Source: Dehalococcoidia bacterium (GTDB taxonomy: Bacteria; Chloroflexota; Dehalococcoidia; UBA6926). From it: DNA of 64,000 bases. Below are positions 1-64,000 of the stretch, piece by piece (positions within the stretch are counted from its first letter, which is position 1; each line of letters opens with the position of its first letter). The translations under genes and the position numbers were made by a program. The notes under the pieces were generated by a model. It made no database searches, had not been told where the DNA came from, and saw only the letters and a list, made by a program, of their open reading frames with translations. The stretch spans positions 801,938 to 865,937 of the forward strand of contig OZ243973.1 in assembly GCA_965214725.1 (NCBI GenBank). The letters are read 5' to 3'.

Positions 1-311
1 ATCCGGAAGTGGTCGATGCGATGCGAGAGATCGGGCTGGACCTGGGAGACGCCACTCCGCAAGTCGTGACTGAAGAGATGCTGGAGGGGGCCGACCGTGT
101 CATCACCATGGGATGCAATGTTGATGACGCCTGCCCCGCCGCGATATTCGACGCGGAGGATTGGGGGCTGCCTGATCCCATGGGACGGCCGGCGCATGAG
201 GTTCGTGAAATCCGTGACACGATACGGGCGCGGGTGCTTGCACTGTTAGGGGAGTTGGGAATACCGGTATCCGAGGGGGTACGCGATGGATACAATCCCT
301 GGCAGGAATGA
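1..311 (+). CDS. C-terminal fragment of an ArsC/low-molecular-weight phosphatase family protein (arsenate reductase-like); 5' end lies outside the window
   Basis: Translation ...ITMGCNVDDACP...EDWGLPDP... resembles the C-terminal half of LMW-PTP/ArsC fold proteins. The ORF is open to position 1. Confidence 0.45.
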   Translation, partial: PEVVDAMREIGLDLGDATPQVVTEEMLEGADRVITMGCNVDDACPAAIFDAEDWGLPDPMGRPAHEVREIRDTIRARVLALLGELGIPVSEGVRDGYNPWQE

Positions 312-319
312 CGAGGCAT

Positions 320-336
320 CTTAACCCTCACTTAAT
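320..336 (+). promoter_or_regulatory. Candidate Pho-box-like direct repeat (CTTAAC n5 CTTAAT, 11-bp periodicity) upstream of pstC
   Basis: Two hexamer direct repeats with 11-bp centre-to-centre spacing lie about 60 nt upstream of the pstC start. No pstS lies between arsC-like and pstC. Confidence 0.25.
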
Positions 337-398
337 CTACGTGGGGCATTCTTAGGCCGGGGGTAGGGGAAATGACTGGGGTGGAGGACTAAAGATTC

Positions 399-1358
399 TT
401 GGCTGAAGCGTCATCGACATACAACGCGCCGCGCGCATCACGTGAGGACCTGCACAAGCGGCTGCTGTCCGGCTCTCGCTCAGGGCGCGGAACAGAGGCA
501 GTCATCCACGCGCTTCTCTTGGCGGCGACGGTTATCTCGATCGCCACGACGTTGGGCATCGTCTTCGTGCTGGTGAATGAGAGTTTCCGGTTCTTTCAGG
601 ACGTCTCCGTCATTGATTTCCTGACGGGCACAGTCTGGACTCCCCGCTTTCAGCCATCACTCTTCGGCGTGCTCCCGCTCGTGGCCGGCACTGTTCTGGT
701 TGCCGCCATCGCCATCATGGTTGCAGGGCCCGTCGGCCTCTTCACTGCCATCTTCCTGAGCGAGTACGCGCCGGACGGATTCCGCCGCGTCGTCAAGCCA
801 ATGTTGGAGATCCTCGCAGGAATCCCGACCGTGGTGTACGGCTACTTTGCGCTCACATTCGTGACGCCGCTGCTGCAGGAGTATCTGTTCCCGGACATGA
901 TCATCTTCAATGCGCTAAGCGCCGGCCTTGTCATGGGCGTCATGATCATCCCCATCGTGTCGTCACTGACAGAGGACGCAATGCTGGCCGTGCCGCGCTC
1001 TCTGCGTGAGGCCGCCTATGCGTTGGGGGCAACGCGGTTTGAGGTGGCGACGCGTGTCGTCACGCCCGCGGCGCTCTCCGGCATCGTCGCCGCCCTCATC
1101 CTTGGGCTGTCGCGCGCCATCGGCGAGACGATGCTGGTCACCATTGCGGCCGGAGCAACGCCGCGCCTCACCGTTGACCCGCGTGAGAGCATCCAGACGA
1201 TGACGGCGTACATCGTCCAGGTGGGGTTTGGTGAAACGCCGCAGGGCACGACGATTTACTACACCATCTTCGCTGTAGCGCTGCTCCTCTTCGTGATGAC
1301 ACTCGTGATGAACATCCTGGGGCAGTGGGTTGTCCGACGCTGGAGGCAGGCCTACTAA
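399..1358 (+). CDS. pstC: Phosphate ABC transporter permease PstC
   Basis: Multi-TM protein with the EAAxALGATRxE permease signature ([12 protein letters not shown]). First gene of the pst cluster. Confidence 0.85.
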
Positions 1359-1370
1359 GGCGCGGCATCC

Positions 1371-2282
1371 ATGGGAACACAACAACACAGCGCCCCCGTT
1401 AACAGCGTCAGCGCAGAGCAGTTCGATCGGAGTCTGCGAGGACGCCGCCTTATCGGCAAGGCGGCCGTGATCCTCTTCTTTCTCTCGACATTCGTCGGGC
1501 TGGCAACGCTGGCCGCGCTCCTCATTGATGTGCTCATTGACGGGCTGCCGTGGATCGATTGGGACTTCCTATCGACATATCCATCTCGCCGCCCGGAGGA
1601 TGCCGGCCTTCGCTCAGCCCTCTTTGGAACGCTCTGGATCGGGGGACTGACAGCCCTGTTCACGTTCCCCATCGGCACGGCAACGGCGATCTATCTGGAG
1701 GAATACGCGCCGCGCAACAGGCTCACGCAGCTGATTGAGGTGAACATCTCCAACTTGGCAGGTGTGCCTTCGATCGTCTATGGACTGCTCGGGTTGGCCG
1801 TCTTCGTCTTCCTGCTGGGCATGGGACGCGTAATCCTGGCCGGCGCGCTCACGCTCACCCTGCTTGTGCTGCCCCTGCTCATTGTGGCGGGGCGAGAGGC
1901 GATACGCGCAGTGCCGGACAGTTATCGGCAGGGATCATTGGCATTGGGGGCGACGCGATGGCAGACGGTGCGGCATGTGGTGCTGCCATCCGCGATGCCC
2001 GGCATCCTGACGGGCACCATCCTCGCAATGTCCCGGGCAATCGGCGAGGCGGCGCCGCTCCTCGCAATCTCCGGTCTCGTCTTTGTCACGTTCACGCCCG
2101 GCCATCCCCTCGAGCGGTTCACCGTTCTGCCGATTCAGATCTTCAATTGGGTCTCACGCCCGCAGCTGGATTGGCAGCACGTCACCGCGGCGGCGATCAT
2201 CATCCTGCTGCTGGTCTTGCTGTCAATGAATGCGACGGCGATCTTCCTACGGGACAGGTTCCAGCGGCGGTCAGAAGAATAG
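1371..2282 (+). CDS. pstA: Phosphate ABC transporter permease PstA
   Basis: Second permease; EAAxxLGA-like motif ([12 protein letters not shown]). Directly follows pstC. Confidence 0.85.
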
Positions 2283-2320
2283 CAGGACACATTTATGCGG
2301 ACACGGGAGAAAAGAGTCAC

Positions 2321-3109
2321 ATGACAACTGCGCCAGCGGTCTCTGCGCCGCCTGCCCTATCCGCCCGCGGGCTTAGCCTCTATTACGGAGGCTTCCGCGC
2401 GCTCAAGGACGTTGATCTGGAGATTCCCCAACACAAGATCACGTCCTTTATCGGGCCGTCCGGCTGCGGCAAGAGCTCACTCCTACGCTGCATGAATCGG
2501 ATGAATGACCTGATCCGGACAGCGCGCGTGGAGGGGCAGGTCTTCTTCAACGGGGATGACATCTACGCGGAGGAGGCGGACCCCACGCACATTCGGTTCC
2601 GCGTCGGCATGGTCTTTCAGAAGCCCAACCCGTTCCCGAAATCGATCTATGATAACGTCGCCTTTGGCCCCAGGCTCGCCGGCTACAAGGGTGATATGGA
2701 CGCGCTCGTTGAACGCTGCTTGAGGCAGGCCGCCCTGTGGGACGAGGTGAAAGACCGCCTGAAGGAATCCGCGTATCGGCTCTCCGGCGGGCAGCAGCAG
2801 CGGCTCTGCATCGCGCGGACGCTGGCGCCGGACCCGGAGGTCATCCTGATGGATGAGCCTTGCTCAGCGCTCGATCCCATCGCGACGCTCGCCATCGAGG
2901 AGTTGATGCGGGAGCTGGCGCCGAATTACACCATCGTGCTGGTCACCCACAACATGCAGCAGGCCGCCCGCGTCTCAGACCATACGGCGTTCCTCACCGT
3001 CGATGAGCACCGCACCGGCTATCTCGTTGAGTTCGGTGAAACGGGGACGATCTTCTCGATGCCGCGAGAGAAATCGACAGAAGATTACATTACAGGCCGC
3101 TTTGGCTAA
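2321..3109 (+). CDS. pstB: Phosphate ABC transporter ATP-binding protein PstB
   Basis: Walker [26 protein letters not shown] signature and the PstB-specific N-terminus ([14 protein letters not shown]). The six-frame ORF 1958..3109 has a spurious N-extension overlapping pstA; the ATG at 2321 matches PstB homolog length. Confidence 0.85.
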
Positions 3110-3124
3110 GGGGACAGGCGTACA

Positions 3125-4054
3125 ATGACACATCAGCTTAGGGAAGACACCGATGGCGGGGTGGCAATCGGCCCGCCTATCATGACCATGGTGGCGAACA
3201 GACAGGAACGAGACACTCGCATGGACATGCCCGGTGGGATGCCGCTGCCTGACCATCTCTCTGACCGCCTACCGGTGGCGGATCGCCCCATCTCCCTGAG
3301 CACGAAGAATATGTCGCTCTACTACGGCGAGTTCAGGGCGCTCAAGGACATCTCCGTTGAGATTCCGGAACGAACGGTCACGGCGATTATCGGCGCATCC
3401 GGCTGCGGCAAGAGTTCCTTCCTGCGCAGCTTCAACCGGATGAATGACCTGATCCCCGGCGCGCGCCTGGAGGGAACGGTGGAGCTGGGCGGCGTCCCCA
3501 TCTATGATCGGCGCGTTGATGTGACTGAGCTGCGCCGCGTCGTCGGCATGGTGTTCCAACGCCCCAACCCGCTCCCGATGTCCATCTATGAAAACATCGC
3601 CTACGGCCCCCGGAGGCGTGGCGTGGGGAATCGCGCAGAGCTGGACGGCATTGTCGAGAGATGCCTCACGCAGGCGGGGCTGTGGGATGAGGTGAAGGAC
3701 AAGCTCAAGCAGGAGGGCAATGAACTATCCGGCGGGCAGCAACAGCGGCTCTGCATCGCGCGGACGCTGGCCGTGGAGCCGGACGTCATCCTGATGGATG
3801 AGCCATGCTCCGCGCTCGACCCCGCCTCAACGCTGCACATCGAGGAACTCATGCAAGAGCTGGGGCGTGAGTACACGATCCTCGTCGTCACTCACAACAT
3901 GCAGCAGGCCGCACGCGTGTCTGAGATGACCGCATTTATGCATATGATTGAGGATCGCGCGGGCGCCCTGATAGAGTTTGGCCCAACAACAGGGATCTTC
4001 ACCAACCCGAAAGAAAAGACGACTGAGGACTACATCACGGGCCGTTTCAGTTAA
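3125..4054 (+). CDS. pstB: Second PstB-type phosphate ABC transporter ATPase paralog (alternative start at 3221)
   Basis: Walker [26 protein letters not shown] and [14 protein letters not shown]; a tandem paralog of the preceding pstB. Confidence 0.8.
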
Positions 4055-4100
4055 GAGGGCAGAGCGGCGGGCACGCTGATAGGCGAAGAGAGGAACTACA

Positions 4101-4781
4101 ATGGCAATGGAACGGCACCCCACCAGGCAGGACTTTGACCGGCTCCTGCAGGAGCTGCAGGATGATGTTCTTGCAATGGGCTCCATGGTGGACAAGTCCA
4201 TCGAAAGGTCGACAGAGGCGCTCGTCACCCGGGATGCCGCCCTCGCGCGGCAGGTAATCGCCGAGGATGAACAGATCGACGCGACGCGATTTGAGATTGA
4301 AGAGAAGGCCATCCGCCTCATCGCCACACAGCAGCCCATGGCGAGCGATCTGCGCGTATTAGTCACCGTCCTCTATGTCATTGTCGATCTTGAGCGGATG
4401 GCAGACCATGCGGAGGGGAACGGGCGCATCGCAGAGATGATCGGCGCGGACGGCACGATTCGGCCGCTTGAAACCCTACCCCGCATGGCGGATAAGTGCC
4501 GTGACATGCTTCGCCGGTCACTCTCCGCTCTGGTCAGTCATGACGCGGAGGCGGCGCGTCAGATCTGTGAGGAGGATGATGAGGTGGACGAGATGCAGAA
4601 CTCGTCCTACCACATGCTGCTGCAGGTCATGCTTGAGAACCCGTCCCGCGTCCAGGAGGCGACGTACCTGCTGTGGGCGACGCACAACCTGGAACGCATC
4701 GCAGACCGGACAACCAACATCGCAGAACGAGTCATCTACCTAGTAACCGGCCACATGGAAGAACTAGCCAGCAAGCTGTGA
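4101..4781 (+). CDS. phoU: Phosphate signalling complex protein PhoU
   Basis: Two PhoU repeats with the typical DLERxxDHA motif (VDLERMADHAEG); sits downstream of pstB. Confidence 0.85.
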   Translation: MAMERHPTRQDFDRLLQELQDDVLAMGSMVDKSIERSTEALVTRDAALARQVIAEDEQIDATRFEIEEKAIRLIATQQPMASDLRVLVTVLYVIVDLERMADHAEGNGRIAEMIGADGTIRPLETLPRMADKCRDMLRRSLSALVSHDAEAARQICEEDDEVDEMQNSSYHMLLQVMLENPSRVQEATYLLWATHNLERIADRTTNIAERVIYLVTGHMEELASKL

Positions 4782-4834
4782 GCGTGGGTGGGGCGGGGGC
4801 GCGAGTTGGGGGGCGGCTGTATACTAGGCGTGTC

Positions 4835-5167
4835 ATGAGTGCCCGGGAACTGAACCCTCAACAAGCGACGGAAACGTGGCCTGTTGCCATAGACAGCTTG
4901 CAACCGGATAGTTTGTTGCGCATTGTGGAGCCCATCGCGGTGACGTGGACCGTGGAAGATGACACAACAATCGCCAACGCCCCGGAAATTAACGAGTATG
5001 GCTACGGGGATTCGGTTACTGAAGCAATCGAGGATCTCCAGGCAACCATCGCCGAACTCTACCTTCACTTGGACGAGAACCACGATAACTTAGGCCCGGA
5101 CCTGCAAAACGTCTACAAAACTCTCACGAGAAAGCTCAAGAAGATCAATGCCAATCACGGCGCGTGA
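4835..5167 (+). CDS. HicB-like antitoxin (UPF0150/HicB fold)
   Basis: ...NEYGYGDSVTEAIEDLQATIAELYLHL... matches the HicB/UPF0150 core pattern (GYxAxxPELPGCxSxGDTxEEAxxNxxEAIELYLE). Overlaps the next small ORF by 21 nt. The six-frame ORF 4673..5167 N-extension overlapping phoU is rejected; the ATG at 4835 is used. Confidence 0.5.
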   Translation: MSARELNPQQATETWPVAIDSLQPDSLLRIVEPIAVTWTVEDDTTIANAPEINEYGYGDSVTEAIEDLQATIAELYLHLDENHDNLGPDLQNVYKTLTRKLKKINANHGA

Positions 5168-5311
5168 GTTTGACAGAATCGTCCGCAAGTTCGGTTTCGA
5201 ATTCCGTGAGAGCGGCGAGGGTACGGCCGAGGTGCACTCATTCCCCTCATACCCGCGCGTTCTCCTCATACCCGCGAAAGCGGGTATCCATCGGGGCTCC
5301 CAACCTTAGAG
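5147..5311 (+). pseudogene. HicA/YcfA-like toxin remnant; C-terminal half replaced by REP1 element sequence
   Basis: The N-terminus MPITAREFDRIVRKFGFEF resembles the YcfA/HicA family (…RKFGFELVRQKGSH…). The conserved GSH motif is missing, and the last ~25 codons are the translation of a REP1 repeat (…IPAKAGIHRG…). Confidence 0.4.
5264..5294. repeat. REP1-family palindromic element (core ATWCCCGCG-AAAG-CGGGWAT flanked by GATGG/CCATC and GAGGGGA/TCCCCTCA)
   Basis: cctcatacccgcgaaagcgggtatccatcgg; related copies at 8573, 19704, 20426, 20563, 26329, 36611, 37187 and 60679. Confidence 0.8.
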
Positions 5312-5343
5312 ACCACGGATGAGGCAGTGCGGCGAGCAGTGGA

Positions 5344-7158
5344 CTAAATCTTGTCCGCGTAGGGCCAGATTTCGATTATCTTCTCGGCCATCCACTTGCT
5401 GCGGCGCTCGATGGCGTCCTCGTCCCAGACATTTCCGGCCATCTCCAAGAGCTCGGTGTTGAGGCGCAACGTGGTGTGCTTCTTGAGTGTGTCAATCTTG
5501 CTTTCCCAAGCACCATTGGACAAGGAGACATTCAGTTTCTGCGTGACCAACGTAATGTTGCCAATCTCCTTGATTGCATTCGCCCTCTTGCCCAACCTCT
5601 CTTCATTCTGCATTTGCTCTGGCGGCAGCTGCCAGTTTCGTTGCCACGATTGGGGCATGATGTGTTCACGGGACAGATTGCCTGCAACAAGTTTCTCGGT
5701 CATTCCCGTCCGGATATGCTGCTCGATGGCCTCCAGTACCATCACTTGCCTTCCCACAGTGCCCTTCATAGGCTGTCCCACCAGGCTATCCCGGATATGA
5801 GAATCCAGCGGCCAAGTTCGATTTTCCGAAGTTTGACCTCGCAAGAACTCTACGATCGCATCTGGCACTGACCGATGCGTTTCGTGAATCAGCTTGCCAG
5901 TTAGTTCAAAGAAGAGTCTGTTCAATCCTTGGGATTGTTGGCCGCAGAGCATCCTTCTAACCAAGTAACTCTCAAGTGCCTTCGTTGATCGCACTATGTC
6001 ATCCTCAGCAACGTCTTCTGTGTAGAGCCGCAATAGGAGTGGAATGACAACGCCCAATTCCATCGTCTTGAGCCTCTGCAAAAACTGCTCTATTCCCGGC
6101 TGTCGCGCCTCCTCCATATCCAAATAAAATTGTCCAGCTCTGCGGAGTTCGGCAGCGATATTGTCTATATCATTTGGCCGCGACTCAACCACGGTTCGGA
6201 AACCCTTGTAAACTCGCTCCGCCGTCACTTCGACACCATCACCTTGTTTCATTGATTCTATTTCTAGGGCAGTCCAATAGTTCAGAAATCGATCCAAATG
6301 AATCCGGCTCAATCTACCTTCCTGGGTACCCCTTCGCCACCAATCTTGATCCTCTTCAAAGTACCCCCAAAGGTTACGAGCCTTTTGCTCGTCATCAACG
6401 ACATCGGCCCGGAACATAATTTCATTCTTGATGAGGTCAGATTCCAGTAGCCGTTCGGCTCGTGCATTCAGCACCGAGAATACAAAATGGGGTTTCTCGC
6501 TGGCATCCAGGTCAACTGTTGCCAATTTCATGTACTCGGACAGGGTCTTCTTCAAAGCCTCAGTCCGTTCCTCCCTCTCGCGCGGAGCCTCATTCATCCA
6601 AGACGTAGCCTTGCCCAAGAAATAGCTGAGGGCTTCATCGATGCCCCTTGCTGTAGGTGTCGCTGTTCCTTGCCGGATAACATTCTGAAATGAAGTCCTA
6701 TCACTCACATTTGATTGGCGCACTTTTGTCTGATTCTCGGTATCGTCAGTCCAAGATCTCTCGTCATTCAGCGTCAGCCTTTGGAGATCGTTCGCTCTAT
6801 CATTGTCACCAAGATTGCGGAAACACTGCTGCACGGCTCGAATCAAGACTTGCAGAGTCGTGAGCCTTTGCTGTCCGTCAACGACGATCTGTCGATCCAC
6901 CTTAGGGCCGGAACCCGAACTATACTGAGACTGCAAAATGATTGCCCCCATGAAGTGGGCGGGGACGTTTGAATCGGAGGATCTCATGAGTTCGAGAGCC
7001 TTGTCTTTCACATCTTCCCAAAGCGGGTACCATTGGTCATCCTCAGTCCACGCATACGGTCGCTGAAACACCGGAATCCGATACGAGACGTTATAGCCAA
7101 AGAGCTCGTCAAGCGTCCGCACATTTGCGTCCATAATCGTTATTCCCCTTTCTCTCAA
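5344..7158 (-). CDS. GmrSD-like DUF262 (ParB/Srx-like NTPase, DGQQRLTTL) fused to DUF1524 (HNH-like) — putative type IV modification-dependent restriction endonuclease
   Basis: N-terminal ...IPVFQRPYAWTEDDQW... and DGQQRLTTL motif (DUF262). C-terminal ...HIMPQSWQRNW...NLTLVTQKLNVSLSNGAWESKIDTLKK (DUF1524 His-Me finger-like). Visibly lower GC than its neighbours. Confidence 0.7.
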   Translation of the reverse strand: MRERGITIMDANVRTLDELFGYNVSYRIPVFQRPYAWTEDDQWYPLWEDVKDKALELMRSSDSNVPAHFMGAIILQSQYSSGSGPKVDRQIVVDGQQRLTTLQVLIRAVQQCFRNLGDNDRANDLQRLTLNDERSWTDDTENQTKVRQSNVSDRTSFQNVIRQGTATPTARGIDEALSYFLGKATSWMNEAPREREERTEALKKTLSEYMKLATVDLDASEKPHFVFSVLNARAERLLESDLIKNEIMFRADVVDDEQKARNLWGYFEEDQDWWRRGTQEGRLSRIHLDRFLNYWTALEIESMKQGDGVEVTAERVYKGFRTVVESRPNDIDNIAAELRRAGQFYLDMEEARQPGIEQFLQRLKTMELGVVIPLLLRLYTEDVAEDDIVRSTKALESYLVRRMLCGQQSQGLNRLFFELTGKLIHETHRSVPDAIVEFLRGQTSENRTWPLDSHIRDSLVGQPMKGTVGRQVMVLEAIEQHIRTGMTEKLVAGNLSREHIMPQSWQRNWQLPPEQMQNEERLGKRANAIKEIGNITLVTQKLNVSLSNGAWESKIDTLKKHTTLRLNTELLEMAGNVWDEDAIERRSKWMAEKIIEIWPYADKI

Positions 7159-7166
7159 CCCAACCC

Positions 7167-8519
7167 CTACGCAACCCCTGGGTGGTAGTCCATGCCGATG
7201 TGGCCCTTGTCTACTAGGTCTTGGTATTCCTCGTTTGAGTAGCCCATCACGCGCTTGTAGACGTATTCATTGTCTTGCCCGAGCAGCACGGCGTGCCGAC
7301 GGATCTCATACGGCGTGTTCTGCAGCCGGAATCCGACCGTCGGGTTCTTGTGCGTGCCCGCCTCCGGGTGCGTCACCTCCTGGAAGAACCCACGCTCCGC
7401 CACATGCGGGTCCACATGAACATCGTTCTCATCCATGACCATGCCGGCCGGGATGCCCGCCTCCTGCAGCCGGTTCATCGTCTCGCGCGCGTCCTGCTCG
7501 GCTGTCCACCGCGCGATGGCCTCGTCAAGCGCGCGCCGATTCTGATGCCGGCTGTGTGAGTCAGCAAAGCGGGGATCGTCGGCAAGGTTCGGCTCACCCA
7601 TGATCTGGCACAGCGTGCGGAACTCGGCGTCTGAGCGGCAGGCGATGGTCAGCCAGCGCTCATCGCCTGCACAGCGGTACACGTTATGAGGCGCCAAGAA
7701 CGGATGGCTGTTGCTGAGCTGCGTATAGACACGCCCGTTCATGGAGTAATCGAGTACGAAATCGCCAAGGAAAGGAACAAAGTTCTCGGCGGTGGGCGCC
7801 TCGATGAGGATTCCCTTGCCGGTCTTGTTGCGGTGTCGCAGGCCCATGACGAAAGCGAGCGCGCCACCGATGCCGCCCGCCGCATCGCTCGGCACACCGG
7901 TGGGGCCGCGGGACGGGTCTTCATCCGGGTAGGCGCGCAGGAGGGGATGCCCGGCGAGCGCCTCCATGTGGTTGCCCCAGGTGCGGTAGTTCTTATAGGG
8001 GCCCTCGATGCCGAACGCGGGCATCCGCACCATGATGAGGCGCGGATTGATGGCGGACAGGCGCTCCCATGTGATGCCGAAACGCTCCATGGAGATGGCG
8101 ACGTTGTTCTCCAGGAAGCCGTCTGCCTGCGCGACGAGTCTCTCCAGCGCCTCTTGCCCCTCCGGGCTGCCGAGGTCCATGGTGACGGAGAGCTTGTTGC
8201 GCCCATGCGTGTTGAAGATGGCCTGCCGGTTCCACGGCCGCTCGCCCGGATCATCATCAACGTAGCCCATGCCGGTGTTGCGCAGGCGCACCATCTCAAT
8301 GGGCGGGCGCGCCATCTGCCCGCGCGTACTGGTGGCGAAGTGTTTGATGGACTCGATGCGGATCACCTCCGCGCCCCAGTCCGCCAGGTGCATGGTGCCA
8401 TACGGGCCGGCCCACACAACGGTGATGTCCAGGATGCGCAGACCCTCAAGCGGCAGCTTGTCTGTGCCGGGAACGGGTGATCCGGTCATGTCTCGGCGGC
8501 CGTTCGATTGTGTGGTCAT
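7167..8519 (-). CDS. Family III CoA-transferase (CaiB/BaiF family)
   Basis: LEGLRILDITVVWAGPYGTMHLADWGAEVIRIES N-terminal signature of family III CoA transferases. Confidence 0.8.
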   Translation of the reverse strand: MTTQSNGRRDMTGSPVPGTDKLPLEGLRILDITVVWAGPYGTMHLADWGAEVIRIESIKHFATSTRGQMARPPIEMVRLRNTGMGYVDDDPGERPWNRQAIFNTHGRNKLSVTMDLGSPEGQEALERLVAQADGFLENNVAISMERFGITWERLSAINPRLIMVRMPAFGIEGPYKNYRTWGNHMEALAGHPLLRAYPDEDPSRGPTGVPSDAAGGIGGALAFVMGLRHRNKTGKGILIEAPTAENFVPFLGDFVLDYSMNGRVYTQLSNSHPFLAPHNVYRCAGDERWLTIACRSDAEFRTLCQIMGEPNLADDPRFADSHSRHQNRRALDEAIARWTAEQDARETMNRLQEAGIPAGMVMDENDVHVDPHVAERGFFQEVTHPEAGTHKNPTVGFRLQNTPYEIRRHAVLLGQDNEYVYKRVMGYSNEEYQDLVDKGHIGMDYHPGVA

Positions 8520-8572
8520 GATGTCAGGCTCCCTTGCGTTTCGTGTTGTCGCTTCTGTCTGTGTGTGTCAGT

Positions 8573-8640
8573 CCCGATGGTTTCCCGCTTTCGCGGGAAT
8601 GAGGGGAGTGGGCCGCGGGAATGAGGGTGTGGCCGCGGTG
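8573..8640. repeat. REP1-family element (one full copy plus a degenerate half copy)
   Basis: cccgatggtttcccgctttcgcgggaatgaggggag followed by gggccgcgggaatgagggtg. Confidence 0.75.
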
Positions 8641-8651
8641 AGGAGGCGCCA

Positions 8652-9869
8652 TCAGATCACCCCTTCGGAGCGCAGGAGTGACACCTCCTTGCCCTCGATG
8701 CCGATCTCATTCAGGATCTCAACCGTGTGCTCCCCCAGCAGTGGGGCACGGCGACGGGCGGGCCGTTCCCCGTCATCAAAATGGATGCGGGAATTGAACC
8801 CGGGGTAGAGTTGCGGGCCGGTGGCCGGGTGGTCGATGGTCTGCCAGAATCCGCGCTCAGCAAAGTCCTCGTCCTTGATAAGGTTCTCGATGGTGTTCAT
8901 CGGGCCGCCGAGCACGCCGAATTCCATGCAGGCACGCTGCACCTCCTTCATGGTGCGCTCCAGCATCCACGGGACCAGGATCGCCTCCCACTCCTCCGCC
9001 GCCTCAGGCCGAGACCGCGCCGCCACGCTGTCCCACCCGGGCTGTGAGAGAATCTCCTCCTGCCCCACCATACGCGCCATATTCGGAAACATGGCGGGGC
9101 CGGCCGTCGTCATGAACATCCCGTCAATGCACGGGTAGACACCGCTGCCCAGCCCGAGGCTCGCGCCCGGTGAGACGCGCATCGGCACCCTGCCGTTGTA
9201 CTGGTAGCCGAGCAGGCGCTGCATGCGACCATCGATGGACTGCAGCGTCACCTCAAAGTAGCTGACATCAATGTTCTCACCCTGCCCGCGCAGTTCAGCG
9301 TTGGTCAGGCCGAGGGCGGTGGCGAGCGCGGCGGCATAGCCAACATGGAAACTCGCCATGCGCCCCGCCGTCTTGATCGGCTCAAGCTCCGGATCGCCCG
9401 ATCCCCACATGTTGCCGCCCATCGCATACATGGTGAGGTCGAGCCCGACCCAATCCCGGTAGGGGCCGGTCTTGCCGAAGTTGCTGATGGAGGTCATCAC
9501 GAGGCGGGGGTTGATGCGGCTGAGCTCGTCATAGCCGAGGCCGGCATCCGGCATCACATCCGGCGGAAAGTTCTCGATGAGGATATCCGCATCCTTGACG
9601 AGGTCTTTGATGATCTGCTTGCCCTTTTCCGTCTTGAAATCCAACGTCATGGAGCGCTTATTGGTGTTGAGAAAGAGGAAGAGACCGCTCTTCTCAAGCC
9701 CCGGCTCATCATGGTAGAAGGGGCCGATGCGGCGGGCAGGATCGCCACCGCCTGGCTGCTCAATCTTGATAACATCGGCCCCATAATCGCCCAGGATGCG
9801 CGTGGCATACGGGCCGGCAGTGTAATGCGTCAGGTCAATGACGCGGACACCCTCCAACGGCATGAACAT
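8652..9869 (-). CDS. Family III CoA-transferase (CaiB/BaiF family), second adjacent paralog
   Basis: LEGVRVIDLTHYTAGPYATRILGDYGADVIKIEQPGGGDPAR signature. Confidence 0.8.
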   Translation of the reverse strand: MFMPLEGVRVIDLTHYTAGPYATRILGDYGADVIKIEQPGGGDPARRIGPFYHDEPGLEKSGLFLFLNTNKRSMTLDFKTEKGKQIIKDLVKDADILIENFPPDVMPDAGLGYDELSRINPRLVMTSISNFGKTGPYRDWVGLDLTMYAMGGNMWGSGDPELEPIKTAGRMASFHVGYAAALATALGLTNAELRGQGENIDVSYFEVTLQSIDGRMQRLLGYQYNGRVPMRVSPGASLGLGSGVYPCIDGMFMTTAGPAMFPNMARMVGQEEILSQPGWDSVAARSRPEAAEEWEAILVPWMLERTMKEVQRACMEFGVLGGPMNTIENLIKDEDFAERGFWQTIDHPATGPQLYPGFNSRIHFDDGERPARRRAPLLGEHTVEILNEIGIEGKEVSLLRSEGVI

Positions 9870-9890
9870 GATGTGTTCGCCCTCCTCCCC

Positions 9891-9925
9891 TCTCGTTGAC
9901 TCTCACCGCTCTCGTTGACTCTCAC
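9891..9925. promoter_or_regulatory. Two direct repeats TCTCGTTGACTCTCAC (19-bp period) in the divergent intergenic region
   Basis: Repeat copies at 9891-9906 and 9910-9925; each contains a TTGACT (-35-like) hexamer. The site lies between the CoA-transferase start (9869, minus) and the islet gene at 10075 (plus). Confidence 0.3.
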
Positions 9926-10074
9926 GGCAACATCAATCGATCCGCGAGTGCGCTAGGTAAGCGGCCTCCACCGCCGCCCATCACTCAGCCCCGCCACGCG
10001 AATAGATGACATATTGTTGCACCGAGAACAGGTGGGGTAAAGTGGTGATCCAATTAGCCAAAGGGGAGGAACGT

Positions 10075-10416
10075 GTGACAACTCGAGACAGGGAATCGAT
10101 ACAGGATAAGGTTCGATTCTGGGAAGAGCAAGACAAGATCAATCAGGAGCTGATTCCGCGGGTCATTCGCCAGAATGAGCTGCTATCTGCTCACGTAGCA
10201 GATCACGACAATCTACCTGCGTTAGCCGCAAATGCCGCGAGCGAGGCGTTGCGGACCGCAAGAGAAGGAGACAACCACCGCTACGAACAAGCCCTAGCTG
10301 CTGCCAAGCAGGACCTTATTCGAGAGTCGGTCGCTCTTCGACGGATACTCATCGGCATATCGTCGGTTGCGGTGGCGGCATGCATTATCGCGATACTTGT
10401 TGCCCTGTTCGTCTGA
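10075..10416 (+). CDS. Small hypothetical protein: N-terminal coiled coil, C-terminal transmembrane helix
   Basis: GTG start 7 nt downstream of the GGGGAGGA Shine-Dalgarno. C-terminal ILIGISSVAVAACIIAILVALFV is a single TM segment. Lower-GC islet. Confidence 0.4.
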   Translation: MTTRDRESIQDKVRFWEEQDKINQELIPRVIRQNELLSAHVADHDNLPALAANAASEALRTAREGDNHRYEQALAAAKQDLIRESVALRRILIGISSVAVAACIIAILVALFV

Positions 10417-10435
10417 GGCTAGTGAGTGGAGAACA

Positions 10436-11578
10436 ATGATGGAATCGACCAGCCTTTTTCCAGCGCTCCGTGAACTGCCAGCTGGCAGTCCGCTCAGTGG
10501 TATGTCATACAACGATACGATGCGCGACATCCTCGAGATGGATCGAGCTATGCTCGGTGCAGAGTTTGCGACCGCCATCTCCTTTGGACTTTGGCCACTT
10601 CTTGTTGGCACGCCGCTTACAGACGGGACCAATGTCCCTGACATTTTGTTCAACGCCTACTCCCAGAGATGGCCTGAGATGTCCCAAGAAATGTCTTTGT
10701 ATGACAAATGGCAAGAACTCTTGGAGACTGGCGAGGGAATCGAACACAACGGATGGTTCTTTAGTGGTCTGAAGGGTCAACTGGCTGAATTCGAAACCGT
10801 AGGAGTCTTCGAGTCTCACGGTTTCACTGAGGTACAGTTGGTTCTTACCGCCAACAATCCAGGCTGGGATGTCAGCGCTATCAACCCGGATGGAGAAGCA
10901 GTGCTGATACAGGTGAAGACCGGCACGTCCCTTACCGGATCCGAAATAGAAGACCTCATGCAGGAGGACCCGGAGTTTCTCTTTGCCCTGGGAGGAGAAC
11001 TCCACGATAAGGCCGTGGCGTATGGCATAGATACAGATGGCCGAGTCTTCGAGCTAGGACAAGACATCGAACTAGTTGAGGGCATTGACGACGGTCTAGA
11101 CATACTCAGCGCCAACATGGGAATCGACATTCCTGATGGTGTCGTCGATGTCGTTCCGTACGCTACCGTAATAGTAGGCGGCGCGAGGCTGATCTATAGC
11201 TTCATTAGGACTGAGCGAGATTTCAGCGAAGCGGATCGCTCTACTCGGAATCAGATTCAGGTCGTGCAGACTCTTACTCTAATGTCCAGAGTTGGAATCA
11301 GCACTGTCTTGGCTACTGCAGGAGGTACAGCGGGTAGCATAGCCGGAAGTGTCATACCGGGAGTAGGCAATATAGTCGCCGGTGTCACGGGAACGATTGC
11401 AGGGGCAGGAGCCGGCATGGCGCTAAATCACAAATTGCGTCCACGGATGTTGGACATTGCTCTAAGCATCACAGACTTGACCCGTGACGACTTGTTCTAC
11501 TACAAGAACAAGAAGAAGATTGATGATTTGGGCACCTCATTCCAGTCCAGAGCAACCGATCTGGCCCCCGTCGCTTAG
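10436..11578 (+). CDS. Hypothetical protein with a central Mrr-cat-like (PD-(D/E)xK restriction endonuclease fold) domain and a C-terminal glycine-zipper membrane segment
   Basis: GQLAEFETVGVFESHGFTEVQLVLTANNPGWDVSAINPDGEAVLIQVKTG matches the Mrr_cat pattern (GxxFExxV…GxxV…D.GiD…vliQcK). The C-terminal TAGGTAGSIAGSVIPGVGNIVAGVTGTIAGAGAGMAL is a glycine-zipper-type hydrophobic segment. ATG at 10436 follows the GAGTGGAG RBS. Confidence 0.5.
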   Translation: MMESTSLFPALRELPAGSPLSGMSYNDTMRDILEMDRAMLGAEFATAISFGLWPLLVGTPLTDGTNVPDILFNAYSQRWPEMSQEMSLYDKWQELLETGEGIEHNGWFFSGLKGQLAEFETVGVFESHGFTEVQLVLTANNPGWDVSAINPDGEAVLIQVKTGTSLTGSEIEDLMQEDPEFLFALGGELHDKAVAYGIDTDGRVFELGQDIELVEGIDDGLDILSANMGIDIPDGVVDVVPYATVIVGGARLIYSFIRTERDFSEADRSTRNQIQVVQTLTLMSRVGISTVLATAGGTAGSIAGSVIPGVGNIVAGVTGTIAGAGAGMALNHKLRPRMLDIALSITDLTRDDLFYYKNKKKIDDLGTSFQSRATDLAPVA

Positions 11579-11673
11579 TAGCCGCTGTTCCGCATCGCCC
11601 TACCCGCCCTCGCACCTTGTGGGGCGATGCGGATGCGTTGCCCGACCCAGTCGCTTAGTAGCCGCTGTTCCGC
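11570..11673. repeat. 24-bp direct repeat (gtcgcttagtagccgctgttccgc) at 11570-11593 and 11650-11673 flanking a 9-bp-stem hairpin; copy 1 includes the stop codon of the upstream gene
   Basis: Exact 24-bp duplication with an 80-bp period. The intervening gcatcgccc…gggcgatgc forms a stem. Confidence 0.7.
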
Positions 11674-11687
11674 GCCAAGACACCGCT

Positions 11688-11820
11688 GTCATTCTGAACG
11701 GAGCGCGATAGCGCGGAGTCGAAGAATCTCGCAAGCAGGTGGGCGCGTCGAGCGTACTGCGCCATGCACGTCACGCGTAGGGCGCGCCGCGGGATTCTTC
11801 GCTCCGCTCAGAATGACAGG
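11688..11820. repeat. Inverted pair of REP2-family elements (long form at 11688-11728, short form at 11791-11820) forming a ~130-bp MITE-like palindromic unit
   Basis: gtcattctgaacggagcgcgatagcgcggagtcgaagaatc … gggattcttcgctccgctcagaatgacagg. Confidence 0.7.
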
Positions 11821-11886
11821 GGGGCATCAGAGTGACAGTGGGGGCATCAGAATGCAGTGGGGTACCAGAGCCACAGGGGGATAGAG

Positions 11887-11897
11887 CCCCCCCCCCC
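11887..11897. repeat. Poly-C homopolymer (C11) about 50 nt upstream of the tlpA-like start
   Basis: gagccccccccccccgcccg. Confidence 0.6.
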
Positions 11898-11947
11898 GCC
11901 CGTACACATTCCTGCTTGGCGCGGTATACTCTATTCACGCGCGGGGT

Positions 11948-12623
11948 TTGGTGGCTTATGGTTGATGATGATGGTCGGGATGACCGACCACAGCACACTA
12001 CGGATGACGTGAACGGTGACGAGGCGGCTGATGCCGTCACGCCTCGTGGCGTGTCTGCGGTTGATGCGGCGGAGCAGCGGCGGCCCGGATTTGTTGTCGT
12101 CGGCGTTGCCGTCCTGGTCATGGCCGCGTTCATCGGCCTCCTCGCCTACAGCCTTGTGACGCGCGAGTCGATGCCGATGGACACGACGACGCGAACCAGC
12201 ATCGCGGCGCCATCCTTCACGCTCTCTCAGATTAATGGCGCGGGTGATGTGAGCCTGTCCGATTTCGAGGGCTCGCCCATCGTCGTCAATTTCTGGGCAT
12301 CCTGGTGCGCGCCGTGCCGCGTTGAAATGCCGCACCTTGTCGACGCGCATGAACGCTACGCCGCAGAGGGAGTCCGGTTCATTGGTGTCGCCATTCAGGA
12401 CACCAATCAGGACGCGCTCGCCTTTATTGAGGAGTTTGCTGTGCCGATTGATGATGGCTACATCATGGTCAGTGATCCGGATGGGCAAGCGACCATCGAT
12501 TACGGGGTGGGCGGCCTGCCGATCACGTTCTTCATTCAGGCCAATGGCATTGTCCATACACGATGGGCGGGCGTGGTGAATGACACGGTGCTCGATGAGA
12601 GAATCATGGAGATACTCGGATAG
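11948..12623 (+). CDS. TlpA/ResA-like membrane-anchored thiol:disulfide oxidoreductase (thioredoxin fold, WCxPC)
   Basis: N-terminal TM helix, then VVNFWASWCAPCRVEMPHL and the typical TlpA C-terminus. The six-frame ORF starts at 11832; the ATG at 11948 is used. Confidence 0.75.
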
Positions 12624-12638
12624 GCGCGGGGGCTGACG

Positions 12639-13619
12639 ATGGATCGCTTTCTCGCACTCTACGCCCTCGCCCTGTATCGGCCTCGCCTGATCGCCGGGGG
12701 ATTTCTGGTGTCACTTGGCGTCGCCATGCTTGTGTTTGCGGCAGGATACGTCGCGCTCTCCGCAAGCGCAGAGACGGGCCTCGAGGAGTTGAACGTGACG
12801 CAGGATGAGAGCGGGCTGACGCGCGCTGACCTCTCACGTGGGCTGGCGGCCTCCACGACTGATACGCCGGCGCCCGCGCCTGCGGAGCCAGCCACCGCTG
12901 CTGAAAGAAACGCGCCGGCGGACAACACCACCGGGGTGAGTGTGGCACGGGCGACACGCCCCCCCTCCTGGGTAACCGATTCATGGGCGAGGGCGATACC
13001 GGAGAGCGTGGACGAGGCGGATGCCAGTCCCTATGACGAATTCGGCATCCTGCGCGACGTCAGCCACTACACATCTGATGCGGATGGCAGGGCGCTGCTG
13101 CGGCCGCTGTCGCACAATTTCACGGCGATCACCTACGCGGACCTTGTCAAGACGCACGGAAAGCAGCCGCGCCCGGACCGCATCTATATTCCCTCGATCA
13201 ATCTGTCATCCCCGGTGGTCCCGCTCGATATTATGTGGGACGGCGAGGCGAGTGAGTGGGAGACGGCGGATGATGCGGTGGGTTTCCACCGCGGGTCCGC
13301 AACGCCGGGCGAGATCGGCAACACGGTGATGTCCGGCCATGTGAACTCACCCATCGCCCGGGAGGGGTCCATCTTCGCTCGGCTGGATGAGATTGCGCCG
13401 CAACTCCGGCGCGGTGAGATCGTCGACATCTACGTGATCGTGGGTGACACCGTCTATCTGTACCGCGCAACCGATACGCGCGTCGTGCTGCCGGAGGAAC
13501 TGGACGTGTTTGATTACTCAGACGAGCCGACGTTGTCCCTGGTCACATGCGCGCCGGCAACAACGTATTCCCACCGTTTCATCGTCAACGCCACGCTGGT
13601 AGGCATATCCCGCCCATAA
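12639..13619 (+). CDS. Sortase family transpeptidase (class E-like), N-terminal membrane anchor
   Basis: Conserved His in GNTVMSGH, the TLxTC-type active site (LSLVTC) and the sortase beta-barrel region. Confidence 0.75.
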   Translation: MDRFLALYALALYRPRLIAGGFLVSLGVAMLVFAAGYVALSASAETGLEELNVTQDESGLTRADLSRGLAASTTDTPAPAPAEPATAAERNAPADNTTGVSVARATRPPSWVTDSWARAIPESVDEADASPYDEFGILRDVSHYTSDADGRALLRPLSHNFTAITYADLVKTHGKQPRPDRIYIPSINLSSPVVPLDIMWDGEASEWETADDAVGFHRGSATPGEIGNTVMSGHVNSPIAREGSIFARLDEIAPQLRRGEIVDIYVIVGDTVYLYRATDTRVVLPEELDVFDYSDEPTLSLVTCAPATTYSHRFIVNATLVGISRP

Positions 13620-13717
13620 GCGCGCCACGGCCTGACGTCCAGTAGGGCGTTGACGAACACGTGACGTTCATCTACGCTCCCCTCATACACCCCCTGTCCC
13701 TTCGGTGGCAGGGCGCA

Positions 13718-13747
13718 GGGCTGCCGAAAGGCAGCCTTAGCTTTTGC
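13718..13747 (+). terminator. Putative intrinsic terminator (GNRA-tetraloop hairpin followed by a T-rich tract) after the sortase gene
   Basis: gggctgcc-gaaa-ggcagcc followed by ttagcttttgc. Confidence 0.4.
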
Positions 13748-13931
13748 TAGGACGATTTCCTATATCCAATTATCCAATGACTCGGATCTGCAGCTGCGCT
13801 CTGACTGGCGCACGCTCAGCGCGTTTGTGTGCCGATTCGTATAAACTAACGGGGACATTCCGGTGCGAGCGCCGCGCACAGTTCGCCTGTGTGTGAACGC
13901 GTGACTGCCGGGGACCGCGTCAGCATAATCT

Positions 13932-14675
13932 GTGGGAGTAGGTGGGGGTGTCTTTGTGACAACATCAGCGTCCGCTCTGTTCGGTGAGACGGTTGCGCGA
14001 GCGCGCGCCGAGGGGCGGCTTATTCTAACCGAAGAGGAATCCAAAGCGATCCTGCGTGAGCAGGGCATCCACGTGACGATGCCGACGCTTGCCGCCTCCG
14101 CGGAAGAGGCAGGGGCCGCGGCCGCACAGATCGGTTTTCCGGTGGTCATGAAGGTGTCATCGCGGGAGATTACACACAAGAGTGACGTTGGCGGCGTGCG
14201 GCTGGGCATCCAGGACGCGGACGCCGCCCGTGCGGCATTTGATGAGATTATGGCGAGCGCGCAGGCGGCAGAGCCGGGCGCGACGATTGACGGCGTGACG
14301 GTGCAGCAGCAGGCGCCGGGCGGTGGCGTTGAGGTCATCGTCGGCATGACCCGTGACCATCAATTCGGCCCGGTGATCATGTTCGGGCTTGGCGGTATCG
14401 CCGTTGAGGTTCTGCAGGACGTCGCTTTCCGCATCGCCCCCCTCACACAGCGGGATGCGGGCGCCATCATCCGAGAGATCAAGGGATACCCCCTGCTGAC
14501 GGGGCACCGCGCCACGCGGCCTGTTGATCTGCCTGCGCTGGAGGGGCTGATCAGCGCCGTCTCATCATTTGTCACTGAAACAGCAGACATCGCCGAAATG
14601 GACTTGAACCCGGTGATTGCCTACGCCGATGGCACGATCGCCGTCGATGCCCGTATCGTTCTCACCGCCTCATAG
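13932..14675 (+). CDS. Acetyl-CoA synthetase (ADP-forming)/acyl-CoA synthetase (NDP-forming) beta subunit, ATP-grasp domain
   Basis: ILTEEESKAILREQGIHV…IGFPVVMKVSS…ITHKSDVGGVRLGI is the ATP-grasp ligase module of NDP-forming acyl-CoA synthetases. The start may be a GTG near 13957. Confidence 0.7.
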   Translation: MGVGGGVFVTTSASALFGETVARARAEGRLILTEEESKAILREQGIHVTMPTLAASAEEAGAAAAQIGFPVVMKVSSREITHKSDVGGVRLGIQDADAARAAFDEIMASAQAAEPGATIDGVTVQQQAPGGGVEVIVGMTRDHQFGPVIMFGLGGIAVEVLQDVAFRIAPLTQRDAGAIIREIKGYPLLTGHRATRPVDLPALEGLISAVSSFVTETADIAEMDLNPVIAYADGTIAVDARIVLTAS

Positions 14676-14709
14676 AGCCACACGGAGACAGAAAAGGAGC
14701 GCCGTTGTT

Positions 14710-16149
14710 ATGGACGCAGCACGCAAGGCCAACCTGGACAGAGCGTTCAACCCACAGCTGATTGCCGTTGTTGGGGACAAGAAGATCACAGATTATATGT
14801 GGCTTAAGAGCGTCCGTGACGCCAAGGCCAAGGTTGTGTCCGTCCAAATCGATGAGAATGAGATCCCGGGCATTCTTGAGATGGGCTTCGAGAACTATCC
14901 GAGCCTCGCAGATGTGCCGGGGCAGGTCGACTATGTCATCGTTGCGGTGCCCCGGCCGATTGCGCCGCGCATCGTGTCCGATGCCATCAGTGTGGGCGCC
15001 GGCGCCGCCGCCCTCTTCACCTCCGGCTTTGCGGAAACGGGTGAGGAGCAGGGCGTGCAGCTCCAGGAGGCGCTCCAGCAGATGACGCACGATGCGAATT
15101 TCAACCTCGTCGGCCCCAACTGCATGTGCCTCTATCACTCCAAGGCGGGCATTCGCAACACCGCAGATCAGTGGATCGGTGATGCGGGAGACATCGGTTT
15201 CATGTCCAATTCCGGCACGCACGCGAGCGGCTTTGTTGTGCGTGCGCGAGCCAATGGCCTCTACCCACTCAAGTCCATCAGCATGGGCAACAGCATCTCC
15301 ATTGACCAGGGTGATTGGCTCGAGTATCTCGGCGATGATCCTGATGTGAAATCGATCGGCATGTACATTGAGGGAACGCGGGACGGGCGCAAGTTCTTCG
15401 ATGCGCTGCGCGATGTTGCCGCGCGAAAGCCGGTCATCATCTGGAAGGGTGGTCAGACCAGTGAAGGGGCACGCGCTGCGGCATCACACACCGGCCACCT
15501 CGCCTCCGATATGGCTCTCTGGGATGCCATGATCCGGCAGACCGGCGCTATCCGTGTTGATACACAGGACGAACTCATGGATGCCTTCAAGGCTCTGAAT
15601 TTCATGAAGCCGTTCACCGGAAACCGCATGGGTATTGTCGCGCAGACCGGCGGGCAGTCAGTCCTGGTGTCTGACGCCTTTGGCAGAGAGGGGCTCACCA
15701 TCCCTGACCTGACAGATGAGAGTTATGATTTCCTGCGCCCCTTCGTGACGCTCGTCGGAGGCAGTTACAAGAATCCGTTGGACGTTTCCGGCTCCCTGAC
15801 CAGCATCGAACGGGGACGCGACATGCTGGACACGCTGGCCAGTGATCCAAACACGGACATCGTCGTCATTGAGGCGAGCATCGGATTCCTTTCCCGGCGG
15901 CTGGAGCGACAGGGACAGGGCATGGATGACCTCATCGACATGTTCAAGGATTTTCAGGAGTCCATCGACAAGCCGTTTGGCGTGATCGCGACATGGAACC
16001 AGGATGAGGCGGCGCTGGCAGAGTTCCGGGGCAAGCTGGCAGACCGCGGGCTCGCCGTTTTCCCGTCATTCCAGGATGCTGCGCGCGCCATCCGCCGCCT
16101 GCGTGACTACTACATCGCCCAGCAAGAGATAGCCGCCGCAACGGGATAG
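14710..16149 (+). CDS. Acetyl-CoA synthetase (ADP-forming) alpha subunit (CoA-binding and CoA-ligase domains)
   Basis: LIAVVGDKK…YPSLADVPGQVDYVIVAVP… is a succinyl-CoA-synthetase-like CoA-binding domain, followed by a ligase-CoA domain. Spurious N-extension trimmed to the ATG at 14710. Confidence 0.7.
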   Translation: MDAARKANLDRAFNPQLIAVVGDKKITDYMWLKSVRDAKAKVVSVQIDENEIPGILEMGFENYPSLADVPGQVDYVIVAVPRPIAPRIVSDAISVGAGAAALFTSGFAETGEEQGVQLQEALQQMTHDANFNLVGPNCMCLYHSKAGIRNTADQWIGDAGDIGFMSNSGTHASGFVVRARANGLYPLKSISMGNSISIDQGDWLEYLGDDPDVKSIGMYIEGTRDGRKFFDALRDVAARKPVIIWKGGQTSEGARAAASHTGHLASDMALWDAMIRQTGAIRVDTQDELMDAFKALNFMKPFTGNRMGIVAQTGGQSVLVSDAFGREGLTIPDLTDESYDFLRPFVTLVGGSYKNPLDVSGSLTSIERGRDMLDTLASDPNTDIVVIEASIGFLSRRLERQGQGMDDLIDMFKDFQESIDKPFGVIATWNQDEAALAEFRGKLADRGLAVFPSFQDAARAIRRLRDYYIAQQEIAAATG

Positions 16150-16269
16150 ACAGCGGAGAGACGGCGAGCATGCACTACTCGCCGTCAATAGAGACCCGAG
16201 ACCGATGTCGCGCCAGGATTGTGTACTATTCTATTAGGCATAGCCCGGACATTCGGAGGCGACACGGTT

Positions 16270-16959
16270 ATGATCTCAGCTGAGACTGAAGCGCCGCGAT
16301 GGATGGAACGTCTCAACCTTCCGGCATACCGGCCCGGTTTGGCGGCCAAGTGTGCTCAGATACCTACGCAGAGTGTGGCGTATTGGCGGCGCGGGGCGGC
16401 GGGCCGGCCAAGGCCGGTTCTTGCGAGCACCCGAACGGACACATTGCTCTCTTATCTGGAATTGATAGAGCTCGCATTTGTCGCCTCGATGCGTCAAATG
16501 GGAATCCCCTTTGCCAAGATTCGGCGCACCCGGGAATATGCCCAGAAGGAACTGGGGTCCGAGCACCCGTTCTCTGAATATGCCTGGAAGACCAACGGCA
16601 TGCATCTCTTGCTTGGTCTCCATGAGGTGGATCCGTCGCTGGATGTCGACCGCCTGATAATCGGAGATTCATACGGACAGTTGACCTGGCATGGACTGGT
16701 GGACGACCGCTTCACTGAGTTCGATTACGAGAATGACTTCGTTGTGAGGTGGCACCCTCGGGGTAAGACGAACAGCGTGATTATTGACCCTCGAATCAGA
16801 TTCGGCGCCCCGAATGCAGGGGGGGTTATCACAATATTTGTTAAGGGGCGATATGAGGCTGGAGAATCTCTGAGCGATATTGAAGATGACCTTGGGCTCA
16901 CTACGGAGCAGGTTAAGGACGCTCTAATCTTTGAGGGCGTAGAATCCCTTACGGCCTAA
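16270..16959 (+). CDS. DUF433-containing protein with an ~170-aa N-terminal HTH-containing extension (antitoxin-like partner of the downstream PIN-like gene)
   Basis: C-terminal …VIIDPRIRFGAPNAGGVITIFVKGRYEAGESLSDIEDDLGLTTEQVKDAL matches DUF433 (DPRIxxGKPxIxGTRIPV…). N-terminal LNLPAYRPGLAAKCAQIPTQSVAYWRR looks like a helix-turn-helix. Confidence 0.55.
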   Translation: MISAETEAPRWMERLNLPAYRPGLAAKCAQIPTQSVAYWRRGAAGRPRPVLASTRTDTLLSYLELIELAFVASMRQMGIPFAKIRRTREYAQKELGSEHPFSEYAWKTNGMHLLLGLHEVDPSLDVDRLIIGDSYGQLTWHGLVDDRFTEFDYENDFVVRWHPRGKTNSVIIDPRIRFGAPNAGGVITIFVKGRYEAGESLSDIEDDLGLTTEQVKDALIFEGVESLTA

Positions 16960-17367
16960 ATGTCGTATCGTTCCGACCGGCCTACGCTCTTCTTCGACCG
17001 TGATGTAGGAAAACGACTGCCGGAGGCGCTTTCCCGGCTACGGTTGCCCGTAGATATCGAGATGCACCGGAATTATTTCGCCCAAGGGTCCAGCGACAAT
17101 GAATGGCTTCCGGTAGTTGGCGCTCGGGGGTGGGTCGTCATTGGGCACGATCGCAGACACCACACCGAGGAAGGGGAACTGGCGTCCATTATCGACCACA
17201 ACGTTCGTGACTTCTACTTGTGGGGTGGCTCAGCGCCTACATGGGAAAAGGCCAGATGTTTCTTGAGGGCATTTGAGGCAATTCAGGAGGCAATCCTGGA
17301 AATTGACCCTCCTTTCATTTTCGACGTGCTCGAGGATGGCCGGTTGCGGCGCGTACCCATTTCCTGA
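16960..17367 (+). CDS. DUF5615-family PIN-like (Mut7-C-like) putative ribonuclease/toxin
   Basis: LFFDRDVGKRL…DNEWLPVVGARGWVVIGHDRR pattern of DUF5615. Its start codon abuts the stop of the DUF433 gene. Confidence 0.5.
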   Translation: MSYRSDRPTLFFDRDVGKRLPEALSRLRLPVDIEMHRNYFAQGSSDNEWLPVVGARGWVVIGHDRRHHTEEGELASIIDHNVRDFYLWGGSAPTWEKARCFLRAFEAIQEAILEIDPPFIFDVLEDGRLRRVPIS

Positions 17368-17382
17368 TTGGCGGAGGAGCAT

Positions 17383-18573
17383 ATGCCTGGTATCTCCCTT
17401 TCTGCTGATGAGACTCGGCGGTTCCGCCTTCTCTCCCAAGGGTTGGCTGTCCCGACGGATGCGCTGCCGCCGCACGCTCCAGCCATGGCGGACACAACGG
17501 ATCCCGGCGCCGATGCCGTGCTGAACATTGTGCGGCGCGCCGGCGGCATCCAGGCGCAGGATATGAACGCCGCCCCCCTGCAAGTCCGTGCCCGCAGCGC
17601 CGCGCTGACACGCTCAGACGTCATCCGGGCCATCTCAGAGGACCGCGCCATCGTTCGTACGTGGCTCATGCGCGGCACACTGCACATCATCCCGGTGGAT
17701 GACCATCGATGGATGACATCGCTGTTCGGGGCGGCCTCCTTCTCCGCCGGGCATGGGCGCCGCCTCCAACTCGGGCTGGACGAACGCACGCTGGACACCG
17801 CCCTAACCCACGCGGTGGACATCCTCAACGCGGAGGGTCCGTTGACGCGCCGGGACCTTGCGGAACGGCTTGCCCCGCTCGGCATTGGCGTCGCTGATCA
17901 GGGTTTCCACCACATTGTCCGCTCAGGCGGCTTCCTGGGCATTCTCTGCCATGGTCCGCTTGTGGATGGCCGCACCGAGACATTCGCGGCGACCGATTCC
18001 TGGCTTGGAGGCATTGAGCGCCCTGCCCTTGAGCGCGATGAGGCGCTTGCCCGACTTGCACGCATCTACATCAACGCGTTCGGCCCCTCCACCACGCGGG
18101 ATTTCGCAGCGTGGGCCGGGCTGCCTCTCCGCGACGCTCGCGCCGGCTGGCACGCCATTGAGGACAATCTGCTGGAGGTGGTGGCCGACGGCGAGGCCGC
18201 ATGGATCCACGAGGACGATGCGCCCCGCCTCACTGCCGTGCAACAGCCTGCCCCCCACCCTGCCCTCCGCCTGCTCGGCTACTTTGACACCTATCTGCTT
18301 GGTTATCGAGGTCGCGGGCTTGCCGTTGCTCAGGAGCATTTTAGGCGCGTGAACGCCGGCGGCGGCATGATCCGGCCCGTCGTTCTCATTGACGGGCGCG
18401 CCGTGGCCACATGGTCGCTCAAGCGCGATACGCGCGCGGGCACGGCGGACGTGTCCATCGAGCCGTTCCCTGGGCTGGAGGATGCGCTGACTCCCGCGTG
18501 GGCGCAGGAGGCCGTACAGCGTGAGATTGACGATATCGGGCGGTTTCTGGGGTTGGAGAGTAGCGCCGCCTAG
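17383..18573 (+). CDS. Winged-helix DNA-binding domain protein of the YcaQ/AlkZ family (HTH_42; putative interstrand-crosslink DNA glycosylase)
   Basis: N-terminal …ADETRRFRLLSQGL… and an overall ~400-aa architecture typical of HTH_42/AlkZ-like proteins. The ATG at 17383 follows a GGAGGAG RBS; the TTG at 17368 is an alternative start. Confidence 0.45.
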   Translation: MPGISLSADETRRFRLLSQGLAVPTDALPPHAPAMADTTDPGADAVLNIVRRAGGIQAQDMNAAPLQVRARSAALTRSDVIRAISEDRAIVRTWLMRGTLHIIPVDDHRWMTSLFGAASFSAGHGRRLQLGLDERTLDTALTHAVDILNAEGPLTRRDLAERLAPLGIGVADQGFHHIVRSGGFLGILCHGPLVDGRTETFAATDSWLGGIERPALERDEALARLARIYINAFGPSTTRDFAAWAGLPLRDARAGWHAIEDNLLEVVADGEAAWIHEDDAPRLTAVQQPAPHPALRLLGYFDTYLLGYRGRGLAVAQEHFRRVNAGGGMIRPVVLIDGRAVATWSLKRDTRAGTADVSIEPFPGLEDALTPAWAQEAVQREIDDIGRFLGLESSAA

Positions 18574-19640
18574 CGCAGCAAGTCAGGGCTCTCCGCCACC
18601 CGCGCCGCCGCGCTGAGCGGTGAGAGCTCCCCCGCCTCCACCCGCCGCGTCATCTCCGCCAGCGCGCCATCCCCCTCCGCGCGCGCCAGCCGCTCCAACA
18701 GGCGGTCCCGCAGCGCCGTGTGAAACTCCACCCGCCGCTGCGCCGCGCGCCGCTCCTCAAGCCGCCCCGTCTCGCGCAGCGTCTCATGCCGATGCCCCAC
18801 CGCGTCCACCAGCTCATCCACACCGATCCCGCGGATGCCCTCCGTCTGCAGCACCGGTATCGTCCACCAGTCCATATCGCGGCTGCCGAGATGCGCCGTC
18901 ATCTCCAGGTCCGCCGCCATTCGCTTCGCGCCGGGGCGGTCTGACTTGTTGACGACGAAGATATCGGCGATCTCCAGCAACCCCGCCTTCATCGTCTGGA
19001 TCGCGTCACCCGCCTCCGGCACGACGACGACGACGACGCTGTCCACGGCGTGGAGAACATCGAGTTCCGTCTGCCCCACGCCCGCCGTCTCCACGATGAT
19101 GACATCCAGCCCGGCCGCGTCCAGCACACGCAGGGCGGACGGCACGATGGCGGACAGCCCGCCGGACGCGCCGCGCGTGGCCATGCTGCGGATAAACACG
19201 CCCGGGTCAAGGAAGTGGTCACGCATGCGGACGCGATCCCCAAGGATGGCGCCGCCCGTGAACGGGCTTGAGGGGTCAACGACGAGGACGCCAACCGTCC
19301 GGCCTCGAGCGCGCAGGCGGGCCGTCATTCCCTCCACGAGGGTGCTCTTCCCCGCGCCCGGCGGGCCCGTAATCCCCACGCGGTGAGCGCCGCCCGTGCT
19401 TGACGGCATTGTAGATTCCGCGGCTCCGCTATGCTCCGCTCGGAATGACAGAGGAGGGTGCGCGCTGTCCATCTCGCCCATGCCGACGCGCTCGGCGGGC
19501 GTGCTATCCCGCGCCGATAGATGGTTTGTGATGTGCTGCATCATCTCCTCGGCGCGCGCGTCACCCTTCTCAAGCAACGAGAGGATGCGCGGCGCGGCGG
19601 CAAGATCGCCGGTCAGCAGGCGACGTACAAGATCATCCAT
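18570..19640 (-). CDS. meaB: Methylmalonyl-CoA mutase-associated GTPase MeaB (ArgK family) with an unusually long linker containing a REP2-derived in-frame insert
   Basis: P-loop GITGPPGAGKSTLVEG and the VVDPSSPFTGGAILGDRVRM switch region typical of MeaB/ArgK. The N-terminal helix is followed by ~25 extra residues that coincide with a REP2 copy at 19412-19455. Confidence 0.8.
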   Translation of the reverse strand: MDDLVRRLLTGDLAAAPRILSLLEKGDARAEEMMQHITNHLSARDSTPAERVGMGEMDSAHPPLSFRAEHSGAAESTMPSSTGGAHRVGITGPPGAGKSTLVEGMTARLRARGRTVGVLVVDPSSPFTGGAILGDRVRMRDHFLDPGVFIRSMATRGASGGLSAIVPSALRVLDAAGLDVIIVETAGVGQTELDVLHAVDSVVVVVVPEAGDAIQTMKAGLLEIADIFVVNKSDRPGAKRMAADLEMTAHLGSRDMDWWTIPVLQTEGIRGIGVDELVDAVGHRHETLRETGRLEERRAAQRRVEFHTALRDRLLERLARAEGDGALAEMTRRVEAGELSPLSAAARVAESPDLLR

Positions 19641-19703
19641 GCCTTAAGGGTAGCGCATGGCGCGAGGGGAGTGGGGCGCCCCTCACCCCGGCCCTGGCGG
19701 GCC

Positions 19704-19740
19704 TCCCCTCATTCCCGCGCACGCGGGAATCCATCGGGGG
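19704..19740. repeat. REP1-family element
   Basis: cctcattcccgcgcacgcgggaatccatcggggg. Confidence 0.8.
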
Positions 19741-19757
19741 GCTGGTCCGGGGGGGTA

Positions 19758-20048
19758 TCAGTTGGGAAGGGTGAGTATGGCAACAAACATGGCGATGAAT
19801 CCCGCGAACATGCTGGCCCACATGAGGCCCAACATCACATTGATACGGGCGCCCAACCTTTCAATCTGTTGGCGGAGGGCCTCATCGCCCGTTTGCATGT
19901 CTTTGCGGAGGGCTTCAAAACCCTCGCGCGTTTCTTGGCGGAAGAGTATGTTGTGCCCCTGAATGTCATCGAGGCGCTTGTTCATCTGCTCGAAGGCGCC
20001 TTCGATCCGGGTCATGCGGTCGTTGTCTGTTGGTGTGCTTGTTGTCAT
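19758..20048 (-). CDS. Small XhlA-like protein (N-terminal coiled coil, C-terminal TM anchor), paralog 1
   Basis: MTTSTPTDNDRMTRIEGAFEQMNKRLDDIQG… ends in the hydrophobic LGLMWASMFAGFIAMFVAILTLPN. It is 55-85% similar to 20111..20374 and 25852..26178. Confidence 0.5.
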   Translation of the reverse strand: MTTSTPTDNDRMTRIEGAFEQMNKRLDDIQGHNILFRQETREGFEALRKDMQTGDEALRQQIERLGARINVMLGLMWASMFAGFIAMFVAILTLPN

Positions 20049-20082
20049 TGCCGTCGTTCCTCTCTACGACAGTGTACCAGGC

Positions 20083-20107
20083 GGGGGGCGGGGGGGGGGG
20101 GGGGGGG
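20083..20107. repeat. Homopolymeric G tract (G6-C-G18) between paralog 2 stop and paralog 1 start (35-60 nt upstream of the paralog 1 start codon)
   Basis: gcggggggcgggggggggggggggggggcgg. Confidence 0.7.
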
Positions 20108-20110
20108 CGG

Positions 20111-20374
20111 TCAGTTGGGGATGGTGAGGATGGCGATGAATCCGCCGACCATCGTCGCCCAGAGGAGGCCGAAGCCGATGAACATCATGTTCCGAAGGCC
20201 ATCAATCCGGCGGTCCATCGCATCAAGACGGCGGTCCATCCCATCAAAGCGGCGTTCCATGCTTTCGAACCGGAGGACTATCTGTTCCAAGGCGCCCTCG
20301 ATGTGGCTGATTCGTTCAGAATCCGGTGGGGGGGATGTGTCTGTTGTCATGACGGTCCCTCTCCTTCTGGGCAC
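20111..20374 (-). CDS. Small XhlA-like protein (coiled coil plus C-terminal TM), paralog 2
   Basis: MTTDTSPPPDSERISHIEGALEQIVLRFESMERRFDGMDRRLDAMDRRIDGL… ends in FIGFGLLWATMVGGFIAILTIPN. Confidence 0.5.
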   Translation of the reverse strand: MPRRRGTVMTTDTSPPPDSERISHIEGALEQIVLRFESMERRFDGMDRRLDAMDRRIDGLRNMMFIGFGLLWATMVGGFIAILTIPN

Positions 20375-20425
20375 AGTATAGCAGGGGCGTGTTGGGGGGG
20401 GCCTCCGCGCGGACGCAGGGCGCCT

Positions 20426-20466
20426 CCCCTCCCCTCATTCCCGCGCACGCGGGAATCCATCGGGGA
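20426..20466. repeat. REP1-family element
   Basis: cccctcattcccgcgcacgcgggaatccatcggggag. Confidence 0.8.
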
Positions 20467-20562
20467 GGGCTCCCGCCTGTCTCACCATTGGGGTGGCGTG
20501 GCATAGGGGGCCGGGAAGGGCGTGTTGGGGGGGCGATGCGTAGTGGAATGATGAATGGCGGC

Positions 20563-20600
20563 GGATGGATTCCCGTTTTCACGGGAATGAGGGGAGGGGG
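20563..20600. repeat. REP1-family element (variant cccgttttcacggg)
   Basis: ggatggattcccgttttcacgggaatgaggggag. Confidence 0.7.
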
Positions 20601-20619
20601 TGGGAATGACGGGATTGGA

Positions 20620-20640
20620 GGGGGGGGGGGGGGGGGGGGG
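20620..20640. repeat. Homopolymeric G tract (G21)
   Basis: ggag followed by 21 G, then atgagggg. Confidence 0.7.
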
Positions 20641-20741
20641 ATGAGGGGAGAAGAGTGTGGGGATGCGTTGGGGGCGGGAATGACGGGGATGGGAGTGGGG
20701 GTACGGGGGCAACATGTTGGGGGGGGGCTTAATGAGGAAGG

Positions 20742-20805
20742 GGGGCTGCCCTTGCGGGCAGCCCCCCTCTCTTTTCTCTCTCGGCTCTTCGTTCCCGTTT
20801 TAGGC
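20742..20805 (+). terminator. Strong GC hairpin (gggggctgccc-ttgc-gggcagccccc) followed by a T/C-rich tract; intrinsic-terminator-like, adjacent to the stop of the giant gene
   Basis: Perfect 11-bp stem with a tetraloop, followed by tctcttttctctctcggctcttcgttcccgtttt. Confidence 0.45.
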
Positions 20806-20834
20806 GGGAGCGCGTTGCCTTTGTGCGGCTTGGC

Positions 20835-23800
20835 TTATCCGCCGATCACTCCGTCACGCGTCGCGAACAGCAGGTAGCCCTTGCCCTTCTCAACAACCGC
20901 GCGATGCTCATCCATGGTGAACCCGTCCGTGGCCGTGCCGTTCGAGAAGTAGGTCTCGTACTGCGGCGGCGTCGCGGCTGAGTTCCACATCCGGATCATG
21001 CCCCAGCCGCTGTTCCCCAGCGCGCTCAGGTAGGCGTCCACCGGAACCATCGTCTCGTTGCCCGCGGGCGTGTAGCCGATGCTGTTCCAGCCGGCCGTCA
21101 CCGTGTACTGGGAGGGCGTGCGCTGGGGGCTGAACCGCTCTGTGAGCACCTTCACCGGATCGAACGTCGTGCTGCGGACAAAGTAGCCGCGCCCGTCAAC
21201 GATCTGTGTCAGTGTGCCCATCCATTCGCCGCTGTCGGCGTCCTTCCGTGCGAACTCCCAGATCTTCGTCTCGTTGTTCAGGCTCCAGACGTCCGTCACC
21301 ATCGATCCCTCAAGCACACCATCAATGCTCTTGTCCTGCGGGGTGCCCGGGATGGAGATGAGCGACCAGCCAGGGTTCACGGCAACCGATGCAGGCGCAG
21401 GCGCCGTGATCTTGAACACGTACCCGAACTTGCCCTCGTTGCCAGCCTCGTCCACGAAGTCGACGTTCAGGCGGTAGTTGCCGATGGCCAGGTCTGACAG
21501 GGCGACCACGTACCGAACGTGATTCGAGCTCTGCGCAGACCCGTCCTCAACTTCCCACGTCTCCGTCACTTCAACCATCGCGGCAGCCTTGAGCATGTCG
21601 TCGCTGTCAAGCGAGCCGGCTGACAGGCCCTCAAGGCCCAAGCCTGTGACGGTAACCATCTTCTTGGTGTCAGTTGACTTGTATTCGTCCCCGGTGCCTG
21701 TACCGTACTCGTTAGCCTCAGCAGCGAACTCGAAGTTGAGGAACACAACGTCATTGACCTCAATCGGCTGAGCAACCATGGGATCCGCGTCCTTGTCATA
21801 CACCCGTGCGGGGGGCATGCCGCCGTTCGCCTTGGTATCAAGCTCCCATGTGGACTTCATGCTCATACCATCATTGTCATTCGTATCCGTACCAGTGACG
21901 TGAACGGTGTACTTACCGCTAGCACTAGTTCCGCCAAGGTTCTCGGCCTTCCTGTTCGTGCTCACTGTCCACGTGTTGTCATCCGATGCGGCCCGCACAG
22001 ACAGTGGCTCGTCATAGGAGCCAAGCATCAAGCGTGCCTTCGGCGTCTGCTCGAGTTCCTCAGAGGCGACGATGGTGATTTCCAACTCATCATTGCTGAG
22101 CGGGTTGGCCACAGTCACCGTGAATACAGGAGCGAGCTCATCCACCGGCTTCGCCGTGTGATCGTTCCTGCTCTCGTTGCCAGCCAAGTCGCGCAGATCG
22201 CCATTGTCTATGTCGATTGTAGGTCGCGCATCGGTCGCCAGGTCGTTCTCAAGGGTCAAGAACAGAAGGTGCCTAGCGTCCTCACCATCGGCCATGTCGT
22301 CAGCGAGCCCGAGATCATCTCGAACGGCCACGCCGCCGACGGAACCAATCTTGCTACCGTTCGTGTTATCCAACCAAGTCACGCTGGTGACGCTGTTGCC
22401 GCTAACGCTGACATTCTGTGCATTCACGTCAGCCCCAGCGATGGCATCATCAAACACCAGCACGATGCCCTTCGTATTCTCGGTGACCAGTTCATAGGGA
22501 TCGCCATCGGAGCCGGCCTTGACGCTGACGCCCGTGAGAGCCTTCATCAGTTCCGGATCGATGTCATCCACCACGAACGTGTATGACTTCTTCGCCACGT
22601 TCCGCGCAAGGTCATACGCGGTGATATCGACTTTGACAGTCACGGTCTCCGGCTCGTCGTCGCCAGTGCCCTCTGCTGTCTGTACAGCACTGGTGACATC
22701 GAATTCAATCTCGTAACGCTCGCCATCAGTGATTTCGTCGTCGACATCTAGCTCAGCGGTGTCCCCGCCGTCCAAGTCGAGGACTGGCTCATCTTCGCCC
22801 TGACCGTACATTGCCATCCGCATGACGTGGTAGTGGCCATCACGGATCTCCTCTTCATGGGCATCCTCGGGGATGCCAGAGTCAGCATCCGTCACGTTGA
22901 AGAAGAAGGAGAAGTCATCATCCGCAACGTATGAACCGCTGGCGAGAGAGTTTCCGCCAATCGCCGGCGCAACAATGTCAACCTCTGTGCGTGCAGTGCG
23001 AGTGCCGGTGGGCTCCGCATCGCCATACCGAATCGTCACCGTGTCGCCATGCTCCACGCCGATAACGGCAGCCAGCAAAGCGTCCACCCTAGCACCCATC
23101 AGCCCAAGATTTCCTGTGTGACCGTTGATCGCATCAACAAGCGATACCGCCTGCATGCAATTCTTGTCTCTGTCGGCCATGTCGTCATCACCACAGAAGG
23201 AGTTGAAGACACCATCAATCTCGTCATCGCCCTGATCGGCCGTTCCAGTTGCCTGAACGGTTGCGAGCAAGGACGCAATGGTTCCGCTCGCCGCTTCTGT
23301 CGTGTAGTTCACCATGAACATGTCAGCCGTATCGGCCGTAGCCTCGTTGCCATCTTCAGCGACACTGCTCCCGTTAAGCGGGACCGCAACAGTAACAGTC
23401 CCATCGCTATTGACGGTCACCACATGATCGTTGGCCATGGTGGTCCGGACAGAACCATCGGTATCCACACCGGGCTTAAACATCACTTCCAAACTTCCGG
23501 ATACCAACGTATTCGCCGCTGAAACACCTGTAAGGTTGAACACCGCCGACGGCGCGGCAGCGATTGTGTTGGGATCATCCGGAGTCTCAGCGGTGTTAAC
23601 TGCTGGGGACACGACAGTAATCGTCTGCGCCTGAGCCTGTGGGGTCGGGACAAGGCCCGCGTAATCCGCAATCGCGTCCTTAAATTCCTTGCGGATGACT
23701 CCAAAGCGGCCAACAAACACACCAGAGTCTCGGGAGTCCGCAGCCGCAGGATCGAAACTTGTGATGTCGGTCCCGCCAAAGTTAGCAGCGCCGACACCGT

Positions 23801-24688
23801 TATCCAGTGCAGCATATGTGGCCAGGTTCTTCTCACTCACTGAGATCCTGATGGAACTCCGATCGGACGTGCTCGAGACCTCGACACGGCTCTTGTCCTG
23901 AAGGGTCTCAACTCTGTAATCGCTCGGATAAGTCAATGCATTTTCCCCAGCGGAGTCAAACCCGATTCGCAATGCTGGAACATACTCAACGTTATTCTCA
24001 GCAGCCGGCCTGTCCACAGTGGGTATTGAATCCCCTTCTTGAAGGTTAGGGATTAAGCCTCTATCTAGGTAGAGTCCGTCATTCGCTGTATTGATCCCAG
24101 CGAAGGCACCGCTCTGAAGGGCCCGCGTACCAACAAACTTGGCGGGAGCGGCCATTACCGGAGGGGTAGCACTGGGGTTAGCACGAACAGCCGGAAGGTA
24201 CCATCCAAGCTCAAGCTCGATATCTTCCCCATTCACAACACCGTCACGTGTATCATCACCGACGACCAAACTACCGAGAACCATTATCTCATCTGCTATG
24301 TCGTCAGCTGTGTCACGATCCGTGTCTAGACCCCGCGAAGCGAAGTCACCTACCAAATCACCGTTCGGCAGGTTAACGGCCACAGCAAAGCCAGCCGCTC
24401 CAGAGGAGGACGCCAAGCTGGGGTCGATCCTAAAAAGGGATCCACCAGGATTCGCATCTGGAAGGTTGGTGACGCGTCTTCGAGAGAGGTAACGGAGCCT
24501 GTCGTATCCGACACGTACTCGGTGCCCATGAGCTTTTCAAACGTTGAGCCAGTCTTCCCAGAGGGATTGGCGAGCTCATCGGGGGTAACGATTTTGACGT
24601 TACCGGCGGCTGCGCCGGCCCCGATGGCCGGGATCATGGCGAACGCGAGGATCGCGACCGTCAAGATAATGAGTGCTTTGCGCTTCAC
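20835..24688 (-). CDS. Very large (~1280 aa) acidic secreted/cell-surface protein with a Sec signal peptide; apparent frameshift near 24470-24500
   Basis: Signal peptide VKRKALIILTVAILAFAMIPAIGAGAAAG (GTG at 24688 after a GGAAGGGGG RBS) is in the frame of ORF 24350..24841. That frame switches to the 1193-aa ORF 20835..24416 around 24470-24500. The body is D/T/G/V-rich with repeated beta-rich segments (Ig-like/adhesin- or S-layer-like composition). No LPXTG sorting signal. Confidence 0.6.
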
Positions 24689-25179
24689 AGGAAGCCCCCT
24701 TCCGTAACTGTGATGTGGGCCACGGTTGCGGCCCGTCTTTCCAAGTGTAGTGGAATGTGCGGAATTCGTCACGCCGTCCGGTGTGGGGCTGCGTGACTGC
24801 CAAGGTTCTCGTGAACGCATCCTGCTCTCCTCCCGATCCATCGGTGGACGGTCCCGCGCTGGTCTCCGTCTCTCTCGGTCTCTCTCTATCCCACTCTTCT
24901 CGCTCTGTCAGCCGCCTGCCCGTCTGGCCATTCGTCAATCCATCTGCCAGCCGGCGTGATGCGTCTGAGCGAGTAACGATGCAACACAAAGCGGACAGCC
25001 CGCGTCCGGGCTTAATCCACTAAGCGCGACTATAGGCGAGATGGAGGGGGGTTGTCAATAGTGCGGGGTCAGCAGATGAGGGCAATTTGGGGGCTGTTTC
25101 AGATAGGATTTCCAAAAACAGGTTCAGAACCAGTTCAAGAAAGAGGGGCGCGGCGGGGGGCTTTGTCCGTCAACATTCT

Positions 25180-25223
25180 GGATTCTTCGGCTCCGCGCTA
25201 TCGCGCTGCGCTCAGAATGACAT
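25180..25223. repeat. REP2-family element, long form
   Basis: ggattcttcggctccgcgctatcgcgctgcgctcagaatgac. Confidence 0.75.
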
Positions 25224-25240
25224 GGGGGAGGGGGCCCCAC

Positions 25241-25413
25241 TGTCATGCCGGGCCTCTCACTGTCATACCGGGCCTCCCACTGTCATTCCGAGCCTCCCAC
25301 TGTCATTCCGGGCCCCCCACTGTCATTCCGAGCGCCCTTCATGTCATTCTGAGCGCGCCATGTCATTCTGAGCGCCCTTCATGTCATTCTGAGCGCAGCG
25401 AAGAATCCCGCAG
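25241..25413. repeat. Tandem array of ~8 units of ~20 bp derived from the REP2 half-site (cactgtcattccgRgcYYcc … atgtcattctgagcgc), ending in a full REP2
   Basis: Contiguous units with no spacers (minisatellite-like; not CRISPR). Confidence 0.8.
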
Positions 25414-25430
25414 GCCGCCTATCAGCCCCA

Positions 25431-25727
25431 TTACCAGTCACGCGCCAAATCAATCCACCGAGGGTTCGTGGATTCTATGAGGGCGATCTTCTTGCTACGC
25501 AGCCACCCCTTGATCTGCTTTTCGCGCTCCAACGCCACCTTGACGTCTGAGGTCTCCTCAAAGTAGACCAGCCAATTGATCTTGTACCTGCTGGCGAAGC
25601 CGGGCGTGAGGCCCTGTTTGTGCTCATGGATGCGCCGCTGGAGGTCCCTGGTCATGCCGACGTACAGCTTGTGCCTCGGGTTCGACAGGATGTAGACGAA
25701 GTAACGATGCTCTTGTCTGTTGTTCAT
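25431..25727 (-). CDS. GIY-YIG nuclease family protein (~98 aa, stand-alone GIY-YIG domain)
   Basis: …YFVYILSNPRHKLYVGMTRDLQRRIHEH… is the GIY-YIG motif. The six-frame ORF's N-extension is a translation of poly-G/REP and is rejected; the ATG at 25727 is used. Confidence 0.75.
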   Translation of the reverse strand: MNNRQEHRYFVYILSNPRHKLYVGMTRDLQRRIHEHKQGLTPGFASRYKINWLVYFEETSDVKVALEREKQIKGWLRSKKIALIESTNPRWIDLARDW

Positions 25728-25736
25728 GCTTGTTGG

Positions 25737-25765
25737 ATTCTTCGCTGCGCTCAGAATGACATATG
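25737..25765. repeat. REP2-family element, short form
   Basis: ggattcttcgctgcgctcagaatgacat. Confidence 0.8.
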
Positions 25766-25830
25766 GGGCCAGAATGGCGTATGGCGGGGCGTGGCGGGAA
25801 TGGGGGGACGGGAGGGGCGTGGCGGGAATT

Positions 25831-25849
25831 GGGGGGGGGGGGGGGGGGG
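25831..25849. repeat. Homopolymeric G tract (G19) immediately 3' of paralog 3
   Basis: gggaatt, then 19 G, then tatcag. Confidence 0.7.
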
Positions 25850-25851
25850 TA

Positions 25852-26178
25852 TCAGTCTGCGAGGGTGAGGATGAAGACGTACAGAGCGATGAATCCGGCA
25901 ACCGTCGTGACCCACATGATGCCCCCAATCATCAAGTAGAGGCGGTCAGCGACTCTATAGATCTTCTCGTCGAGCCGGACAACATCCTCGCGCATGTCTT
26001 TGCGGAGGGCATCAAGACCTTCGCGCGTATCCTTGCGGAGGGAGTCAAAACCTGCGTGCGTCTCTTGGCGGAAGAGTGTGTTTTGCCCTTGGATGTCATC
26101 GAGGCGCTTATTCATCTGCTCGAAGGCGCCTTCGATCCGGGTCATGCGATCGTTGTCTGTTGGTGTGCCTGTCGTCAT
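25852..26178 (-). CDS. Small XhlA-like protein (coiled coil plus C-terminal TM), paralog 3
   Basis: MTTGTPTDNDRMTRIEGAFEQMNKRLDDIQGQNTLFRQETHAGFDSLRKD… ends in YLMIGGIMWVTTVAGFIALYVFILTLAD. Confidence 0.5.
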   Translation of the reverse strand: MTTGTPTDNDRMTRIEGAFEQMNKRLDDIQGQNTLFRQETHAGFDSLRKDTREGLDALRKDMREDVVRLDEKIYRVADRLYLMIGGIMWVTTVAGFIALYVFILTLAD

Positions 26179-26179
26179 C

Positions 26180-26300
26180 GTCGTCGTTCCTCTGCGGACA
26201 ATGCGGCACGCGCGAGCGGGGAGGGAGGTGGGGGTATCAGGTCCGCGAGGGTGTGCCTGTCGTCATCGTCGTCGTTCCTGTGTAGGACAGTGTAGCACGC
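26180..26300. repeat. Partial duplication carrying a second copy of the paralog start (MTTGTP…) fused directly to a paralog 3' end (…tcaggtccgcgagggtg) — a deletion/recombination remnant of a fourth paralog
   Basis: gtgcctgtcgtcatcgtcgtcgttcct occurs at 26165-26200 and again at 26255-26290; the 3'-end motif occurs at 26225-26250. Confidence 0.55.
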
Positions 26301-26328
26301 GCGAGTTGGGGGGCGGGGCGGCGTGCCG

Positions 26329-26410
26329 GATGGATTCCCGCTTTCGCGGGAATGAGGGGAGGGGGGCGGGCGTGGCGGGAATGAGGGGAGGGAGGGCGGG
26401 AATGGGGGGG
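26329..26410. repeat. REP1-family element followed by two degenerate half copies
   Basis: ggatggattcccgctttcgcgggaatgaggggagg … ggcgggaatgaggggag … gggcgggaatggggg. Confidence 0.75.
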
Positions 26411-26431
26411 GGCGTCAGGCGGGTGGGCAAA

Positions 26432-26467
26432 TGGGTGCCCGCCCACGTCTCCCCTGAGGGAGACGTG
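26432..26467. terminator. 16-bp-stem hairpin (cccgcccacgtctccc-ctga-gggagacgtgggcgg) just 3' of the rho stop
   Basis: Perfect inverted repeat. Confidence 0.45.
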
Positions 26468-26486
26468 GGCGGACGGTGGCGGCCGC

Positions 26487-28295
26487 TTAGATCTCTCTTG
26501 AGAGGGTGGCCATGAACTCGGCGTTCGTCTTGGTCTTGCTGATGCGGTCCAGAATCCGCTCCGTGGCGTCTGAGGCGTCCAGGTTGGAGTTGGACAGCAT
26601 CGCCATCATGCGGCGCAGGGTGACGATGCCGCGGTACGTCTGGTCATCATACAGCCGCTCGTCCCGCCGCGTGCTGGACTTGAGCACGTCAATGGCCGGG
26701 TAGATGCGCCGCTCTGCCAGTTTGCGGTCCAGGTGCACCTCCATGTTGCCGGTGCCCTTGAATTCCTCGTAGATGACATCATCAAGCCGGGAGCCGGTGT
26801 CGACGAGGCACGTGGCGACGATGGTGAGGGTGCCGGATTCTTCCGTGTTGCGCGCGGCGCCGAAGAAGTGCTTGGGGGGGTACAGCGCGACGGGGTCCAT
26901 GCCGCCGGAGAGCGTGCGCCCGGAGGATGGGGCGGCAATGTTGTAGGCGCGCGCAAGTCGGGTGATGGAATCGAGCAGGATGACAACGTCCCGCCCGGCC
27001 TCAACCAGACGCTTGGCGCGCGCAAGAACCAGCTCGGCAACGCGTGTGTGCTCTTCAACGGGCTCGTCAAAGGTGGAGGCCATAACCTCGGCGCCCTTGA
27101 CGGTGCGCTCCCAGTCCGTCACCTCTTCCGGCCGCTCGCCGATGAGGGCCGCCATGATGTGGGTGCTGGGGTATTTGGCGGTGATCGCATCAGCGATCTG
27201 GTGGAGCAGGATGGTCTTGCCGGCCTTGGGTGGGGAGACAATCAGGGCGCGCTGCCCAAAGCCGATGGGGGCGATGAGGTTCAGCAGTCGCGCCGCAACA
27301 GCCTTCTGGCTGGTCTCCAGGTCATAGAGCCGGTCCGGGAAGAGGGCGGTCAGCTGGTCAAAGATGGGCCGACGCCGCGCGATCTCCGGCTCCTGGCCGG
27401 TGACGGCGTCAACACGGAGGAGGCCGTAGTATTTCTCACCGCTCTTGGGGGAACGGACGTGGCCGGTTACCCAGTCACCGGTGCGCAGGCCGAATCGCCT
27501 GACTTGAGATTGCGCGACGTAGACATCATTGATGTTGTGGCGGAGTGTGCGGTGCCGGATAAAGCCGTAGCCGTCATTGGTGATCTCTAGGATGCCGCTC
27601 GCGCTGATGGTGCCGCCACGCTCACCCAAGGTCTGGATGGCGCGATGCACCATCTCGTCCCGCCGGACAATGGCGCTGGCAGACATGCCGAGGAATTCGG
27701 CAAGGCGGGCGGCCTCGTCACGGTCGAGGGACTCAAGCTGCGGGATGGTGACACTGCGCAGTCCCTCCGGGAGGGAGGCGGCACGGGCGGCGCGCTCAGC
27801 CTCGCTCATCTCGTTGGACTCGTCAGGCTCAGGGCGCTGGCGTGGCGGCCGGTCACGGTCCGGCCGGCGGCGCGATGGGGCGCCGTTGGCAGAGCGGGGA
27901 CGCTGCGGGCGCCGGACGGGGGCCGGCTCATCATCAACAACAAAGTCATCAGCCGACGGCGCGTCCGGTGACATGGTGGCGGGGGGGAGTCCCTCCGTGA
28001 TGGAGGGCGTGCCATTGGTCGTGGACGGGGAGGCGGCGGTGACGCCGTTGGCCGGGGGCGCGTCGACTGTATCAGGGCGAGTGGCAACGGCAGCGCCGTT
28101 CTTCTCGGTGACGGCCTCATCAGTCACGGCATCACTTGGTGCGGCGGTGGCTGTGGCGCGGCGCGTGCGTGGCGGGCGGGCAATGCCGCGCCGTGTCACG
28201 GGGCGCTGCGGCTCGTCCGGGGTCGGGGTATCTGTCGTGTCCACGAAGGTCTCCTTTAGTGGGTGCTGCGGGCCGCTTTGCTGTGCCCGCCACAT
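26487..28295 (-). CDS. rho: Transcription termination factor Rho with a long Arg/Pro/Asp-rich N-terminal insertion domain
   Basis: The C-terminal ~420 aa contain the Rho cold-shock-like RNA-binding region, Q/R loops and the RecA-like ATPase. An N-terminal ~200-aa low-complexity extension precedes it. The ATG at 28295 lies immediately after the pyrG stop; the further-upstream part of ORF 26487..28589 overlaps pyrG and is rejected. Confidence 0.8.
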   Translation of the reverse strand: MWRAQQSGPQHPLKETFVDTTDTPTPDEPQRPVTRRGIARPPRTRRATATAAPSDAVTDEAVTEKNGAAVATRPDTVDAPPANGVTAASPSTTNGTPSITEGLPPATMSPDAPSADDFVVDDEPAPVRRPQRPRSANGAPSRRRPDRDRPPRQRPEPDESNEMSEAERAARAASLPEGLRSVTIPQLESLDRDEAARLAEFLGMSASAIVRRDEMVHRAIQTLGERGGTISASGILEITNDGYGFIRHRTLRHNINDVYVAQSQVRRFGLRTGDWVTGHVRSPKSGEKYYGLLRVDAVTGQEPEIARRRPIFDQLTALFPDRLYDLETSQKAVAARLLNLIAPIGFGQRALIVSPPKAGKTILLHQIADAITAKYPSTHIMAALIGERPEEVTDWERTVKGAEVMASTFDEPVEEHTRVAELVLARAKRLVEAGRDVVILLDSITRLARAYNIAAPSSGRTLSGGMDPVALYPPKHFFGAARNTEESGTLTIVATCLVDTGSRLDDVIYEEFKGTGNMEVHLDRKLAERRIYPAIDVLKSSTRRDERLYDDQTYRGIVTLRRMMAMLSNSNLDASDATERILDRISKTKTNAEFMATLSREI

Positions 28296-28299
28296 GTCA

Positions 28300-30063
28300 T
28301 CAGCGCGTGGCGGTCGTCTCTCTGGGTGGTGTTGCGTGTGGATGCTGCTCAGCGTTGTTGTTGGGGGAACGATGGGATGATGCATCAACGCGCTGGGCCG
28401 GGTGGGCCATGCCGTCTTGCGCGACGATGAGGGGTGGCTGCTCGCCGGCGCGGAGGATGCCGGCGGCAACGGAGACGAATTCCCGGAAAAGGGGATGGGC
28501 GCGCGTGGGCCGGGATTTGAATTCCGGGTGGAACTGCGTCCCAAGCATGAACGGATGATCACGCGCCTCTGAGATCTCAACAAGGTCAAGCTCCCGGTAG
28601 GCGCCGCTCACAATGAGGCCCGCCTCCTTAAAGGAGGCACGATAGGCGTTGTTGAATTCAAAGCGGTGCCGGTGCCGCTCAATGACGGTCTCCGGATCAC
28701 CATACGCATGGGCGGCAACGGTGCCGGGCGTGAGGTGGCAGAGGTAGGAGCCGAGGCGCATGGTGCCACCCTTGGCGCGGACACGCTCCTGCTCCTCCAT
28801 GATGTGGATGACAGGATGAGGCGTCCCGACATCAAACTCGGTGGAGTTGGCGCCGCTCAGACCGGCGACGCTGCGCGCAAATTCAATGACCATGATCTGC
28901 ATACCAAGGCAGAGGCCCAGATAAGGGATACGCTGCTCACGAGCGTAAGACGCGGCGCGGATCATTCCCTCGATCCCGCGAGACCCGAAGCCGCCCGGGA
29001 CAACGATGCCGTGCGCACGGGCGAGCCGTTCCTCCCAGCCGTCCACCTCCAACTCCTCCGCAGATATCCAATCAATGTCAATGTCCACGCCGATCTCAAG
29101 ACCGGAGTGGGTGAGCGCCTCCCGAACGGAGAGGTATGCATCACGCAGTTCAACATACTTGCCGACAATCGCGACGGTGAGCGGCGGCTTGGGTTCCTCA
29201 AAGCGCTGGACAAGGTCCCGCCAGTCATCGAGACGCGGCTCCATCTCCGCATACCCATCAAGCTTCATCCTGTTTAAGAGGTAGTCGCCAAGTCCGCGCT
29301 CCTCAAGCAGCAGCGGGACGCGATAGATGGTATCCACCGTCGAAAGCGGGATGACAGCCTGCGGCTCAACATCACAGAACAGGGCGATCTTCTCGATGGT
29401 TTCCTGCGTGGTCTCCACCTCGCTGCGGGCAATGATGACATCCGGCAGGATGCCGGCGCTGCGCCCAAGCTCACGGACGGAGTGCTGTGTCGGCTTTGTC
29501 TTGAGTTCGCCGGTGGCGTGGAGATACGGCAGATACGTCACATGGACAAAGATGGCCTCAGTCCGACCGAGTTCGTTGCGGACCTGGCGAATCGCCTCAA
29601 GGAACGGCTGCCCCTCAATATCACCAACGGTTCCGCCCACCTCGATGATGATGACCTCCGCGCCGGACTCGTCCGCAACCTGCCTCATGCGGTTCTTGAT
29701 GGAATTCGTGACATGGGGGACAACCTGGATTGTGCCGCCGAGGAAATCACCGCGCCGCTCACGGGAGAGCACGGATGAGTACACCTGGCCGGCCGTGACG
29801 CTGGACGCGCGTGTCATCTCGGCATCGACAAATCTCTCATAGTGGCCGAGGTCAAGGTCCGTCTCCGCACCATCACCCGTCACAAACACCTCCCCATGCT
29901 GGTACGGAGACATGGTGCCTGGATCGACGTTGAGATAGGGGTCAAGCTTCTGAACTGCGACCTTGATGCCGCGGCTCGTGAAAAGTCGGCCAATGGCAGC
30001 GGCCGTGATTCCTTTACCGATGGAACTAACGACGCCGCCTGTCACAAAGACGTACTTTGCCAT
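28300..30063 (-). CDS. pyrG: CTP synthase PyrG with a ~45-aa C-terminal extension
   Basis: MAKYVFVTGGVVSSIGKG synthetase N-terminus; glutamine amidotransferase domain with GLCLGMQ. Confidence 0.9.
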   Translation of the reverse strand: MAKYVFVTGGVVSSIGKGITAAAIGRLFTSRGIKVAVQKLDPYLNVDPGTMSPYQHGEVFVTGDGAETDLDLGHYERFVDAEMTRASSVTAGQVYSSVLSRERRGDFLGGTIQVVPHVTNSIKNRMRQVADESGAEVIIIEVGGTVGDIEGQPFLEAIRQVRNELGRTEAIFVHVTYLPYLHATGELKTKPTQHSVRELGRSAGILPDVIIARSEVETTQETIEKIALFCDVEPQAVIPLSTVDTIYRVPLLLEERGLGDYLLNRMKLDGYAEMEPRLDDWRDLVQRFEEPKPPLTVAIVGKYVELRDAYLSVREALTHSGLEIGVDIDIDWISAEELEVDGWEERLARAHGIVVPGGFGSRGIEGMIRAASYAREQRIPYLGLCLGMQIMVIEFARSVAGLSGANSTEFDVGTPHPVIHIMEEQERVRAKGGTMRLGSYLCHLTPGTVAAHAYGDPETVIERHRHRFEFNNAYRASFKEAGLIVSGAYRELDLVEISEARDHPFMLGTQFHPEFKSRPTRAHPLFREFVSVAAGILRAGEQPPLIVAQDGMAHPAQRVDASSHRSPNNNAEQHPHATPPRETTATR

Positions 30064-30338
30064 GCATCCCCAATGGCCTGCCCCACATGAATACGGTCAG
30101 GGGGGCAGTTACCGTTAGCCTTGTTCCCCATCAATGACTCGTCGTATTCATCCACAGCAACCCAAAAAGCGCTGCGCCGACTCTTCTCTCAGGGGAATTC
30201 TCCGCAAAAAGGACCGGCGCAACACGGCGCCAATCCCGATAACGGCTTTACTATGCCGCGTCCGCAAGTCACTGTCAAGTACGAACCCGCGCATACACAT
30301 CAATCTGCCCCGCTGACGGCCCGCGGCTGATAGCGCGC

Positions 30339-31448
30339 TCACTCGAAATCAGTGAGCCCGGCAATGATGTCCGGCGTCAGGCGGCGGACAACGTCCGCAA
30401 CAAGAATGACCGCATTCGCGAAATCGTCACGATGGATGACGCTGTTGTGGCTGTGCAGATAGCGCGTGGGAACAGCGATGTTGATGGATGGCGCGCCCGA
30501 TCCCGCTTTCTGCATCTCCGCGCCGTCCTCTCCATAGCCGCTCAACAAATTGAACTGGAGGGGCATCTCACGGTCGGCGGCCCCGTCCACAAACACATCA
30601 CGCAGGCGCAGGCTGGGCAGCATGGAGCTGTCATGCAGGAAAACCGTCGGCCCTTTCCCGAGCGCCTCCTGTGCCTCGTCCCGTGTGGTGCCCGGATAAT
30701 CACCCGCCACGCCCGATTCCACGTTGATGCCAACATCCGGCATGACGTGGAAGCTGCTGGTGTGCGCGCCACGCAGTCCGACTTCCTCTTGAACGGTGCC
30801 CACAAAGTAGATCGTCGCGGGCAGCGGATCCGTGGAGTCACGGAGTGCGCGGGCAACCTCAACGAGCGCGGCGAGCCCGGCTCGATCATCCCACGCCTTG
30901 CCGACATACAATTCCCCGCCCGCCATCTCCATAAAGGGGCTGTCCGGGGACACCGGATCGCCTGGGCGAATCCCGAGGCGCCCCTCCGCGTCCTCCCTAC
31001 TTGCTGCGCCAACGTCGATGAAGATCCCCTCCTTCTTGAAGATCTGTCCGCGAGCCTCCGGCTGCATCACATGCACCGTCTTGATTCCGGTCAGTCCCTT
31101 GATAGGGCCGTTGCGCGTCATCACAACCCACCGCTGGTTGATGAGCGCTTGATCCAGCCAGCCGCCGAGGGTCTGGATGGTCAGAAACCCCTCTGCCGTG
31201 ATCTGCCGCACCATGAGGCCCACCTCATCCATGTGGGCGGAGAGCATCACGCGGGGAACACCGTCATCCTCATGGCCAATCCGCGCAATGAGCGAGCCGA
31301 TGCCATCTGTCTCGATGGAGTCTGTCAGGGGAGTCAATTCCCGACGCAGGATGGCGCGGACAGCGCCCTCATGCCCTGTGGGCCCAAAGGCCTCAGACAG
31401 CTCTCGCAGCAGCCCACGCTGCCGCATGTAGGTCTCATTCGTCGTCAT
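30339..31448 (-). CDS. M42 family metallopeptidase (FrvX/YpdE-like glutamyl aminopeptidase)
   Basis: …AFGPTGHEGAVRAILRREL…MLSAHMDEVGLMVRQI… matches the M42 family. Confidence 0.75.
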   Translation of the reverse strand: MTTNETYMRQRGLLRELSEAFGPTGHEGAVRAILRRELTPLTDSIETDGIGSLIARIGHEDDGVPRVMLSAHMDEVGLMVRQITAEGFLTIQTLGGWLDQALINQRWVVMTRNGPIKGLTGIKTVHVMQPEARGQIFKKEGIFIDVGAASREDAEGRLGIRPGDPVSPDSPFMEMAGGELYVGKAWDDRAGLAALVEVARALRDSTDPLPATIYFVGTVQEEVGLRGAHTSSFHVMPDVGINVESGVAGDYPGTTRDEAQEALGKGPTVFLHDSSMLPSLRLRDVFVDGAADREMPLQFNLLSGYGEDGAEMQKAGSGAPSINIAVPTRYLHSHNSVIHRDDFANAVILVADVVRRLTPDIIAGLTDFE

Positions 31449-31770
31449 CAGCGTACAACCTCAACTCCCGATATTCGCCTGGTCGCATGGCATCGACAGC
31501 CGTGCCAATCTCAGCGACACGCAGTCTCAGCACGCGCCAATTCGGCGGATGCACAACCAATAGTGCGATGCCATAGCGTGGCAAATTCTGTTCATAGACG
31601 ATCCCCGCATCAGTGGAAATCAGTAAATCAAAGCCCTCTCGTTCTGCTGCTCGCAACAGGTCTCCATTGGCGATTCGTTCCCAGCCACGTTGCCGTGCAT
31701 ACACAACTGTATGGTGCGTCAGAAAACGGCGGAGGCTGTCGGGCACGCCATTGTCAAAGAGAATCCGCAT
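31435..31770 (-). CDS. DUF5615-family PIN-like protein (second copy in the window)
   Basis: MRILFDNGVPDSLRRFL…GDLLRAAEREGFDLLISTDAGIVYEQN matches the DUF5615 consensus (MKFLLDENLPRRLAELL…vlvTkDkDF). Confidence 0.6.
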   Translation of the reverse strand: MRILFDNGVPDSLRRFLTHHTVVYARQRGWERIANGDLLRAAEREGFDLLISTDAGIVYEQNLPRYGIALLVVHPPNWRVLRLRVAEIGTAVDAMRPGEYRELRLYADDDE

Positions 31771-32420
31771 TACCGGCCGGCGATGGCACCCGGGGAAGAA
31801 TCTCTGCGGCTTGATAGGTCAGTCTCCAAGAACGCCAAGATGGGCGCGACATCGTGCTCCTCAAGGCCGGACCCTTCGTAGAACCATTCAAGGAACTCGG
31901 ATAGTGGAAAATTGTCACGGAGCATGCTCAGGAGGTGCCCGACCGGCATTCTCGTATCGTAAATCACCAGTTGCCCGCTGACTTTGCCATGAAAACGATT
32001 CGTCTGGAGGCATGCGCTCCAATCAGTAATCCGATCCGTCGTCGGCTCCTGTCCCCACTGCTTTGTCCGATCGAAATAGGGGCCCTGCAACCATTCCGGC
32101 TTGAGTGTCTCGGTGTCTTGGATCGTGGTTGCCAGGTCATGCAACTCTCGATCGTAGATGTCGCGCGAGGGGCGGTACGCTTCCGCTGCGAGGAAGTCGA
32201 GGACCGTCCTGACATCCTGCTCACTGACCGTGTGCCCGCACCAATCGAGAAAGTCCTCAACTGTCCCATTCCGCCGCAGAACCGTGAACAGACCGGCTAC
32301 AGGAACATCCGTATCCCTAAAGACAAGCAGAGAGCCCCCTTCAGACGGGCCATCCGTGACGCAGGGGCATTCGCCCCAGAAGGTCAGCATATTCGTTGGG
32401 TCTGCCGCAACCGCCACCAT
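31770..32420 (-). CDS. Tandem-DUF433 protein (two DUF433 repeats), partner of the downstream DUF5615 gene
   Basis: Two repeats: …VFRDTDVPVAGLFTVLRRNGTVEDFLDWCGHTVSEQDVRTVLDFLAAE… and …VIYDTRMPVGHLLSMLRDNFPLSEFLEWFYEGSGLEEHDVAPILAFL…. The stop overlaps the start of the DUF5615 gene. Confidence 0.55.
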   Translation of the reverse strand: MVAVAADPTNMLTFWGECPCVTDGPSEGGSLLVFRDTDVPVAGLFTVLRRNGTVEDFLDWCGHTVSEQDVRTVLDFLAAEAYRPSRDIYDRELHDLATTIQDTETLKPEWLQGPYFDRTKQWGQEPTTDRITDWSACLQTNRFHGKVSGQLVIYDTRMPVGHLLSMLRDNFPLSEFLEWFYEGSGLEEHDVAPILAFLETDLSSRRDSSPGAIAGR

Positions 32421-32500
32421 CGCTCACCGCCCCTTTCACGCCTCCCTCTTTATTCGTCATTATAGGTAGAACCCGTTCACGCAAGGAGAGACCAACCCGC

Positions 32501-34276
32501 ATGTCACACCAGCACAATCAGTCAGGCAGCAACGGCGCCGCCCTTGAAGGCCGCTATGCCGGTGACAATGACACGCTCATCCGCATGCGTCATTCCGCCG
32601 CCCACATCATGGCAGAGGCTGTCCTCTCCATGTTCCCTGACGCCAAACTCGGCATCGGCCCCCCCATTGAGGATGGCTTCTATTACGACTTCCTCCTGCC
32701 CCGCTCACTCTCCACGGACGATCTCCCGGAGATTGAACGACGCATGCGGGAGAGTGTCACTGACGCGGAGCCGTTCATCGCCGCCGACGTCCCCCGCGCA
32801 GAGGCATTGCAGCGCTTCGCTGATCAACCCCTGAAGGTCGAAATCATCGAGAGCCTCCCGGATGAGACTGTCTCCACCTACACGCACCGCGGCTTTACGG
32901 ATCTCTGCCAGGGCCCGCACGTGGAGTCCACAGACAAGACGGGCGCGTTCACCCTGACCCGTGTGGCGGGCGCCTATTGGCGCGGCGATGAGACGAAGCC
33001 GCAGCTCCAGCGCATCTACGGCGCACTCTTTGAAACGCAAGACGAGCTCGACGCCCACCTGGAACGCTTGGCGGAGGCGGAGCGGCGCGACCACCGCCGC
33101 CTCGGCCGCGAGCTCGATCTTTTCTTCTTCGATCCCATCGCACCGGCCAGCCCCTTTTTCCTGCCAAAGGGCGCCACCGTCTACAACCTGATGGTCAATT
33201 TTATCCGGGAGCTCTATGAGCAGTACGGCTACCAAGAAATCATCACCCCCCAGATCTTTGCGACCGATCTCTGGAAACAGTCCGGCCACTATGACAACTA
33301 CCTGGAGAACATGTACCTCACGCAGTCCGATGAGGTCCAGTACGGTGTCAAGCCGATGAACTGCCCCGGCCACTGCGTCGTCTACAAATCCCAGCTGCAC
33401 TCCTACCGCGCCCTGCCCTTGCGGCTCGCCGATTTTGGCAGGCTCCACCGCAATGAGCGGTCCGGCGTCACACACGGCCTCACCCGTGTCCGCAGCTTTG
33501 CGCAGGATGACGCCCATATCTTCTGCCGGCTCGATCAGGTGCAAGTCGAGTTCTCGTCCCTGATCCGGATGATGCGGGATGTCTACCACGCATTCGGCCT
33601 GAATGAGCCGCGCTATACCCTCTCACTCCGGCCGGACAAGCGCGTCGGCAGTGACGAGACGTGGGATCAGGCCGAAAGCGCGCTGCGAGAGGCGCTCACC
33701 ATCGCCGGCGCAGACTTCGCGGAGATCCCCAACGAGGGCGCGTTCTACGGCCCCAAGATCGATCTCTTCTCGCAGGACGCCCTCCGGCGTGAGTGGCAGC
33801 TCAGCACGTTCCAACTCGATTTCAACCTGCCGGAACGGTTCGACCTCGAATACGTCACAGAGGATAACCGCCGTGAGCGCCCCGTGATGATCCATCGCGC
33901 CATCCTCGGCTCATTGGAGCGGTTCTTTGGCGTTCTCCTGGAGCACAACGCCGGCGCCTTTCCTCTCTGGCTCGCGCCCGTGCAAGCGACAATCATCCCA
34001 ATCGCAGACCGGCACATCCCCTACGCCGAGCAGGTGGAGCAGCAGCTGCGCGCCGCCGGCCTGCGGTGTGACATAGACGGCCGCAATGAGCGCATGAACG
34101 CCAAGATCCGTGAGGCACAGACGCGGCACGTGCCCTACATGCTGGTGGTGGGAGACCGCGAGGAGGAATCAGGCGCCGTCGCCGTCCGCCGCCGCGAAAA
34201 CAGCGAGAACCTGGGCGCGCTGCCCATCAACGAGTTCATCACCCAAGCACAAGAAGAGGTGACAGCACGGCGGTAG
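32501..34276 (+). CDS. thrS: Threonine--tRNA ligase (ThrS), apparently lacking the N-terminal TGS domain
   Basis: The editing-domain motif RHSAAHIMAEAV sits near the N-terminus; class II core motifs and the C-terminal anticodon-binding domain are present. The ATG at 32501 follows an AAGGAGAG RBS. Confidence 0.85.
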   Translation: MSHQHNQSGSNGAALEGRYAGDNDTLIRMRHSAAHIMAEAVLSMFPDAKLGIGPPIEDGFYYDFLLPRSLSTDDLPEIERRMRESVTDAEPFIAADVPRAEALQRFADQPLKVEIIESLPDETVSTYTHRGFTDLCQGPHVESTDKTGAFTLTRVAGAYWRGDETKPQLQRIYGALFETQDELDAHLERLAEAERRDHRRLGRELDLFFFDPIAPASPFFLPKGATVYNLMVNFIRELYEQYGYQEIITPQIFATDLWKQSGHYDNYLENMYLTQSDEVQYGVKPMNCPGHCVVYKSQLHSYRALPLRLADFGRLHRNERSGVTHGLTRVRSFAQDDAHIFCRLDQVQVEFSSLIRMMRDVYHAFGLNEPRYTLSLRPDKRVGSDETWDQAESALREALTIAGADFAEIPNEGAFYGPKIDLFSQDALRREWQLSTFQLDFNLPERFDLEYVTEDNRRERPVMIHRAILGSLERFFGVLLEHNAGAFPLWLAPVQATIIPIADRHIPYAEQVEQQLRAAGLRCDIDGRNERMNAKIREAQTRHVPYMLVVGDREEESGAVAVRRRENSENLGALPINEFITQAQEEVTARR

Positions 34277-34324
34277 CGGGGGCGGATGGGGGATGGGGGA
34301 TGGGAAAGTACGTCTGAACCGGGC

Positions 34325-34708
34325 TCAACTGCCATGACTGCCGTGATAGTGCAGTCGAGCCTCAACAAGTTGGCCATGAACAGGGTCCGCCGCCATCCCC
34401 AATCCCTCCAACGCATGTGCCCCAAGCAGTGGCTTGGCGCCGCTTGGACCGAACAGCACAATGGTCGTCGCCTCAAACCCGTTCACCTTAACGACGGCCT
34501 CGCCCATGTCCATGCTGATGACCCGACCGTCCGCTAATTCAAAGGGGCGCGACTGTGCAGGCGTGACACCGATGCTGGCGAGGAAATCGGATGGCAGCAC
34601 GCTATACGCGGCGCCGGTGTCCACCGTCGCCTCAACATCGCGCCCAGCATTGCCATCACGGCTCGCGAACTGAACCGTCGCATCAAACACACCCACAGAA
34701 TCTTGCAT
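34325..34708 (-). CDS. Retropepsin-like (clan AA) aspartyl protease, paralog 1
   Basis: VEATVDTGAAYSVLP catalytic DTG(A) motif plus the downstream GxxxLLGxxxL pattern. Confidence 0.65.
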   Translation of the reverse strand: MQDSVGVFDATVQFASRDGNAGRDVEATVDTGAAYSVLPSDFLASIGVTPAQSRPFELADGRVISMDMGEAVVKVNGFEATTIVLFGPSGAKPLLGAHALEGLGMAADPVHGQLVEARLHYHGSHGS

Positions 34709-34870
34709 TTTACTTCCCCATACAGACAAGTCGAATGGAATTCCGATTCTTCCCGTACCTCTTAATTCTAGCCCCCTTACAAATCTCAGACAGAACGGTG
34801 ACAATGGGTGCAGAGTTGGCCACCAGTTGGTAGCCAACTGGAAGCAATCAACGTAGGGGAGGGACGTTAC

Positions 34871-36586
34871 ATGGTCATGGAAGCTCGTAACAGGCGCCTG
34901 CCTGACTGGCTGATTCGTGTAAAGAGTGGCCAGTTAGCCCTTCCAAGATTTCAGCGATTCGAGAGCTGGGGCCACGGAGATATTGAAACTCTTCTAGACA
35001 CCGTACTCCGCAAGAGACCAATTGGGGCTGCGTTGGTACTTGCCATCGGCGACAAGGAGCCATTCGTAAGCCGCGCAATGGCAGGCGTACCGCAACCAAC
35101 TGAACGGACTACTGAGCACCTCTTGGACGGGCAACAGAGACTAACTGCGTTGTGGAAGGCACTAAACGACGGATACACGGACCGGACTTATTTTGCGGTG
35201 CTTCAGCCTGATGTTGACGATCCATCATTCGTCAAGAGCTACAGTCGATGGCACAGAAATGGACAACGGTACCCTCTTTGGGTTGACCGGCCAGCTGAAC
35301 AGTGGAATCGCGGTCTGGTGCCTTTGCGCCTTCTCAACCCGGACGCAGATTCCAGTGAAATAGGTGCTTGGTGTGATTCAGCTACAGATTCTCTAGAAGA
35401 CAGTCGTGACTTAGAGCGCAAACTGCAAGTACATCGAACCGCCTTGCAAGAGGCAAACCTCCCCTTCCTAGAATTACCGGTTGACACGCCTCCTGATGAA
35501 GCAATCGACGTCTTTATCAAGATGAATACTACTTCGGTCCGCCTCACTGCATTCGATATTGTAGTCGCTCAGATGGAAGCAGCCACAGGTCAATCGCTGC
35601 ACGAGCTTGAAGGATCGTTGCGTTCGGCAGTACGCGAGGCTGAATGGTATGTCGATATTTCGGACTTGATCCTCCGAGTAGCTGCCCTCAGGGAAAACCG
35701 ACCACCAACAGAGTCCTCCTTCATGCGCCTGGACATGCAACGGCTCTCGGACGAGTGGGAGGCCATTCAACAAGGGGTAGATGGTGCAATCAGATTTCTA
35801 AGGGAAGAGCACATCTATGATCGCGAGCGGTTGCCCACGGTCGCAGTGGTACCAGTTCTTGCGGCAATCTGGAGTCAAATGCCTCAGTCTCTTGATGCAC
35901 ATGGTGAAGCGCGTACGCTGCTCCGAACATATTTGTGGCGTGCATTCTTCACTGACAGGTATGATCGAGCGGCTGGCACGGCCGCCTTACAAGACTATCG
36001 TGGACTAAAGTCCCGGCTGGTTGACGCGGATGGTGATGCTCTAGCCCCAATATTCGAGGAGCATCGGTTCCCCGTAGCCGAAATCGAGCAAATAGAAAGG
36101 GCGCCTTGGCCTAGGCTCCGGAACACTTTGGCGCGCGCAATACTCGCAGTGTCGCTGCGGGCAGGTGGCAGGGATTTTGCCGACGATAGTCCAGTAAGTT
36201 CAGAATCTCTTTCCAGAAGGGAGTATCATCATCTTTTTCCCGAGGCTCTCTTGAGGAATGATGGCTTGCTTGAGGATTCAGAAATTCACTTGGCATTAAA
36301 CTGCGCTTTGGTCACTTGGAATACCAACCGTAATATCGCCGCCAAGGAACCTGTTGCCTACCTGCGGGAGCGTGTTGAACGGGCGCCACTAGGCGAGGAT
36401 CAGATTCGTAGCAGACTTGATTCCCACATCATCCCGTTCAGTTTCCTAAATGTTGGTGGTTATGCCAATATGGTCGATAAAGACGCTCGTGCAACGAAAA
36501 TCGGGACAGACTACAGCGATTTTGTACGAGCCCGCGCCGCGGCAATTCACGAGGTAGTAACTAGGCTGTGCAATGGCGAGGAGTAA
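34871..36586 (+). CDS. Second GmrSD-like DUF262/DUF1524 fusion protein (putative type IV restriction endonuclease)
   Basis: DGQQRLTALWKAL (DUF262). C-terminal …EYHHLFPEALL…HLALNCALVTWNTNRNIAAKEP (DUF1524 H-N-H-like). Low-GC gene. ATG at 34871 follows an AGGGGAGGGA RBS. Confidence 0.7.
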   Translation: MVMEARNRRLPDWLIRVKSGQLALPRFQRFESWGHGDIETLLDTVLRKRPIGAALVLAIGDKEPFVSRAMAGVPQPTERTTEHLLDGQQRLTALWKALNDGYTDRTYFAVLQPDVDDPSFVKSYSRWHRNGQRYPLWVDRPAEQWNRGLVPLRLLNPDADSSEIGAWCDSATDSLEDSRDLERKLQVHRTALQEANLPFLELPVDTPPDEAIDVFIKMNTTSVRLTAFDIVVAQMEAATGQSLHELEGSLRSAVREAEWYVDISDLILRVAALRENRPPTESSFMRLDMQRLSDEWEAIQQGVDGAIRFLREEHIYDRERLPTVAVVPVLAAIWSQMPQSLDAHGEARTLLRTYLWRAFFTDRYDRAAGTAALQDYRGLKSRLVDADGDALAPIFEEHRFPVAEIEQIERAPWPRLRNTLARAILAVSLRAGGRDFADDSPVSSESLSRREYHHLFPEALLRNDGLLEDSEIHLALNCALVTWNTNRNIAAKEPVAYLRERVERAPLGEDQIRSRLDSHIIPFSFLNVGGYANMVDKDARATKIGTDYSDFVRARAAAIHEVVTRLCNGEE

Positions 36587-36610
36587 GCGGGCCTGCCACG
36601 GTCCTCACCC

Positions 36611-36641
36611 GATGGATTCCCGCTTGCGCGGGAATGAGGGG
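36611..36641. repeat. REP1-family element
   Basis: gatggattcccgcttgcgcgggaatgaggggac. Confidence 0.8.
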
Positions 36642-36683
36642 ACGGGACACCGGAGCGGGGCGGGTTAGCGAGGAAGCAGGCCT

Positions 36684-36709
36684 GTCATTCTGAGCGCAGC
36701 GAAGAATCC
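36684..36709. repeat. REP2-family element, short form
   Basis: gtcattctgagcgcagcgaagaatcc. Confidence 0.8.
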
Positions 36710-36754
36710 AAGAGGGTGTTCTGGGGGCAGGGTGCTTCTGCAAGCGCCCCCGCC

Positions 36755-37108
36755 CTACAACGTCAATTCTGCTTGGATGAGCTCGCCTTTTAGGGGGTCC
36801 ACTTGCAGCGCCAACGCCTCCAGCGTGTAGGCGCCCAACAGCGGCCTCGACTCCTCTGGCCCGAAGATAACGTACGTTGACACGTTCACACCGTTATACG
36901 CGATCATCGCCTCCCCGATGGGCATGTCCAGTTTTCGGCCATCGGCGACGTTGAACGTTCGTGTCTGTGTTGGAGTGATGCCGAGTTCATCCAGCACGAC
37001 TGAGGGCAGGAGCGAGAAGAAGGCTCCGGTATCCACCAGGGCCTCAACATCGCGTGAGTGGGTTCCCTCTCGATTTGAAACCGTTATTCCTACCCGAAAC
37101 GCCCCCAT
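36755..37108 (-). CDS. Retropepsin-like (clan AA) aspartyl protease, paralog 2
   Basis: VEALVDTGAFFSLLP DTG motif; ~45% identical to the 34325..34708 product. Confidence 0.65.
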   Translation of the reverse strand: MGAFRVGITVSNREGTHSRDVEALVDTGAFFSLLPSVVLDELGITPTQTRTFNVADGRKLDMPIGEAMIAYNGVNVSTYVIFGPEESRPLLGAYTLEALALQVDPLKGELIQAELTL

Positions 37109-37186
37109 AGCACAATCGCTCCTTCCATTTCTGTAAGTCAGCCCGGTTGGCCAGTGTAATCGCGGATTAGTATACAGTCCTTCCCA

Positions 37187-37219
37187 GATGGATACCCGCT
37201 TTCGCGGGTATGAGGGGAG
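37187..37219. repeat. REP1-family element (tacccgc variant)
   Basis: gatggatacccgctttcgcgggtatgaggggagg. Confidence 0.8.
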
Positions 37220-37496
37220 GCGGGCATGAGGGAAGATGAGCGAGCGGGCACACCTACCGATTGTCACGGACAGGGTCAAAGCCTCTGAGCGGTTCAGCAC
37301 GCCTAGTCGCAATGCGCAGATAGTGGATTTTGGCCGTCCCCGCAATACCGGAGAGAGACGAGAATGAGGGCAGGCGGCGGCTCCTGTCCTTGACCGCGTC
37401 GGGCGGGACGCCTATCGTACTCGCAGATTGGGTGGCGTGGAGAATCAGAATCATAATGCCGCGCGGCGCGCCCTATCACCGGGGGAGAGGATCACC

Positions 37497-39893
37497 ATGA
37501 CCAATGGCACGCATGACACCGCGTTAGGACACCTGAGAGTCGTCGAATACGGCGAGATGCCGGCTGCGTATGCGGCTGGCTACCTGGCCGGACTCGGCGC
37601 GGACGTAATCAAAGTGGAGCCGCCGGGGGGTGATCCGAACCGTGCGCATGGGCCCTTTGCGGGCGGCATCGTGCACGCCGAGCGCGGCATCCCGTTCCTT
37701 AATGCCAACCTGAACCGGCGCAGCATCGTCCTGGATATCGATGATGCGGACGGGATGGCAACGCTGCAGCAGCTGGTGGAGCGGGCCGATATCTTTGTGG
37801 AATGCACGCCGCCCGGCCACCTCTCCGCACACGGCCTCACGGAGGAACGGCTCCAGGAAGTGAATCCCGGCCTCGTCACCGTTGCCATCACCCCGTTTGG
37901 ACAATCAGGGCCATACAGCCACTTCGCGGCGAATGAGGCCGTCGTCTCTGCCATGTCCGGCGTGATGATGAGCCAGGGGGATGATACGCGGGCGCCCGTT
38001 GTTCTGCCGTGCCAGATCGGCTCGCAGCTGGCGGCCGCCCACGGGGCCTATCTCGCCATCGCTGCCGTGCGGCACCGCCGCATAACGGGGCGGGGACAGC
38101 GCATCGATCTGTCATTGCAGGAGGCGCTCACATATACGGGCGTCAGCGCCATTGCGCGCTACAGCCAACGGAGTGAGATTGTCACGCGGCAGGGAAACAG
38201 CGGCGGTCCGGCGAACATCTATCAGACCAAGGACGGCAAGTACGTCCAGATCGCCATCTTTATGACGGGCCATTGGCGCATTCTGGCCCGCTCCTGGATG
38301 GAGGATGCCGTCCTCTCCGGCGATGACTGGGATTCCTCCCAATTCCGCACCGATAACGAGGACCTCGCGCAGGTCTTGATTCAATCATTCGTTGAACAGT
38401 TCGACCGCGATGAGTTCGTGGAGGAGGCGCAGAAGCGCGGCATCGCCGTCTGCCCCGTCAATACCTTTGAAGACTTTGTGACGGATGAGCATATGCGGCA
38501 GCGCGGCTGGTTCCAACGGGTGACGCACCCGGTGGTGGGTGAGTATGAAACACCGGGCCAGCCGTTCATCATGTCAGAGACACCATGGATACAGCCTCGC
38601 CCCGCCCCACTCCTTGACCAGCATCGCGATGAGGTTCTGAGCGAGATAGCGGCCATTCCGCCGCGTCGTGACGACGCCCCCGCCCCAACCAATGGACGCG
38701 CGCCTGATGCGCCGCTCCTTGAGGGCATCCGCGTCGCGGACATCACACGGGCATTTGCGGGGCCCATCGGCACCATGTTCCTCGGGTTCTATGGCGCTGA
38801 AGTCATCAAGGTTGAGTCAGAGAGCCTTGAGGCGAATCGTGAGCCGTCACGCCCACTCTTCCCGGACATGAACCGCGCAAAGCTGAGCTGCACCATTGAC
38901 CTGCGATCAGACGACGGCAAAGACCTGTTCCGTGATCTTGCCCGCACGAGTGACGTCGTTGTCGATAATTTCAGCGCAACCGTCATGAAACGGCTCGGTC
39001 TCGGCTATGAGGATCTGTCAGCCATCAATCCGGGCATCATCCAGATTGGGATGCCTGGCATGGGGACCACCGGCCCGCTCAATAACTGGGTCACATACGG
39101 CAACAACCTGCAAGCCATCACGGGGCTGTCCCTCCTGTGGGGGCACCCGGACTCCCCAATGCAGAGCCACGCAAAGGGAGTGATTCCGGATTACGTGGGG
39201 GCCGCATTCGTCGCGCTCTCCACACTCGCCGCGCTGGAATACCGGGACAGGACGGGACGCGGACAGCATATCGAGATCGCGCAGGTGGACGGACAAGGGC
39301 AGATGATGGGGACGGCCATCCTCGATTACACCATCAACGGAACCGTCTGGGGCAGCGTGGGGTACGATGAGCCGATAGCCGCTCACTATGCGCCATTCGG
39401 CGCGTATGCCTGCCGCTACCCGGACACCTGGATTGTCATCGCGTGTGAGACGGACGATCAGTGGCGCGCCCTCTCAACGGCCATGGGCGCCCCTCATTGG
39501 GCGGATGACCCTCGCTTTGCCGATGTGGCGGGCCGGCGCGCCAATCGGGACGAGATCGATCATGAGATTGCCGAGTGGACGCAGGCCTTCACGACACATC
39601 AGCTGCTTCACATGCTGCAGCGTGCCGGCGTGCCGGCGGGCGTCGCCATGAACGGAGAAGACCTCTACAACGATCCGCACCTGCGTGAACGTGGGCATGT
39701 GGTGCGAGCCACCCACTCGCCATGGGGACTGCTGTCTCACCAGGGGCTGCCGGGCATCCCGTCACTCTCCACGGCAAGCGCTGCGCGCCCCGCGCCATGG
39801 ATCGGCGCCGATAATGAGTATGTCTTCAAATCAGTGCTGGGCATGGATGATGCGCGCATCGCGGACGGCGTCGCGCGTGGCGTGCTAAGGTGA
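37497..39893 (+). CDS. Tandem-domain (fused) family III CoA-transferase, ~800 aa, with two complete CaiB/BaiF modules
   Basis: Module 1: LRVVEYGEMPAAYAAGYLAGLGADVIKVEPPGGDPNR. Module 2: LEGIRVADITRAFAGPIGTMFLGFYGAEVIKVESE. Each has its own conserved Asp-containing core. The ATG at 37497 follows a GGGGGAGAGG RBS. Confidence 0.75.
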   Translation: MTNGTHDTALGHLRVVEYGEMPAAYAAGYLAGLGADVIKVEPPGGDPNRAHGPFAGGIVHAERGIPFLNANLNRRSIVLDIDDADGMATLQQLVERADIFVECTPPGHLSAHGLTEERLQEVNPGLVTVAITPFGQSGPYSHFAANEAVVSAMSGVMMSQGDDTRAPVVLPCQIGSQLAAAHGAYLAIAAVRHRRITGRGQRIDLSLQEALTYTGVSAIARYSQRSEIVTRQGNSGGPANIYQTKDGKYVQIAIFMTGHWRILARSWMEDAVLSGDDWDSSQFRTDNEDLAQVLIQSFVEQFDRDEFVEEAQKRGIAVCPVNTFEDFVTDEHMRQRGWFQRVTHPVVGEYETPGQPFIMSETPWIQPRPAPLLDQHRDEVLSEIAAIPPRRDDAPAPTNGRAPDAPLLEGIRVADITRAFAGPIGTMFLGFYGAEVIKVESESLEANREPSRPLFPDMNRAKLSCTIDLRSDDGKDLFRDLARTSDVVVDNFSATVMKRLGLGYEDLSAINPGIIQIGMPGMGTTGPLNNWVTYGNNLQAITGLSLLWGHPDSPMQSHAKGVIPDYVGAAFVALSTLAALEYRDRTGRGQHIEIAQVDGQGQMMGTAILDYTINGTVWGSVGYDEPIAAHYAPFGAYACRYPDTWIVIACETDDQWRALSTAMGAPHWADDPRFADVAGRRANRDEIDHEIAEWTQAFTTHQLLHMLQRAGVPAGVAMNGEDLYNDPHLRERGHVVRATHSPWGLLSHQGLPGIPSLSTASAARPAPWIGADNEYVFKSVLGMDDARIADGVARGVLR

Positions 39894-40002
39894 TGGGGAG
39901 AGCAGACACAGCGTTGACGGCCATTCTTGACGGCCTGAACGGGCGGATTGTATAGTCCGTGCTTGAGAAACGCGGCTGAGACGGAACGGCGAGGGAGCAG
40001 AC

Positions 40003-40602
40003 ATACCGAGAGATTATCGCGTCAACCAGCGCATCACCGTGCCGGAGGTGCTTGTCGTCACCGACACAGGAGAGCGCGTTGGAGTGATGCAAACAACAGA
40101 GGCCATTCGTATGGCATTTGACCGGGGGCTTGATTTGGTGGAAGTAGCCCCCGGCGCTCAGCCGCCTGTGTGCCGCATCCTTGATTACGGACGGTATCGT
40201 TACGAACAGTCCAAAAAGGAGCGCGAACTCCGCAAGGGGCAGCACACACAGGAGCTTGGCGAGGTTCGGCTGAGGCCAAAGATCGGCCAACACGATATCG
40301 ATTTCAAGACGCGCACCGTTCGCAAGTTGATCGACGCCGGCGATAAGGTCAAGGTCTCCGTCATCTTTCGGGGCCGGGAGGCCACCCACCCTGAGCTGGC
40401 GATCAATCTGTTGAAGAAGGTGACGGAGCAGGTGGAGGACATCGCAGGGATTGACACGGCGCCGCAGTTGGAGGGACGAGGCATGAGCATGATCCTCGCG
40501 CCCCTCAAGCGCAAGAATGCGGCGGCGCCCAAGCAGACCCCTGAAGATCCGGACCCGATAGAAACCGAAGAGGTAGCCGCAACAGCCGGAACAATCGATT
40601 AA
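40003..40602 (+). CDS. infC: Translation initiation factor IF-3, probably initiating at a non-AUG codon (AUA at 40003 after a GAGGGAG Shine-Dalgarno; alternatives TTG 39964 or GTG 40039)
   Basis: …RVNQRITVPEVLVVTDTGERVGVMQTTEAIRMAFDRGLDLVEVAP… matches the IF-3 N-domain. The conserved residues extend upstream of the first in-frame GTG, which implies an unusual start as in E. coli infC (AUU). Confidence 0.65.
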   Translation: MPRDYRVNQRITVPEVLVVTDTGERVGVMQTTEAIRMAFDRGLDLVEVAPGAQPPVCRILDYGRYRYEQSKKERELRKGQHTQELGEVRLRPKIGQHDIDFKTRTVRKLIDAGDKVKVSVIFRGREATHPELAINLLKKVTEQVEDIAGIDTAPQLEGRGMSMILAPLKRKNAAAPKQTPEDPDPIETEEVAATAGTID

Positions 40603-40673
40603 ACTGAGTAGGCTTCGGCGCGTAACGCCGGGGCTGAACCGGGCACGCTGCGCGGGGATGGATAAAGAACGTT

Positions 40674-40880
40674 ATGGCAAAATACAAGCTCAAGACGCAC
40701 AAGGGAACGCAGAAGCGTATCGGCATGACCGGCTCCGGCAAGCTGACGAAGCGCAAGGGGCATCAGAGCCACCTGCGCCGCCGCAAGCCGAAGGATGTCA
40801 AACGCCTCTACAGCGATGAGATGCCGCTGAGCCCGGCGGACAGGCGGCGCGTGCAGCGCCTGCTCCCGTACGGCCCATAA
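40674..40880 (+). CDS. rpmI: 50S ribosomal protein L35
   Basis: MAKYKLKTHKGTQKRIGMTGSGKLTKRKGHQSHL… is a basic, short L35 pattern; position between infC and rplT. Confidence 0.8.
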   Translation: MAKYKLKTHKGTQKRIGMTGSGKLTKRKGHQSHLRRRKPKDVKRLYSDEMPLSPADRRRVQRLLPYGP

Positions 40881-40925
40881 GGCCCTCGCACTTTCCGCGG
40901 AACAGACGCAGAGAGGAATATCCAC

Positions 40926-41300
40926 ATGACCCGAATCAAGGGCGGGCCGCGAACACGCCGCCGACACAAGGAAGTTATCCACCTCATGAAGGGGCAGTGG
41001 GGCTCCCGACACAAGCTCTTTCGTCGGGCGCAGGAGTCCCTCCTCCATTCTTGGCAGTACGCCTATGAGCACAGGCGAGAGCGCAAGGGCGACTTTCGGC
41101 GCCTGTGGATCACGCGCATCAACGCCGCCGCGCGCCAGAATGGCATCACATACGGGAACCTGATCCACGGCCTCAAACTCGCCAACGTGGCAGTTGACCG
41201 CAAGATGCTCGCTGACCTTGCCGTTCGTGACGGGGCCGCCTTTGCGCGCATCGCAGACGCCGCCAAAGAAGCCCTCGCAGCGGAGCAGGCAGCGGCATAG
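40926..41300 (+). CDS. rplT: 50S ribosomal protein L20
   Basis: MTRIKGGPRTRRRHKEVIHLMKGQWGSRHKLFRRAQE… canonical L20. Confidence 0.9.
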   Translation: MTRIKGGPRTRRRHKEVIHLMKGQWGSRHKLFRRAQESLLHSWQYAYEHRRERKGDFRRLWITRINAAARQNGITYGNLIHGLKLANVAVDRKMLADLAVRDGAAFARIADAAKEALAAEQAAA

Positions 41301-41379
41301 GGATTTCTCGCATGCGTCCTGCCTGACCGCCGCACCTGCCGGCGCCGGTGACAATCGCAACGGCAAAGGATAGCCCGTC

Positions 41380-41955
41380 ATGGCCACAACAACCGCAAGC
41401 GCATCGACCAAGCCTCAGGTCGTCACAGCAGATGACCTGTTGCAGCGTGGCTCCACTGGCCCGCGCGGGGAGCTTATTCGAGGAGTGTTTTGCGAGATGC
41501 CGCCACCGGGACATGAGCATGGAGAAATCATCATGCGCCTTGGCGCTATGCTTCTTGGCGCCGTGACTCAATCCGGACTGGGCAGAGTTTCGGGCGCCGA
41601 CTCCGGCGTCTGGGTTGAGCGGAATCCCGACACGGTGCGGGCGCCGGACGTCTCCTTCTTTTCGGTTGAACGGATGCCGCTTGATGCCGCCATCCCCGGC
41701 TATGCAGAGATTGTGCCGGACCTGGCCGTTGAAGTTGTCTCACCGAATGATCGAGTAACCGAGGTTAATGACAAGGCCCGCATGTGGATCGATGCCGGCG
41801 TCAAACTCGTCTGGGTGGTCTGGCCGCAGTGGCACACCGTTGAGGTTCATCAACCCGACGCAGCAACCATTGAGCTCAGCGGAGATGCCACGCTTGACGG
41901 TCAGGATGTGCTGCCCGGCTTCTCCACGCCCATCAGCGCCATCTTCGCAGCCTGA
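41380..41955 (+). CDS. Uma2 family (DUF820) putative restriction-endonuclease-like protein, tandem copy 1
   Basis: …PDLAVEVVSPNDRVTEVNDKARMWIDAGVKLVWVV… is a typical Uma2/PD-(D/E)xK signature. Confidence 0.75.
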   Translation: MATTTASASTKPQVVTADDLLQRGSTGPRGELIRGVFCEMPPPGHEHGEIIMRLGAMLLGAVTQSGLGRVSGADSGVWVERNPDTVRAPDVSFFSVERMPLDAAIPGYAEIVPDLAVEVVSPNDRVTEVNDKARMWIDAGVKLVWVVWPQWHTVEVHQPDAATIELSGDATLDGQDVLPGFSTPISAIFAA

Positions 41956-41967
41956 GGATAGCCCGTC

Positions 41968-42543
41968 ATGGCCACAACAACCGCAAGCGCATCGACCAAG
42001 CCTCAGGTCGTCACAGCAGATGACCTGCTGCAGCGTGGCTCTACTGGCCCGCGCGGGGAACTTATTCGAGGAGTGTTTTGCGAAATGCCACCAGCGGGAC
42101 TTGAACATGGGCGTGTCGTCGCAAATCTCACAGTGTTGGTCTTGACGGCCGTGAGACAGAATGCACTGGGTACTGTGGCGTCAAATGACCCCGGCGTCTG
42201 GGTGGAGAAAGACCCCGATACCGTGCGGGCGCCGGACGTCGCCTTCTTTTCCACAGAACGTATGGACCCGACCGCAGCTGTCCATGGCTATGCAGAGATT
42301 GTGCCGGACCTGGCCGTTGAAGTTGTCTCACCGAATGATCGCGTAACCGAGGTTAATGACAAGGCCCGTATGTGGATCGATGCCGGCGTCAAACTCGTCT
42401 GGGTGGTGTGGCCGCAGTGGCACACCGTTGAGGTTCATCAACCCGACGCAGCAATCATTGAGCTCAGCGGAGATGCCACGCTTGACGGTCAGGATGTGCT
42501 GCCCGGCTTCTCCACCCCCATCAGCGCCATCTTCGCAGCCTGA
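41968..42543 (+). CDS. Uma2 family (DUF820) protein, tandem copy 2 (identical N- and C-termini to copy 1, divergent central ~70 aa)
   Basis: 588-bp tandem duplication unit including ~10 nt of the 5' leader (gatagcccgtcATG). Terminal thirds are identical; the middle is diverged. Confidence 0.75.
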   Translation: MATTTASASTKPQVVTADDLLQRGSTGPRGELIRGVFCEMPPAGLEHGRVVANLTVLVLTAVRQNALGTVASNDPGVWVEKDPDTVRAPDVAFFSTERMDPTAAVHGYAEIVPDLAVEVVSPNDRVTEVNDKARMWIDAGVKLVWVVWPQWHTVEVHQPDAAIIELSGDATLDGQDVLPGFSTPISAIFAA

Positions 42544-42578
42544 GGCCCCGGCCTCCCCCGCCACTCATGGCGGCTCTC

Positions 42579-43517
42579 CTACCCCTTGAAGACGTGCGTG
42601 TTATGCCACTCAAGGGCGTCCCGATCCGGCCTGTCAATCTCTGATTCAGGGATGAGAATCTCCTGACCGTCGTAGGCATAATATTCTCGCCCATTCTGGA
42701 ATTCCCATCTGATGCTCCCGCTGACTTTGAAGTGATAGTCCGGCGTAACGGTGACGTATCCCTCATCAAAGAGCTTGTGGATGTCCCGACGGAGCAACAA
42801 ACCATTGCTCGGCTCGTGTTCTCCATCCTTGCGGTACGGGCGGATGTGTGCCGCCTCTAAGGCGGGCAGCGTACGTTCCCGAGTAACAGCACACCGACGG
42901 TCATAAAGGTCCGCAACAATCGTTCGGAAACCACCCTGCCCCAGCCTTGGCTTAACGACCTGCGGGGCTCCGTACCTCTCTCGTCCTTCTGCAACAAGAG
43001 TTGCTGCCTCTCGAACTGCCTCGCGAGCTACGCGCTCCTGGAAAGCCCCCCTGAGTGCGCGTTCTATCTCTTGATCCTTTACACTGTCGTACCCCTTGCC
43101 GGTGACAATGTTCGGATGCCAGTCAGGAGGCGGGTCCATCCAGTCAGCCTCATCGAAAAAGAATGGCTGCAAGAGGACTCGGCATACGATCTCCGTGCGT
43201 GGGCCCTTCCACCCGTGTTTCGTGAGTCCCTCAAGAAATTCCTCTGGAGTTTCTGCCCCGTTATTTTCCTCGAAGGATTCCCAAGCAAAAAAGGGCGGGA
43301 GGATGGTTGAATACCGAAAATATGCTCCACCGACAATCTTGTTCCTAGGCGCATGCAACTTGAACAGGAACAGAGCACCCTGTTCAAGAGAACCAAGATT
43401 GTCCTTGCCAGACGGTGACCAAAAATTGACTTCACTTGGCTGGGGTTGGCGCTCTCTCAGCGTCCGAAACCAGTCATAGTCCGTGACCGCGACGACGAGG
43501 TTGATGGGCATGGTCAC
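42579..43517 (-). CDS. HNH endonuclease (HNH_2-type, AHIxPY…NGLLLRxDIHxLFD) with an N-terminal uncharacterised (possibly PUA/EVE-like) domain
   Basis: …CAVTRERTLPALEAAHIRPYRKDGEHEPSNGLLLRRDIHKLFDEGYVTV… is the HNH_2 signature. The N-terminal ~150 aa are unassigned. Confidence 0.6.
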   Translation of the reverse strand: MTMPINLVVAVTDYDWFRTLRERQPQPSEVNFWSPSGKDNLGSLEQGALFLFKLHAPRNKIVGGAYFRYSTILPPFFAWESFEENNGAETPEEFLEGLTKHGWKGPRTEIVCRVLLQPFFFDEADWMDPPPDWHPNIVTGKGYDSVKDQEIERALRGAFQERVAREAVREAATLVAEGRERYGAPQVVKPRLGQGGFRTIVADLYDRRCAVTRERTLPALEAAHIRPYRKDGEHEPSNGLLLRRDIHKLFDEGYVTVTPDYHFKVSGSIRWEFQNGREYYAYDGQEILIPESEIDRPDRDALEWHNTHVFKG

Positions 43518-43611
43518 TCCAGGGTGTCTAGCCGTCTAAACAGTATGGTAGCAGATAATCCCCGCTCATTCCCCTCATCCCCGCCGCGCCTCTCCCACGT
43601 ACAATGGATAT

Positions 43612-44304
43612 GTGGACACACCAACTCTGAGACGCCCCGCCACGGTGATCTGCGCCGCCTTGGTGGTGGCTGCCCTCCTCCTCATCGGTTGTGGCAGCGA
43701 GGATTCACCGGCCGTGACGCCATCCCCCACCACGCCGCCAGCATCAACCGCCACCCCCGTTCCAACTCCAACGTCACCGCCGACACCTGTCGCCCCAGCA
43801 GAGACATCCACCCCCGAGTCGGACGGGCCGCAGGCGCCCGATTTCTCGCTGCCGACAGGCGATGGCGCAACGCACACGCTGGACGGGCTGTTGGCGGGGC
43901 GCGAGGCGCTCGTGTTGGTCTTCTATCGCAGCTACCTTTGAGGCATCTGCCAACAGCAGCTCGTCGAGCTGCAGACCCTGTACCATGAGTTTGAGGGCCG
44001 AAACGTCGGACTCGCCGCCATCAGCACAGACACCCGGACGAATGCGGAGCAGATGCGGGATTTCGCCGCAGCCGAGTTCCCGATCCTCGCGGATACGAGC
44101 GAGGATGTCGCCAAAGAGTACGGTGTGTTCAACCTGTTGGAAGACGGCGTGGCCGCGCCCGCAACGTTCATCATTCAGCCGGACGGCGCCATTGTCTGGT
44201 GGTACATCGGTGTCAACATAGGCGACCGCGTCCCTACCCGGGCGATTTTGGAGGTGCTCGACGCGTTTCTGGAGGGTGGGCCGGTCAGGACAGCGGCCGT
44301 GTAG
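43612..44304 (+). CDS. Candidate selenoprotein: lipoprotein-anchored peroxiredoxin/redoxin-family thiol peroxidase with in-frame UGA (43939-43941) at the first position of the CxxC active site (U-G-I-C)
   Basis: N-terminal lipoprotein signal (LLLIGCGS), a Pro/Thr linker, then …ALVLVFYRSYL-TGA-GICQQQLVELQ…. This aligns to the redoxin motif FYRGxW-C-PxC-xxQL with the TGA at the catalytic Cys. The reading frame stays open after the TGA to 44304 and encodes the rest of a redoxin domain (…FPILADTSEDVAKEYGV…). An 8-bp-stem hairpin with a GUC apical loop starts 12 nt downstream of the UGA (43954-43974), consistent with a bacterial SECIS. Confidence 0.55.
43954..43974 (+). promoter_or_regulatory. bSECIS-like hairpin (cagcagcuc-GUC-gagcugcag) 12 nt downstream of the in-frame UGA
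   Basis: Seen directly in the sequence; the apical loop contains GU, as in characterised bacterial SECIS elements. Confidence 0.45.
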
Positions 44305-44490
44305 GCGGGCGCACACTCATCACACTAGCAAGCAGCAAAAGCCTAATCCTGCCCTTGCTCACGCACCACGGCCTTGCGGGCGCACACTTCACACGCGCAA
44401 GCAGCAAAAGCCTAATCCTGCCCTTGCTCACGCACCGCGGCCTTGCGGGCGCACACTCATCACACTAGCAAACAGCAAAAGCTTAAAATC
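44305..44490. repeat. ~70-bp tandem direct repeat, 2.6 copies, between convergent genes
   Basis: Unit ggcgcacac…gcaagcagcaaaagcctaatcctgcccttgctcacgcaccRcggccttgcg is repeated at 44307, 44378 and 44447 (partial). Confidence 0.8.
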
Positions 44491-44965
44491 CATTCCAGGC
44501 TGGGAGGGTGGCGGCCTGTCTGAACCAGTCCGCGAGCTGCTCCGCATCAAAGTCGCCCTCATACAAGTCGATCCAGCGGGCATCCGGGTCCTTGCCGCCG
44601 CCGGGCGGCACGGGCTCAAGCGAGGCGCCATTCAAGAACGTCACCTTGATGTACCTGGCAAAGACGTGATAACTAGTGAACCACCCATGCTCCTCCGTGC
44701 CATAGAACGGAGAGTTCCACCGCACCGCCTTGCGGACATGCGGGACGCTCGACACGATGAGGTTGTCGAGGCGTCTGCCAACATCACTCTTCCATTCCGG
44801 CATGGCCGCAATATAGGCCTGCACGGGAGCGTCTCCGTCACCCTTCGCGATCTGCGGATTGCCGCCGGAAAGGTAGACAACCCCGTTGGCGGCGGGTTTC
44901 AGGCCGGGCTGCTTGGCTGGGTTCCGCGCCCTGCCCTTCGGCGCCGCTGACGTCTCTTCTGCCAC
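44483..44965 (-). CDS. DUF1801 domain protein (YdhG-like)
   Basis: …VQAYIAAMPEWKSDVGRRLDNLI…NSPFYG…YHVFARYIKVTF matches the DUF1801 pattern. Confidence 0.55.
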   Translation of the reverse strand: MAEETSAAPKGRARNPAKQPGLKPAANGVVYLSGGNPQIAKGDGDAPVQAYIAAMPEWKSDVGRRLDNLIVSSVPHVRKAVRWNSPFYGTEEHGWFTSYHVFARYIKVTFLNGASLEPVPPGGGKDPDARWIDLYEGDFDAEQLADWFRQAATLPAWNGF

Positions 44966-45033
44966 GTCGTCGTTCCCTTCCCGTGCTCTATGGTGGCGCG
45001 GACTGCCTGGCGATGGACGATACGGCGCGGCGG

Positions 45034-46218
45034 TCAGTACTCTGAGGAGCGTTCCGCGTGGGCGTGGTCCGGCAAGCGGTAGGATATGCCCTCATCGTTA
45101 TACGCAGAGGCGTCCAGCAGGGCTGCGAAATTACCGGAGCCACCACTGAGGAACCGTGCACGCAGCCGTTGGATCTTCTGATCCAGGCGGAAGAAGAAGA
45201 GGGGGAACGGCAGGCCACGTTTAGGGAATCTCAGCGCGTCCGCCATCTCGTTGCCAATGAGGCCGCGTGAGACGGGGTAAATGACGCGGCTGACTAGCTT
45301 GTCCCGCTCGTCCTTATCTTCGATGCCAGCAACAAGCGGCGCGGAATTGATGAGCGCATTCGTCATGACAATCGCATCTGTCTCGGGAACGGGCTCACAC
45401 ATGCCGCCAATCCGATAGAGGCGCAAGGCATCCTCCTCATTCGTGTAGAGGATGCTGTCCGGTATGCCCATCAGGTGCCCGGCGTACCGCCACACGTCAT
45501 GGAAGCTCGCGCGTTCCTCGGCAGTGTACCGCGCCCCCAAAGACTCGGAGTGTTTGACGGTCCGAGCAGAAAAGCACGCGATTGAATACCCTACATGGGC
45601 GGCGCTGATCGGGACCCCATACACATCCTCGCCACCCCACTCATCCGTTTGCGACAGCAGCCGCCGGACCTGTGCGTGGACAAGACGGATGCGCACGGAC
45701 AGTTTCCACCCATCCCCTTGCCGCATGAGGCCGCCCGGCCAGAAGATCTCCAACATCTGCCGGTTATTCTGCTTCAGCCGCCAGACGCCGTTGTCGAATA
45801 TCCGTCCTGTCTGGACGAATGATTTGCTGATCATGGTGTGGAAGCCATCAATCAACACTCCGGTGACGAACGCCGCGAGAACCATGGCGGAGTTACGCTG
45901 AAAGGCGCGGATCCCGGGCCCAAACGCCTCATAATCCACCCAGTCCGGCACGGGTGGCGGGTCATCCATAAAGAAATCACGCAGCAACGGCGGAGCGCCC
46001 TGCAGGCCCTCTCGGTCCTCATCCATGCCGGCCCGAATGAAGGCCTGCGCCTTTTCACGCGGGAGCGTCGACAGCTCCTCGACGATGGCATCCATGACTG
46101 GGTCGCCAATCATGGTATGCGCAATGTACCTGTCGGCGATTTCGGCGTCGACAAGCCGGGCTTCCCGATAGCCCTCCTCATAGACAGAAGGCACATTCAT
46201 CCCGCTCACCCCACCCAC
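45034..46218 (-). CDS. Hypothetical protein, possibly of the MpaB/DUF2236 oxygenase family
   Basis: Helical ~390-aa protein. The weak resemblance to DUF2236 is from memory only. Confidence 0.35.
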   Translation of the reverse strand: MGGVSGMNVPSVYEEGYREARLVDAEIADRYIAHTMIGDPVMDAIVEELSTLPREKAQAFIRAGMDEDREGLQGAPPLLRDFFMDDPPPVPDWVDYEAFGPGIRAFQRNSAMVLAAFVTGVLIDGFHTMISKSFVQTGRIFDNGVWRLKQNNRQMLEIFWPGGLMRQGDGWKLSVRIRLVHAQVRRLLSQTDEWGGEDVYGVPISAAHVGYSIACFSARTVKHSESLGARYTAEERASFHDVWRYAGHLMGIPDSILYTNEEDALRLYRIGGMCEPVPETDAIVMTNALINSAPLVAGIEDKDERDKLVSRVIYPVSRGLIGNEMADALRFPKRGLPFPLFFFRLDQKIQRLRARFLSGGSGNFAALLDASAYNDEGISYRLPDHAHAERSSEY

Positions 46219-46391
46219 CGTTTTGTCTTGGGTGGATTGCTGCTAAGAGTAATGACTGTGTTGGCAAGCGTATCGCCCAAGAGAAGCTCTAATCCACCCT
46301 AGAGGGTATGAACAATCCCACCTATTCGTCAAGATTCAGTTTCGGCAGGCTGATTTCATGCAGCCTCCCATCATCAACAGCCACTGCGCCG

Positions 46392-47003
46392 TCACTCAAG
46401 CCACGTGACACGTTCAGTGTGAGGCGTGCGCTCGGTTGCGGTCTGTTCCGCGGCGACGCCGATGAAGACGACGCCCACCATCATCCAGTTGTCATCCGCG
46501 CCCAGCAGCCCGGCAAGTCCCGGGAGCTTGGTCAGCCGTCCTGTGCTCCACCCAAGGCTCAGGCCCTCAGCGACGGCCGCCAGCGCCATGTTGTGAATGG
46601 CGAGGCAGGAGCTCGCATAGTTCTCCTGCGTAATCTCCTCAACAAGCCCCCGAACACTATAGACGTAGACCATGGAGGGGGCGTCCATCACCCGCCGGCG
46701 GAGATCATCAGCTGAACGCGTCTTCTGCTGATTGCTCGGGTTCGCCACACCGTCATATGCGGCCTGCCACGCAACGTCGGCGATTCTCTGTCGCACGGCG
46801 CCGTCCTTGTGCACCGCAAAGAAGCGCGTCGGCTCATTCAGGCGGTGATTGGGCGCCCAGACAGCCGCAGAAAAGAGCCTCTCCAACGTGTCACGCGGCA
46901 CAGGGTCAGACGTAAACTCTTTCACGTGCCGTCGGCGAAAGATTGCCTCATAGACACTGACGGACGTGTCAGGTACGTCAACATGATCGCTATTCAGCTT
47001 CAT
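46392..47003 (-). CDS. Nitroreductase family protein
   Basis: …YEAIFRRRHVKEFTSDPVPRDTLERLFSAAVWAPNHRLNEPTRFFAV… is the nitroreductase fold signature. ATG at 47003 (MKLNSDH). Confidence 0.75.
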   Translation of the reverse strand: MKLNSDHVDVPDTSVSVYEAIFRRRHVKEFTSDPVPRDTLERLFSAAVWAPNHRLNEPTRFFAVHKDGAVRQRIADVAWQAAYDGVANPSNQQKTRSADDLRRRVMDAPSMVYVYSVRGLVEEITQENYASSCLAIHNMALAAVAEGLSLGWSTGRLTKLPGLAGLLGADDNWMMVGVVFIGVAAEQTATERTPHTERVTWLE

Positions 47004-47027
47004 CACACACTCCACGGACTTGCTGCT

Positions 47028-47100
47028 GAGCGGGCGTATGGGCCGCCCGGGGGTCGAACCCGGAACCTTGGGATTAAAAGTCCCCTGCTCTGCCGATTGA
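47028..47100 (-). tRNA. tRNA-Lys (anticodon UUU); CCA not encoded
   Basis: Manual cloverleaf: acceptor GGGCCGU/GCGGCCC, D-arm GCUC-AAUCGGCA-GAGC, anticodon arm with loop CUUUUAA, variable loop AGGUU, T-arm CCGGG-UUCGACC-CCCGG. One mismatch (G27-A43) in the anticodon stem. Confidence 0.7.
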
Positions 47101-47150
47101 GCTAACGGCCCGTGCGCATCTCTATGATACGGTTTGCGCGGGCGGGCGTC

Positions 47151-47846
47151 TCAGGCGGCGGAATACGCCTCAGTTTGATGGGGTGACAGCCCAATGTCCT
47201 GCGCGGGCCAGTACGTCAGCAGAGCCTTGCCGACAATTGCGTCACGGCCAATCATCCCCCAGGTGCGGGAATCCTGGCTTGATCGGCGGTTGTCACCCAT
47301 CACAAAGTACTCGTCCGCGGCAAGCGTGACATCCTCTCCGTATATCCGTTGGCCCTCGGACAGCCACGCCTCATCTATCTCCACGCCATTAATCCGGATA
47401 GGGCCTCCGGTACTGTCAAACGTGATCGTATCGCCCGGCACGCCAATCACGCGTTTGATGAGGTTGAGATTGTCGCTATTCGGTGAGGTGAGCACAACCA
47501 CCTCACCTCGTTGAGGGGGGTGAAACAGGTAGACATCATCACCCTCCGGCAGATCAAAGAACGGCAGGAAGTCGTCGACGGTGTCCCTGTTCAGCCTCAG
47601 ATAGACGGCCTTATTGACGATGATGAGCTCGCCATTGTGGACGGACGGCTCCATACTGCCGCCTGTGACAACATAATTCTGCGCAAGGGCCTGCACGACG
47701 ATGAACAGGAGCAACGCAAGCCCAATCGTCTCCGCAACATCAATAATGAGACGGCGGATGGGGTGTTCCTCCGGCAAAGCGAGGACCCCCTCCGGGAGGT
47801 AATCCTCTTGCGGGTCATCAGTGGGGCTGACCGGAACGTATCTCAT
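47151..47846 (-). CDS. lepB: Signal peptidase I (LepB, S26 family)
   Basis: Catalytic Ser in GGSMEPS; GDNRRSSQDSR box D/E. Confidence 0.8.
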   Translation of the reverse strand: MRYVPVSPTDDPQEDYLPEGVLALPEEHPIRRLIIDVAETIGLALLLFIVVQALAQNYVVTGGSMEPSVHNGELIIVNKAVYLRLNRDTVDDFLPFFDLPEGDDVYLFHPPQRGEVVVLTSPNSDNLNLIKRVIGVPGDTITFDSTGGPIRINGVEIDEAWLSEGQRIYGEDVTLAADEYFVMGDNRRSSQDSRTWGMIGRDAIVGKALLTYWPAQDIGLSPHQTEAYSAA

Positions 47847-47959
47847 TGGCGTTCGTTCAGTATACGTTTGACCGTCACGCGGGGCATTCCGCTATCTTCT
47901 GCGCCCGCCGCGCGTTTCCTGCATCATAGGAGAGTAGTCTATCCGGCAGCCGTGACGGC

Positions 47960-48796
47960 GTGTCGGGCGGAGGGAACGCTGTGTCCATTATCAAGGCGAT
48001 CAGAAACATGTCACTCCCTGCGGCGCTGATTCTGGCGCTCCTCGCGCTGTCCGTCGCAGCATCTGCCGCCTGTAATGGGGACGACGATGATGACGACTCC
48101 GATCTGTCGTCACGGGAGGGCTATGAAAGCGCGACTGTGATCGACGGGACGGATCAAGGCATATGGGTGACCGGGTCCGGGCGAGCATCCACCCCGCCGG
48201 ACATCGCCACCCTCCGCATCGGCGTTGAGGCGAGCGACGAGACGGTGAGCGACGCCATGTCCGATGCCGCGGACGCAATGCAGGCCATCATTGACAGCCT
48301 GACATCTGCAGGCATTGCCGAGGATGACATCCGGACACTGACGTTCAACGTTTCCCAGCAGTATGAATGGAATGACACGCTCCGGCGCAGCGAGATGGTG
48401 GGCTTCTCCGTGACGAATACCGTTCAGGCAACCGTTCGCCAGCTTGACATGATCGCAGGCGTGCTGGACGGCGCCGTGCGCGCCGGCGGGGATAATGCGC
48501 GCGTTGACGGCCTGTCATTCAGGCTTGAGGACGCCGCGGCGGCTGAGAGCGAGGCGCGCACGTTGGCGATGCAGGCGGCGCGCGAGCAGGCGCAGCAGCT
48601 CGCATCGCTGGCCGGCGTTGAACTCGGGGAGCCGTTCTTCATCGGTGAGTCCGGCGCCGCCCCATTCGTGGGGGATGATATGGATATGTCCTCCCCAGCC
48701 AGGGCGTTCGCCGCTGATGAGGCGGCATCCACGCCCATATTGCCGGGCGAATCAGATGTCGTCATCTACGTCCGCGTCGGCTACGAGATCTCCTGA
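47960..48796 (+). CDS. SIMPL/DUF541 domain (YggE-like) lipoprotein
   Basis: Lipobox …LSVAASAAC; a poly-Asp linker; the DUF541 pattern (…RTLTFNVSQQYEW…). Confidence 0.6.
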   Translation: MSGGGNAVSIIKAIRNMSLPAALILALLALSVAASAACNGDDDDDDSDLSSREGYESATVIDGTDQGIWVTGSGRASTPPDIATLRIGVEASDETVSDAMSDAADAMQAIIDSLTSAGIAEDDIRTLTFNVSQQYEWNDTLRRSEMVGFSVTNTVQATVRQLDMIAGVLDGAVRAGGDNARVDGLSFRLEDAAAAESEARTLAMQAAREQAQQLASLAGVELGEPFFIGESGAAPFVGDDMDMSSPARAFAADEAASTPILPGESDVVIYVRVGYEIS

Positions 48797-48867
48797 GACT
48801 CGACACCCTCCCGCGCGGCGGTGCGCTATAGTATCAGCACTGCAACCGGAGTGGGGGATGGCAGCGT

Positions 48868-49440
48868 ATGGTCTTGAATGATACCGACATCCGCGCCGAA
48901 ATCGGGAACGGCCGCATCACCATTGAACCGCTTGATATGGGTGATGTTCAGCCGGCGAGTGTTGACGTGCATCTGAGCGACAAGATCCTCGTGTTCCGCA
49001 ACTCGCGCCGGCCCTATATCGATGTACGTGAGGATGTCAGCGATCTCACAGAGATGGTAGCGATCCGCGAGGGCTCGCCATTCATCCTGCACCCCGGTGA
49101 ATTCGTGCTCGGCAGCACCATTGAGGACATCGGCCTCCCGGATGACCTCGTCGCGCGGCTGGAGGGGAAGAGCTCTCTGGGGCGCATCGGGCTCCTCATC
49201 CACTCAACGGCCGGCTACGTGGACCCGGGATGGCGCGGCCGCCTCACCCTTGAACTCAGCAACGTCAATAACCTCCCCATCACCCTGTACAGCGGCATGC
49301 CCATCGGCCAAATCTCCTTTACGCGCCTCTCCGGGCCGGCAGAGCGGCCATACGGCTCACAACTGCTCGGCAGCAAGTACCAGGGGCAGTCTGAGCCGAC
49401 GCCGAGCCGGGCGTACCGCGACTTTCAGGCTCAACCGTGA
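48868..49440 (+). CDS. dcd: dCTP deaminase
   Basis: MVLNDTDIRAEIGNGRITIEPLD… with the dUTPase-like fold and a GxxxxGxxR-type motif. Confidence 0.85.
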   Translation: MVLNDTDIRAEIGNGRITIEPLDMGDVQPASVDVHLSDKILVFRNSRRPYIDVREDVSDLTEMVAIREGSPFILHPGEFVLGSTIEDIGLPDDLVARLEGKSSLGRIGLLIHSTAGYVDPGWRGRLTLELSNVNNLPITLYSGMPIGQISFTRLSGPAERPYGSQLLGSKYQGQSEPTPSRAYRDFQAQP

Positions 49441-50603
49441 CGCATGCCTCACCCTCGCCCATGGCACGGGCGCTGGAATTGGGACGGCAAGCGCTCGGAT
49501 ACTCCAGCCCCAACCCTGCAGTCGGCGCTGTCATCGTGCGTGACGGTGAGATCATCGGGGAGGGGCACACACAGCAGCCCGGCGGCCCCCACGCGGAGGT
49601 TGTCGCGCTCCAACAGGCAGGAGATCGGGCACGCGGCGCGACGATGTACACCACACTGGAGCCCTGCTCGCACCACGGCCGAACGCCTCCCTGCGCGGAG
49701 GCGATGGTCACCGCCGGCCTTGGAGCCGTCGAGATTGCCGTCCTGGACCCCCACCCCCCGGTGAACGGGTCCGGCCGTCGCTTGCTGGAGCAGCACGGCA
49801 TCGCCACACGCGTTGGCGACTGCGCGGACGAGGCGACACAGCACTTTCAGGGCTACTTTAAGCGCGAGGAAACAGGCCTGCCGCTGCTCATCGCCAAATA
49901 CGCCATGAGCATGGACGGCAGGATTGCGAGCTCGACGGGCGATTCACGCTGGATTACGGGAGCGGCAGCCCGCGCGCGCGTTCACGAGCTGCGCGCACAC
50001 GTGGATGCCATCATCACGGCGGCGGGAACGGTGATCGCGGACGATCCGCAGCTGACGGCGCGGGACACGGACGGCAACGCCCTGCCTCGCCAGCCGCTGC
50101 GCGTCATCGCGGACAGCACCGGCCGCACACCACCCACAGCCCGATTGTTCAGTGAGCCGGGCAAGACACTGATCGCAACCGCCTCGTCAGAGGCGTGTTC
50201 TCTATTCGATAATCAGGGCGAGAACGTGACGGCCATCGCCCTTCCATCCGAGAATGGCCGCGTCGATCTGGCAGCCCTGCTGCAGCACCTAGGGAGGCTT
50301 GGCGCGGTGCAGGTGATGACGGAGGCGGGTGAGGAGCTGCTGGGCGCATTCTTTGATGAGGGGCTCGTCGATCAGGTGGACATCTCCATCGCGCCGATTA
50401 TCATCGGCGGGAGCGAGGCGCCGGGGCCGGTGGGCGGCGCGGGCGCGCAGCTCGTGAGGAACGCCCACCGATTCATGCGCATGGAAACTGACTACATCCC
50501 GCACGCAGACAATGATGGCGCCCCGCACGCAGACTCCACCCACGCCACCAAGGACATCCACATCCGCGGCATCCTCCGCCACTACACGGGCGGCCACCGT
50601 TAG
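49437..50603 (+). CDS. ribD: Bifunctional riboflavin biosynthesis deaminase/reductase RibD
   Basis: CMP/dCMP-type deaminase motif HAEVVAL…PCSHHGRTPPC, plus a C-terminal RibD reductase domain. Confidence 0.85.
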   Translation: MTHASPSPMARALELGRQALGYSSPNPAVGAVIVRDGEIIGEGHTQQPGGPHAEVVALQQAGDRARGATMYTTLEPCSHHGRTPPCAEAMVTAGLGAVEIAVLDPHPPVNGSGRRLLEQHGIATRVGDCADEATQHFQGYFKREETGLPLLIAKYAMSMDGRIASSTGDSRWITGAAARARVHELRAHVDAIITAAGTVIADDPQLTARDTDGNALPRQPLRVIADSTGRTPPTARLFSEPGKTLIATASSEACSLFDNQGENVTAIALPSENGRVDLAALLQHLGRLGAVQVMTEAGEELLGAFFDEGLVDQVDISIAPIIIGGSEAPGPVGGAGAQLVRNAHRFMRMETDYIPHADNDGAPHADSTHATKDIHIRGILRHYTGGHR

Positions 50604-50711
50604 GCAGCGTGGCGGCACCCCTCCTGCCCTGCCCTCACGCTTTCGCCTATACTGTGTCCGTGCGTGGAGTGGATCCGTGGGATGTGGACGGATGGTGGGT
50701 GAGTAGGCGAG

Positions 50712-51335
50712 ATGTTTACTGGGATCGTTGAAGAGGTGGGGCGCATTGTCGCCATCGGCGAGGGCGGCCTGATTGCCGAGGCTGCCGTCACCCTCGAGGA
50801 CACACGCATCGGCGATAGCCTGTCCGTCAACGGAGCATGCCTGACCGTCACGGACATGACGGACAGCCGCGTCAGCTTTGATGTGATGCCGGAGACGCTG
50901 CGGCGCACGGCGATGAGCGCGCTCAAGCCCGGCAGCGCCATCAATCTGGAGCGCGCCGTCACGTTCAGCAGCCGTCTTGGCGGACACCTCGTACAGGGTC
51001 ATGTCGACGCCACAGGCACCGTCACGGCAATCACGCCGGAGGCGGACGCGCGGGTGGTTCGCGTCAGCGTCCCGCCGGAGGTCATGCGGTATCTTGTCGA
51101 CAAGGCATTCATTGCCGTGAACGGCATCAGTCTCACCGTGATGGACGTTGATGAGACATCATTCGCCGTGTCATTGGTGCGGCATACGTATGAGCACACG
51201 GATCTTGGCGAGGCGTACGTCGGGATGCCGGTGAACCTGGAAATCGATATCCTTGCCAAGTATACGGAGAGGCTGTTGCAGGGGGACCGCGAGGGCATCA
51301 GCGCGTTGCAGGGGGATGTGGAGGCAGGCACATGA
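50712..51335 (+). CDS. ribE: Riboflavin synthase alpha subunit
   Basis: MFTGIVEEVGRI… with two lumazine-binding repeats. Confidence 0.85.
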   Translation: MFTGIVEEVGRIVAIGEGGLIAEAAVTLEDTRIGDSLSVNGACLTVTDMTDSRVSFDVMPETLRRTAMSALKPGSAINLERAVTFSSRLGGHLVQGHVDATGTVTAITPEADARVVRVSVPPEVMRYLVDKAFIAVNGISLTVMDVDETSFAVSLVRHTYEHTDLGEAYVGMPVNLEIDILAKYTERLLQGDREGISALQGDVEAGT

Positions 51336-52555
51336 GCATCATCGATGTCGAGAGCGCCGCCGCGCGCATGCGGCGGGGCGAGTTTGTCATTATTGTTGAT
51401 GACGCAGAGCGCGAGAACGAAGGTGATCTCGCGCTTGCGGCGGACTTGATCACGCCTGAGAAGGTCAATTTCATGGCCATGCACGCCCGCGGCCTCGTCT
51501 GCGTGCCCCTCCTCGGTGAACGCCTCGATGAGCTTGGCATTCCCATGATGGCGCAGAAAAATACCTCTCCGCTCACCACAGCCTTCACGGAATCTGTCGA
51601 CGCCAAGACGGGCGTCACCACGGGCATCTCCGCGGCTGACCGCGCCGCGACAATCCGGGCCCTTGTCCACCCGGAGACGCGGTCCGGGGATCTCAATCGG
51701 CCTGGCCATATGTTTCCGCTCCGATACCGCGAGGGCGGCGTTCTAGTCCGCACAGGCCATACGGAGGCCGTTATCGATCTGGCGCGGGCGGCGGGGCTGT
51801 ACCCGGCCGGCGTCATCTGCGAAATCATGAACGAGGACGGCACCATGGCCCGCATGCCGGAACTCGTGAAACTATCCGAGACGTGGGACATCCCCATCGT
51901 GACGATTGCCCAAATCATTGAGTTCCGCCGACAGCGCGAGACCATGGTGGAACGCCGTGGCGTCGCCGATCTCCCCACCCGCCACGGCGTGTTCCGCGCC
52001 TACGGCTACACCAGCGCCATTGATGCCAAGGAGCACGTCGCCCTCGTCATGGGCGAGATCACGCCGGACACCCCCGTCCTAACGCGTGTCCATAGCGAGT
52101 GCGTGACGGGTGACGTCTTTAGTTCTATGCGCTGCGACTGTGGTGAACAGCTGGATCTGGCCCTGGAGCACATTGCTGCCGAGGGCGCCGGTGTCTTTCT
52201 CTACATGCGGCAGGAGGGGCGCGGCATCGGCCTCCACAACAAGCTGCGGGCCTATGCGCTTCAGGACTCCGGGCTCGATACCGTTGAGGCGAACGTGGAG
52301 ATTGGCTTCCCGCCGGATCTGCGCGACTACGGCATCGGCGCGCAGATACTCGTTGACCTGGGCGTGCGCAGGCTCAAACTGATGACGAACAACCCGCGCA
52401 AGGTCGTGGGGCTGGACGCCTTTGGCATCGAGCTGGTAGAACGGGTGCCGATTGAGGTTGAGCCGAACGATCATAATCGCCGCTACCTTGAGACAAAGCG
52501 GGACAAGATGGGGCACATCCTGCCCGGAATCACGGGCGATGCCACAGACTACTGA
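51332..52555 (+). CDS. ribBA: Bifunctional 3,4-dihydroxy-2-butanone-4-phosphate synthase / GTP cyclohydrolase II
   Basis: DHBP synthase N-domain (…RENEGDL…). GTP cyclohydrolase II C-domain with the zinc motif CxxGDVFSSMRCDCG. Confidence 0.9.
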   Translation: MSIIDVESAAARMRRGEFVIIVDDAERENEGDLALAADLITPEKVNFMAMHARGLVCVPLLGERLDELGIPMMAQKNTSPLTTAFTESVDAKTGVTTGISAADRAATIRALVHPETRSGDLNRPGHMFPLRYREGGVLVRTGHTEAVIDLARAAGLYPAGVICEIMNEDGTMARMPELVKLSETWDIPIVTIAQIIEFRRQRETMVERRGVADLPTRHGVFRAYGYTSAIDAKEHVALVMGEITPDTPVLTRVHSECVTGDVFSSMRCDCGEQLDLALEHIAAEGAGVFLYMRQEGRGIGLHNKLRAYALQDSGLDTVEANVEIGFPPDLRDYGIGAQILVDLGVRRLKLMTNNPRKVVGLDAFGIELVERVPIEVEPNDHNRRYLETKRDKMGHILPGITGDATDY

Positions 52556-53024
52556 GCCTCTCGCATGGAACCACACGGATGATCATGCGCGCATCGGAAT
52601 CATCGTCGCGCGCTTCAATGAGGTCATCACCAACCGCATGCGTGATGGCGCCCTCATGGCGCTGCGAGATAACCGCGTTCCCGATGAGTCGATAGACCTC
52701 GCGTATGTTCCCGGCTCATTCGAGGTCGGCTCGGCGGCGCAGGCAATGGCACAGACAGGCCGCTACGCCGCCATCATCTGCATTGGCGCAGTTATCCGTG
52801 GCGAGACCGCGCATTTCGATTTCGTCTCATCCGCAGTGACGCAGGCGGTCACACGCATCTCTCTGGATACCGGGGTGCCGTGCATGTTCGGCGTGCTGAC
52901 GACGGATACGATGGAGCAGGCGCTCGCCCGCTCAGGCGGTCCCGGCTCGAATCGGGGATATGACGCCGCAACCGGGGCTCTGGAAATGGCCGGGCTGCTG
53001 GCGCGGATCAGATCAACGGAGTGA
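52539..53024 (+). CDS. ribH: 6,7-dimethyl-8-ribityllumazine synthase
   Basis: …ARIGIIVARFNEVIT… lumazine synthase signature. The ATG at 52539 overlaps the ribBA 3' end by 17 nt; the six-frame ORF from 52452 is rejected. Confidence 0.8.
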   Translation: MPQTTEPLAWNHTDDHARIGIIVARFNEVITNRMRDGALMALRDNRVPDESIDLAYVPGSFEVGSAAQAMAQTGRYAAIICIGAVIRGETAHFDFVSSAVTQAVTRISLDTGVPCMFGVLTTDTMEQALARSGGPGSNRGYDAATGALEMAGLLARIRSTE

Positions 53025-53076
53025 ACCCGAACGGGAGCGGGGCGCGGCGCGCGCCCCGCTCCTTCAGTCAGTCAGT

Positions 53077-53379
53077 CTATGAACCCTTCTTGACTGCGCC
53101 GGCGAGTTCCGTTCCGGGGGAGAACCCGACGCGCTGATGCGCCGGAACCTTTGTGGGCTTGCCGGCATTCTCGCCGCGCAGTGGGCGCACCGTGCGCTCC
53201 TTGATCTTGCGAACCTCAAAGCTGCCAAACCCCGTAATGACGACACGATTGCCGCGCGTCAGAGATTCCTGGATCGCGCCGGTCACCGCATTCAGCGCCG
53301 CCTCTCCACTTGAGCGGGTCCCGCCCATGCGCTGTGCCACCAGCCCGGCCAGGTCACCCTTGTGCAAGGTCTCTGCCAT
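53077..53379 (-). CDS. HU family nucleoid-associated DNA-binding protein
   Basis: …GFGSFEVRKIKERTVRPLRGENAGKPTKVPA… conserved HU arm. Confidence 0.8.
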   Translation of the reverse strand: MAETLHKGDLAGLVAQRMGGTRSSGEAALNAVTGAIQESLTRGNRVVITGFGSFEVRKIKERTVRPLRGENAGKPTKVPAHQRVGFSPGTELAGAVKKGS

Positions 53380-53795
53380 CTCATCCACCTCCTGCATACG
53401 GTGGCAGACTCACGTCCCGCCACCCCCAATGGACTTTCGCAGAGAACCGTACCATAACACACACCACTTTTCAAGTGCGGCAACATGGCGCGGACGCTCT
53501 AGACAATGGAATACCACATCGCCACGCGCTACAGCATGCTCAGAGGCGAATCCACGCAGTCTATATGCCTGTACTCGGTGGGACATTCGGCATAAGAAAA
53601 CGTTATGTTCTTCAACCGGGCTGTGCAAAACGTCCTCAGCACAACATATGGGATTAGATGACCTTAAACACCATGCGCCCGACTCTGCCAGCCCGGAATC
53701 GCGCGTCTCACGCCAATAACCGCTGTCAAGCGCATAGCCCGAATGAGCGCCAGGCGCGGCAGGATACTGCGAGAAAACGACCCTCGGCGTCCGCC

Positions 53796-54137
53796 CTACT
53801 GGGAGGAGCCGCTGTCAGTCAGGCGCGTATAGAACGGCGTCCAAAAGAGGGGGTGTACGTATTCGAAGTCGACCTCCTCGGAGAGCTTGTCATCGCCATC
53901 GTTGTCACTGATATAGACAGGGCGATCATCCGGGTGAGCGGCGAGGGCGTCCAGGAGGTTCTTCTTACGGTCGACACTCAGGAACTCAGGGAAGCCGGCA
54001 TCCTTTGGCCGGAGGGGGGACGGGGACACAATGACGACTGTGTGACCCATTCCGTTCAATTCGTGCAGCACAGGCACGGGAATCGGCCCGTCACCGGTAT
54101 CGAGGGTTCCATCAACATCAAAGCAGAGCAGCGCCAT
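53796..54137 (-). CDS. Small HAD-superfamily-like protein (DxDGT motif)
   Basis: MALLCFDVDGTLD (motif I). ATG at 54137 after a GGGGAG RBS. Only ~113 aa, so a truncated or minimal HAD. Confidence 0.45.
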   Translation of the reverse strand: MALLCFDVDGTLDTGDGPIPVPVLHELNGMGHTVVIVSPSPLRPKDAGFPEFLSVDRKKNLLDALAAHPDDRPVYISDNDGDDKLSEEVDFEYVHPLFWTPFYTRLTDSGSSQ

Positions 54138-54212
54138 CGCGTTTTCTCCCCTCATTGCCACGCAGGCAGGTCATTTACCGTTCTCCGCTATCATTCTAGC
54201 GGAGGGCGCGGC

Positions 54213-54929
54213 ATGACAGACAGGTCAGGAGACGGGGCGGCGCGGGCAGGTTCACGATGGTTCCTGCTTATTGTTGCGGCGTTCATCGCATCGCTTCTCA
54301 CATCCAATATCATCGCCGTCCGCATCGTGACGCTTGGTGATGCTCCCCTCATCGGTGAGCTCATCGTCACATCAGCAATCGTTGTCTTTCCCCTCAGCTA
54401 CATCGTCGGCGACATCCTGACGGAGGTATACGGATACGCGGCGGCGCGGCGCGTCATCTGGGCCGGCTTTGGCGCCAATCTCATCATGGTCATCGCGATC
54501 TATCTTGGCGGCCTGCTGCCCGCGGCGAGCCAATGGGAGGACCAGGCCGCCTATGACACCATCCTCGGCTTTACCGGCCGGCTGCTCATCGCCTCCTTCA
54601 TCGCCTACATCATCGGTTCATTCGTCAACGCATTCATCCTGGCGCGGCTCAAGATAACCACGCAGGGGCGCATGCTCTGGCTGCGGACAATCGCGTCGAC
54701 CATTGGCGGGCAGGCGTTGGACTCCTTCTTCTTCACGTTCATCGCCTTTCTGGGCGTGCTGTCCACCGGCGATGTCTGGCGAATCTTCTTTATTGAATGG
54801 CTCACAAAGGTGATCTATGAGACGGCCGCCACCCCCTTCACCTACGCCGTCGTCACGTTCCTCAAGCGGCAGGAGGGGCTTGACGTGTACGATCACACCA
54901 CAGACATGAACCCGCTGGCGATTCGATAA
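54213..54929 (+). CDS. Queuosine precursor transporter YhhQ/DUF165 (VUT family)
   Basis: Multi-TM protein …PLSYIVGDILTEVYGY… typical of DUF165. The ATG at 54213 is used; the upstream part of ORF 53658.. is antisense to the HAD gene. Confidence 0.65.
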   Translation: MTDRSGDGAARAGSRWFLLIVAAFIASLLTSNIIAVRIVTLGDAPLIGELIVTSAIVVFPLSYIVGDILTEVYGYAAARRVIWAGFGANLIMVIAIYLGGLLPAASQWEDQAAYDTILGFTGRLLIASFIAYIIGSFVNAFILARLKITTQGRMLWLRTIASTIGGQALDSFFFTFIAFLGVLSTGDVWRIFFIEWLTKVIYETAATPFTYAVVTFLKRQEGLDVYDHTTDMNPLAIR

Positions 54930-55041
54930 ACAGCCGGCGTCGTGTACCAACGCAGCAACTGATTGCGCGGTGTACACTGAGACTGACTGAGATTGACTGA
55001 GATTGACGGGAAAAGGTGCACAGGACTCGTGGGGGACGTCG

Positions 55042-56229
55042 ATGGCCTCGGACTCTTTGAGCGTGACCGATAACAGGACCGGCAAGCAGTATGAACTGCC
55101 CATCGCTGAGGGGGCTGTCCGTGCCGCGGACCTGAGACAGATCAAGACCTCCGATGATGACTTCGGTCTCATGAGTTATGACCCGTCTCTGCTGAATACG
55201 GCCAGCGTGCGCAGCTCCGTGACGTACATTGACGGCGATGCCGGCATTCTGCGCTACCGCGGCTACCCGATTGAGCAGTTGGCGGAGCACTCCACCTACA
55301 TGGAGATTGTGTATCTGCTCCTCAACGGGGAGCTGCCCACCCCCGCCCAGCTCCTCTCATTTGAGTCGGACATCCGCTATCGCACCATGGTGTTGGAAGC
55401 CGTGCGGGAGCAGATGGAAACCTACCGCTATGACGCCCACCCCATGGGGATGCTGCTCGGCACAATGGGCACCATGAGCACCTACTACCCGGAATCACGG
55501 AACATCACAGACCCGGATTCACGGAGAGTGCAGACCGTCCGCGCCATCGGCAAGGTCGCCACCGTCGCCGCATGGTGTTACCGCCACACACTGAGCTACC
55601 CGTTCATCTATCCCGATAATGATTTGACCTACACCGGCAACTTCCTCAACATGCTCTTCCGCATGGTTGAGCCCAAGTATGTGCCAAACCCGGCCATTGA
55701 ACGCGCCATTGACGTGCTGTTTATCCTGCATGCCGACCATGAACAGAATGCGAGCGCGAACGCCATGCGCGCCATCGCCAGTTCACAGGCGGATCCCTTT
55801 TCCGCGCTTGCCGGCGCGATAGGCTCACTCTCCGGCCCGCTCCATGGCGGCGCGAACGAGGCAGTCATCCGCATGTTGCAGCAGATCGGCAGCATCATCA
55901 AGACAATGGCAGACCAGGTCTTTGAGGTGACGGGCGTCAACCCGCTGCTTGAAATCGCGCTCGAGTTGGAGCGCATCGCCCTGCAGGATGATTTCTTCGT
56001 CTCGCGGCAGCTCTACCCCAACGTTGATTTCTACTCAGGCCTCATCTATCAGGCCATGGGGTTCCCGGTGGAGATGTTCCCAGTCCTCTTCGCCGTCCCG
56101 CGCACGGCCGGATGGATGGCGCAGTGGAACGAGGGTATCGTAGACCGGGAGCAGCGCATCGTCCGCCCACGCCAGCTCTACATCGGCGCCGACAAGCGCG
56201 ACTACGTCCCCATCAACCAACGCAGCTAA
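55042..56229 (+). CDS. gltA: Citrate synthase
   Basis: …ILRYRGYPIEQLAE…, the HGGANE catalytic motif (SGPLHGGANEAV) and a C-terminal Asp. Confidence 0.85.
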   Translation: MASDSLSVTDNRTGKQYELPIAEGAVRAADLRQIKTSDDDFGLMSYDPSLLNTASVRSSVTYIDGDAGILRYRGYPIEQLAEHSTYMEIVYLLLNGELPTPAQLLSFESDIRYRTMVLEAVREQMETYRYDAHPMGMLLGTMGTMSTYYPESRNITDPDSRRVQTVRAIGKVATVAAWCYRHTLSYPFIYPDNDLTYTGNFLNMLFRMVEPKYVPNPAIERAIDVLFILHADHEQNASANAMRAIASSQADPFSALAGAIGSLSGPLHGGANEAVIRMLQQIGSIIKTMADQVFEVTGVNPLLEIALELERIALQDDFFVSRQLYPNVDFYSGLIYQAMGFPVEMFPVLFAVPRTAGWMAQWNEGIVDREQRIVRPRQLYIGADKRDYVPINQRS

Positions 56230-56301
56230 ACGGGGCCACAGCGACGGGCGGAAAAGCCGCCTCCGCCGGCCTCGTCTCAACCGCCCCTGCCTACTCCCCT
56301 G

Positions 56302-57042
56302 CTACCCGCTGTTCTGCCAGGGCAGGCCGCGTTTGCCTTGCATGATGTAGGACGCGGCCAGCGCGCCGATGCCGCCGCCCACGAGCGGGCCGATCCAGTA
56401 CACGTAGTGGTCTGTCCAGTATCCCGCTACCAGCGCAGGCGCGAACGCGCGCGCCGGATTCAGCGCGGCTCCCGTCAACGGCCCGCCCATCAGCGCGCCC
56501 AGCGTGATGGTCATGCCGATGGCGAGCGGCGCAATCATGCCCGGGCCGTTCTCATCCACTGCCACCTGAAAGATCACAAACACGAGTATGAACGTCAGCG
56601 CAGCCTCAATGAGGATGCCCATCGCCGGCGTGACGTCGCCATGCAGGGCTGTTGCGCCCAGATTGGTCGATTCCACAGCGTTGGCGAGGTCGGTCATGTC
56701 ACCGCCGCCGGTAAAGGCAATGTTCAGGACAAGCACGCCGATGATTCCACCAAGCAGCTGCGAGCCCCAATAGGCCAACGCCGTGAGCGGGGCAATCTTT
56801 CCGGCGACAAGGAATCCGAACGTGACGGCCGGATTGAAATGGCCACCGGAGATGTGGCCGACGGCGGACACGCCGATAAAGATGGCGAGGCCGTGCGCGA
56901 ATGCAATCACAATCAGGTTGTCGCCGCCCGGCGAGGTTGCCGTCGCCGTCATAATCGACCCTGCGCCGATCAAGAGCAGCACAAAAGCCCCGAATGCCTC
57001 CGCCACGGACATCTTGAGAATACCCGGTATCTGCACGGTCAC
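56302..57042 (-). CDS. MIP-family channel (aquaporin/glycerol facilitator)
   Basis: Two NPA motifs (SGGHFNPAVT; NPARAF) and six TM helices. Confidence 0.85.
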   Translation of the reverse strand: MTVQIPGILKMSVAEAFGAFVLLLIGAGSIMTATATSPGGDNLIVIAFAHGLAIFIGVSAVGHISGGHFNPAVTFGFLVAGKIAPLTALAYWGSQLLGGIIGVLVLNIAFTGGGDMTDLANAVESTNLGATALHGDVTPAMGILIEAALTFILVFVIFQVAVDENGPGMIAPLAIGMTITLGALMGGPLTGAALNPARAFAPALVAGYWTDHYVYWIGPLVGGGIGALAASYIMQGKRGLPWQNSG

Positions 57043-57061
57043 CTCCCGATACGTTGAACGT

Positions 57062-58102
57062 CTAGCTTGTTGTTAGCACAATCTTGCCAAAGAAATCGCG
57101 TGATTCCATGAGGCGGTGGGCCTCTGCCGTCTCTGACAACGGAAGGACGCGCCCAACGGCGCCCCGCAGTTTGCCCTGGTGAACAAGCCGCATGACCGTC
57201 TCAAAGTCGGACGTCCGGAACCCGCCAATGCCCATGATCTCCAGCCCGCGCAGGAACGTCTGCCCGAGGTGGAGGGAGACGCGGTGGCCGGCCGTCACGC
57301 CACACGTGACAAAGCGCCCTTGCCTCCCCATGACGCGGAAACTGCCGTCCCACAGCGGCGCGCCCACGTTGTCGATGACTGCATCCACGCCCTCATTTTC
57401 TGTGAGCGCCATGACGATCTCCGGCCATGTCTCGCCGTCCGCGTAGCTGACACACTCATCCGCGCCCAGTTCACGCGCGCGCTCCAATTTCCAGTCCGCG
57501 CCGGCCGTAGCAATGACACGGCACCCGAGCAGCTTCGCGATCTGCAGCGCGGCCGTCCCCACACCGCTGCCGATGGCGTGAATGAGAACCGTCTCGCCGG
57601 GCTGAACGCGCGCCTTTGTCGTCAACATACGCCACGCCGTCTTGAAAACGATGGGCATGGCAGCCGCCTCCTCGAATGACAGCGAATCCGGGATGATATG
57701 CACGGCGCGGGCGGGGACGGCAATCATCTCGGCGTAGGCGCCATGGACGCGGGAGCCGAGATCGAACCGATCCGCGCAGTCCTCGTCCCTGCCGAGCCGG
57801 CAATAGCGGCACATCTGGCACGGCATACGGGGATCAACCACCACCCGCGTGCCGGGCACCATACCGGCCTCCAACGCGGGCAGGCCGGCGTCGAGCACCT
57901 CCCCTGCCAGGTCAAGACCGAGGATGCGCGGCAGACCGACCATCACGCCGTTCTCGCCGGCGCGCGCATTCAGGTCAAAGCGGTTCACGGATGCGGCCCG
58001 GATGCGGATCAGGACGCGGTCATCGCTCATCTCCGGGTCCGGCATATCACCGTAGATCAGATTGTCCGGCCCGCCTCGTTCCTCGATATAGACGGCCTTC
58101 AT
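57062..58102 (-). CDS. Zinc-type/MDR-superfamily alcohol dehydrogenase-like oxidoreductase
   Basis: MKAVYIEERGGPDNL…; GroES-like N-domain plus the Rossmann GxGxxG motif (AIGSGVGTAA). Confidence 0.8.
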   Translation of the reverse strand: MKAVYIEERGGPDNLIYGDMPDPEMSDDRVLIRIRAASVNRFDLNARAGENGVMVGLPRILGLDLAGEVLDAGLPALEAGMVPGTRVVVDPRMPCQMCRYCRLGRDEDCADRFDLGSRVHGAYAEMIAVPARAVHIIPDSLSFEEAAAMPIVFKTAWRMLTTKARVQPGETVLIHAIGSGVGTAALQIAKLLGCRVIATAGADWKLERARELGADECVSYADGETWPEIVMALTENEGVDAVIDNVGAPLWDGSFRVMGRQGRFVTCGVTAGHRVSLHLGQTFLRGLEIMGIGGFRTSDFETVMRLVHQGKLRGAVGRVLPLSETAEAHRLMESRDFFGKIVLTTS

Positions 58103-58117
58103 GACCGTGCCGCCCTA

Positions 58118-58282
58118 TCCTTATCCATTCGGGGCGGACTCAGAGCCCGGCATCCCCTCCGGTTCCCGGATCTTGCTGTGCATGGCAATGTACAGCGTCG
58201 GCACGACGAGTACAACAACGAACCCCAAGAGCACAATCGGCCCGAGAATCAACAGGGCAACAACCGTTGGAATAGCCCACAT
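58118..58282 (-). CDS. Small (54 aa) hydrophobic membrane peptide, unannotated in the ORF track (<60 aa)
   Basis: MWAIPTVVALLILGPIVLLGFVVVLVVPTLYIAMHSKIREPEGMPGSESAPNG, with a strong GGAGGAAAGAGG RBS 6 nt upstream. Confidence 0.35.
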
Positions 58283-58294
58283 ACCTCTTTCCTC

Positions 58295-59386
58295 CTATCC
58301 CTCATCGCGAGCGAGCGTTGCGCTCGCCCCCGCAACCGTGTCGGCAGCATCCAGCCCACGCCCGGTGGCGAGCAGGGCGGCCATGCGGATGGCGGCGGCC
58401 ATGCTGACAGCCTCCGCCACGCCCGCCCCGGCGATATCATACGCCGTGCCGTGATCGACAGACGTCCGCACAAACGGCAAGCCCAGATTCACGCTGACGC
58501 TCCCATGGAAGTCATGCATCTTGACGGCAATGTGCCCCTGGTCATGGTAGAGCGCGAGAACGGCATCATAATCGCCAGCCGCGCCGCGTAGGAAAACGGA
58601 GTCGGCCGGCATCGGCCCCTCGGCCGCAATGCCCTCTGCGACAGCCTGCTCAACGGCGGGCGCGATCTCCTCGATCTCCTCACGCCCGAGGAGGCCGTTG
58701 TCGCCGCCATGGGGATTGAGGGCGGCGACGGCGATGCGCGGCGCAGTGACACCCCACTGCCGAAAGGTCTTGTCCGTCAAGCGGAGGCGTGACAGCACCC
58801 GCTCCTTGGTGACGTGGACGTGCGCCTCACTGAACGGGACATGCGTCGTCAGGTGCACGGCGCGGAGGCGGCGCGCCACAAGCATGGTGGCGATGTCCGT
58901 GATGCTGGCCATTCGCGCGAGCACCTCTTGATGGCCGATCTCCGTGTACCCGGCCAGATTCACCGCCTCCTTGTTGATCGGCGCGGTTGAGATGGCATGG
59001 ATGTGGCCCTCCAGAGCGAGGGTGGCGGCGGATTCTATGGCCGTGATGGACGCAACACCGCCGGCGATGGTCGCCTCGCCAAACGGAACCTCAGCGGCGC
59101 CGGCCGTCGGCACGCTCCACACCGGAACCCGCCCGCCGCCCCATGCGCCATCCGCAAGTTGGTCATGGGATTCAACGGCAACAAGGGAGAGACCGTTCGC
59201 GAATCGACGCGCAGATGCCTCAGCGACGGCATAATCGCCAACGATCAGCGGCCTGCAGACGGCCGGGGGCAGCGCGGCGGCGTCAGCAATGGCCTTGACG
59301 ACCACCTCAGGCCCGATGCCGGCGGGGTCGCCAAGCGTGATCCCAACAATGGGCGGCAAAGCGCCGCCGCTGTCATCATTCGTCAT
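58295..59386 (-). CDS. pdxA: 4-hydroxythreonine-4-phosphate dehydrogenase PdxA
   Basis: …ITLGDPAGIGPEVVVKA… and a conserved metal-binding His pattern. Confidence 0.85.
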   Translation of the reverse strand: MTNDDSGGALPPIVGITLGDPAGIGPEVVVKAIADAAALPPAVCRPLIVGDYAVAEASARRFANGLSLVAVESHDQLADGAWGGGRVPVWSVPTAGAAEVPFGEATIAGGVASITAIESAATLALEGHIHAISTAPINKEAVNLAGYTEIGHQEVLARMASITDIATMLVARRLRAVHLTTHVPFSEAHVHVTKERVLSRLRLTDKTFRQWGVTAPRIAVAALNPHGGDNGLLGREEIEEIAPAVEQAVAEGIAAEGPMPADSVFLRGAAGDYDAVLALYHDQGHIAVKMHDFHGSVSVNLGLPFVRTSVDHGTAYDIAGAGVAEAVSMAAAIRMAALLATGRGLDAADTVAGASATLARDEG

Positions 59387-59567
59387 AACCCCCCTATTGT
59401 ACGCCCTACACCGCGTCCGTATTCACGCCAACCCTCCCCCAAGGAGAGCGGGGGCACCCAATCCGGAAAGGGGGACCCAACCGTCCGTCATGCCGGCAGG
59501 GGACGAATGGCGAGGCGCAATACCATCCGTCACGCCGGAAGGGGCCAGCATCCACCTTGAGTGCGTC

Positions 59568-59699
59568 TGTCATTCCGAGCGCAGCCGAGGAATCTAAAGG
59601 GCCGCCCCATGGACAACGTGAATGGCGCAACCTACTCGCCGTGGCCACCTGCTTGCGGGATTCTTCGGCCCCGCGCTAGCGCGCTGCGCTCAGAATGAC
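59568..59699. repeat. Two REP2-family elements (short form 59568-59594; long form with palindromic core 59657-59699)
   Basis: gtcattccgagcgcagccgaggaatc … ggattcttcggccccgcgctagcgcgctgcgctcagaatgac. Confidence 0.75.
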
Positions 59700-59735
59700 A
59701 GGAAGGGGAGCGCGCGAAGGGCATGAGGAGGGGGC

Positions 59736-60620
59736 ATGAGTGTGGAGGAGGGGCGAGTGGTCAGCACAATCGGCGGCCGATACGGCTTAGCGCTCGCGGT
59801 GGCGGCGGCAGCTGCTGGACTTTCTGCCTCAGCTCTCGCAACGGTGGGGATGCTGTCTGCCTTCGAATGGGTCTATGAGAGCGAGACGTTTCCGGGGAGT
59901 GGATGGGCGATCGGGCTCGCCATAGCACGAGCGCTCCTTATCCCGGTTATGCTCGTTCTCGTCATCCGAATGACGCGAAGAGCCATACGAATCTCACGGC
60001 AGGATCATAAGGTGGTCCCGCGCACAGCAAACACGGCCATCCTGTATTACGGCGTGACGGCCGCCTACCTCTCTTTGGGCATGTTCATACCGATCTTTTG
60101 GGTTGTTGTTCCTGTACTCATTGAACCAATCCTCTATCCGTTGGCTGCAGTCTTCCTGCTTGTGACGACTGTCCGCGCAATCCGGTTTGATGGGAACCTG
60201 CCGGGTGACCCACTTCTATCACCGCAGAAGGCTGCGCTCGTTATTGCAGTCGGTTTAGCCATCGTCTTTGGGGCAAGCGTGGGCTATGCGTATTTTGCCT
60301 CCTCAGCAGACCTTGGTGAGTGCATCCTCGGACAATGCTCATTCAGTCGAACGCTCGGCGTTATCGGCCTTATGGCCTCCACTGCTGTTCCAGTGGCGAC
60401 GATGGCCGTATGGGGTCTCCATTCGACTTTGCAGACAGCGCAACGAGGAGTCATCGGCGTACTGGGGTTTGCGTGCCTTGCCCTCCTGTTCCCGATTGCC
60501 GTCCTGCCGACATTCGTCCTGCCGTATAACGCCTTCGTGCCGGCCTTCTTCTACGGCGCGGCGGCGTTCCTATTCCTACTCGCCGTCATAGCACGCAAAG
60601 ACGCTCCCGACGACAGCTAG
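59736..60620 (+). CDS. Hypothetical polytopic membrane protein (at least 7 predicted TM segments)
   Basis: Long hydrophobic stretches and no recognisable motif. Bounded by REP2 copies at 59568-59699 and REP1/REP2 copies at 60679-60825. Confidence 0.45.
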   Translation: MSVEEGRVVSTIGGRYGLALAVAAAAAGLSASALATVGMLSAFEWVYESETFPGSGWAIGLAIARALLIPVMLVLVIRMTRRAIRISRQDHKVVPRTANTAILYYGVTAAYLSLGMFIPIFWVVVPVLIEPILYPLAAVFLLVTTVRAIRFDGNLPGDPLLSPQKAALVIAVGLAIVFGASVGYAYFASSADLGECILGQCSFSRTLGVIGLMASTAVPVATMAVWGLHSTLQTAQRGVIGVLGFACLALLFPIAVLPTFVLPYNAFVPAFFYGAAAFLFLLAVIARKDAPDDS

Positions 60621-60678
60621 CGCCCGAGTCCCCCTCGCCCCTTTTCCCACGCAATTCCGACACGAACGGGGCCGCCCG

Positions 60679-60710
60679 GATGGATACCCGCTTTCGCGGG
60701 TATGAGGGGA
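60679..60710. repeat. REP1-family element
   Basis: ggatggatacccgctttcgcgggtatgagggga. Confidence 0.8.
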
Positions 60711-60747
60711 AGGGAGCGAGCGGGGGACGCGAGTATGAGGGGACTCT

Positions 60748-60825
60748 AGTATGTCATTCTCAGCCAAATGGTATGTCATTCTCAGCGAAATAGTATGTCA
60801 TTCTGAGCGCAGCGAAGAATCCCGC
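60748..60825. repeat. Three tandem ~23-bp units derived from the REP2 half-site (gtatgtcattctcagcNaaat) ending in a full REP2
   Basis: gtatgtcattctcagccaaatg gtatgtcattctcagcgaaata gtatgtcattctgagcgcagcgaagaatcc. Confidence 0.8.
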
Positions 60826-60839
60826 AACGCGCCCTGCCG

Positions 60840-62096
60840 TCAAATCTGGCGTAGGCGTGGCGTCGTTACTGTGATCAGCAACACGAAAACGATCAACATC
60901 AGGCCGTTGAAGATGATGGCGAACTGCGGCGTCGTGAAATCAGACAGCGCGCCAACCTCCAGATGCCCGGCCGGGCCGGCGCCCACGCCCATCACCCAGA
61001 TCCCCATCGCCCTGCCGCGTTGCTCCTCGCCCACGGCGAGCTGCAAAGCCGCCTGCTGCAGCGTGTCAAAGATCGCCGCCATCGTCCCCGCCAGACCCAA
61101 GAAAATCAGCGCAGTCACAATCCATGGCTGTGAGCCGAAGGCGGCGAGGCTCAGCCCGAATAGCGCGCTCGCAACCAGCAGCGTCTTGCCGCGCGGCAGC
61201 CGGTCACCGATAAACGCGAGGGTGACAACCCCCAGAACGGACCCGACGGCACGCGAGGCGACCATGATGCCGAACCCTTGCTCGCCAATCTCCAGCACAT
61301 CACGCGCGAAGATGGAAATCATGACGATGTGCGAGAAGGCGAATATCTCTGTGGCGACGGACAGGAGCAGCAGTGCGCGCACGGACGGATTCCGTCCAAC
61401 AAGGCTGAGCGCCACGCCGAATGACTGCCGGACAGATGGCTGTTCCGGCGCGCCGAGTCCCGGGCGGGAGGCGGTGCGTGTGAAAAAGAGGATGCCCAGC
61501 GCGAGCGCATAGCCGCCCGCCATGATCAGAAATGTCCCGCCGATTCCGAGCACGCCCAGCAGAACACCGCCCAGCAGGCCCCCAAATACCCCCATGAGAC
61601 GCTGAGCGAATTGCGTCAGGGCGAGGCCGTTCACCACAAAGCGGCTCCCCACAATGTCATGCACATACGCTTGCCGCGTCGGCATGAGAAAGGCGTTCAC
61701 CGTGCCGTACAGAAAGGCGCCGCTGATGGCGACAGGGATGGTGAGGAGGCCGTTCAGCTCCAGCACGCCCAGCACGGCGCTCAGCGCCAGGTTGCAGGCG
61801 ACGATGACACGCAGCAGGATGCGCCGCTCAAGCCGGTCCGCTATTGTGCCGGCAACAAGGCCGAAGAGCAGGAACGGGGCGAGGCGGGCGGCCTCCGCCG
61901 CTCCAACCAGAAATGCGGAGTCAGACATCTGGAGCACCAGCCAGCCCAACGTGAGCTGCTGCATCCAGAACCCCATGGCCATGGGCATGGTGGCCGCCCA
62001 CAGGACACGGAAATCCCGGAATTGGAGTGTGCGGAGCGGTCCGGCGAGCAGGAGGCCGGTCGTTGCGGACGGAGGGTTGTCGGTTGGGTCTGCCAC
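60840..62096 (-). CDS. MFS transporter
   Basis: 12-TM organisation; MFS motif A-like G(x)LxDRxGRR (GTIADRLERR). Confidence 0.8.
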   Translation of the reverse strand: MADPTDNPPSATTGLLLAGPLRTLQFRDFRVLWAATMPMAMGFWMQQLTLGWLVLQMSDSAFLVGAAEAARLAPFLLFGLVAGTIADRLERRILLRVIVACNLALSAVLGVLELNGLLTIPVAISGAFLYGTVNAFLMPTRQAYVHDIVGSRFVVNGLALTQFAQRLMGVFGGLLGGVLLGVLGIGGTFLIMAGGYALALGILFFTRTASRPGLGAPEQPSVRQSFGVALSLVGRNPSVRALLLLSVATEIFAFSHIVMISIFARDVLEIGEQGFGIMVASRAVGSVLGVVTLAFIGDRLPRGKTLLVASALFGLSLAAFGSQPWIVTALIFLGLAGTMAAIFDTLQQAALQLAVGEEQRGRAMGIWVMGVGAGPAGHLEVGALSDFTTPQFAIIFNGLMLIVFVLLITVTTPRLRQI

Positions 62097-62102
62097 GGCG
62101 CG

Positions 62103-63149
62103 CTAAGCGCCTGACGCGCTTTCTGAATTCACGCCGCCATCAAAGACGCTGCCCGCCTCAACCGACGCGCCGGCCGGCACAACGGCGCCCTGTGCGACAA
62201 TCACGCCCCGGAGCGTCGACGCCGCGCCGATGCGTGCACCGGCCAACACGACACTGTCCTCGACGTGAGCCGCGTCCTCAACCATGACACCGTCACCCAG
62301 CACAACCGGTCCCACAATGCGAGCGGCCTCACCAATGGATACACCGTTGGCAATGCTGACGGGTTCATCGATGCGGGCTGAGGCGTGCACCGTCGGAGCA
62401 GTTGCGGGCTGCGCGAGCGGGCGGTGGGACGGCGCCGCCCCGGTGAGGACATCGCGGTTGAGCCGGAGGTAGCTCTCCGGGGTGCCCATGTCCATGAAAT
62501 AGCCATCCCACGGGAATGTCCCGATCTCCACACCGGACATCAAGGCGGCCGGAAACAGATCTCGCTCGAACATCGAGAACCCATCACCGATGAAGTTGAA
62601 CATCTCCGGCTCCACCACATACGCGCCACTGTTCACCGTGTGGGCCGGGAAACGGGGGCCGGGCGGCTTCTCCACAAAGCGGCTGACATAGCCGATGCCG
62701 TCCACAGCAACAACACCATAGCGCGAGGGGTCATCAACCGTGTGAACGGCGAGCGTGGCATACTCGCGTCGCTCAACGTGCTGGTCAACCATGGCGGCAA
62801 GGTCAATCTCCGTCACGCAATCACCGTTGAGGACAAGGAACGTTTCCTTGAGTTCCGGCAAGAGGGCGCGCACGGCGCCGGACGTGCCGAGCGGCGCGTC
62901 CTCGACAACATAGTCGATTTCCAGCCCATACGCCCCGCCGTCACCGAAACGGTCAATCAACGGCTGCGCGCGGTAGCCGAGCGCCATAATCACCCGGGTC
63001 ACACCCGCCGCTCGCAGGTGGTCAAGCATGTACTCAAAGAACGGGCGGTTCGCGACCGGCAGAACGGGTTTCGGCATGGTGGCCGTGAGGGGGCGCAAGC
63101 GTGTGCCCTCCCCACCCGCAAGAACAACGGCGGTCAGGCCGCTCAACAT
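62103..63149 (-). CDS. Sugar-phosphate nucleotidyltransferase (GlmU/RmlA/mannose-1-P guanylyltransferase-like) with a C-terminal left-handed beta-helix
   Basis: N-terminal VVLAGGEGTRLRPLT signature; C-terminal hexapeptide repeats. Confidence 0.75.
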   Translation of the reverse strand: MLSGLTAVVLAGGEGTRLRPLTATMPKPVLPVANRPFFEYMLDHLRAAGVTRVIMALGYRAQPLIDRFGDGGAYGLEIDYVVEDAPLGTSGAVRALLPELKETFLVLNGDCVTEIDLAAMVDQHVERREYATLAVHTVDDPSRYGVVAVDGIGYVSRFVEKPPGPRFPAHTVNSGAYVVEPEMFNFIGDGFSMFERDLFPAALMSGVEIGTFPWDGYFMDMGTPESYLRLNRDVLTGAAPSHRPLAQPATAPTVHASARIDEPVSIANGVSIGEAARIVGPVVLGDGVMVEDAAHVEDSVVLAGARIGAASTLRGVIVAQGAVVPAGASVEAGSVFDGGVNSESASGA

Positions 63150-63188
63150 CGGCTGCTGGCGCTGCCCGGACGACGATGACTCGCCCGG

Positions 63189-64000
63189 CTAATCATCATC
63201 CGGAATGCCCGCCTCGCGGCGGAGAGCGTCAGCCTTGTCCGTTTGCTCCCACGGGAGGTCGACGTCCATGCGGCCGAAATGGCCGTATGCAGCAACCTGG
63301 CGATAGATGGGCTGGCGCAGGTTGAGGTCGCGGATAATCGCGCCGGGCCGCAGATCAAAGTTCTGCTGAATCAGGCTTTGTATGACAGTGTCATCTATGC
63401 GCCCTGTCCCATACGTCTCAACAGCAATGGATGCCGGGGTCGCCATCCCGATGACGTATGCGAGCTGGATCTCGCAGCGTTCCGCGATGCCCGCTGCCAC
63501 AATGTTCTTGGCGATATAGCGCGCCATGTAGGCGCCGGAGCGATCAACCTTCGTCGGGTCTTTGCCTGAGAACGCCCCTCCACCGTGCTTGTAGCCGCCG
63601 CCATACGTATCGACAAGGATCTTGCGTCCCGTCAGGCCCGCGTCCGCCATGGGGCCGCCCAGCACAAAGCGTCCGGACGCATTGATGTGGTACTTGGTGT
63701 CCCGGTCCAGGAGGTCATGCGGGACAACCTCGCGGATAACCAGTTCACGCAGGTCACGCTGCAGCGCCTCATTGCTCACCTCAGGGTCATGCTGCGCCGC
63801 CAGCGTGATGCTGTCCACGCGGACCGGCCGCCCATTCCGGTATTCAACGGTCACTTGTGATTTGCCGTCAGGCCTCAGATAGGGGAGCTGGCCGTTCCTG
63901 CGCACCTGCGCGAGTTTCGCGACTAGCAGGTGGGAGAGATAGATGGGCATCGGCATCAGGGATGGTGTCTCAGAGCAGGCAAAGCCGATCATTATTCCCT
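63189..64000 (-). CDS. metK: S-adenosylmethionine synthetase (MetK), C-terminal ~270 aa; the gene continues beyond the window end
   Basis: [32 protein letters not shown] signature. The ORF is open at position 64000. Confidence 0.85.

Follow-up and report, generated by a model that had tools for sequence, protein, structure and literature searches.

Shield, Zorya and Kiwa form a small group of defence systems acting at the membrane. The ShdA protein of Shield, from Pseudomonas, is a precedent for a membrane-bound defence nuclease of the PD-(D/E)xK type: PMC10270631 reports that ShdA by itself protects against phage, makes transformation less efficient and breaks down DNA in vitro, and PMC11090510 summarises it as one polypeptide that combines an N-terminal transmembrane (TM) helix with a coiled coil and an RmuC domain. 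The latter source also mentions glycine zippers in bacteriocin-like toxins (PMC11090510). Nuclease domains of the Mrr type (Mrr_cat, PF04471) belong to type IV and type ISP restriction enzymes, and PD-(D/E)xK nucleases are also found among the CdiA-CT toxins (4g6v, 5j4a, 4g6u).

The two-gene cassette described here resembles ShdA in that a predicted membrane-bound protein of the PD-(D/E)xK superfamily is associated with a long helical or coiled-coil element. It differs from ShdA since the helical element with its TM anchor is encoded separately and is not part of the same polypeptide, and since its nuclease is Mrr_cat-like and would be anchored through a Gly-zipper module on its C-terminal side. 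The two are unrelated in sequence. RmuC gave no match in the Pfam scan of the large protein of the cassette (E ≤ 10) and was absent among the 25 most frequent of the 29 Pfam families matched by 57 relatives (E ≤ 1). Moreover, the large protein has its hydrophobic segments C-terminal to the nuclease, and not in an N-terminal TM helix followed by a coiled coil. Compared to Mrr, the protein is devoid of the DNA-recognition/winged-helix N-terminal domain, shares its chain with a membrane module and is obligatorily paired with a small protein. With the CdiA-CT toxins it shares 7–13% sequence identity, and the cassette has neither a CdiA delivery region nor a downstream immunity gene of the CdiI type.

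A gene pair of foreign composition

In the window, i.e. the whole stretch of 64,000 nucleotides that was analysed, the cassette consists of two ORFs with the same direction, 19 nt apart:

10075..10416, + strand: small partner gene; ORF with RBS, 113 aa, with conserved head, helical spacer and C-terminal tail-anchor TM helix
10436..11578, + strand: large gene; ORF, 380 aa, with N-terminal peptide motif, PD-(D/E)xK domain, Gly-zipper hydrophobic module and conserved tail

The small gene begins with a GTG at 10075, with GGGGAGG 5 nt 5' of the start, and stops at 10416; the large gene begins with an ATG at 10436, with GGAG 5' of it, and stops at 11578. Because the N-termini of the homologues of the small protein, which read MT-T-D--SI-DKV..., agree with it, the start at 10075 was preferred to the longer ORF from 10006 and to the recorded product of 124 aa (P0121). 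The GC content of the cassette is 0.529 against 0.613 in the remaining window, a value as low being found in 2.1% of equal-sized windows, and its GC3 is 0.57 against 0.75–0.82 in the adjoining genes. These values support the pair as a compositionally foreign islet, and the low-GC two-gene islet described in an earlier note on this DNA was confirmed. A search against Rfam gave no matches, and promoter and terminator matches were no more than expected by chance.

The large protein: a predicted nuclease domain joined to a hydrophobic module

The large protein, which bears an N-terminal LLPxLRELP peptide, has a predicted PD-(D/E)xK nuclease domain with an intact E...D...(Q/S)xK site:

10748..11080, + strand: PD-(D/E)xK (Mrr_cat-like) nuclease core, residues ~105–215
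10787..10789, + strand: GAA codon of E118, the glutamate of helix alpha-1, invariant in 57/57 sequences
10868..10870, + strand: GAT codon of D145, the 'WD' aspartate, invariant in 57/57 sequences
10910..10918, + strand: codons CAG GTG AAG of Q159-V160-K161, the (Q/S)xK motif, with K161 invariant (57 sequences)

Both the alpha-beta-beta-beta-alpha-beta core fold and the catalytic residues, namely D145 and K161 together with the helix glutamate E118, were recognised, the latter across the 57 sequences, with Q159 replaced by S in some of the relatives. Against Mrr_cat (PF04471) the window protein itself scored 13.9 bits (E 0.058), under the gathering threshold of 21 bits; 23 of the 57 relatives matched this family at E ≤ 1, the best with E 8e-5. 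Neither the protein nor its full-length and domain profiles gave a meaningful match among PDB sequences, and Foldseek found no match in the PDB at E ≤ 0.001. The homologues of the large protein number more than 412, with 47–61% identity among the matches listed and no Pfam family or name, and the family comprises 563 representatives at 50% clustering. The architecture suggested previously, in which a Mrr_cat-like domain is fused to a hydrophobic glycine-zipper segment and has a small membrane protein as its partner, is supported.

The remainder of the protein is made up of two further regions:

11120..11428, + strand: hydrophobic membrane module, residues ~229–331, from hydropathy; the best-conserved part of the family
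11429..11575, + strand: C-terminal tail, with the near-invariant motif L-T-x-D-D-L-F-Y-Y-K-N-K-x-R-I-D in family alignments

The module comprises, in order, an NMGIDIPDG lead-in, a segment at residues 236–257, a charged loop and a Gly/Ala-rich segment of 55 residues containing a conserved P308-G-x-G-N312 turn, so that the large protein carries a putative Gly/Ala-rich hydrophobic hairpin. The glycine zipper to which the earlier note had drawn attention is present in the sequence, but the mean hydropathy of this segment, 1.1–1.5, falls short of the classical TM threshold. The AF2 confidence of the module is low (pLDDT 32–49). Sub-threshold matches to Gly-zipper_Omp were found in 18/57 relatives and to DUF6861 in 32/57; those to the glycine-zipper 2TM families (PF05433 / PF13488) were likewise only sub-threshold, also in the relatives without the nuclease, and the resemblance of the module to DUF1269, Gly-zipper and C19orf12-type membrane proteins is in every case of the same kind. 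The flanking NMGIDIPDG and DDLFYYKNKxRID motifs are, instead, foreign to the Glycine-zipper 2TM, Gly-zipper_Omp, DUF1269 and DUF6861 families. Matches to tape-measure and tail proteins in PHROGs were discarded, being only compositional and due to the Gly-rich low complexity.

The small protein

Two features stand out in the small protein:

10096..10224, + strand: conserved N-terminal motif, residues ~8–50, from the alignment of 67 small proteins
10348..10413, + strand: C-terminal TM helix, residues ~92–113, with a Kyte-Doolittle window maximum of 2.9

The N-terminal motif (KVRFWEEQDKINQELIPRVIRQ) is extremely conserved and reads, nearly without variation in the alignment of 67 proteins, I-x-(D/E)-(K/R)-V-(R/K)-F-W-E-E-Q-D-(K/R)-I-N-Q-E-L-I-P-R-V-I-R-Q-x-E-L-L...H-x-N-L-P. 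The hydrophobic C-terminus is kept in nearly every aligned homologue; the helical spacer differs in length among homologues, which span 106–389 aa overall. The composition favours helix (A/E/Q/L/R = 56%, P+G 4.5%), and the Fourier power at period 3.4–3.6 did not exceed that of shuffled sequences (median z 0.4) in a crude test that would be defeated by stutters. Hence, of the coiled coil and C-terminal TM helix attributed to this protein at the outset, the helix is clear, but the coiled coil was not confirmed by the heptad periodicity, which was non-significant in that test. No DNA-binding domain for autoregulation was found, and none of the 358 homologues has a Pfam family or an informative name.

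Conservation, spread and decay of the pair

In about 62–66 of the 71 genomic loci the large gene is immediately preceded by the small one, with an intergenic gap of ≤27 nt in 61/66, and all-against-all clustering of the neighbours gave no third conserved gene. The two genes are one tightly spaced unit, a pair that is strictly conserved and stays together in several phyla. Neither protein reaches the cut-off in Pfam or NCBIfam and no source has a name for either, which is consistent with the initial remark that no named system could be recognised.

Most cassette loci belong to Dehalococcoidia MAGs of the sponge type; Latescibacterota, Acidimicrobiales, Bryobacterales and Gemmatimonadota MAGs are further carriers, and the copies outside the Chloroflexi nest among those of Dehalococcoidia. 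Of 185,579 species genomes scanned about 65 carry the cassette, a patchy distribution; the genomic position differs from locus to locus and the GC content is below that of the flanks in 52/59 loci, supporting the exchange of the cassette across phyla within one habitat, at varying insertion sites. The genes flanking it in the window adjoin it in none of the other loci (78 loci searched), and an empty site that would define the insertion boundaries was not found among them. No copies were found in IMG/VR, among the INPHARED phages or among the PLSDB plasmids, and carriage by phages or plasmids represented in these collections is thus unsupported.

In-frame stops (L016, L054), an IS insertion (L052) and C-terminal remnants (L063, L064, L066, L069) indicate that the cassette is dispensable. 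Copies were also multiplied, in tandem at L020 and as two copies each in two genomes, and the N-terminal part of the large protein is modular: some variants have nuclease domains in tandem, others have no nuclease, and there is a second pair with a different large protein.

Distant relatives in Firmicutes keep the small partner, with a KFWEEQEKIN motif, and the membrane module, and have no nuclease; the L-T-x-D-D-L-F-Y-Y-K-N-K-x-R-I-D motif of the tail is also present in the nuclease-less relatives. Since these relatives retain partner and membrane module, the pair would be the constant core and the nuclease a swappable N-terminal module which, being dispensable there, may not be the effector.

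Genomic context

The immediate neighbours (132 genes at 66 loci) are mainly metabolic, such as amidohydrolase, CoA-transferase, SDR and luciferase-like genes, with about 7 transposases or resolvases; HicB and transposase neighbours occur in some loci. The comparison of homologue neighbourhoods, which had been put forward as a check on a defence role, gave a divided answer: metabolic genes prevail and only about 5 of the 132 neighbours look defence-like, but two of the five Firmicute relatives lie in defence islands. In Peribacillus the pair is followed by GmrSD, and in Planococcus it belongs to a series of closely packed genes with the same direction, PDDEXK_4 (PDC-S26)-DUF6998-small-large, and a long pAgo lies 1.6 kb downstream; the other three relatives are in housekeeping contexts. 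In the window a GmrSD gene, also low in GC, is found 2.9 kb from the cassette, and GmrSD lies <6 kb from it at L004 and L014 as well. The PADLOC-DB v2.0.0 HMMs gave no significant match, the only hit being that of the Gly-rich segment to LeoB (E 0.023), and the small protein matched none of them. As most neighbours are metabolic, a defence role is plausible but unproven.

A possible role in conflict and its alternatives

We tentatively read the cassette as an accessory, horizontally mobile two-gene module and most likely a conflict system, i.e. a defence against phages or foreign DNA, possibly abortive. A phage-defence or Abi function is plausible: in its favour count the variable insertion sites, the spread across phyla, the duplicated and decayed copies, the modular N-termini, the nearby GmrSD and the two Firmicute relatives in defence islands, whereas the metabolic neighbours, the three housekeeping contexts in Firmicutes, the lack of significant PADLOC matches and of copies in IMG/VR, INPHARED and PLSDB, and the low model confidence and hydropathy of the membrane part count against it. 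Both proteins would be situated at the membrane on its cytoplasmic side, the small one as a tail-anchored protein and the large one through one or two helical hairpins that would leave both its nuclease domain and its C-terminal tail in the cytoplasm. The head of the small protein might bind the large one at the LLPxLRELP peptide and/or at the FYYKN tail, and so serve as scaffold, as regulator or as the stalk of a sensor. Incoming nucleic acid could then be cut close to the envelope by the tethered nuclease, a mode of action that ShdA of Shield may share. Instead of this, or together with it, the Gly-zipper hairpins could be freed once substrate is bound, and could then oligomerise and permeabilise the membrane.

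It is also possible, and we suggest it with some reserve, that the cassette is the founding member of a modular family, as yet undescribed, of immune systems that consist of two genes, are anchored in the membrane and have a swappable N-terminal module. Such a family would be exchanged among unrelated sponge-symbiont phyla and have relatives without the nuclease in defence islands of Firmicutes. The constant core of this family would be a tail-anchored 'FWEEQ' stalk protein and a Gly-zipper hairpin protein with the FYYKN tail, and the swappable part an Mrr-like nuclease, present once or in tandem, or else domains of unknown kind; its action at the membrane might be directed against entering DNA, or be exerted via DNA-triggered permeabilisation.

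The two small, tightly spaced adjacent genes, the small one first, also recall a selfish toxin-antitoxin or addiction module without a role in immunity, in which the large protein would be the toxin and the small, co-translated upstream protein its neutraliser. Persistence and horizontal spread would therefore be explained, and the varying locations, the low GC, the presence of several copies, the decay often seen in the large gene and the HicB and transposase neighbours of some loci would fit; we consider it unlikely, however, given a small protein which, unlike typical antitoxins, is membrane-anchored with a long variable spacer and has no DNA-binding domain for autoregulation, and given that no plasmid copies were found in PLSDB. 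Besides, toxin-antitoxin and Abi functions can coexist and are not mutually exclusive. The mostly metabolic or housekeeping neighbours, the non-significant defence HMM matches and the sub-threshold similarity to DUF1269, Gly-zipper and C19orf12-type proteins would suit a non-conflict membrane role, e.g. in envelope stress response or in DNA uptake, processing or tethering useful in the sponge habitat. Such a role appears quite unlikely for a cassette with non-syntenic location, foreign composition, pseudogenised or IS-disrupted copies, patchy distribution, duplications and modular N-terminal domains. As for an inter-bacterial toxin/immunity pair, with a bacteriocin-like glycine-zipper and nuclease toxin and the small protein as immunity, it is suggested by the glycine zippers of bacteriocin-like toxins mentioned in PMC11090510; it is highly improbable, because no signal peptide, secretion/delivery domain or secretion-system neighbour was seen, and the putative immunity gene is upstream and encodes a membrane tail-anchored protein with a cytoplasmic head.

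If the cassette is indeed an immune system, it would add to the membrane-acting defences Shield, Zorya and Kiwa a new architecture, in which a nuclease is held at the membrane by a glycine-zipper hairpin and accompanied by a tail-anchored stalk protein of variable length, and it would be a habitat-specific defence common to unrelated sponge symbionts. To our knowledge, the sponge-symbiont community is not culturable and its interactions with phages are poorly known. Peribacillus and Planococcus, instead, are cultivable, and their nuclease-less relatives beside GmrSD and pAgo offer an experimentally tractable entry point; pairs of this kind are those of Peribacillus frigoritolerans (WP_258249590.1) and Planococcus (WP_216970908.1).

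Repeats adjoining the cassette

Three repeats are present on the two sides of the cassette:

9887..9924, no strand: 19-nt direct repeat, CC(C/G)CTCTCGTTGACTCTCA, in two tandem copies within the divergent intergenic region
11566..11673, no strand: 28-nt direct duplication, copies at 11566–11593 and 11646–11673
11683..11822, no strand: inverted pair of a REP-like dispersed element (TGTCATTCTGAGCGCAGCG...), 23-nt arms, 91% complementary

All the repeats mentioned in the earlier note were found, but those flanking the cassette are not its boundaries. The 19-nt repeat is missing upstream of the 37 other loci checked and therefore lies outside the conserved cassette; being unique to this window, it was rejected as a conserved operator. 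The 28-nt duplication is absent at all other loci, and for this reason was discarded as a target-site duplication or att site; moreover, since both its copies are to the right of the cassette, it does not flank it as a target-site duplication would. The first copy overlaps the stop codon of the large gene, and a hairpin with 15-nt arms (11589–11633) lies between the two. The REP pair was not retained as a cassette-specific MITE, its element being dispersed over the window in nine copies; the hairpin formed by the pair has a predicted energy of −49.5 kcal/mol (z = −6.9).

Gene models and base composition

The cassette consists of two genes in the same direction, separated by 19 nt:

10075–10416, + strand: small gene, GTG start, 113 aa, with GGGGAGG 5 nt 5′ of the start
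10436–11578, + strand: large gene, ATG start, 380 aa, with GGAG 5′ of the start

Mechanical ORF calling also gave longer alternatives of 136 aa (small) and 403 aa (large), and the recorded product of the small gene (P0121, window 10042–10416) has 124 aa, 11 residues more than the product starting at GTG 10075. The N-termini of the homologous small proteins (n = 66) show a start equivalent to 10075, with a GGAGG-like site 6–9 nt upstream in most of them; because of these N-termini, and of the GGGGAGG site, the start at 10075 is favoured over that at 10042. The low-GC islet described in the earlier note is real: the GC content is 52.9% in the cassette and 61.3% in the remaining window, only 2.1% of equal-sized windows have a GC as low, and GC3 is 0.57 as compared to 0.75–0.82 in the adjoining CoA-transferase, redoxin and sortase genes.

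A probable Mrr-like nuclease domain in the large protein

Direct searches with the large protein in Pfam, PADLOC, NCBIfam and PDB gave nothing above threshold: Pfam returned Mrr_cat (residues 123–167, E 0.058) and Gly-rich matches, PADLOC only a weak match to LeoB (E 0.023), NCBIfam and PDB no meaningful match. The protein has more than 412 homologues in a 5.8-billion-sequence collection, 563 representatives at 50% clustering, and the 120 listed homologues (45–63% identity, mostly full length) carry neither a Pfam family nor a name. Residues that are invariant among 57 aligned homologues include E118 (LKGxLAEF), D145 (WD) and K161 (QVK), with Q159 replaced by S in some members; this succession, helix-Glu, Asp and (Q/S)xK, we take to be the pattern of Mrr-type PD-(D/E)xK nucleases. 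When the 57 homologues were scanned individually, 23 matched Mrr_cat (best E 8e-5), 17 NOV_C and one PDDEXK_5, all names of restriction-endonuclease-like families. Nuclease matches, all of modest score, were led by influenza PA endonuclease, AF1548, XisH, EC869 CdiA-CT, YaeQ, HindIII, R2 endonuclease, LlaBIII, Bax1 and AspBHI, with MspJI, NgoMIV, Hjc, HamA, NucS, Card1 and Cap4 ranking lower; Foldseek found no match with E < 0.02, its top matches being VRR_NUC, AvaII, EndoMS and Card1. The PD-(D/E)xK fold, as the earlier note had proposed for this domain, is probable.

The membrane module and the small protein

The best-conserved region of the family lies C-terminal to the nuclease domain, where the alignment revealed the following features of the large protein:

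residues 229–331: best-conserved region, opening with the lead-in NMGIDIPDG
residues 236–257: hydrophobic segment
after residues 236–257: charged loop KTExEFKAADRTTKNK
55 residues: hydrophobic stretch rich in Gly, Ala and Ser, the near-invariant P308-G-x-G-N312 lying midway
C-terminal to residues 229–331: tail with the near-invariant LTxDDLFYYKNKxRID

The glycine zipper that had been noticed is present as a sequence feature, but the mean hydropathy of the module (1.1–1.5) is hydrophobic while below the classical threshold of 1.6, and the matches recurring across members (Gly-zipper_Omp, DUF6861, DUF1269, C19orf12 and ‘Glycine zipper 2TM’) are all sub-threshold. AF2 confidence is low over this module. 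The large protein may be inserted in the membrane, probably via helical hairpins, with both ends in the cytoplasm.

The small protein (358 homologues, without a Pfam family or an informative name) has three parts:

N-terminal head: near-invariant I-x-(D/E)-(K/R)-V-(R/K)-FWEEQD(K/R)INQELIPRVIRQxELL...HxNLP
helical spacer: rich in A/E/Q/L/R, highly variable in length (total protein 106–389 aa)
C-terminal helix: strongly hydrophobic, KD 2.9

Because of this strongly hydrophobic helix the protein is predicted to be tail-anchored, and the transmembrane helix of the original description is clear; the coiled coil was unconfirmed, and since a crude test of heptad periodicity was not significant we prefer the name ‘helical stalk’.

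The nuclease as an exchangeable module

In some members of the family, 528–549 aa long or, over all such variants, 476–549 aa, two nuclease domains occur in tandem (P0017, P0241 and P0242 among the collected proteins; L037, L045, L046 and L062 among the loci), and in some of these variants one copy is without catalytic residues, as in P0241, whose first copy has neither the D nor the K. A search with the profile of the C-terminal module (A5) led to relatives of ~260 aa without nuclease. Some of them come from the cultured Firmicutes Peribacillus frigoritolerans, Planococcus maritimus and Planococcus sp. CP5-4, all annotated as ‘hypothetical protein’; in each, the small gene lies 12 nt upstream, and its product combines the KFWEEQEKIN head and a helical spacer with a TM helix at the C-terminus. 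An Acidimicrobiales locus (L061, 3625–5508) has a second pair directly upstream of the canonical cassette, formed by a FWEEQ-type tail-anchored protein of 268 aa and, after 6 nt, a protein of 356 aa, which keeps an LL-EL-EIP N-terminus and a HYYRN motif, and in which no nuclease, glycine zipper or Pfam match was found. From the nuclease-less relatives and this second pair it follows, therefore, that the small protein, the N-terminal peptide and a tail of the FYYKN type make up the constant core, to which the nuclease is added as an exchangeable module. The existence of nuclease-less relatives is also an argument for a separate role of the membrane pair.

Conservation and mobility of the cassette

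In GTDB, surveyed with one genome per species, relatives of the large protein are encoded at 71 loci. The small protein is encoded directly upstream in 66 of the 71 (tblastn), with a gap of at most 27 nt in 61 of these, and the loci without it are C-terminal remnants or one false hit; clustering of all neighbouring ORFs found no third conserved gene. In a metagenomic product of 361 aa (P0358) a small-protein homologue apparently continues, by read-through or fusion, into a large homologue, covering the N-terminus and nuclease domain of the latter; this may be a real fusion or an error of gene calling.

The hosts are mostly Dehalococcoidia/SAR202-type MAGs, with isolate names (SB0662_bin, jk18x, Langseth) that presumably resemble those of sponge metagenome studies; the others are Latescibacterota (6 loci), Acidimicrobiales, Bryobacterales, Gemmatimonadota and one Melioribacteraceae MAG. 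In a neighbour-joining tree, drawn without support values, the copies from Latescibacterota and Acidimicrobiales fall among those from Dehalococcoidia. The genes flanking the cassette in the window adjoin it in none of the other loci, and in 52 of 59 loci the cassette has a lower GC than the flanks (mean difference 4.6 points). Several copies are decayed, with in-frame stops (L016, L054), short C-terminal remnants only (L063, L064, L066, L069) or, in L052 (6900–8357), a large gene split by a 1.45-kb insertion, probably an IS, which holds, on the other strand, an ORF of 465 aa. Duplications were also observed, as a second cassette in tandem in L020 and as two copies per genome in two genomes. 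No copies were found in IMG/VR, INPHARED and PLSDB. Because of the varying flanks, the lower GC, the decayed copies and the duplications, we conclude that the cassette is a dispensable, horizontally moving accessory module.

Genomic neighbourhood

Most of the immediate neighbours (n = 132, from 66 loci) are metabolic genes of kinds usual in the host genomes, such as amidohydrolases, CoA-transferase III, SDR, luciferase-like proteins and aminotransferases; the neighbours also included 5 DDE transposases, 2 resolvases, 2 HicB, 2 OLD/AriA-like ATPases and 3 PsyrT-like proteins. The L073 cassette stands beside a REase-ARP-like gene in transposase-rich surroundings with four IS families, whereas one other examined locus is purely housekeeping. 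The L073 protein directly downstream of the cassette (5595–5978, 127 aa) has a near-threshold match to REase-ARP (E 1.4e-5).

The window itself contains a second low-GC insertion (GC3 0.59) at a distance of 2.9 kb, with two CoA-transferase III genes of native GC between it and the cassette:

5344–7158, − strand: GmrSD type IV restriction endonuclease, 604 aa (GmrSD_N 2e-28, GmrSD_C 9e-19)

GmrSD homologues within 6 kb of the cassette are also found in L004 and L014. Another DUF262-type gene may lie at window 34919–35581, where tblastn shows weak similarity (24% identity, E 2.5e-8) to the N-terminal portion of GmrSD from Peribacillus.

As regards defence, the surroundings of the Firmicute relatives are mixed. 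In Peribacillus frigoritolerans (L075, 7569–11021) the nuclease-less pair is followed by GmrSD (PADLOC HEC-05), and in Planococcus sp. (L077, 5024–12582) the pair ends a tight co-directional run of PDDEXK_4 (PADLOC candidate PDC-S26), DUF6998, small and large gene; a long pAgo follows 1.6 kb downstream, and ISL3 and IstB precede the run. Three other Bacillales-like contexts of relatives are housekeeping. In these neighbourhoods the link with defence genes is no more than suggestive.

Interpretation and known systems

The family has neither a name nor a characterisation in any of the libraries searched, in agreement with the earlier note, which had recognised no named system. The reading with the best support is that of an accessory module for conflict, whose Mrr-like nuclease would be tethered, along with a tail-anchored stalk protein, to the membrane on its cytoplasmic side. 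The nuclease could restrict incoming DNA directly or, alternatively, DNA sensed by the nuclease could lead to a pore formed by the Gly-zipper. The observation of the earlier note is confirmed, and its interpretation as a candidate defence pair is partly supported; we place the family, tentatively, among the membrane-associated nuclease conflict systems.

Among other explanations, we consider it unlikely that the two tightly linked genes are purely an addiction module. A housekeeping membrane function, to be set beside the metabolic neighbours on one side and the accessory character of the cassette on the other, seems rather unlikely, and an inter-bacterial toxin more unlikely still.

The nearest functional precedent is Shield, whose core protein ShdA is a membrane-bound PD-(D/E)xK nuclease, of the RmuC type, that protects from phage, makes transformation less efficient and has DNA-degrading activity in vitro (PMC10270631). 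Membership of the cassette in Shield was rejected, as it has no RmuC domain, a different topology and two polypeptides.

Repeats flanking the cassette

The repeats reported at the edges of the islet all exist:

9887–9924: 19-nt tandem repeat, found in this window only (37 other loci compared)
11566–11593 and 11646–11673: 28-nt direct duplication, with the large gene's stop codon inside the first copy
11683–11822: REP-like inverted pair with a strong fold (z = −6.9)

The duplication, whose 80-nt unit has a hairpin with 15-nt arms between the copies, was rejected as the limit of an insertion because it stands with both copies to the right of the cassette, and no other locus has the sequence. The inverted pair belongs to a REP-like family, TGTCATTCTGAGCGCAGCG(AAGAATCC), dispersed in the window in nine copies (11688, 11800, 19432, 25204, 25383, 25743, 36684, 59682 and 60797), often as inverted pairs, and the element has two subtypes, one of which carries a CGCGATAGCGCGGAGCCG insert.

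Follow-up and report, generated by a model that had tools for sequence, protein, structure and literature searches.

The window analysed here, a stretch of 64,000 nucleotides from a Dehalococcoidia bacterium, contains two small operons in which a gene for a DUF433 protein is directly followed by a gene for a putative nuclease. The question they raise is whether these operons encode toxin-antitoxin (TA) systems and, if so, whether they belong to families already described or depart from them. An initial annotation had proposed two DUF433-type TA-like modules at these positions, and our follow-up supports that proposal. All four open reading frames and both gene junctions are real. We consider it probable that these are two independent type II TA operons of the chromosome, one a VapBC45 homologue (module 1) and the other a pair of the DUF433/DUF5615 (COG4634) type (module 2). 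In both, the antitoxin gene would come first and the toxin gene second, with their translation predicted to be coupled. Module 1 is a further member of the known VapBC45 family, and module 2 is a modest architectural variant.

Module 1 is located on the plus strand. Its first gene (16270-16959) encodes a VapB45/Rv2018-like protein of 229 aa with an HTH_66 region (aa ~24-85; 16339-16524), a middle region and a C-terminal DUF433 region (aa ~172-221; 16783-16932). The second (16960-17367) encodes a VapC45/Rv2019-like PIN_10 protein of 135 aa. A GGAGG motif at 16256-16260 lies 9 nt 5' of the antitoxin ATG, which is also the start chosen by an independent gene caller in the sister contig L001. The antitoxin stop abuts the toxin start as TAA-ATG (16959/16960; span 16957-16962), and the same abutting junction, together with an identical antitoxin/toxin architecture, is present in the relatives L013, L014 and L016. 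The initial annotation had thus described the junction correctly, but its assignment of the downstream gene to DUF5615 did not stand. The toxin scores 53.7 bits with Pfam PIN_10 (PF18478; cutoff 26.2), the match covering positions 1-82 of the 84 in the profile, and PF18478 is present in all 16 of its homologues.

The closest characterised counterpart of this toxin is Rv2019. M. tuberculosis itself was absent among the loci found with the Rv2018 query in our genome collection, and we used the M. gastri orthologues as a proxy for Rv2018/Rv2019, the M. gastri antitoxin being 92% identical to Rv2018. The whole length of the module 1 toxin can be aligned with the M. gastri orthologue of Rv2019, whose gene lies downstream of that antitoxin gene (27% identity over 131 aa, E=1e-9), and hhalign relates the two with a probability of 96.7% (E=4.6e-10). 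Residues D13, D15, D46, D64 and E73 are invariant and E34 is near-invariant in the family, the invariance of the acidic residues extending across 14 members. Four of these positions, D13, E34, D46 and D64, align with D17, E41, D53 and D71 of Rv2019. An E41K mutant of Rv2019 has been analysed and supports metal-ion dependence; D98, the other position that Kim et al. mutated (PMC5175181), aligns with the non-conserved S91 of the module 1 toxin, the conserved acidic residue closest to it being E96. The dN/dS of the toxin gene is ~0.22 in comparison with L013. The module 1 toxin had no match in the PDB, whether searched by sequence or by profile.

The antitoxin of module 1 can likewise be traced to VapB45. 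A phmmer search aligns its residues 14-219 with residues 12-236 of Rv2018/VapB45 (PDB 5AF3_A; E=3.6e-10). The 229-aa protein itself reaches a weak 14.1 bits with HTH_66, below the Pfam cutoff, and 18.9 bits with DUF433, against a gathering cutoff of 23.6. These two weak regions nevertheless align with the corresponding regions of 5AF3/Rv2018; the relatives L013, L014 and L016 score up to 28.4 bits with HTH_66 and up to 25.5 bits with DUF433, and the M. gastri orthologue of Rv2018 scores 104 bits and 32 bits, respectively. The DUF433 assignment holds only by way of relatives. At family level, the suggestion in the initial annotation that the N-terminal extension contains an HTH is supported, the domain being the MerR-like HTH_66. 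The same long antitoxin accompanies every relative of the module 1 toxin that was examined.

An antitoxin extended by an HTH domain had been listed among the unusual variants of this locus. It is not unusual, because a gene for an HTH+DUF433 antitoxin with a PIN_10 gene immediately after it is what members of the VapBC45 family normally have. Makarova 2009 (PMC2701414) and Matelska 2017 (PMC5499597) both name this arrangement explicitly, a crystal structure is available (5AF3), and the system has been examined experimentally (Kim 2016; PMC5175181). Module 1 shares with VapBC45 (Rv2018, PDB 5AF3; Rv2019) its gene order, tight coupling and PIN_10 toxin, as well as an antitoxin that aligns over its full length through the HTH_66, middle and DUF433 regions. 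It differs in being only ~25-27% identical, in having an abutting TAA-ATG junction where M. gastri has an 11-nt overlap, and in the non-acidic residue aligned with D98 of Rv2019. It also derives from an uncultured organism, the nearest named relative of its toxin being a Dehalococcoidia MAG.

In the mycobacterial system, Rv2019 is a toxic ribonuclease that cleaves rRNA and mRNA, and Rv2018 is its antidote (Kim 2016; PMC5175181). By analogy, the module 1 toxin would be a metal-dependent ribonuclease, and the 229-aa antitoxin, with its MerR-like HTH_66, its middle region and its predicted C-terminal DUF433 winged-helix domain, would keep it inactive; the toxicity, neutralisation and RNase activity ascribed to the proteins of the window are all carried over from Rv2019/Rv2018. 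A second source of analogy is VapBC10 of Synechocystis (ssr2962/slr1767), in which a DUF433 antitoxin neutralises a toxin of the PIN type whose gene lies downstream in the same operon. VapB10, a small, single-domain protein, is an experimentally validated DUF433 antitoxin that binds its promoter and is degraded by ClpXP (PMC3834315). We take it as our model for these two properties, DNA binding and proteolytic turnover, which may extend to the antitoxins of the window. Because VapB10 activates rather than represses its own promoter (PMC3834315), the direction of regulation should not be assumed for either module. Promoter and terminator scans performed no better than on shuffled sequence, and a convincing promoter or operator emerged 5' of neither module. 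A 9-nt inverted repeat 5' of module 1, considered as a candidate operator, was rejected for its lack of conservation in L013.

Module 2 is encoded on the minus strand. Its antitoxin gene (31770-32420) specifies a protein of 216 aa with two DUF433 domains, as the initial annotation had recognised. The first (aa 10-91; 32148-32393) and the second (aa 128-208; 31797-32039) match a custom DUF433 HMM, built from single-domain relatives, with i-E values of 7.4e-20 and 4.3e-18, respectively. The two halves also align with each other as an internal repeat (34% identity over 71 aa, E=2e-10), and the Pfam DUF433 model itself places aa 146-197, within the second domain, above its cutoff (38.0 bits versus 23.6). 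Between the domains lies a poorly conserved linker (aa 92-127; 32040-32147) that is modelled with a pLDDT of 43-58, as compared with ~90 for domain 1. Values of pN are 0.175 and 0.162 for the first and second domains, or 0.16-0.18 overall, versus 0.47 for the linker, the pS of domain 1 (0.80) being saturated. Both domains are under purifying selection, while the linker is fast-evolving.

An AF2 model of the tandem antitoxin (pTM 0.70, from a shallow alignment) contains two units, each composed of a beta-hairpin and three helices and consistent with a winged-helix/3-helical-bundle fold. Its best Foldseek match is Ava_0674 (PDB 2GA1), a chain with a single DUF433 domain; this match is not significant (probability 0.77, E=0.25; TM 0.47, normalised to the target). 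From the domain count and this model we infer that the tandem antitoxin may form a single-chain pseudo-dimer, its two predicted winged-helix units being available for binding of the toxin, the operator or both.

The toxin gene of module 2 (31435-31770, also on the minus strand) overlaps the antitoxin gene by 1 nt, with TAATG at 31770, and encodes a divergent DUF5615/COG4634-type protein of 111 aa. The overlap had been described correctly in the initial annotation, and the DUF5615 label can be kept in a qualified form. Against Pfam DUF5615 (PF18480) the protein scores 18.3 bits, under the gathering cutoff of 23.8. We found 79 homologues, and among 51 members of the family, 35 match DUF5615 at E<=0.01, with a best value of 9.6e-7. 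Furthermore, the toxin is 47% identical to a protein of L003 with a precomputed PF18480 match and 46% identical to a protein of L006 that scores 35.4 bits against the same model. The assignment to DUF5615 therefore holds only through relatives. All 51 sequences of the family have D6 and D54, and conservation of D37 and E43 is at least 90%, a set of acidic residues that appears compatible with a PIN-type active site. The gene is under purifying selection, with a dN/dS of ~0.12.

The AF2 model of the module 2 toxin is a confident one, with an alpha/beta fold (pLDDT 84.9). A Foldseek search of the PDB with this model gave no match at E<=0.001, returning only generic flavodoxin/Rossmann-like structures with TM<0.45, and PDB sequence and profile searches found nothing. 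The two toxins of the window share no pairwise similarity, and profile-profile comparison with hhalign gives a probability of 3%. The PIN_10 HMM is matched weakly by 9 of the 51 members of the module 2 toxin family. The DUF5615-type group is listed in the classification of Matelska 2017 as one without a solved structure (PMC5499597), and the literature we searched contained no experimental toxicity test of a DUF5615/COG4634 protein. A scan of all four proteins against NCBIfam returned nothing meaningful. On the family-level sequence evidence and the published classification, the module 2 toxin is best described as a putative nuclease of a reduced, PIN-like type.

Pairs of DUF433 and COG4634 genes are already on record as TA systems (PMC4226512). 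In the COG2442-COG4634/DUF5615 pairs of A. ferrooxidans ICEAfe1 (AFE_1367/1368) and R. etli pRet42a (RHE_PA00164/00163), for example, as in module 2, the DUF433 gene lies directly 5' of, and overlaps, a DUF5615-type gene of ~105-110 aa. Module 2 departs from them in that its antitoxin has two DUF433 domains and a ~40-aa linker instead of a single domain of 60-100 aa, and its toxin belongs to a divergent subfamily, as judged by the fraction reaching E<=0.01 with PF18480. The toxin family was paired with DUF433 genes in every neighbourhood examined, and in a metagenome sample 40 of the 70 loci that could be scored had a DUF433 partner. The order of antitoxin then toxin, adjacent or overlapping, recurs in L004-L012 and L032.

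The tandem form, in contrast to the HTH-extended one, deserves to be called unusual: it accounts for 1 of 79 DUF433 genes in a metagenome sample. Orthologues with the same architecture occur in L002 (98%) and in L003 and L005 (63%), and three samples have between them yielded at least four contigs with the two-domain ORF (the window, L002, L003 and L004/L005). L032, from a distant lineage, carries an independent tandem-DUF433 protein together with a member of the same toxin family, and its antitoxin aligns colinearly with that of module 2. Scanning a metagenome with the P0023/P0026 tandem alignment gave no matches. The tandem DUF433 antitoxin is a rare but recurrent subtype and not a one-off.

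Granted two TA operons, their biological role may be sought elsewhere than in addiction or persistence. The modules could serve mainly as defence cassettes, against phage by abortive infection or against mobile elements, an idea that we regard as doubtful yet worth keeping in mind. It concerns role and not mechanism, and it is compatible with the TA explanation. A single gene, thrS, separates module 2 from a GmrSD-type restriction gene, the segment varies between sister strains, and in relatives the site also harbours additional DUF433-DUF5615 pairs and a further PIN pair. A DUF433-PIN_10 pair has also been described inside a defence island with GmrSD (Matelska 2017; PMC5499597), and a strain-variable indel of an NYN gene is located close to module 1. 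Against this, none of the four proteins is recognised by a PADLOC defence-system model, and the module 1 relatives in L014 and L016 sit among housekeeping genes for glycine cleavage and ABC transporters.

The tandem antitoxin might also be a functionally distinct pseudo-dimer whose diverged domains have separate jobs, one binding the operator and the other the toxin, or each neutralising a different DUF5615 paralogue. This strikes us as unlikely. If it were true, the antitoxin:toxin stoichiometry would be 1:2, unlike that of single-domain DUF433 systems. The resemblance of the N-terminal domain to the antitoxin of the first of the two pairs found at this site in relatives, its closest match, could also have permitted loss of that first pair in the window genome.

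Slightly less likely still, in our estimation, is that one or both modules have been domesticated or have decayed, leaving a non-toxic toxin and a DUF433 protein acting only as a transcription factor. The sub-threshold Pfam score of the module 2 toxin and its lack of a structural match would fit such a history; the activator VapB10 illustrates that DUF433 proteins can regulate transcription (PMC3834315), and Jatrophihabitans apparently has a decayed Rv2018-like locus. Decay is hard to reconcile, however, with the invariance of catalytic-type acidic residues in both toxin families, with toxin dN/dS values of 0.12-0.22, or with tight antitoxin coupling in all relatives examined.

The initial annotation had also pointed to an AlkZ-like gene directly downstream of module 1. 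The gene is real (17368/17383-18573, plus strand; Pfam match 2.7e-61) and begins 16 nt past the stop codon of the toxin gene, in the same orientation, an arrangement kept in L001 and L013. A partnership between module 1 and this DNA glycosylase, for instance as a regulator/nuclease set in DNA repair, nevertheless seems very improbable. Because the window as a whole is syntenic with both L001 and L013, including the flanking ATP-grasp/CoA-ligase and MeaB genes, the adjacency was inherited and not selected. It survives only in the closest syntenic genome and has gone from relatives further away: the pair of L014 and L016 sits between ABC-transporter/Uma2 genes and gcvT without AlkZ, and in mycobacteria no AlkZ gene adjoins the Rv2018-Rv2019-type pair. 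It therefore carries no functional implication, and we rejected a functional link on this neighbourhood evidence (L013, L014 and L016).

Least credible of all is that the tandem ORF is an artefact, whether an assembly or frameshift fusion or a recent fusion by loss of an intervening toxin gene: in relatives this site is indeed occupied by two DUF433-toxin pairs in a row, and the N-terminal domain is closest (47%) to the antitoxin of the first, but the ORF recurs across contigs and samples, L005 retains the first pair alongside it, both domains are under purifying selection, the linker contains no toxin-like remnant in any frame, and the distant tandem homologue is colinear with it. As to how the tandem form arose, the lack of a remnant in the linker speaks neither for nor against deletion of a toxin gene between the two domains.

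Two independent TA operons thus remain our preferred reading. The locus has little importance beyond annotation. For annotators it should help to know that the first toxin belongs to PIN_10 and not to DUF5615, and that two of the four Pfam assignments, DUF433 in the 229-aa protein and DUF5615 in the 111-aa protein, fall below threshold. The tandem antitoxin would be a handy natural construct for studying DNA binding by DUF433 and neutralisation of DUF5615 toxins, since no structure has been solved for the DUF433-DUF5615 complex or for the DUF5615 fold. Module 1 carries the validated VapBC45 family beyond the actinobacteria into an uncultured, probably Chloroflexota-like lineage, with an HTH_66-DUF433 antitoxin as the normal partner of the family's toxin, and module 2 provides a rare, recurrent and selectively maintained two-domain DUF433 antitoxin.

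The best-supported reading of the two modules is that they would form two independent type II toxin-antitoxin (TA) operons, and the initial annotation was right to regard them as TA-like, given the homology to VapBC45 and the DUF433-DUF5615 pairing. Its observations were largely correct, with one family assignment wrong, and the coordinates and junctions of all four ORFs it described were confirmed. On the forward strand, a 229-aa antitoxin ORF (16270-16959), with GGAGG 9 nt upstream of its ATG and the same start chosen by an independent gene caller in the sister contig L001 (97% identical), meets a 135-aa toxin ORF (16960-17367) at a TAA-ATG junction. On the reverse strand, a 216-aa tandem-DUF433 antitoxin ORF (32420-31770) shares one base with a 111-aa toxin ORF (31770-31435; TAATG). 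Family HMMs built here found no further DUF433, PIN_10 or DUF5615-like ORFs in the whole 64-kb window. The wrong assignment concerns the 135-aa toxin, which had been called DUF5615 and which Pfam places in PIN_10 (PF18478; 53.7 bits versus a cutoff of 26.2). Pfam also matches DUF433 to the C-terminal copy in the 216-aa antitoxin (38.0 bits, cutoff 23.6) and, below the cutoff, to the 229-aa antitoxin (18.9 bits), and gives the 111-aa toxin a DUF5615 score of 18.3 bits, under the cutoff of 23.8. The two toxins have no pairwise similarity, and their family profiles show no detectable relation (hhalign probability 3%). The PIN_10 model is weakly matched by 9 of 51 module 2 toxin-family members, and COG4634 and PIN_10 have both been grouped as "Mut7-C-like" reduced PIN folds (Matelska et al. 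2017, PMC5499597).

With module 1, a known and experimentally characterised family gains a new member. Nearly the full length of its antitoxin (aa 14-219) aligns with chain A of PDB 5AF3 (E=3.6e-10), which was deposited as "VAPBC49" and corresponds to VapB45, or Rv2018, according to Matelska et al. (PMC5499597). Mycobacterial loci were fetched with the 5AF3 sequence as query, and that of M. gastri encodes an antitoxin 92% identical to Rv2018, with Pfam matches to HTH_66 (104 bits) and DUF433 (32 bits), followed with an 11-nt overlap by a 138-aa PIN_10 ORF (59 bits). Over 131 residues, the module 1 toxin shares 27% identity with this Rv2019 orthologue (E=1e-9; hhalign probability 96.7%), and its D13, E34, D46 and D64, invariant or nearly so among 14 family members, align with Rv2019 D17, E41, D53 and D71. 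E41 is one of the two residues whose mutation supported metal-ion dependence (Kim et al., PMC5175181), whereas the other, D98, corresponds to a non-conserved serine in the module 1 toxin. Rv2019 arrests the growth of E. coli, impairs colony formation by M. smegmatis and is neutralised by Rv2018; its cleavage of rRNA and mRNA is sensitive to EDTA (Kim et al. 2016, PMC5175181).

The HTH-extended antitoxin of module 1 had been proposed as an unusual variant, a view that does not hold. The DNA itself is that of an uncultured organism, from an ENA metagenome assembly with contigs of 0.7-1.9 Mb. The nearest named relative of the toxin comes from a Dehalococcoidia MAG, and every one of the toxin relatives (45-61% identity) is preceded by a 218-234-aa gene ending exactly 1 base before the toxin ATG, with scores of up to 28.4 bits for HTH_66 and 25.5 bits for DUF433. 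Because all examined toxin relatives have this long upstream gene, the HTH-extended DUF433 antitoxin is the normal partner of PIN_10 toxins. The literature already names it: the wHTH-COG2442 fusion of Rv2018 and its PIN partner Rv2019 were described explicitly by Makarova et al. 2009 (PMC2701414), and "DUF433-PIN_10" was listed as a TA system by Matelska et al. 2017 (PMC5499597). The last residues of the module 1 antitoxin are ...SLTA (stop codon 16957-16959), and those of its relatives L014 and L016 are ...PQAA; both are similar to the Ala-Ala ClpX degron described at the C-terminus of VapB45 (PMC8165232). At a Jatrophihabitans lederbergiae locus (L026 2474-3185), the Rv2018 orthologue is seemingly frameshifted, with a 201-aa ORF containing HTH_66 only, a tblastn match running on past it and no PIN_10 ORF of at least 90 aa following; a VapBC45-type module has probably decayed here.

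The position of module 1 directly upstream of an AlkZ-like gene (Pfam 2.7e-61), also pointed out initially, is real and is incidental. Only L001 and the related locus L013 have AlkZ after the pair, and both keep the whole local synteny of the window, with ATP-grasp/CoA-ligase genes upstream and MeaB downstream. The same pair lies between ABC-transporter/Uma2 genes and a glycine-cleavage operon in L014 and L016, and no AlkZ adjoins it in M. gastri. A perfect 9-nt inverted repeat, GACGGCGAG-N9-CTCGCCGTC (16160-16186), lies in the gap separating module 1 from the stop codon of the CoA-ligase-like gene that precedes it. The repeat carries a single mismatch in L001, is unrecognisable in L013 and could be the terminator stem of that gene rather than an operator. 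No operator or promoter was identified with confidence upstream of the operons.

The two DUF433 repeats reported for the module 2 antitoxin are likewise genuine. Aligned with each other, its halves share 34% of their residues across 71 aa (E=2e-10). When 1.84 billion representatives were searched exhaustively with HMMER, it had 80 matches, mostly single-domain proteins of 73-130 aa covering either aa ~10-85 or ~128-204, and an HMM built from these finds the two domains at i-E values of 7e-20 and 4e-18. An AF2 model (pLDDT 71, pTM 0.70, shallow alignment) contains two confident units of a beta-hairpin and three helices joined by a low-confidence linker; the PDB entry closest to the model, the DUF433 structure 2GA1, is not a significant match. 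Synonymous sites are saturated in the comparison with the 63% identical orthologue in the related locus L005; non-synonymous divergence is 0.175 for the first domain, 0.162 for the second and 0.47 for the linker. Both DUF433 copies are therefore maintained by selection.

The tandem form did prove unusual, as the initial annotation had it, yet it is recurrent. An unrelated tandem protein used as query brought up 80 metagenome loci, in which 78 of the 79 DUF433 ORFs are single-domain, and a DUF5615-like ORF directly follows 40 of 70 single-domain ORFs once those cut by contig ends are left out. The sole tandem case (L032, 174-183 aa) is colinear with the window antitoxin over both domains (30% identity, E=6e-20) and precedes an overlapping toxin 41% identical to that of module 2. 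With the further tandem representatives P0022, P0023, P0026 and P0062, the tandem-DUF433 form is thus rare but recurrent and tied to the same toxin family. The phrases "tandem DUF433" and "DUF433 domains" are absent from the searched literature mentioning DUF433. DUF433 was also met at the C-terminus of two other fusions: P0024 (298 aa), which carries a Type I R-M specificity (Methylase_S) domain, and a 557-aa ORF (L028 528-2201) that has a DUF5615-like ORF after it.

The interval between thrS and the M42 peptidase gene holds the tandem antitoxin and toxin alone in the window and its sister L002, one single-domain pair followed by a 242-aa tandem antitoxin and toxin in L005, and two consecutive single-domain pairs in the related locus L006 (97 aa + 105 aa; 123 aa + 110 aa). 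The extra pair (97-aa DUF433, 104-105-aa DUF5615; L005 1473-2114, L006 1919-2565) sits between thrS and the module 2 orthologue, and since it is missing from the window and L002, lineages differ in how many TA pairs they carry here. The window toxin is 72% and 54% identical to the second-pair toxins of L005 and L006, versus 42-47% to the first-pair toxins; it is the orthologue of the second-pair toxin, so that a single toxin lineage has either a single-domain or a tandem partner. More distant toxin homologues have ordinary 59-88-aa DUF433 genes as partners. One possible origin of the tandem form is a deletion that fused two antitoxins. The N-terminal DUF433 domain of the window antitoxin is closest (47%) to the first-pair antitoxin, and because the linker contains no toxin remnant, such an origin is neither supported nor excluded.

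The module 2 toxin has 79 homologues, two of them labelled "predicted nuclease of predicted toxin-antitoxin system" (JGI). DUF5615 is matched at E<=0.01 by 35 of 51 scanned family members, and the toxin is 47% identical to a protein of the related locus L003 with a precomputed PF18480 match. D6 and D54 are invariant in the family, at least 90% of its sequences retain D37 and E43, and dN/dS is ~0.12. The AF2 model is confident (pLDDT 84.9, pTM 0.79), and Foldseek found no significant structural neighbour for it among 350k PDB chains, in agreement with the statement that no structure had been solved for the COG4634-type group as of 2017 (Matelska et al., PMC5499597). The PIN-like fold of this toxin is thus putative, and the widespread DUF5615-type family seems to lack an experimental structure for its fold.

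Strain-variable DNA is found near each of the two modules. For module 1 it is a ~650-nt indel some 2.5 kb upstream: L001 has a 207-aa NYN-domain (PIN-like) gene (2209-2832) between its sortase and ATP-grasp genes, which the window lacks at ~13761-13809. Near module 2, a variable segment containing GmrSD lies beyond thrS. Such surroundings fit TA cassettes as mobile, possibly defence-associated elements; PADLOC models matched neither module. Colinearity between the window and L002 breaks at ~34289, beyond which the window has a GmrSD_N (type IV restriction-like) gene (34808-36586, forward strand) flanked by reverse-strand retropepsin-like aspartyl-protease ORFs (34325-34837 and 36755-37345), and in L002 the place is taken by a PSK_trans_fac + PIN TA pair plus a 632-aa GmrSD_N; 34325-37345 looks like a strain-variable, defence-island-like segment adjoining thrS and module 2. 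An ORF of 821 aa containing two stretches of CoA-transferase family III follows at 37428-39893, and a second, single-copy CoA_transf_3 gene lies at 8652-9869.

If these are indeed two independent TA operons, the module 1 toxin would be a metal-dependent RNase by homology with Rv2019, the module 2 toxin a putative nuclease of related reduced-PIN type, and both antitoxins would bind and inactivate their own toxins. By analogy, their winged-helix domains would probably let them bind their own promoters as well, and ClpXP would probably turn them over. The DUF433 antitoxin VapB10 has been found to bind its promoter, activating rather than repressing it, and to be turned over by ClpXP (PMC3834315); the same turnover has been suggested for VapB45 (PMC8165232). 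Architecturally, module 2 departs only modestly, through its doubled antitoxin domain, from a catalogued family whose TA function is predicted. The tandem antitoxin may act as a single-chain pseudo-dimer.

What the first reader, a model, noticed from the sequence alone, without database searches (positions are those of the whole stretch)
19650..26480. Family of small XhlA-like coiled-coil/TM-anchor genes in repeat-rich arrays on both sides of a giant secreted-protein gene
Three intact paralogues (19758-20048, 20111-20374, 25852-26178; all minus strand) encode 87-108-aa proteins. Each has the same architecture: N-terminal MTTxTPxDNDRMTRIEGAxEQ…, a heptad-repeat coiled coil, and one C-terminal hydrophobic helix ending LT(L/I)P(N/D). 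This resembles holin-associated/XhlA-type proteins. A fourth copy survives only as a start-fused-to-end remnant (26180-26300). The paralogues sit in two blocks immediately flanking the ~1280-aa acidic secreted protein gene (20835-24688) and the GIY-YIG gene. The blocks are saturated with REP1/REP2 elements and long G homopolymers. This looks like a locally expanding, recombining small-gene family physically tied to a giant surface protein. It could be a secretion/anchoring or lysis-type accessory set, or a contingency locus. I cannot match it to a described system.
Basis: partly seen in the sequence, partly recalled or inferred. Interest (0 to 1): 0.7.

Follow-up and report, generated by a model that had tools for sequence, protein, structure and literature searches.

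The report
Small tail-anchored coiled-coil membrane protein family
The three small genes are real members of an unannotated family, found here almost only in Dehalococcoidia, of membrane proteins made of one long helix anchored by its last ~20 residues; they are not phage XhlA lysis proteins, are only loosely linked to giant surface-protein genes, and their function is unknown.

Summary
Three paralogous genes and one deletion remnant flank a giant acidic surface-protein gene. REP hairpins and long poly-C tracts are concentrated there.

The XhlA reading fails. Pfam XhlA scores 13.8 bits for one paralogue (cut-off 34.7; a true XhlA scores 53). Profile-profile alignment matches only the membrane helix. 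No holin or endolysin lies nearby, and no relative was found in viral contigs.

The genes belong to a family with no Pfam or NCBIfam model. It has about 200 cluster representatives, and all 133 hits in reference genomes are Dehalococcoidia/Chloroflexota MAGs. Members share:
- a conserved tip, (MTTQTP)..ER(L/V)SRLEGAYEQ;
- one uninterrupted helix built mostly of 11-residue repeats in variable number;
- a C-terminal membrane helix that ends the protein, so the rod is predicted to be cytoplasmic.

Most genes carry their own extended -10 promoter close to the start codon. There are several scattered copies per genome.

Large surface-protein genes (cadherin, FN3, or like the window's giant) lie within 1.2 kb at 17 of 79 loci. 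This is enriched but not obligatory. Orthologous giant loci in more distant relatives lack the family.

The function is inferred only: probably a membrane-anchored cytoplasmic rod or scaffold. As assembled, the giant gene is frameshifted.

The parts
19758..20048 (-). p1, a 96-aa family member. It has the tip motif, an 11-residue-type rod and a C-terminal TM helix ending the protein.
   Evidence: ORF. 98% identical orthologue P0001 in a related strain. AF2 predicts one continuous helix, residues 8-92, pLDDT 95.5.
20071..20079 (-). Extended -10 box TGgTACACT of p1, 22 nt upstream of the ATG. An SD-like GAGAGG lies in between.
   Evidence: Read from the sequence. The same motif occurs upstream of 61 of 89 family genes, against 6% of control ORFs.
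20111..20350 (-). p2, a 79-aa family member (87 aa if read from GTG 20374). Its rod has three 7-residue repeats, MERRFDG/MDRRLDA/MDRRIDG.
   Evidence: TRF finds 21 nt x3 at 20199-20260. The orthologue P0004 is 79 aa.
20375..20383 (-). Extended -10 box TGcTATACT of p2.
   Evidence: Sequence. Family-wide motif statistics.
25852..26178 (-). p3, a 108-aa family member with 11-residue repeats. A related strain carries one extra 11-aa repeat (119 aa).
   Evidence: TRF finds 33 nt x2.6 at 25988-26072. The overlapping BLAST blocks imply a 33-nt indel.
26237..26297 (-). Deletion remnant of a fourth copy. It keeps an intact TGcTACACT box (26297-26289), the leader, the ATG and a 9-codon ORF (26266-26237). 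It may serve as promoter and leader for p3, whose own -10 is degenerate (CGCATT).
   Evidence: Sequence. Conserved in L001 and L002. The promoter role is inferred.
20090..20107 (-). Poly-C tract (18 nt on the coding strand) directly after the p2 stop codon. It is 9 and 10 nt in two related strains.
25831..25849 (-). Poly-C tract (19 nt) directly after the p3 stop codon. It is 16 and 18 nt in related strains.
20620..20640 (-). Poly-C tract (21 nt) between the giant gene and p2.
19702..19739 (.). REP-type hairpin element (TTCCCGCGCACGCGGGAA core) downstream of p1. Further copies lie at 20428-20465, 20562-20600 and 26327-26365.
20835..24688 (-). Giant acidic surface-protein gene, frameshifted as assembled. 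The signal-peptide part lies in frame -1 (24688 to about 24450). The body lies in frame -3 (about 24467 to 20835).
   Evidence: The deposited annotation calls only 1149 aa without a signal peptide (P0161). Intact homologues are 1296-1401 aa.
25029..25058 (-). Near-consensus promoter (TTGACA-18-TATAGT) of the giant gene, followed by a conserved leader of about 340 nt.
25431..25727 (-). Small GIY-YIG nuclease gene with flanking inverted repeats and a 20-nt tandem array. It is a neighbour, not part of the family.
   Evidence: Pfam GIY-YIG, E 1.4e-15. Repeats.

Best explanation
p1, p2 and p3 are functional genes of a previously unannotated family. In reference genomes it was found only in Dehalococcoidia/Chloroflexota MAGs.

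Each protein is a single long alpha-helix with three parts:
- a conserved N-terminal tip, (MTTQTP)-x-E-[ED]-R-[LVM]-S-R-[LI]-E-G-A-[YF]-E-Q;
- a rod of variable length, made mostly of 11-residue repeats and sometimes 7- or 18-residue repeats;
- a C-terminal transmembrane helix rich in small residues (GGxWATxxGGFIA) that ends the protein.

There is no signal peptide, the basic residues sit before the helix, and 0-6 residues follow it. The proteins should therefore insert as tail-anchored proteins, with the rod and tip in the cytoplasm. This topology is predicted, not shown.

Each gene is its own transcription unit, with an extended -10 promoter about 17 nt from the ATG. Rod length changes by gain or loss of repeat units.

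The role is inferred, not shown. The most likely one is a membrane-anchored, probably oligomeric, cytoplasmic rod whose conserved tip docks a cytoplasmic partner. That would make it a scaffold or tether on the inner face of the membrane.

The family is not XhlA and not a phage lysis function. Its position next to the giant surface-protein gene reflects a real but non-obligatory tendency to sit beside large surface-protein genes in recombination-prone regions.
For: Family:
- The exhaustive HMMER search gave 200 representatives at E<=1e-3. Most are 65-160 aa and match end to end.
- The sequences show a shared tip, repeats and a TM helix.
- All 133 genome hits, of which 79 loci were kept, are Dehalococcoidia, Chloroflexota or SAR202 MAGs. 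Several scattered copies occur per genome.
- No Pfam or NCBIfam model reaches its cut-off.

Structure:
- AF2 predicts one helix, residues 8-92, pLDDT 95.5.
- The sequence-repeat lag is 11 in 36 of 113 members, 7 in 7 and 18 in 9.
- The hydrophobic period is 3.6-3.67.

Topology:
- 116 of 119 members have more K/R before the TM helix than after it.
- 97% have 6 or fewer residues after it.
- Only 2 have an N-terminal hydrophobic segment.

Expression signals:
- TGnTAnnnT lies within 60 nt of the ATG in 61 of 89 genes, against 6% of control ORFs and 3% of shuffles.
- The median distance from the box to the ATG is 17 nt.

Length change:
- There is an 11-aa indel between p3 and P0002.
- Tandem DNA repeats lie inside p2 and p3.

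Context:
- About two thirds of the loci hold a single copy and one third hold same-strand arrays of 2-6.
- Other neighbours are unrelated metabolic genes.
Against: - There is no experimental or expression data.
- The oligomeric state and the tip's partner are unknown.
- The 3.6-3.67 periodicity and the weak similarity to apolipoprotein A-I (E about 1e-4) would also fit a helix lying on the membrane surface.
- The enrichment next to giant surface-protein genes has no explanation under a purely cytoplasmic role.
- The taxonomic restriction rests partly on a pattern-limited scan. One distant member is labelled Candidatus Poribacteria.
Confidence: 0.6

Rival explanations
1. Dedicated accessory of giant surface proteins. 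The small proteins would help to export, position or anchor the neighbouring giant adhesin or S-layer-like protein.
For: - 25 of 79 loci have an ORF of 800 aa or more within 1.2 kb.
- 28 of the 44 large ORFs in these loci lie that close, and 22 of the 28 are on the same strand.
- 17 loci in about 13 genomes involve signal-peptide or TM-bearing giants of three BLAST-unrelated clusters: cadherin, FN3 and the window's type.
- In L062 the small genes flank the giant on both sides, as in the window.
- In L083 a different TM-plus-coiled-coil gene occupies the same position next to the giant.
Against: - About two thirds of the loci have no large neighbour.
- The orthologous giant loci L082-L085 (46-48% identity, same synteny) lack canonical family members.
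- The order relative to the giant is not fixed, and each small gene has its own promoter.
- The predicted topology leaves 6 or fewer residues outside the cell. Direct contact with a secreted protein that has no TM anchor is therefore unlikely.
- The loci are not independent, because some are orthologous or come from the same genome.
Confidence: 0.2
2. Membrane-surface amphipathic helices, like apolipoproteins or LEA proteins. The rod would lie on the inner leaflet and stabilise the membrane under stress.
For: - 11-mer repeats with hydrophobic period 3.6-3.67.
- The best PDB profile matches are apolipoprotein A-I, E 1e-4 to 1e-3.
- Pfam Apolipoprotein is hit by 15 of 72 members and NCBIfam sll1863 stress family by 8 of 72, all below their cut-offs.
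Against: - Only 28.5% of rod residues are large hydrophobic residues and 34% are charged, so the apolar face is narrow.
- AF2 models a straight helix continuous with the TM helix.
- The matches are of the low-complexity, periodicity type. They are shared with many unrelated coiled-coil families.
Confidence: 0.12
3. XhlA-type holin-associated lysis or release protein.
For: - Same size and layout as XhlA.
- p2 matches Pfam XhlA over the full model at E 0.068, and PHROG 1193 'hemolysin' at E 0.0019.
- 13 of 72 family members hit XhlA at E<0.01.
Against: - The score is 13.8 bits against a cut-off of 34.7. The true XhlA control, SPP1 gp24.1, scores 53 bits.
- hhalign against a 21-sequence XhlA alignment matches only 21-25 TM columns at 4-5% identity.
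- The XhlA signature ERTSDRHDQQI...NTTWIKR is absent.
- No holin, endolysin or phage genes are nearby.
- None of 27 pattern matches in 2.9 million viral contigs encodes a relative.
- Other coiled-coil families are hit as often or more often.
Confidence: 0.04
4. Contingency locus. The poly-C tracts would switch expression of the small genes or the giant gene on and off by slippage.
For: - Tract lengths differ between three strains whose flanks are about 97% identical: 19/16/18, 18/9/10 and 7/10/10.
- Such tracts are rare elsewhere: one further run of 8 or more in the window, and 6 runs of 10 or more in 1.2 Mb of other family loci.
Against: - The tracts lie directly after stop codons, not in ORFs. 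They do not lie between -35 and -10 hexamers, and the promoters are of the extended -10 type with no evident -35.
- Homopolymer length is error-prone in long-read assemblies.
- 3' flanks are C-rich across the family (C 36% against G 28%). This fits a shared role such as Rho loading at least as well; that reading is inference.
Confidence: 0.08

Closest known systems
XhlA (Pfam PF10779), the holin-associated protein of Bacillus PBSX and SPP1 lysis cassettes
   Same: A small protein (about 80-90 aa) with an N-terminal helical part, one C-terminal membrane helix and basic residues before that helix.
   Different: - There is no sequence relationship beyond the membrane helix.
- It is not next to a holin or endolysin and is not on viral contigs.
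- It is multi-copy and chromosomal, with its own promoters.
Borrelia Bdr proteins
   Same: - Both are multi-copy paralogous families.
- Internal direct repeats vary in number between strains.
- The genes have their own promoter and often lie next to surface-protein genes.
[quoted passage not shown]
   Different: - No homology was detected; no Bdr-type model appeared among the listed Pfam or NCBIfam hits.
- Bdr genes lie on prophage-like plasmids, whereas these are chromosomal in Dehalococcoidia.
E. coli YqjD/ElaB/YgaM (DUF883), tail-anchored ribosome- and membrane-associated proteins
   Same: About 100 aa, a cytoplasmic helical N-terminal part, a C-terminal tail anchor and several paralogues per genome. 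The RefSeq product name for YqjD is given.
   Different: - hhalign probability is 0.7%.
- YqjD ends in RR after its membrane helix.
- It has no tandem repeats and no conserved tip motif.
S-layer stalk or spacer proteins (Sulfolobus SlaB, tetrabrachion, Lpp). The comparison is from established knowledge, not tested by sequence.
   Same: Coiled-coil rods, some with 11-residue periodicity. They are linked with a large surface protein, and their length sets a distance.
   Different: Those rods are exported. This family has no signal peptide and is predicted to face the cytoplasm.

Membership tests
XhlA (PF10779) | Score at or above the Pfam gathering cut-off (34.7 bits). | tested here: not met
   p2 scores 13.8 bits (E 0.068). 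p1 and p3 have no hit at E<=1. The best of 72 family members reaches E 7.5e-6. The positive control, SPP1 gp24.1, scores 53 bits.
XhlA (PF10779) | Conserved XhlA signature (ERTSDRHDQQI ... NTTWIKR) alignable in a profile-profile comparison. | tested here: not met
   hhalign of A4 and A3 against the XhlA alignment A5 aligns only 21-25 TM columns at 4-5% identity, probability 44-76%.
XhlA (PF10779) | Location in a phage or prophage lysis cassette beside a holin and an endolysin. | tested here: not met
   The window's neighbours are MeaB, AlkZ-like, Rho, CTP synthase, GIY-YIG and the giant gene. Recurrent neighbours in 79 loci are metabolic genes or large surface proteins. No viral-contig relatives were found.
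XhlA (PF10779) | Architecture: a short helical N-terminal part plus a single C-terminal membrane helix. | tested here: met
Tail-anchored membrane proteins (an architectural class) | A single TM helix at the extreme C-terminus, no signal peptide, and the positive-inside rule placing the N-terminus in the cytoplasm. | tested here: met
   97% of 119 members have 6 or fewer residues after the TM helix. 116 of 119 have more K/R before it than after it. Only 2 have an N-terminal hydrophobic segment. This is prediction only.
YqjD/ElaB/YgaM (DUF883) | Detectable sequence or profile similarity. | tested here: not met
   hhalign of A3 against E. coli YqjD gives probability 0.7%.
Borrelia Bdr | Sequence homology to Bdr. 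| not tested
   No Bdr sequence was compared directly. No such model appeared among the listed Pfam or NCBIfam hits.
Borrelia Bdr | Multi-copy family with repeat-number polymorphism and a C-terminal hydrophobic anchor. | tested here: met
   This is an analogy only.
Exported S-layer stalk or anchor (SlaB-like) | An N-terminal signal peptide with the coiled coil outside the cell. | tested here: not met
Phase-variable contingency gene | The homopolymer lies within the ORF or between the promoter hexamers. | tested here: not met
   The tracts begin 2-3 nt after the stop codons of p2 and p3. The promoters are of the extended -10 type.
Phase-variable contingency gene | Tract length varies between closely related strains. 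| tested here: inconclusive
   The lengths differ, but sequencing error in long homopolymers cannot be excluded.
Anti-phage defence proteins (PADLOC) | A significant match to a defence-system model. | tested here: not met
   Only weak coiled-coil matches were found, mostly to ZorA (E>=8e-5, under 20 bits).

The most novel reading that the evidence does not exclude
The rods could be a Dehalococcoidia-specific envelope-organising system. These tail-anchored proteins of adjustable length would act from the cytoplasmic side with giant adhesin or S-layer-like proteins, for example by marking export or anchoring sites. That would explain why they recur beside three unrelated classes of giant surface-protein genes. 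It would also explain why another TM-plus-coiled-coil gene occupies the same position in a relative.
Probability: 0.12. Interest if true: 0.7.

Novelty: new variant of a known kind. Interest (0 to 1): 0.4.

Why it matters
Dehalococcoidia, including SAR202 and sponge-associated lineages, are abundant and uncultured, and their cell envelope is poorly understood.

This family has features that make it a concrete target for envelope and membrane-organisation studies in these bacteria:
- it is multi-copy and each gene has its own promoter;
- rod length varies by repeat number;
- it is enriched beside cadherin-, FN3- and S-layer-like giant genes.

The family also deserves a family model. At present these genes are called hypothetical or are missed.

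The result also guards against a likely mis-annotation as 'hemolysin XhlA'.

Tried and rejected
- **XhlA homology.** Rejected by bit scores, a positive control and hhalign.
- **Phage origin.** The scan of IMG/VR with two family peptide patterns gave 27 pattern matches and no relative.
- **Defence system.** PADLOC gave only weak coiled-coil matches, mostly to ZorA.
- **YqjD/DUF883 homology.** hhalign probability 0.7%.
- **'GTA head formation protein' lead.** NCBIfam NF048001 was hit by 11 of 72 members, best E 8e-9. None of 20 canonical members tested hit it at E<=0.001, so the hits come from distant members. The lead was dropped.
- **Solved structures.** Only apolipoprotein A-I-type periodicity matches were found.
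- **Polymorphic-toxin and immunity reading.** Rejected. The giant's C-terminus is its most conserved part (93-95% nt identity), not a variable toxin tip. In addition, most family genes have no large neighbour.
- **Exported stalk or anchor.** Rejected on predicted topology.
- **Fold of the giant's C-terminal 341 aa.** The AF2 model had pLDDT 49.9, so no fold search was run.
- **Strict 'adjacent gene' test.** My crude ORF caller gave no enrichment, because spurious high-GC ORFs intervene. It was replaced by a distance-based test.
- **Rfam.** Nothing significant in 19000-27000.
- **Literature.** Four searches found no description of this family.


Full report
**1. Observation**

tblastn of each against the whole window finds only these three copies. 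p1 and p3 are 60% identical, and p2 is 32-33% identical to either.

The fourth copy is a true internal-deletion remnant. An intact TGcTACACT box, the leader, the ATG and five codons are joined at a CACC microhomology to the last codons and the stop codon. This gives MTTGTPSRT* at 26237-26266. Two related strains carry the same remnant.

Some corrections are needed.
- p2 most likely starts at ATG 20350 (79 aa). GTG 20374 lies directly after its -10 box, and the related-strain gene call is 79 aa.
- Only p2 has heptads (21 nt x3). p3 has 33-nt, 11-residue repeats.
- The ending LT(L/I)P(N/D) is specific to this lineage.

REP hairpins and long homopolymers are concentrated here. Four of about six hairpins in the window lie in this locus. 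Runs of 18, 21 and 19 nt occur here, and only one other run of 8 or more exists in the window.

**2. The giant gene**

The stretch 20835-24688 is not one reading frame. Homologues of 1296-1401 aa align to the window in frame -1 up to about 24450, and in frame -3 from about 24467. About 20 residues are missing between the two parts. The deposited annotation of the same genome calls only 1149 aa and no signal peptide (P0161). As assembled, the gene is therefore frameshifted.

The protein is acidic, pI 4.1, and has no Pfam domain above cut-off.

Two strains with about 97% identical flanks (L001, L002) keep the 5' end at 82% amino-acid identity. The last ~1.1 kb is 93-95% identical at the nucleotide level. 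The rest of the protein (residues 192-1323) averages only 57% amino-acid identity, so the centre is far more diverged than the ends. The frameshift sits exactly where this divergence begins.

The gene has a near-consensus promoter, TTGACA-18-TATAGT at 25058-25029. A leader of about 340 nt follows, and blocks of it are conserved even in relatives whose protein is about 47% identical. A hairpin near the leader's 5' end changes by two compensatory pairs, GCCCG/CGGGC against GCCTA/TAGGC. From general knowledge, strong promoters and long structured leaders are typical of S-layer genes. This fits an abundant surface protein but does not prove it.

**3. What the small genes are**

No Pfam, NCBIfam or PHROG model reaches significance or its cut-off. 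The word-indexed search found only three close relatives. An exhaustive HMMER search with the paralogue profile found 200 cluster representatives at E<=1e-3. Most are 65-160 aa and match end to end.

Their sequences show a common plan:
- a tip, (MTTQTP)..E[ED]R[LVM]SR[LI]EGA[YF]EQ.N.RL;
- a repeat region of variable length;
- a C-terminal hydrophobic helix with GGxWATxxGGFIA.

AlphaFold2 models p1 as one unbroken helix, residues 8-92, pLDDT 95.5.

Among 113 members with a rod of at least 40 residues, internal sequence repeats have period 11 in 36, 18 in 9 and 7 in 7. Hydrophobic periodicity peaks at 3.6-3.67 rather than 3.5.

Among 119 members, 97% have 6 or fewer residues after the membrane helix. 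116 have more K/R before it than after it. Only 2 have an N-terminal hydrophobic segment. From the positive-inside rule and the post-translational insertion of tail-anchored proteins (established knowledge), the rod should face the cytoplasm.

**4. Distribution and expression signals**

A scan of one genome per species found 133 relatives. The 79 loci kept are all Dehalococcoidia, Chloroflexota or SAR202 MAGs. Several scattered loci occur per genome; for example, four loci with at least seven genes lie on OY762956.1. The scan used one peptide pattern, so the range may be wider. One distant member is labelled Candidatus Poribacteria.

About two thirds of the loci hold a single gene. One third hold same-strand arrays of 2-6 genes.

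An extended -10 box (TGnTAnnnT) lies within 60 nt of the ATG in 61 of 89 genes. The figure is 6% for control ORFs and 3% for shuffled sequences. The median distance from the box to the ATG is 17 nt, and ten cases look leaderless. The genes therefore look like autonomous transcription units. This is an inference from sequence.

p3's own box is degenerate (CGCATT). The remnant 88 nt upstream keeps TACACT, so p3 may be transcribed from the remnant's promoter. This too is inference.

**5. Is it XhlA?**

No.
- p2 scores 13.8 bits on PF10779, whose cut-off is 34.7. A true XhlA, SPP1 gp24.1, scores 53 bits.
- 13 of 72 family members hit XhlA at E<0.01. Baculo_PEP_C, TolA_bind_tri, DUF7310 and Apolipoprotein are each hit by more members.
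- hhalign of the family alignments against 21 true XhlA proteins aligns only 21-25 columns of the membrane helix, at 4-5% identity.
- No holin, endolysin or phage gene lies nearby.
- No relative was found in 2.9 million viral contigs.

The resemblance is one of layout only. The same holds for E. coli YqjD, with hhalign probability 0.7%. Borrelia Bdr proteins share other traits: they are multi-copy, vary in repeat number between strains, have their own promoter, often lie next to surface-protein genes, associate with the inner membrane and have no known function (PMC10016077, PMC3303823).

**6. Is it tied to giant surface proteins?**

Partly. In the 79 loci, 28 of 44 ORFs of 800 aa or more lie within 1.2 kb of a family gene. 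Of these, 22 are on the same strand, and they fall in 25 loci.

Seventeen of these loci, from about 13 genomes, involve signal-peptide or TM-bearing giants of three BLAST-unrelated clusters: cadherin-domain, FN3-domain and homologues of the window's giant. With ORFs of 800 aa or more at roughly 4% of called genes, I would expect about 6-7 loci by chance. This is a rough estimate, and the loci are not independent.

Against an obligatory link:
- Most loci have no large neighbour.
- The order relative to the giant varies.
- Four orthologous giant loci in more distant relatives (same CTP synthase-Rho-giant-MeaB synteny) lack canonical family members.

One of these loci (L083) instead carries a gene with an N-terminal membrane helix and (IDERFAH)n repeats at the same position. 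L084 carries a 50-aa deletion derivative of it. This remains unexplained.

**7. Poly-C tracts**

On the coding strand the tracts begin 2-3 nt after the stop codons of p2 and p3. Their lengths differ between three strains: 19/16/18, 18/9/10 and 7/10/10.

They are not in ORFs and not between promoter hexamers, so a classical phase switch is not supported.

Across the family, 3' flanks are C-rich (C 36% against G 28%; controls 31% and 30%). C runs of 6 or more follow 9.6% of stop codons, against 1.1% in controls. C-rich, G-poor RNA is the known preference of Rho, so these tracts may be Rho loading sites. This is inference only.

**8. Verdict**

The XhlA, lysis and contingency readings are not supported. 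The link to giant genes is real but loose.

The best-supported description is a new family of tail-anchored, single-helix rod proteins, seen in reference genomes only in Dehalococcoidia. Rod length is set by the number of repeats, and the tip is conserved. A role as a cytoplasmic membrane-anchored scaffold or tether is my best guess; I give this specific role roughly 35-40%. The rivals are a dedicated partner of giant surface proteins (about 20%) and a membrane-surface amphipathic protector (about 12%). Interest is moderate.

Noticed in passing
window 24350-24688 and 20835-24416 (junction about 24450-24470): The giant surface-protein gene carries an out-of-frame deletion of about 20 codons. 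The deletion separates the signal peptide from the body. It lies exactly where the sequence starts to diverge from related strains, so it is either a recombination scar or an assembly chimera.
   Followed up: yes
window 24689-25058 (minus strand); L001, L082-L085: A near-consensus promoter is followed by a leader of about 340 nt, and blocks of the leader are conserved across relatives whose protein is only about 47% identical. A hairpin near the 5' end (25008-24992) changes by two compensatory pairs. A GGAAG...CTTCC stem sits at the start codon. This may be a stabilising or regulatory leader.
   Followed up: partly
window 25204-25770: A 98-aa GIY-YIG nuclease gene (25431-25727) is bracketed by inverted copies of GTCATTCTGAGCGCAGCGAAGAATC. 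A 20-nt tandem array of about 8 units lies at 25234-25396. It looks like a small mobile or repeat-spreading unit. The gene sits at different positions in L001 and L082-L085.
   Followed up: no
L083:5014-5478 and L084:5328-5480: In relatives, the slot between rho and the giant gene holds a 154-aa protein of the opposite layout: an N-terminal membrane helix followed by (IDERFAH)n heptad repeats. L084 holds a 50-aa version with the repeats deleted.
   Followed up: partly
window 26200-26208 versus 26289-26297: p3's own -10 box is degenerate (TGcCGCATT), while the upstream remnant keeps TGcTACACT. p3 may be transcribed from the remnant's promoter, through a 9-codon mini-ORF.
   Followed up: no
window 8582-8599, 19712-19729, 20438-20455, 20562-20600, 26335-26352, 36617-36634: A REP-type hairpin family with core TTCCCGCnnnnGCGGGAA. 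Similar hairpins (GGATTCCTGCCTTCGCAGGAATGG) precede family genes in other Dehalococcoidia genomes (L022, L035).
   Followed up: partly
L001:10822-11793 and L083:10019-11029: IS elements (rve integrase) are inserted next to the giant gene in two relatives. This marks the region as recombination-prone.
   Followed up: no
window 26487-28589: The longest ORF for rho is 700 aa and has a long low-complexity N-terminal extension. Relatives' gene calls are 580-626 aa. The true start was not determined.
   Followed up: no
window 11887-11897: The only long homopolymer outside the locus, an 11-nt C run on the plus strand.
   Followed up: no
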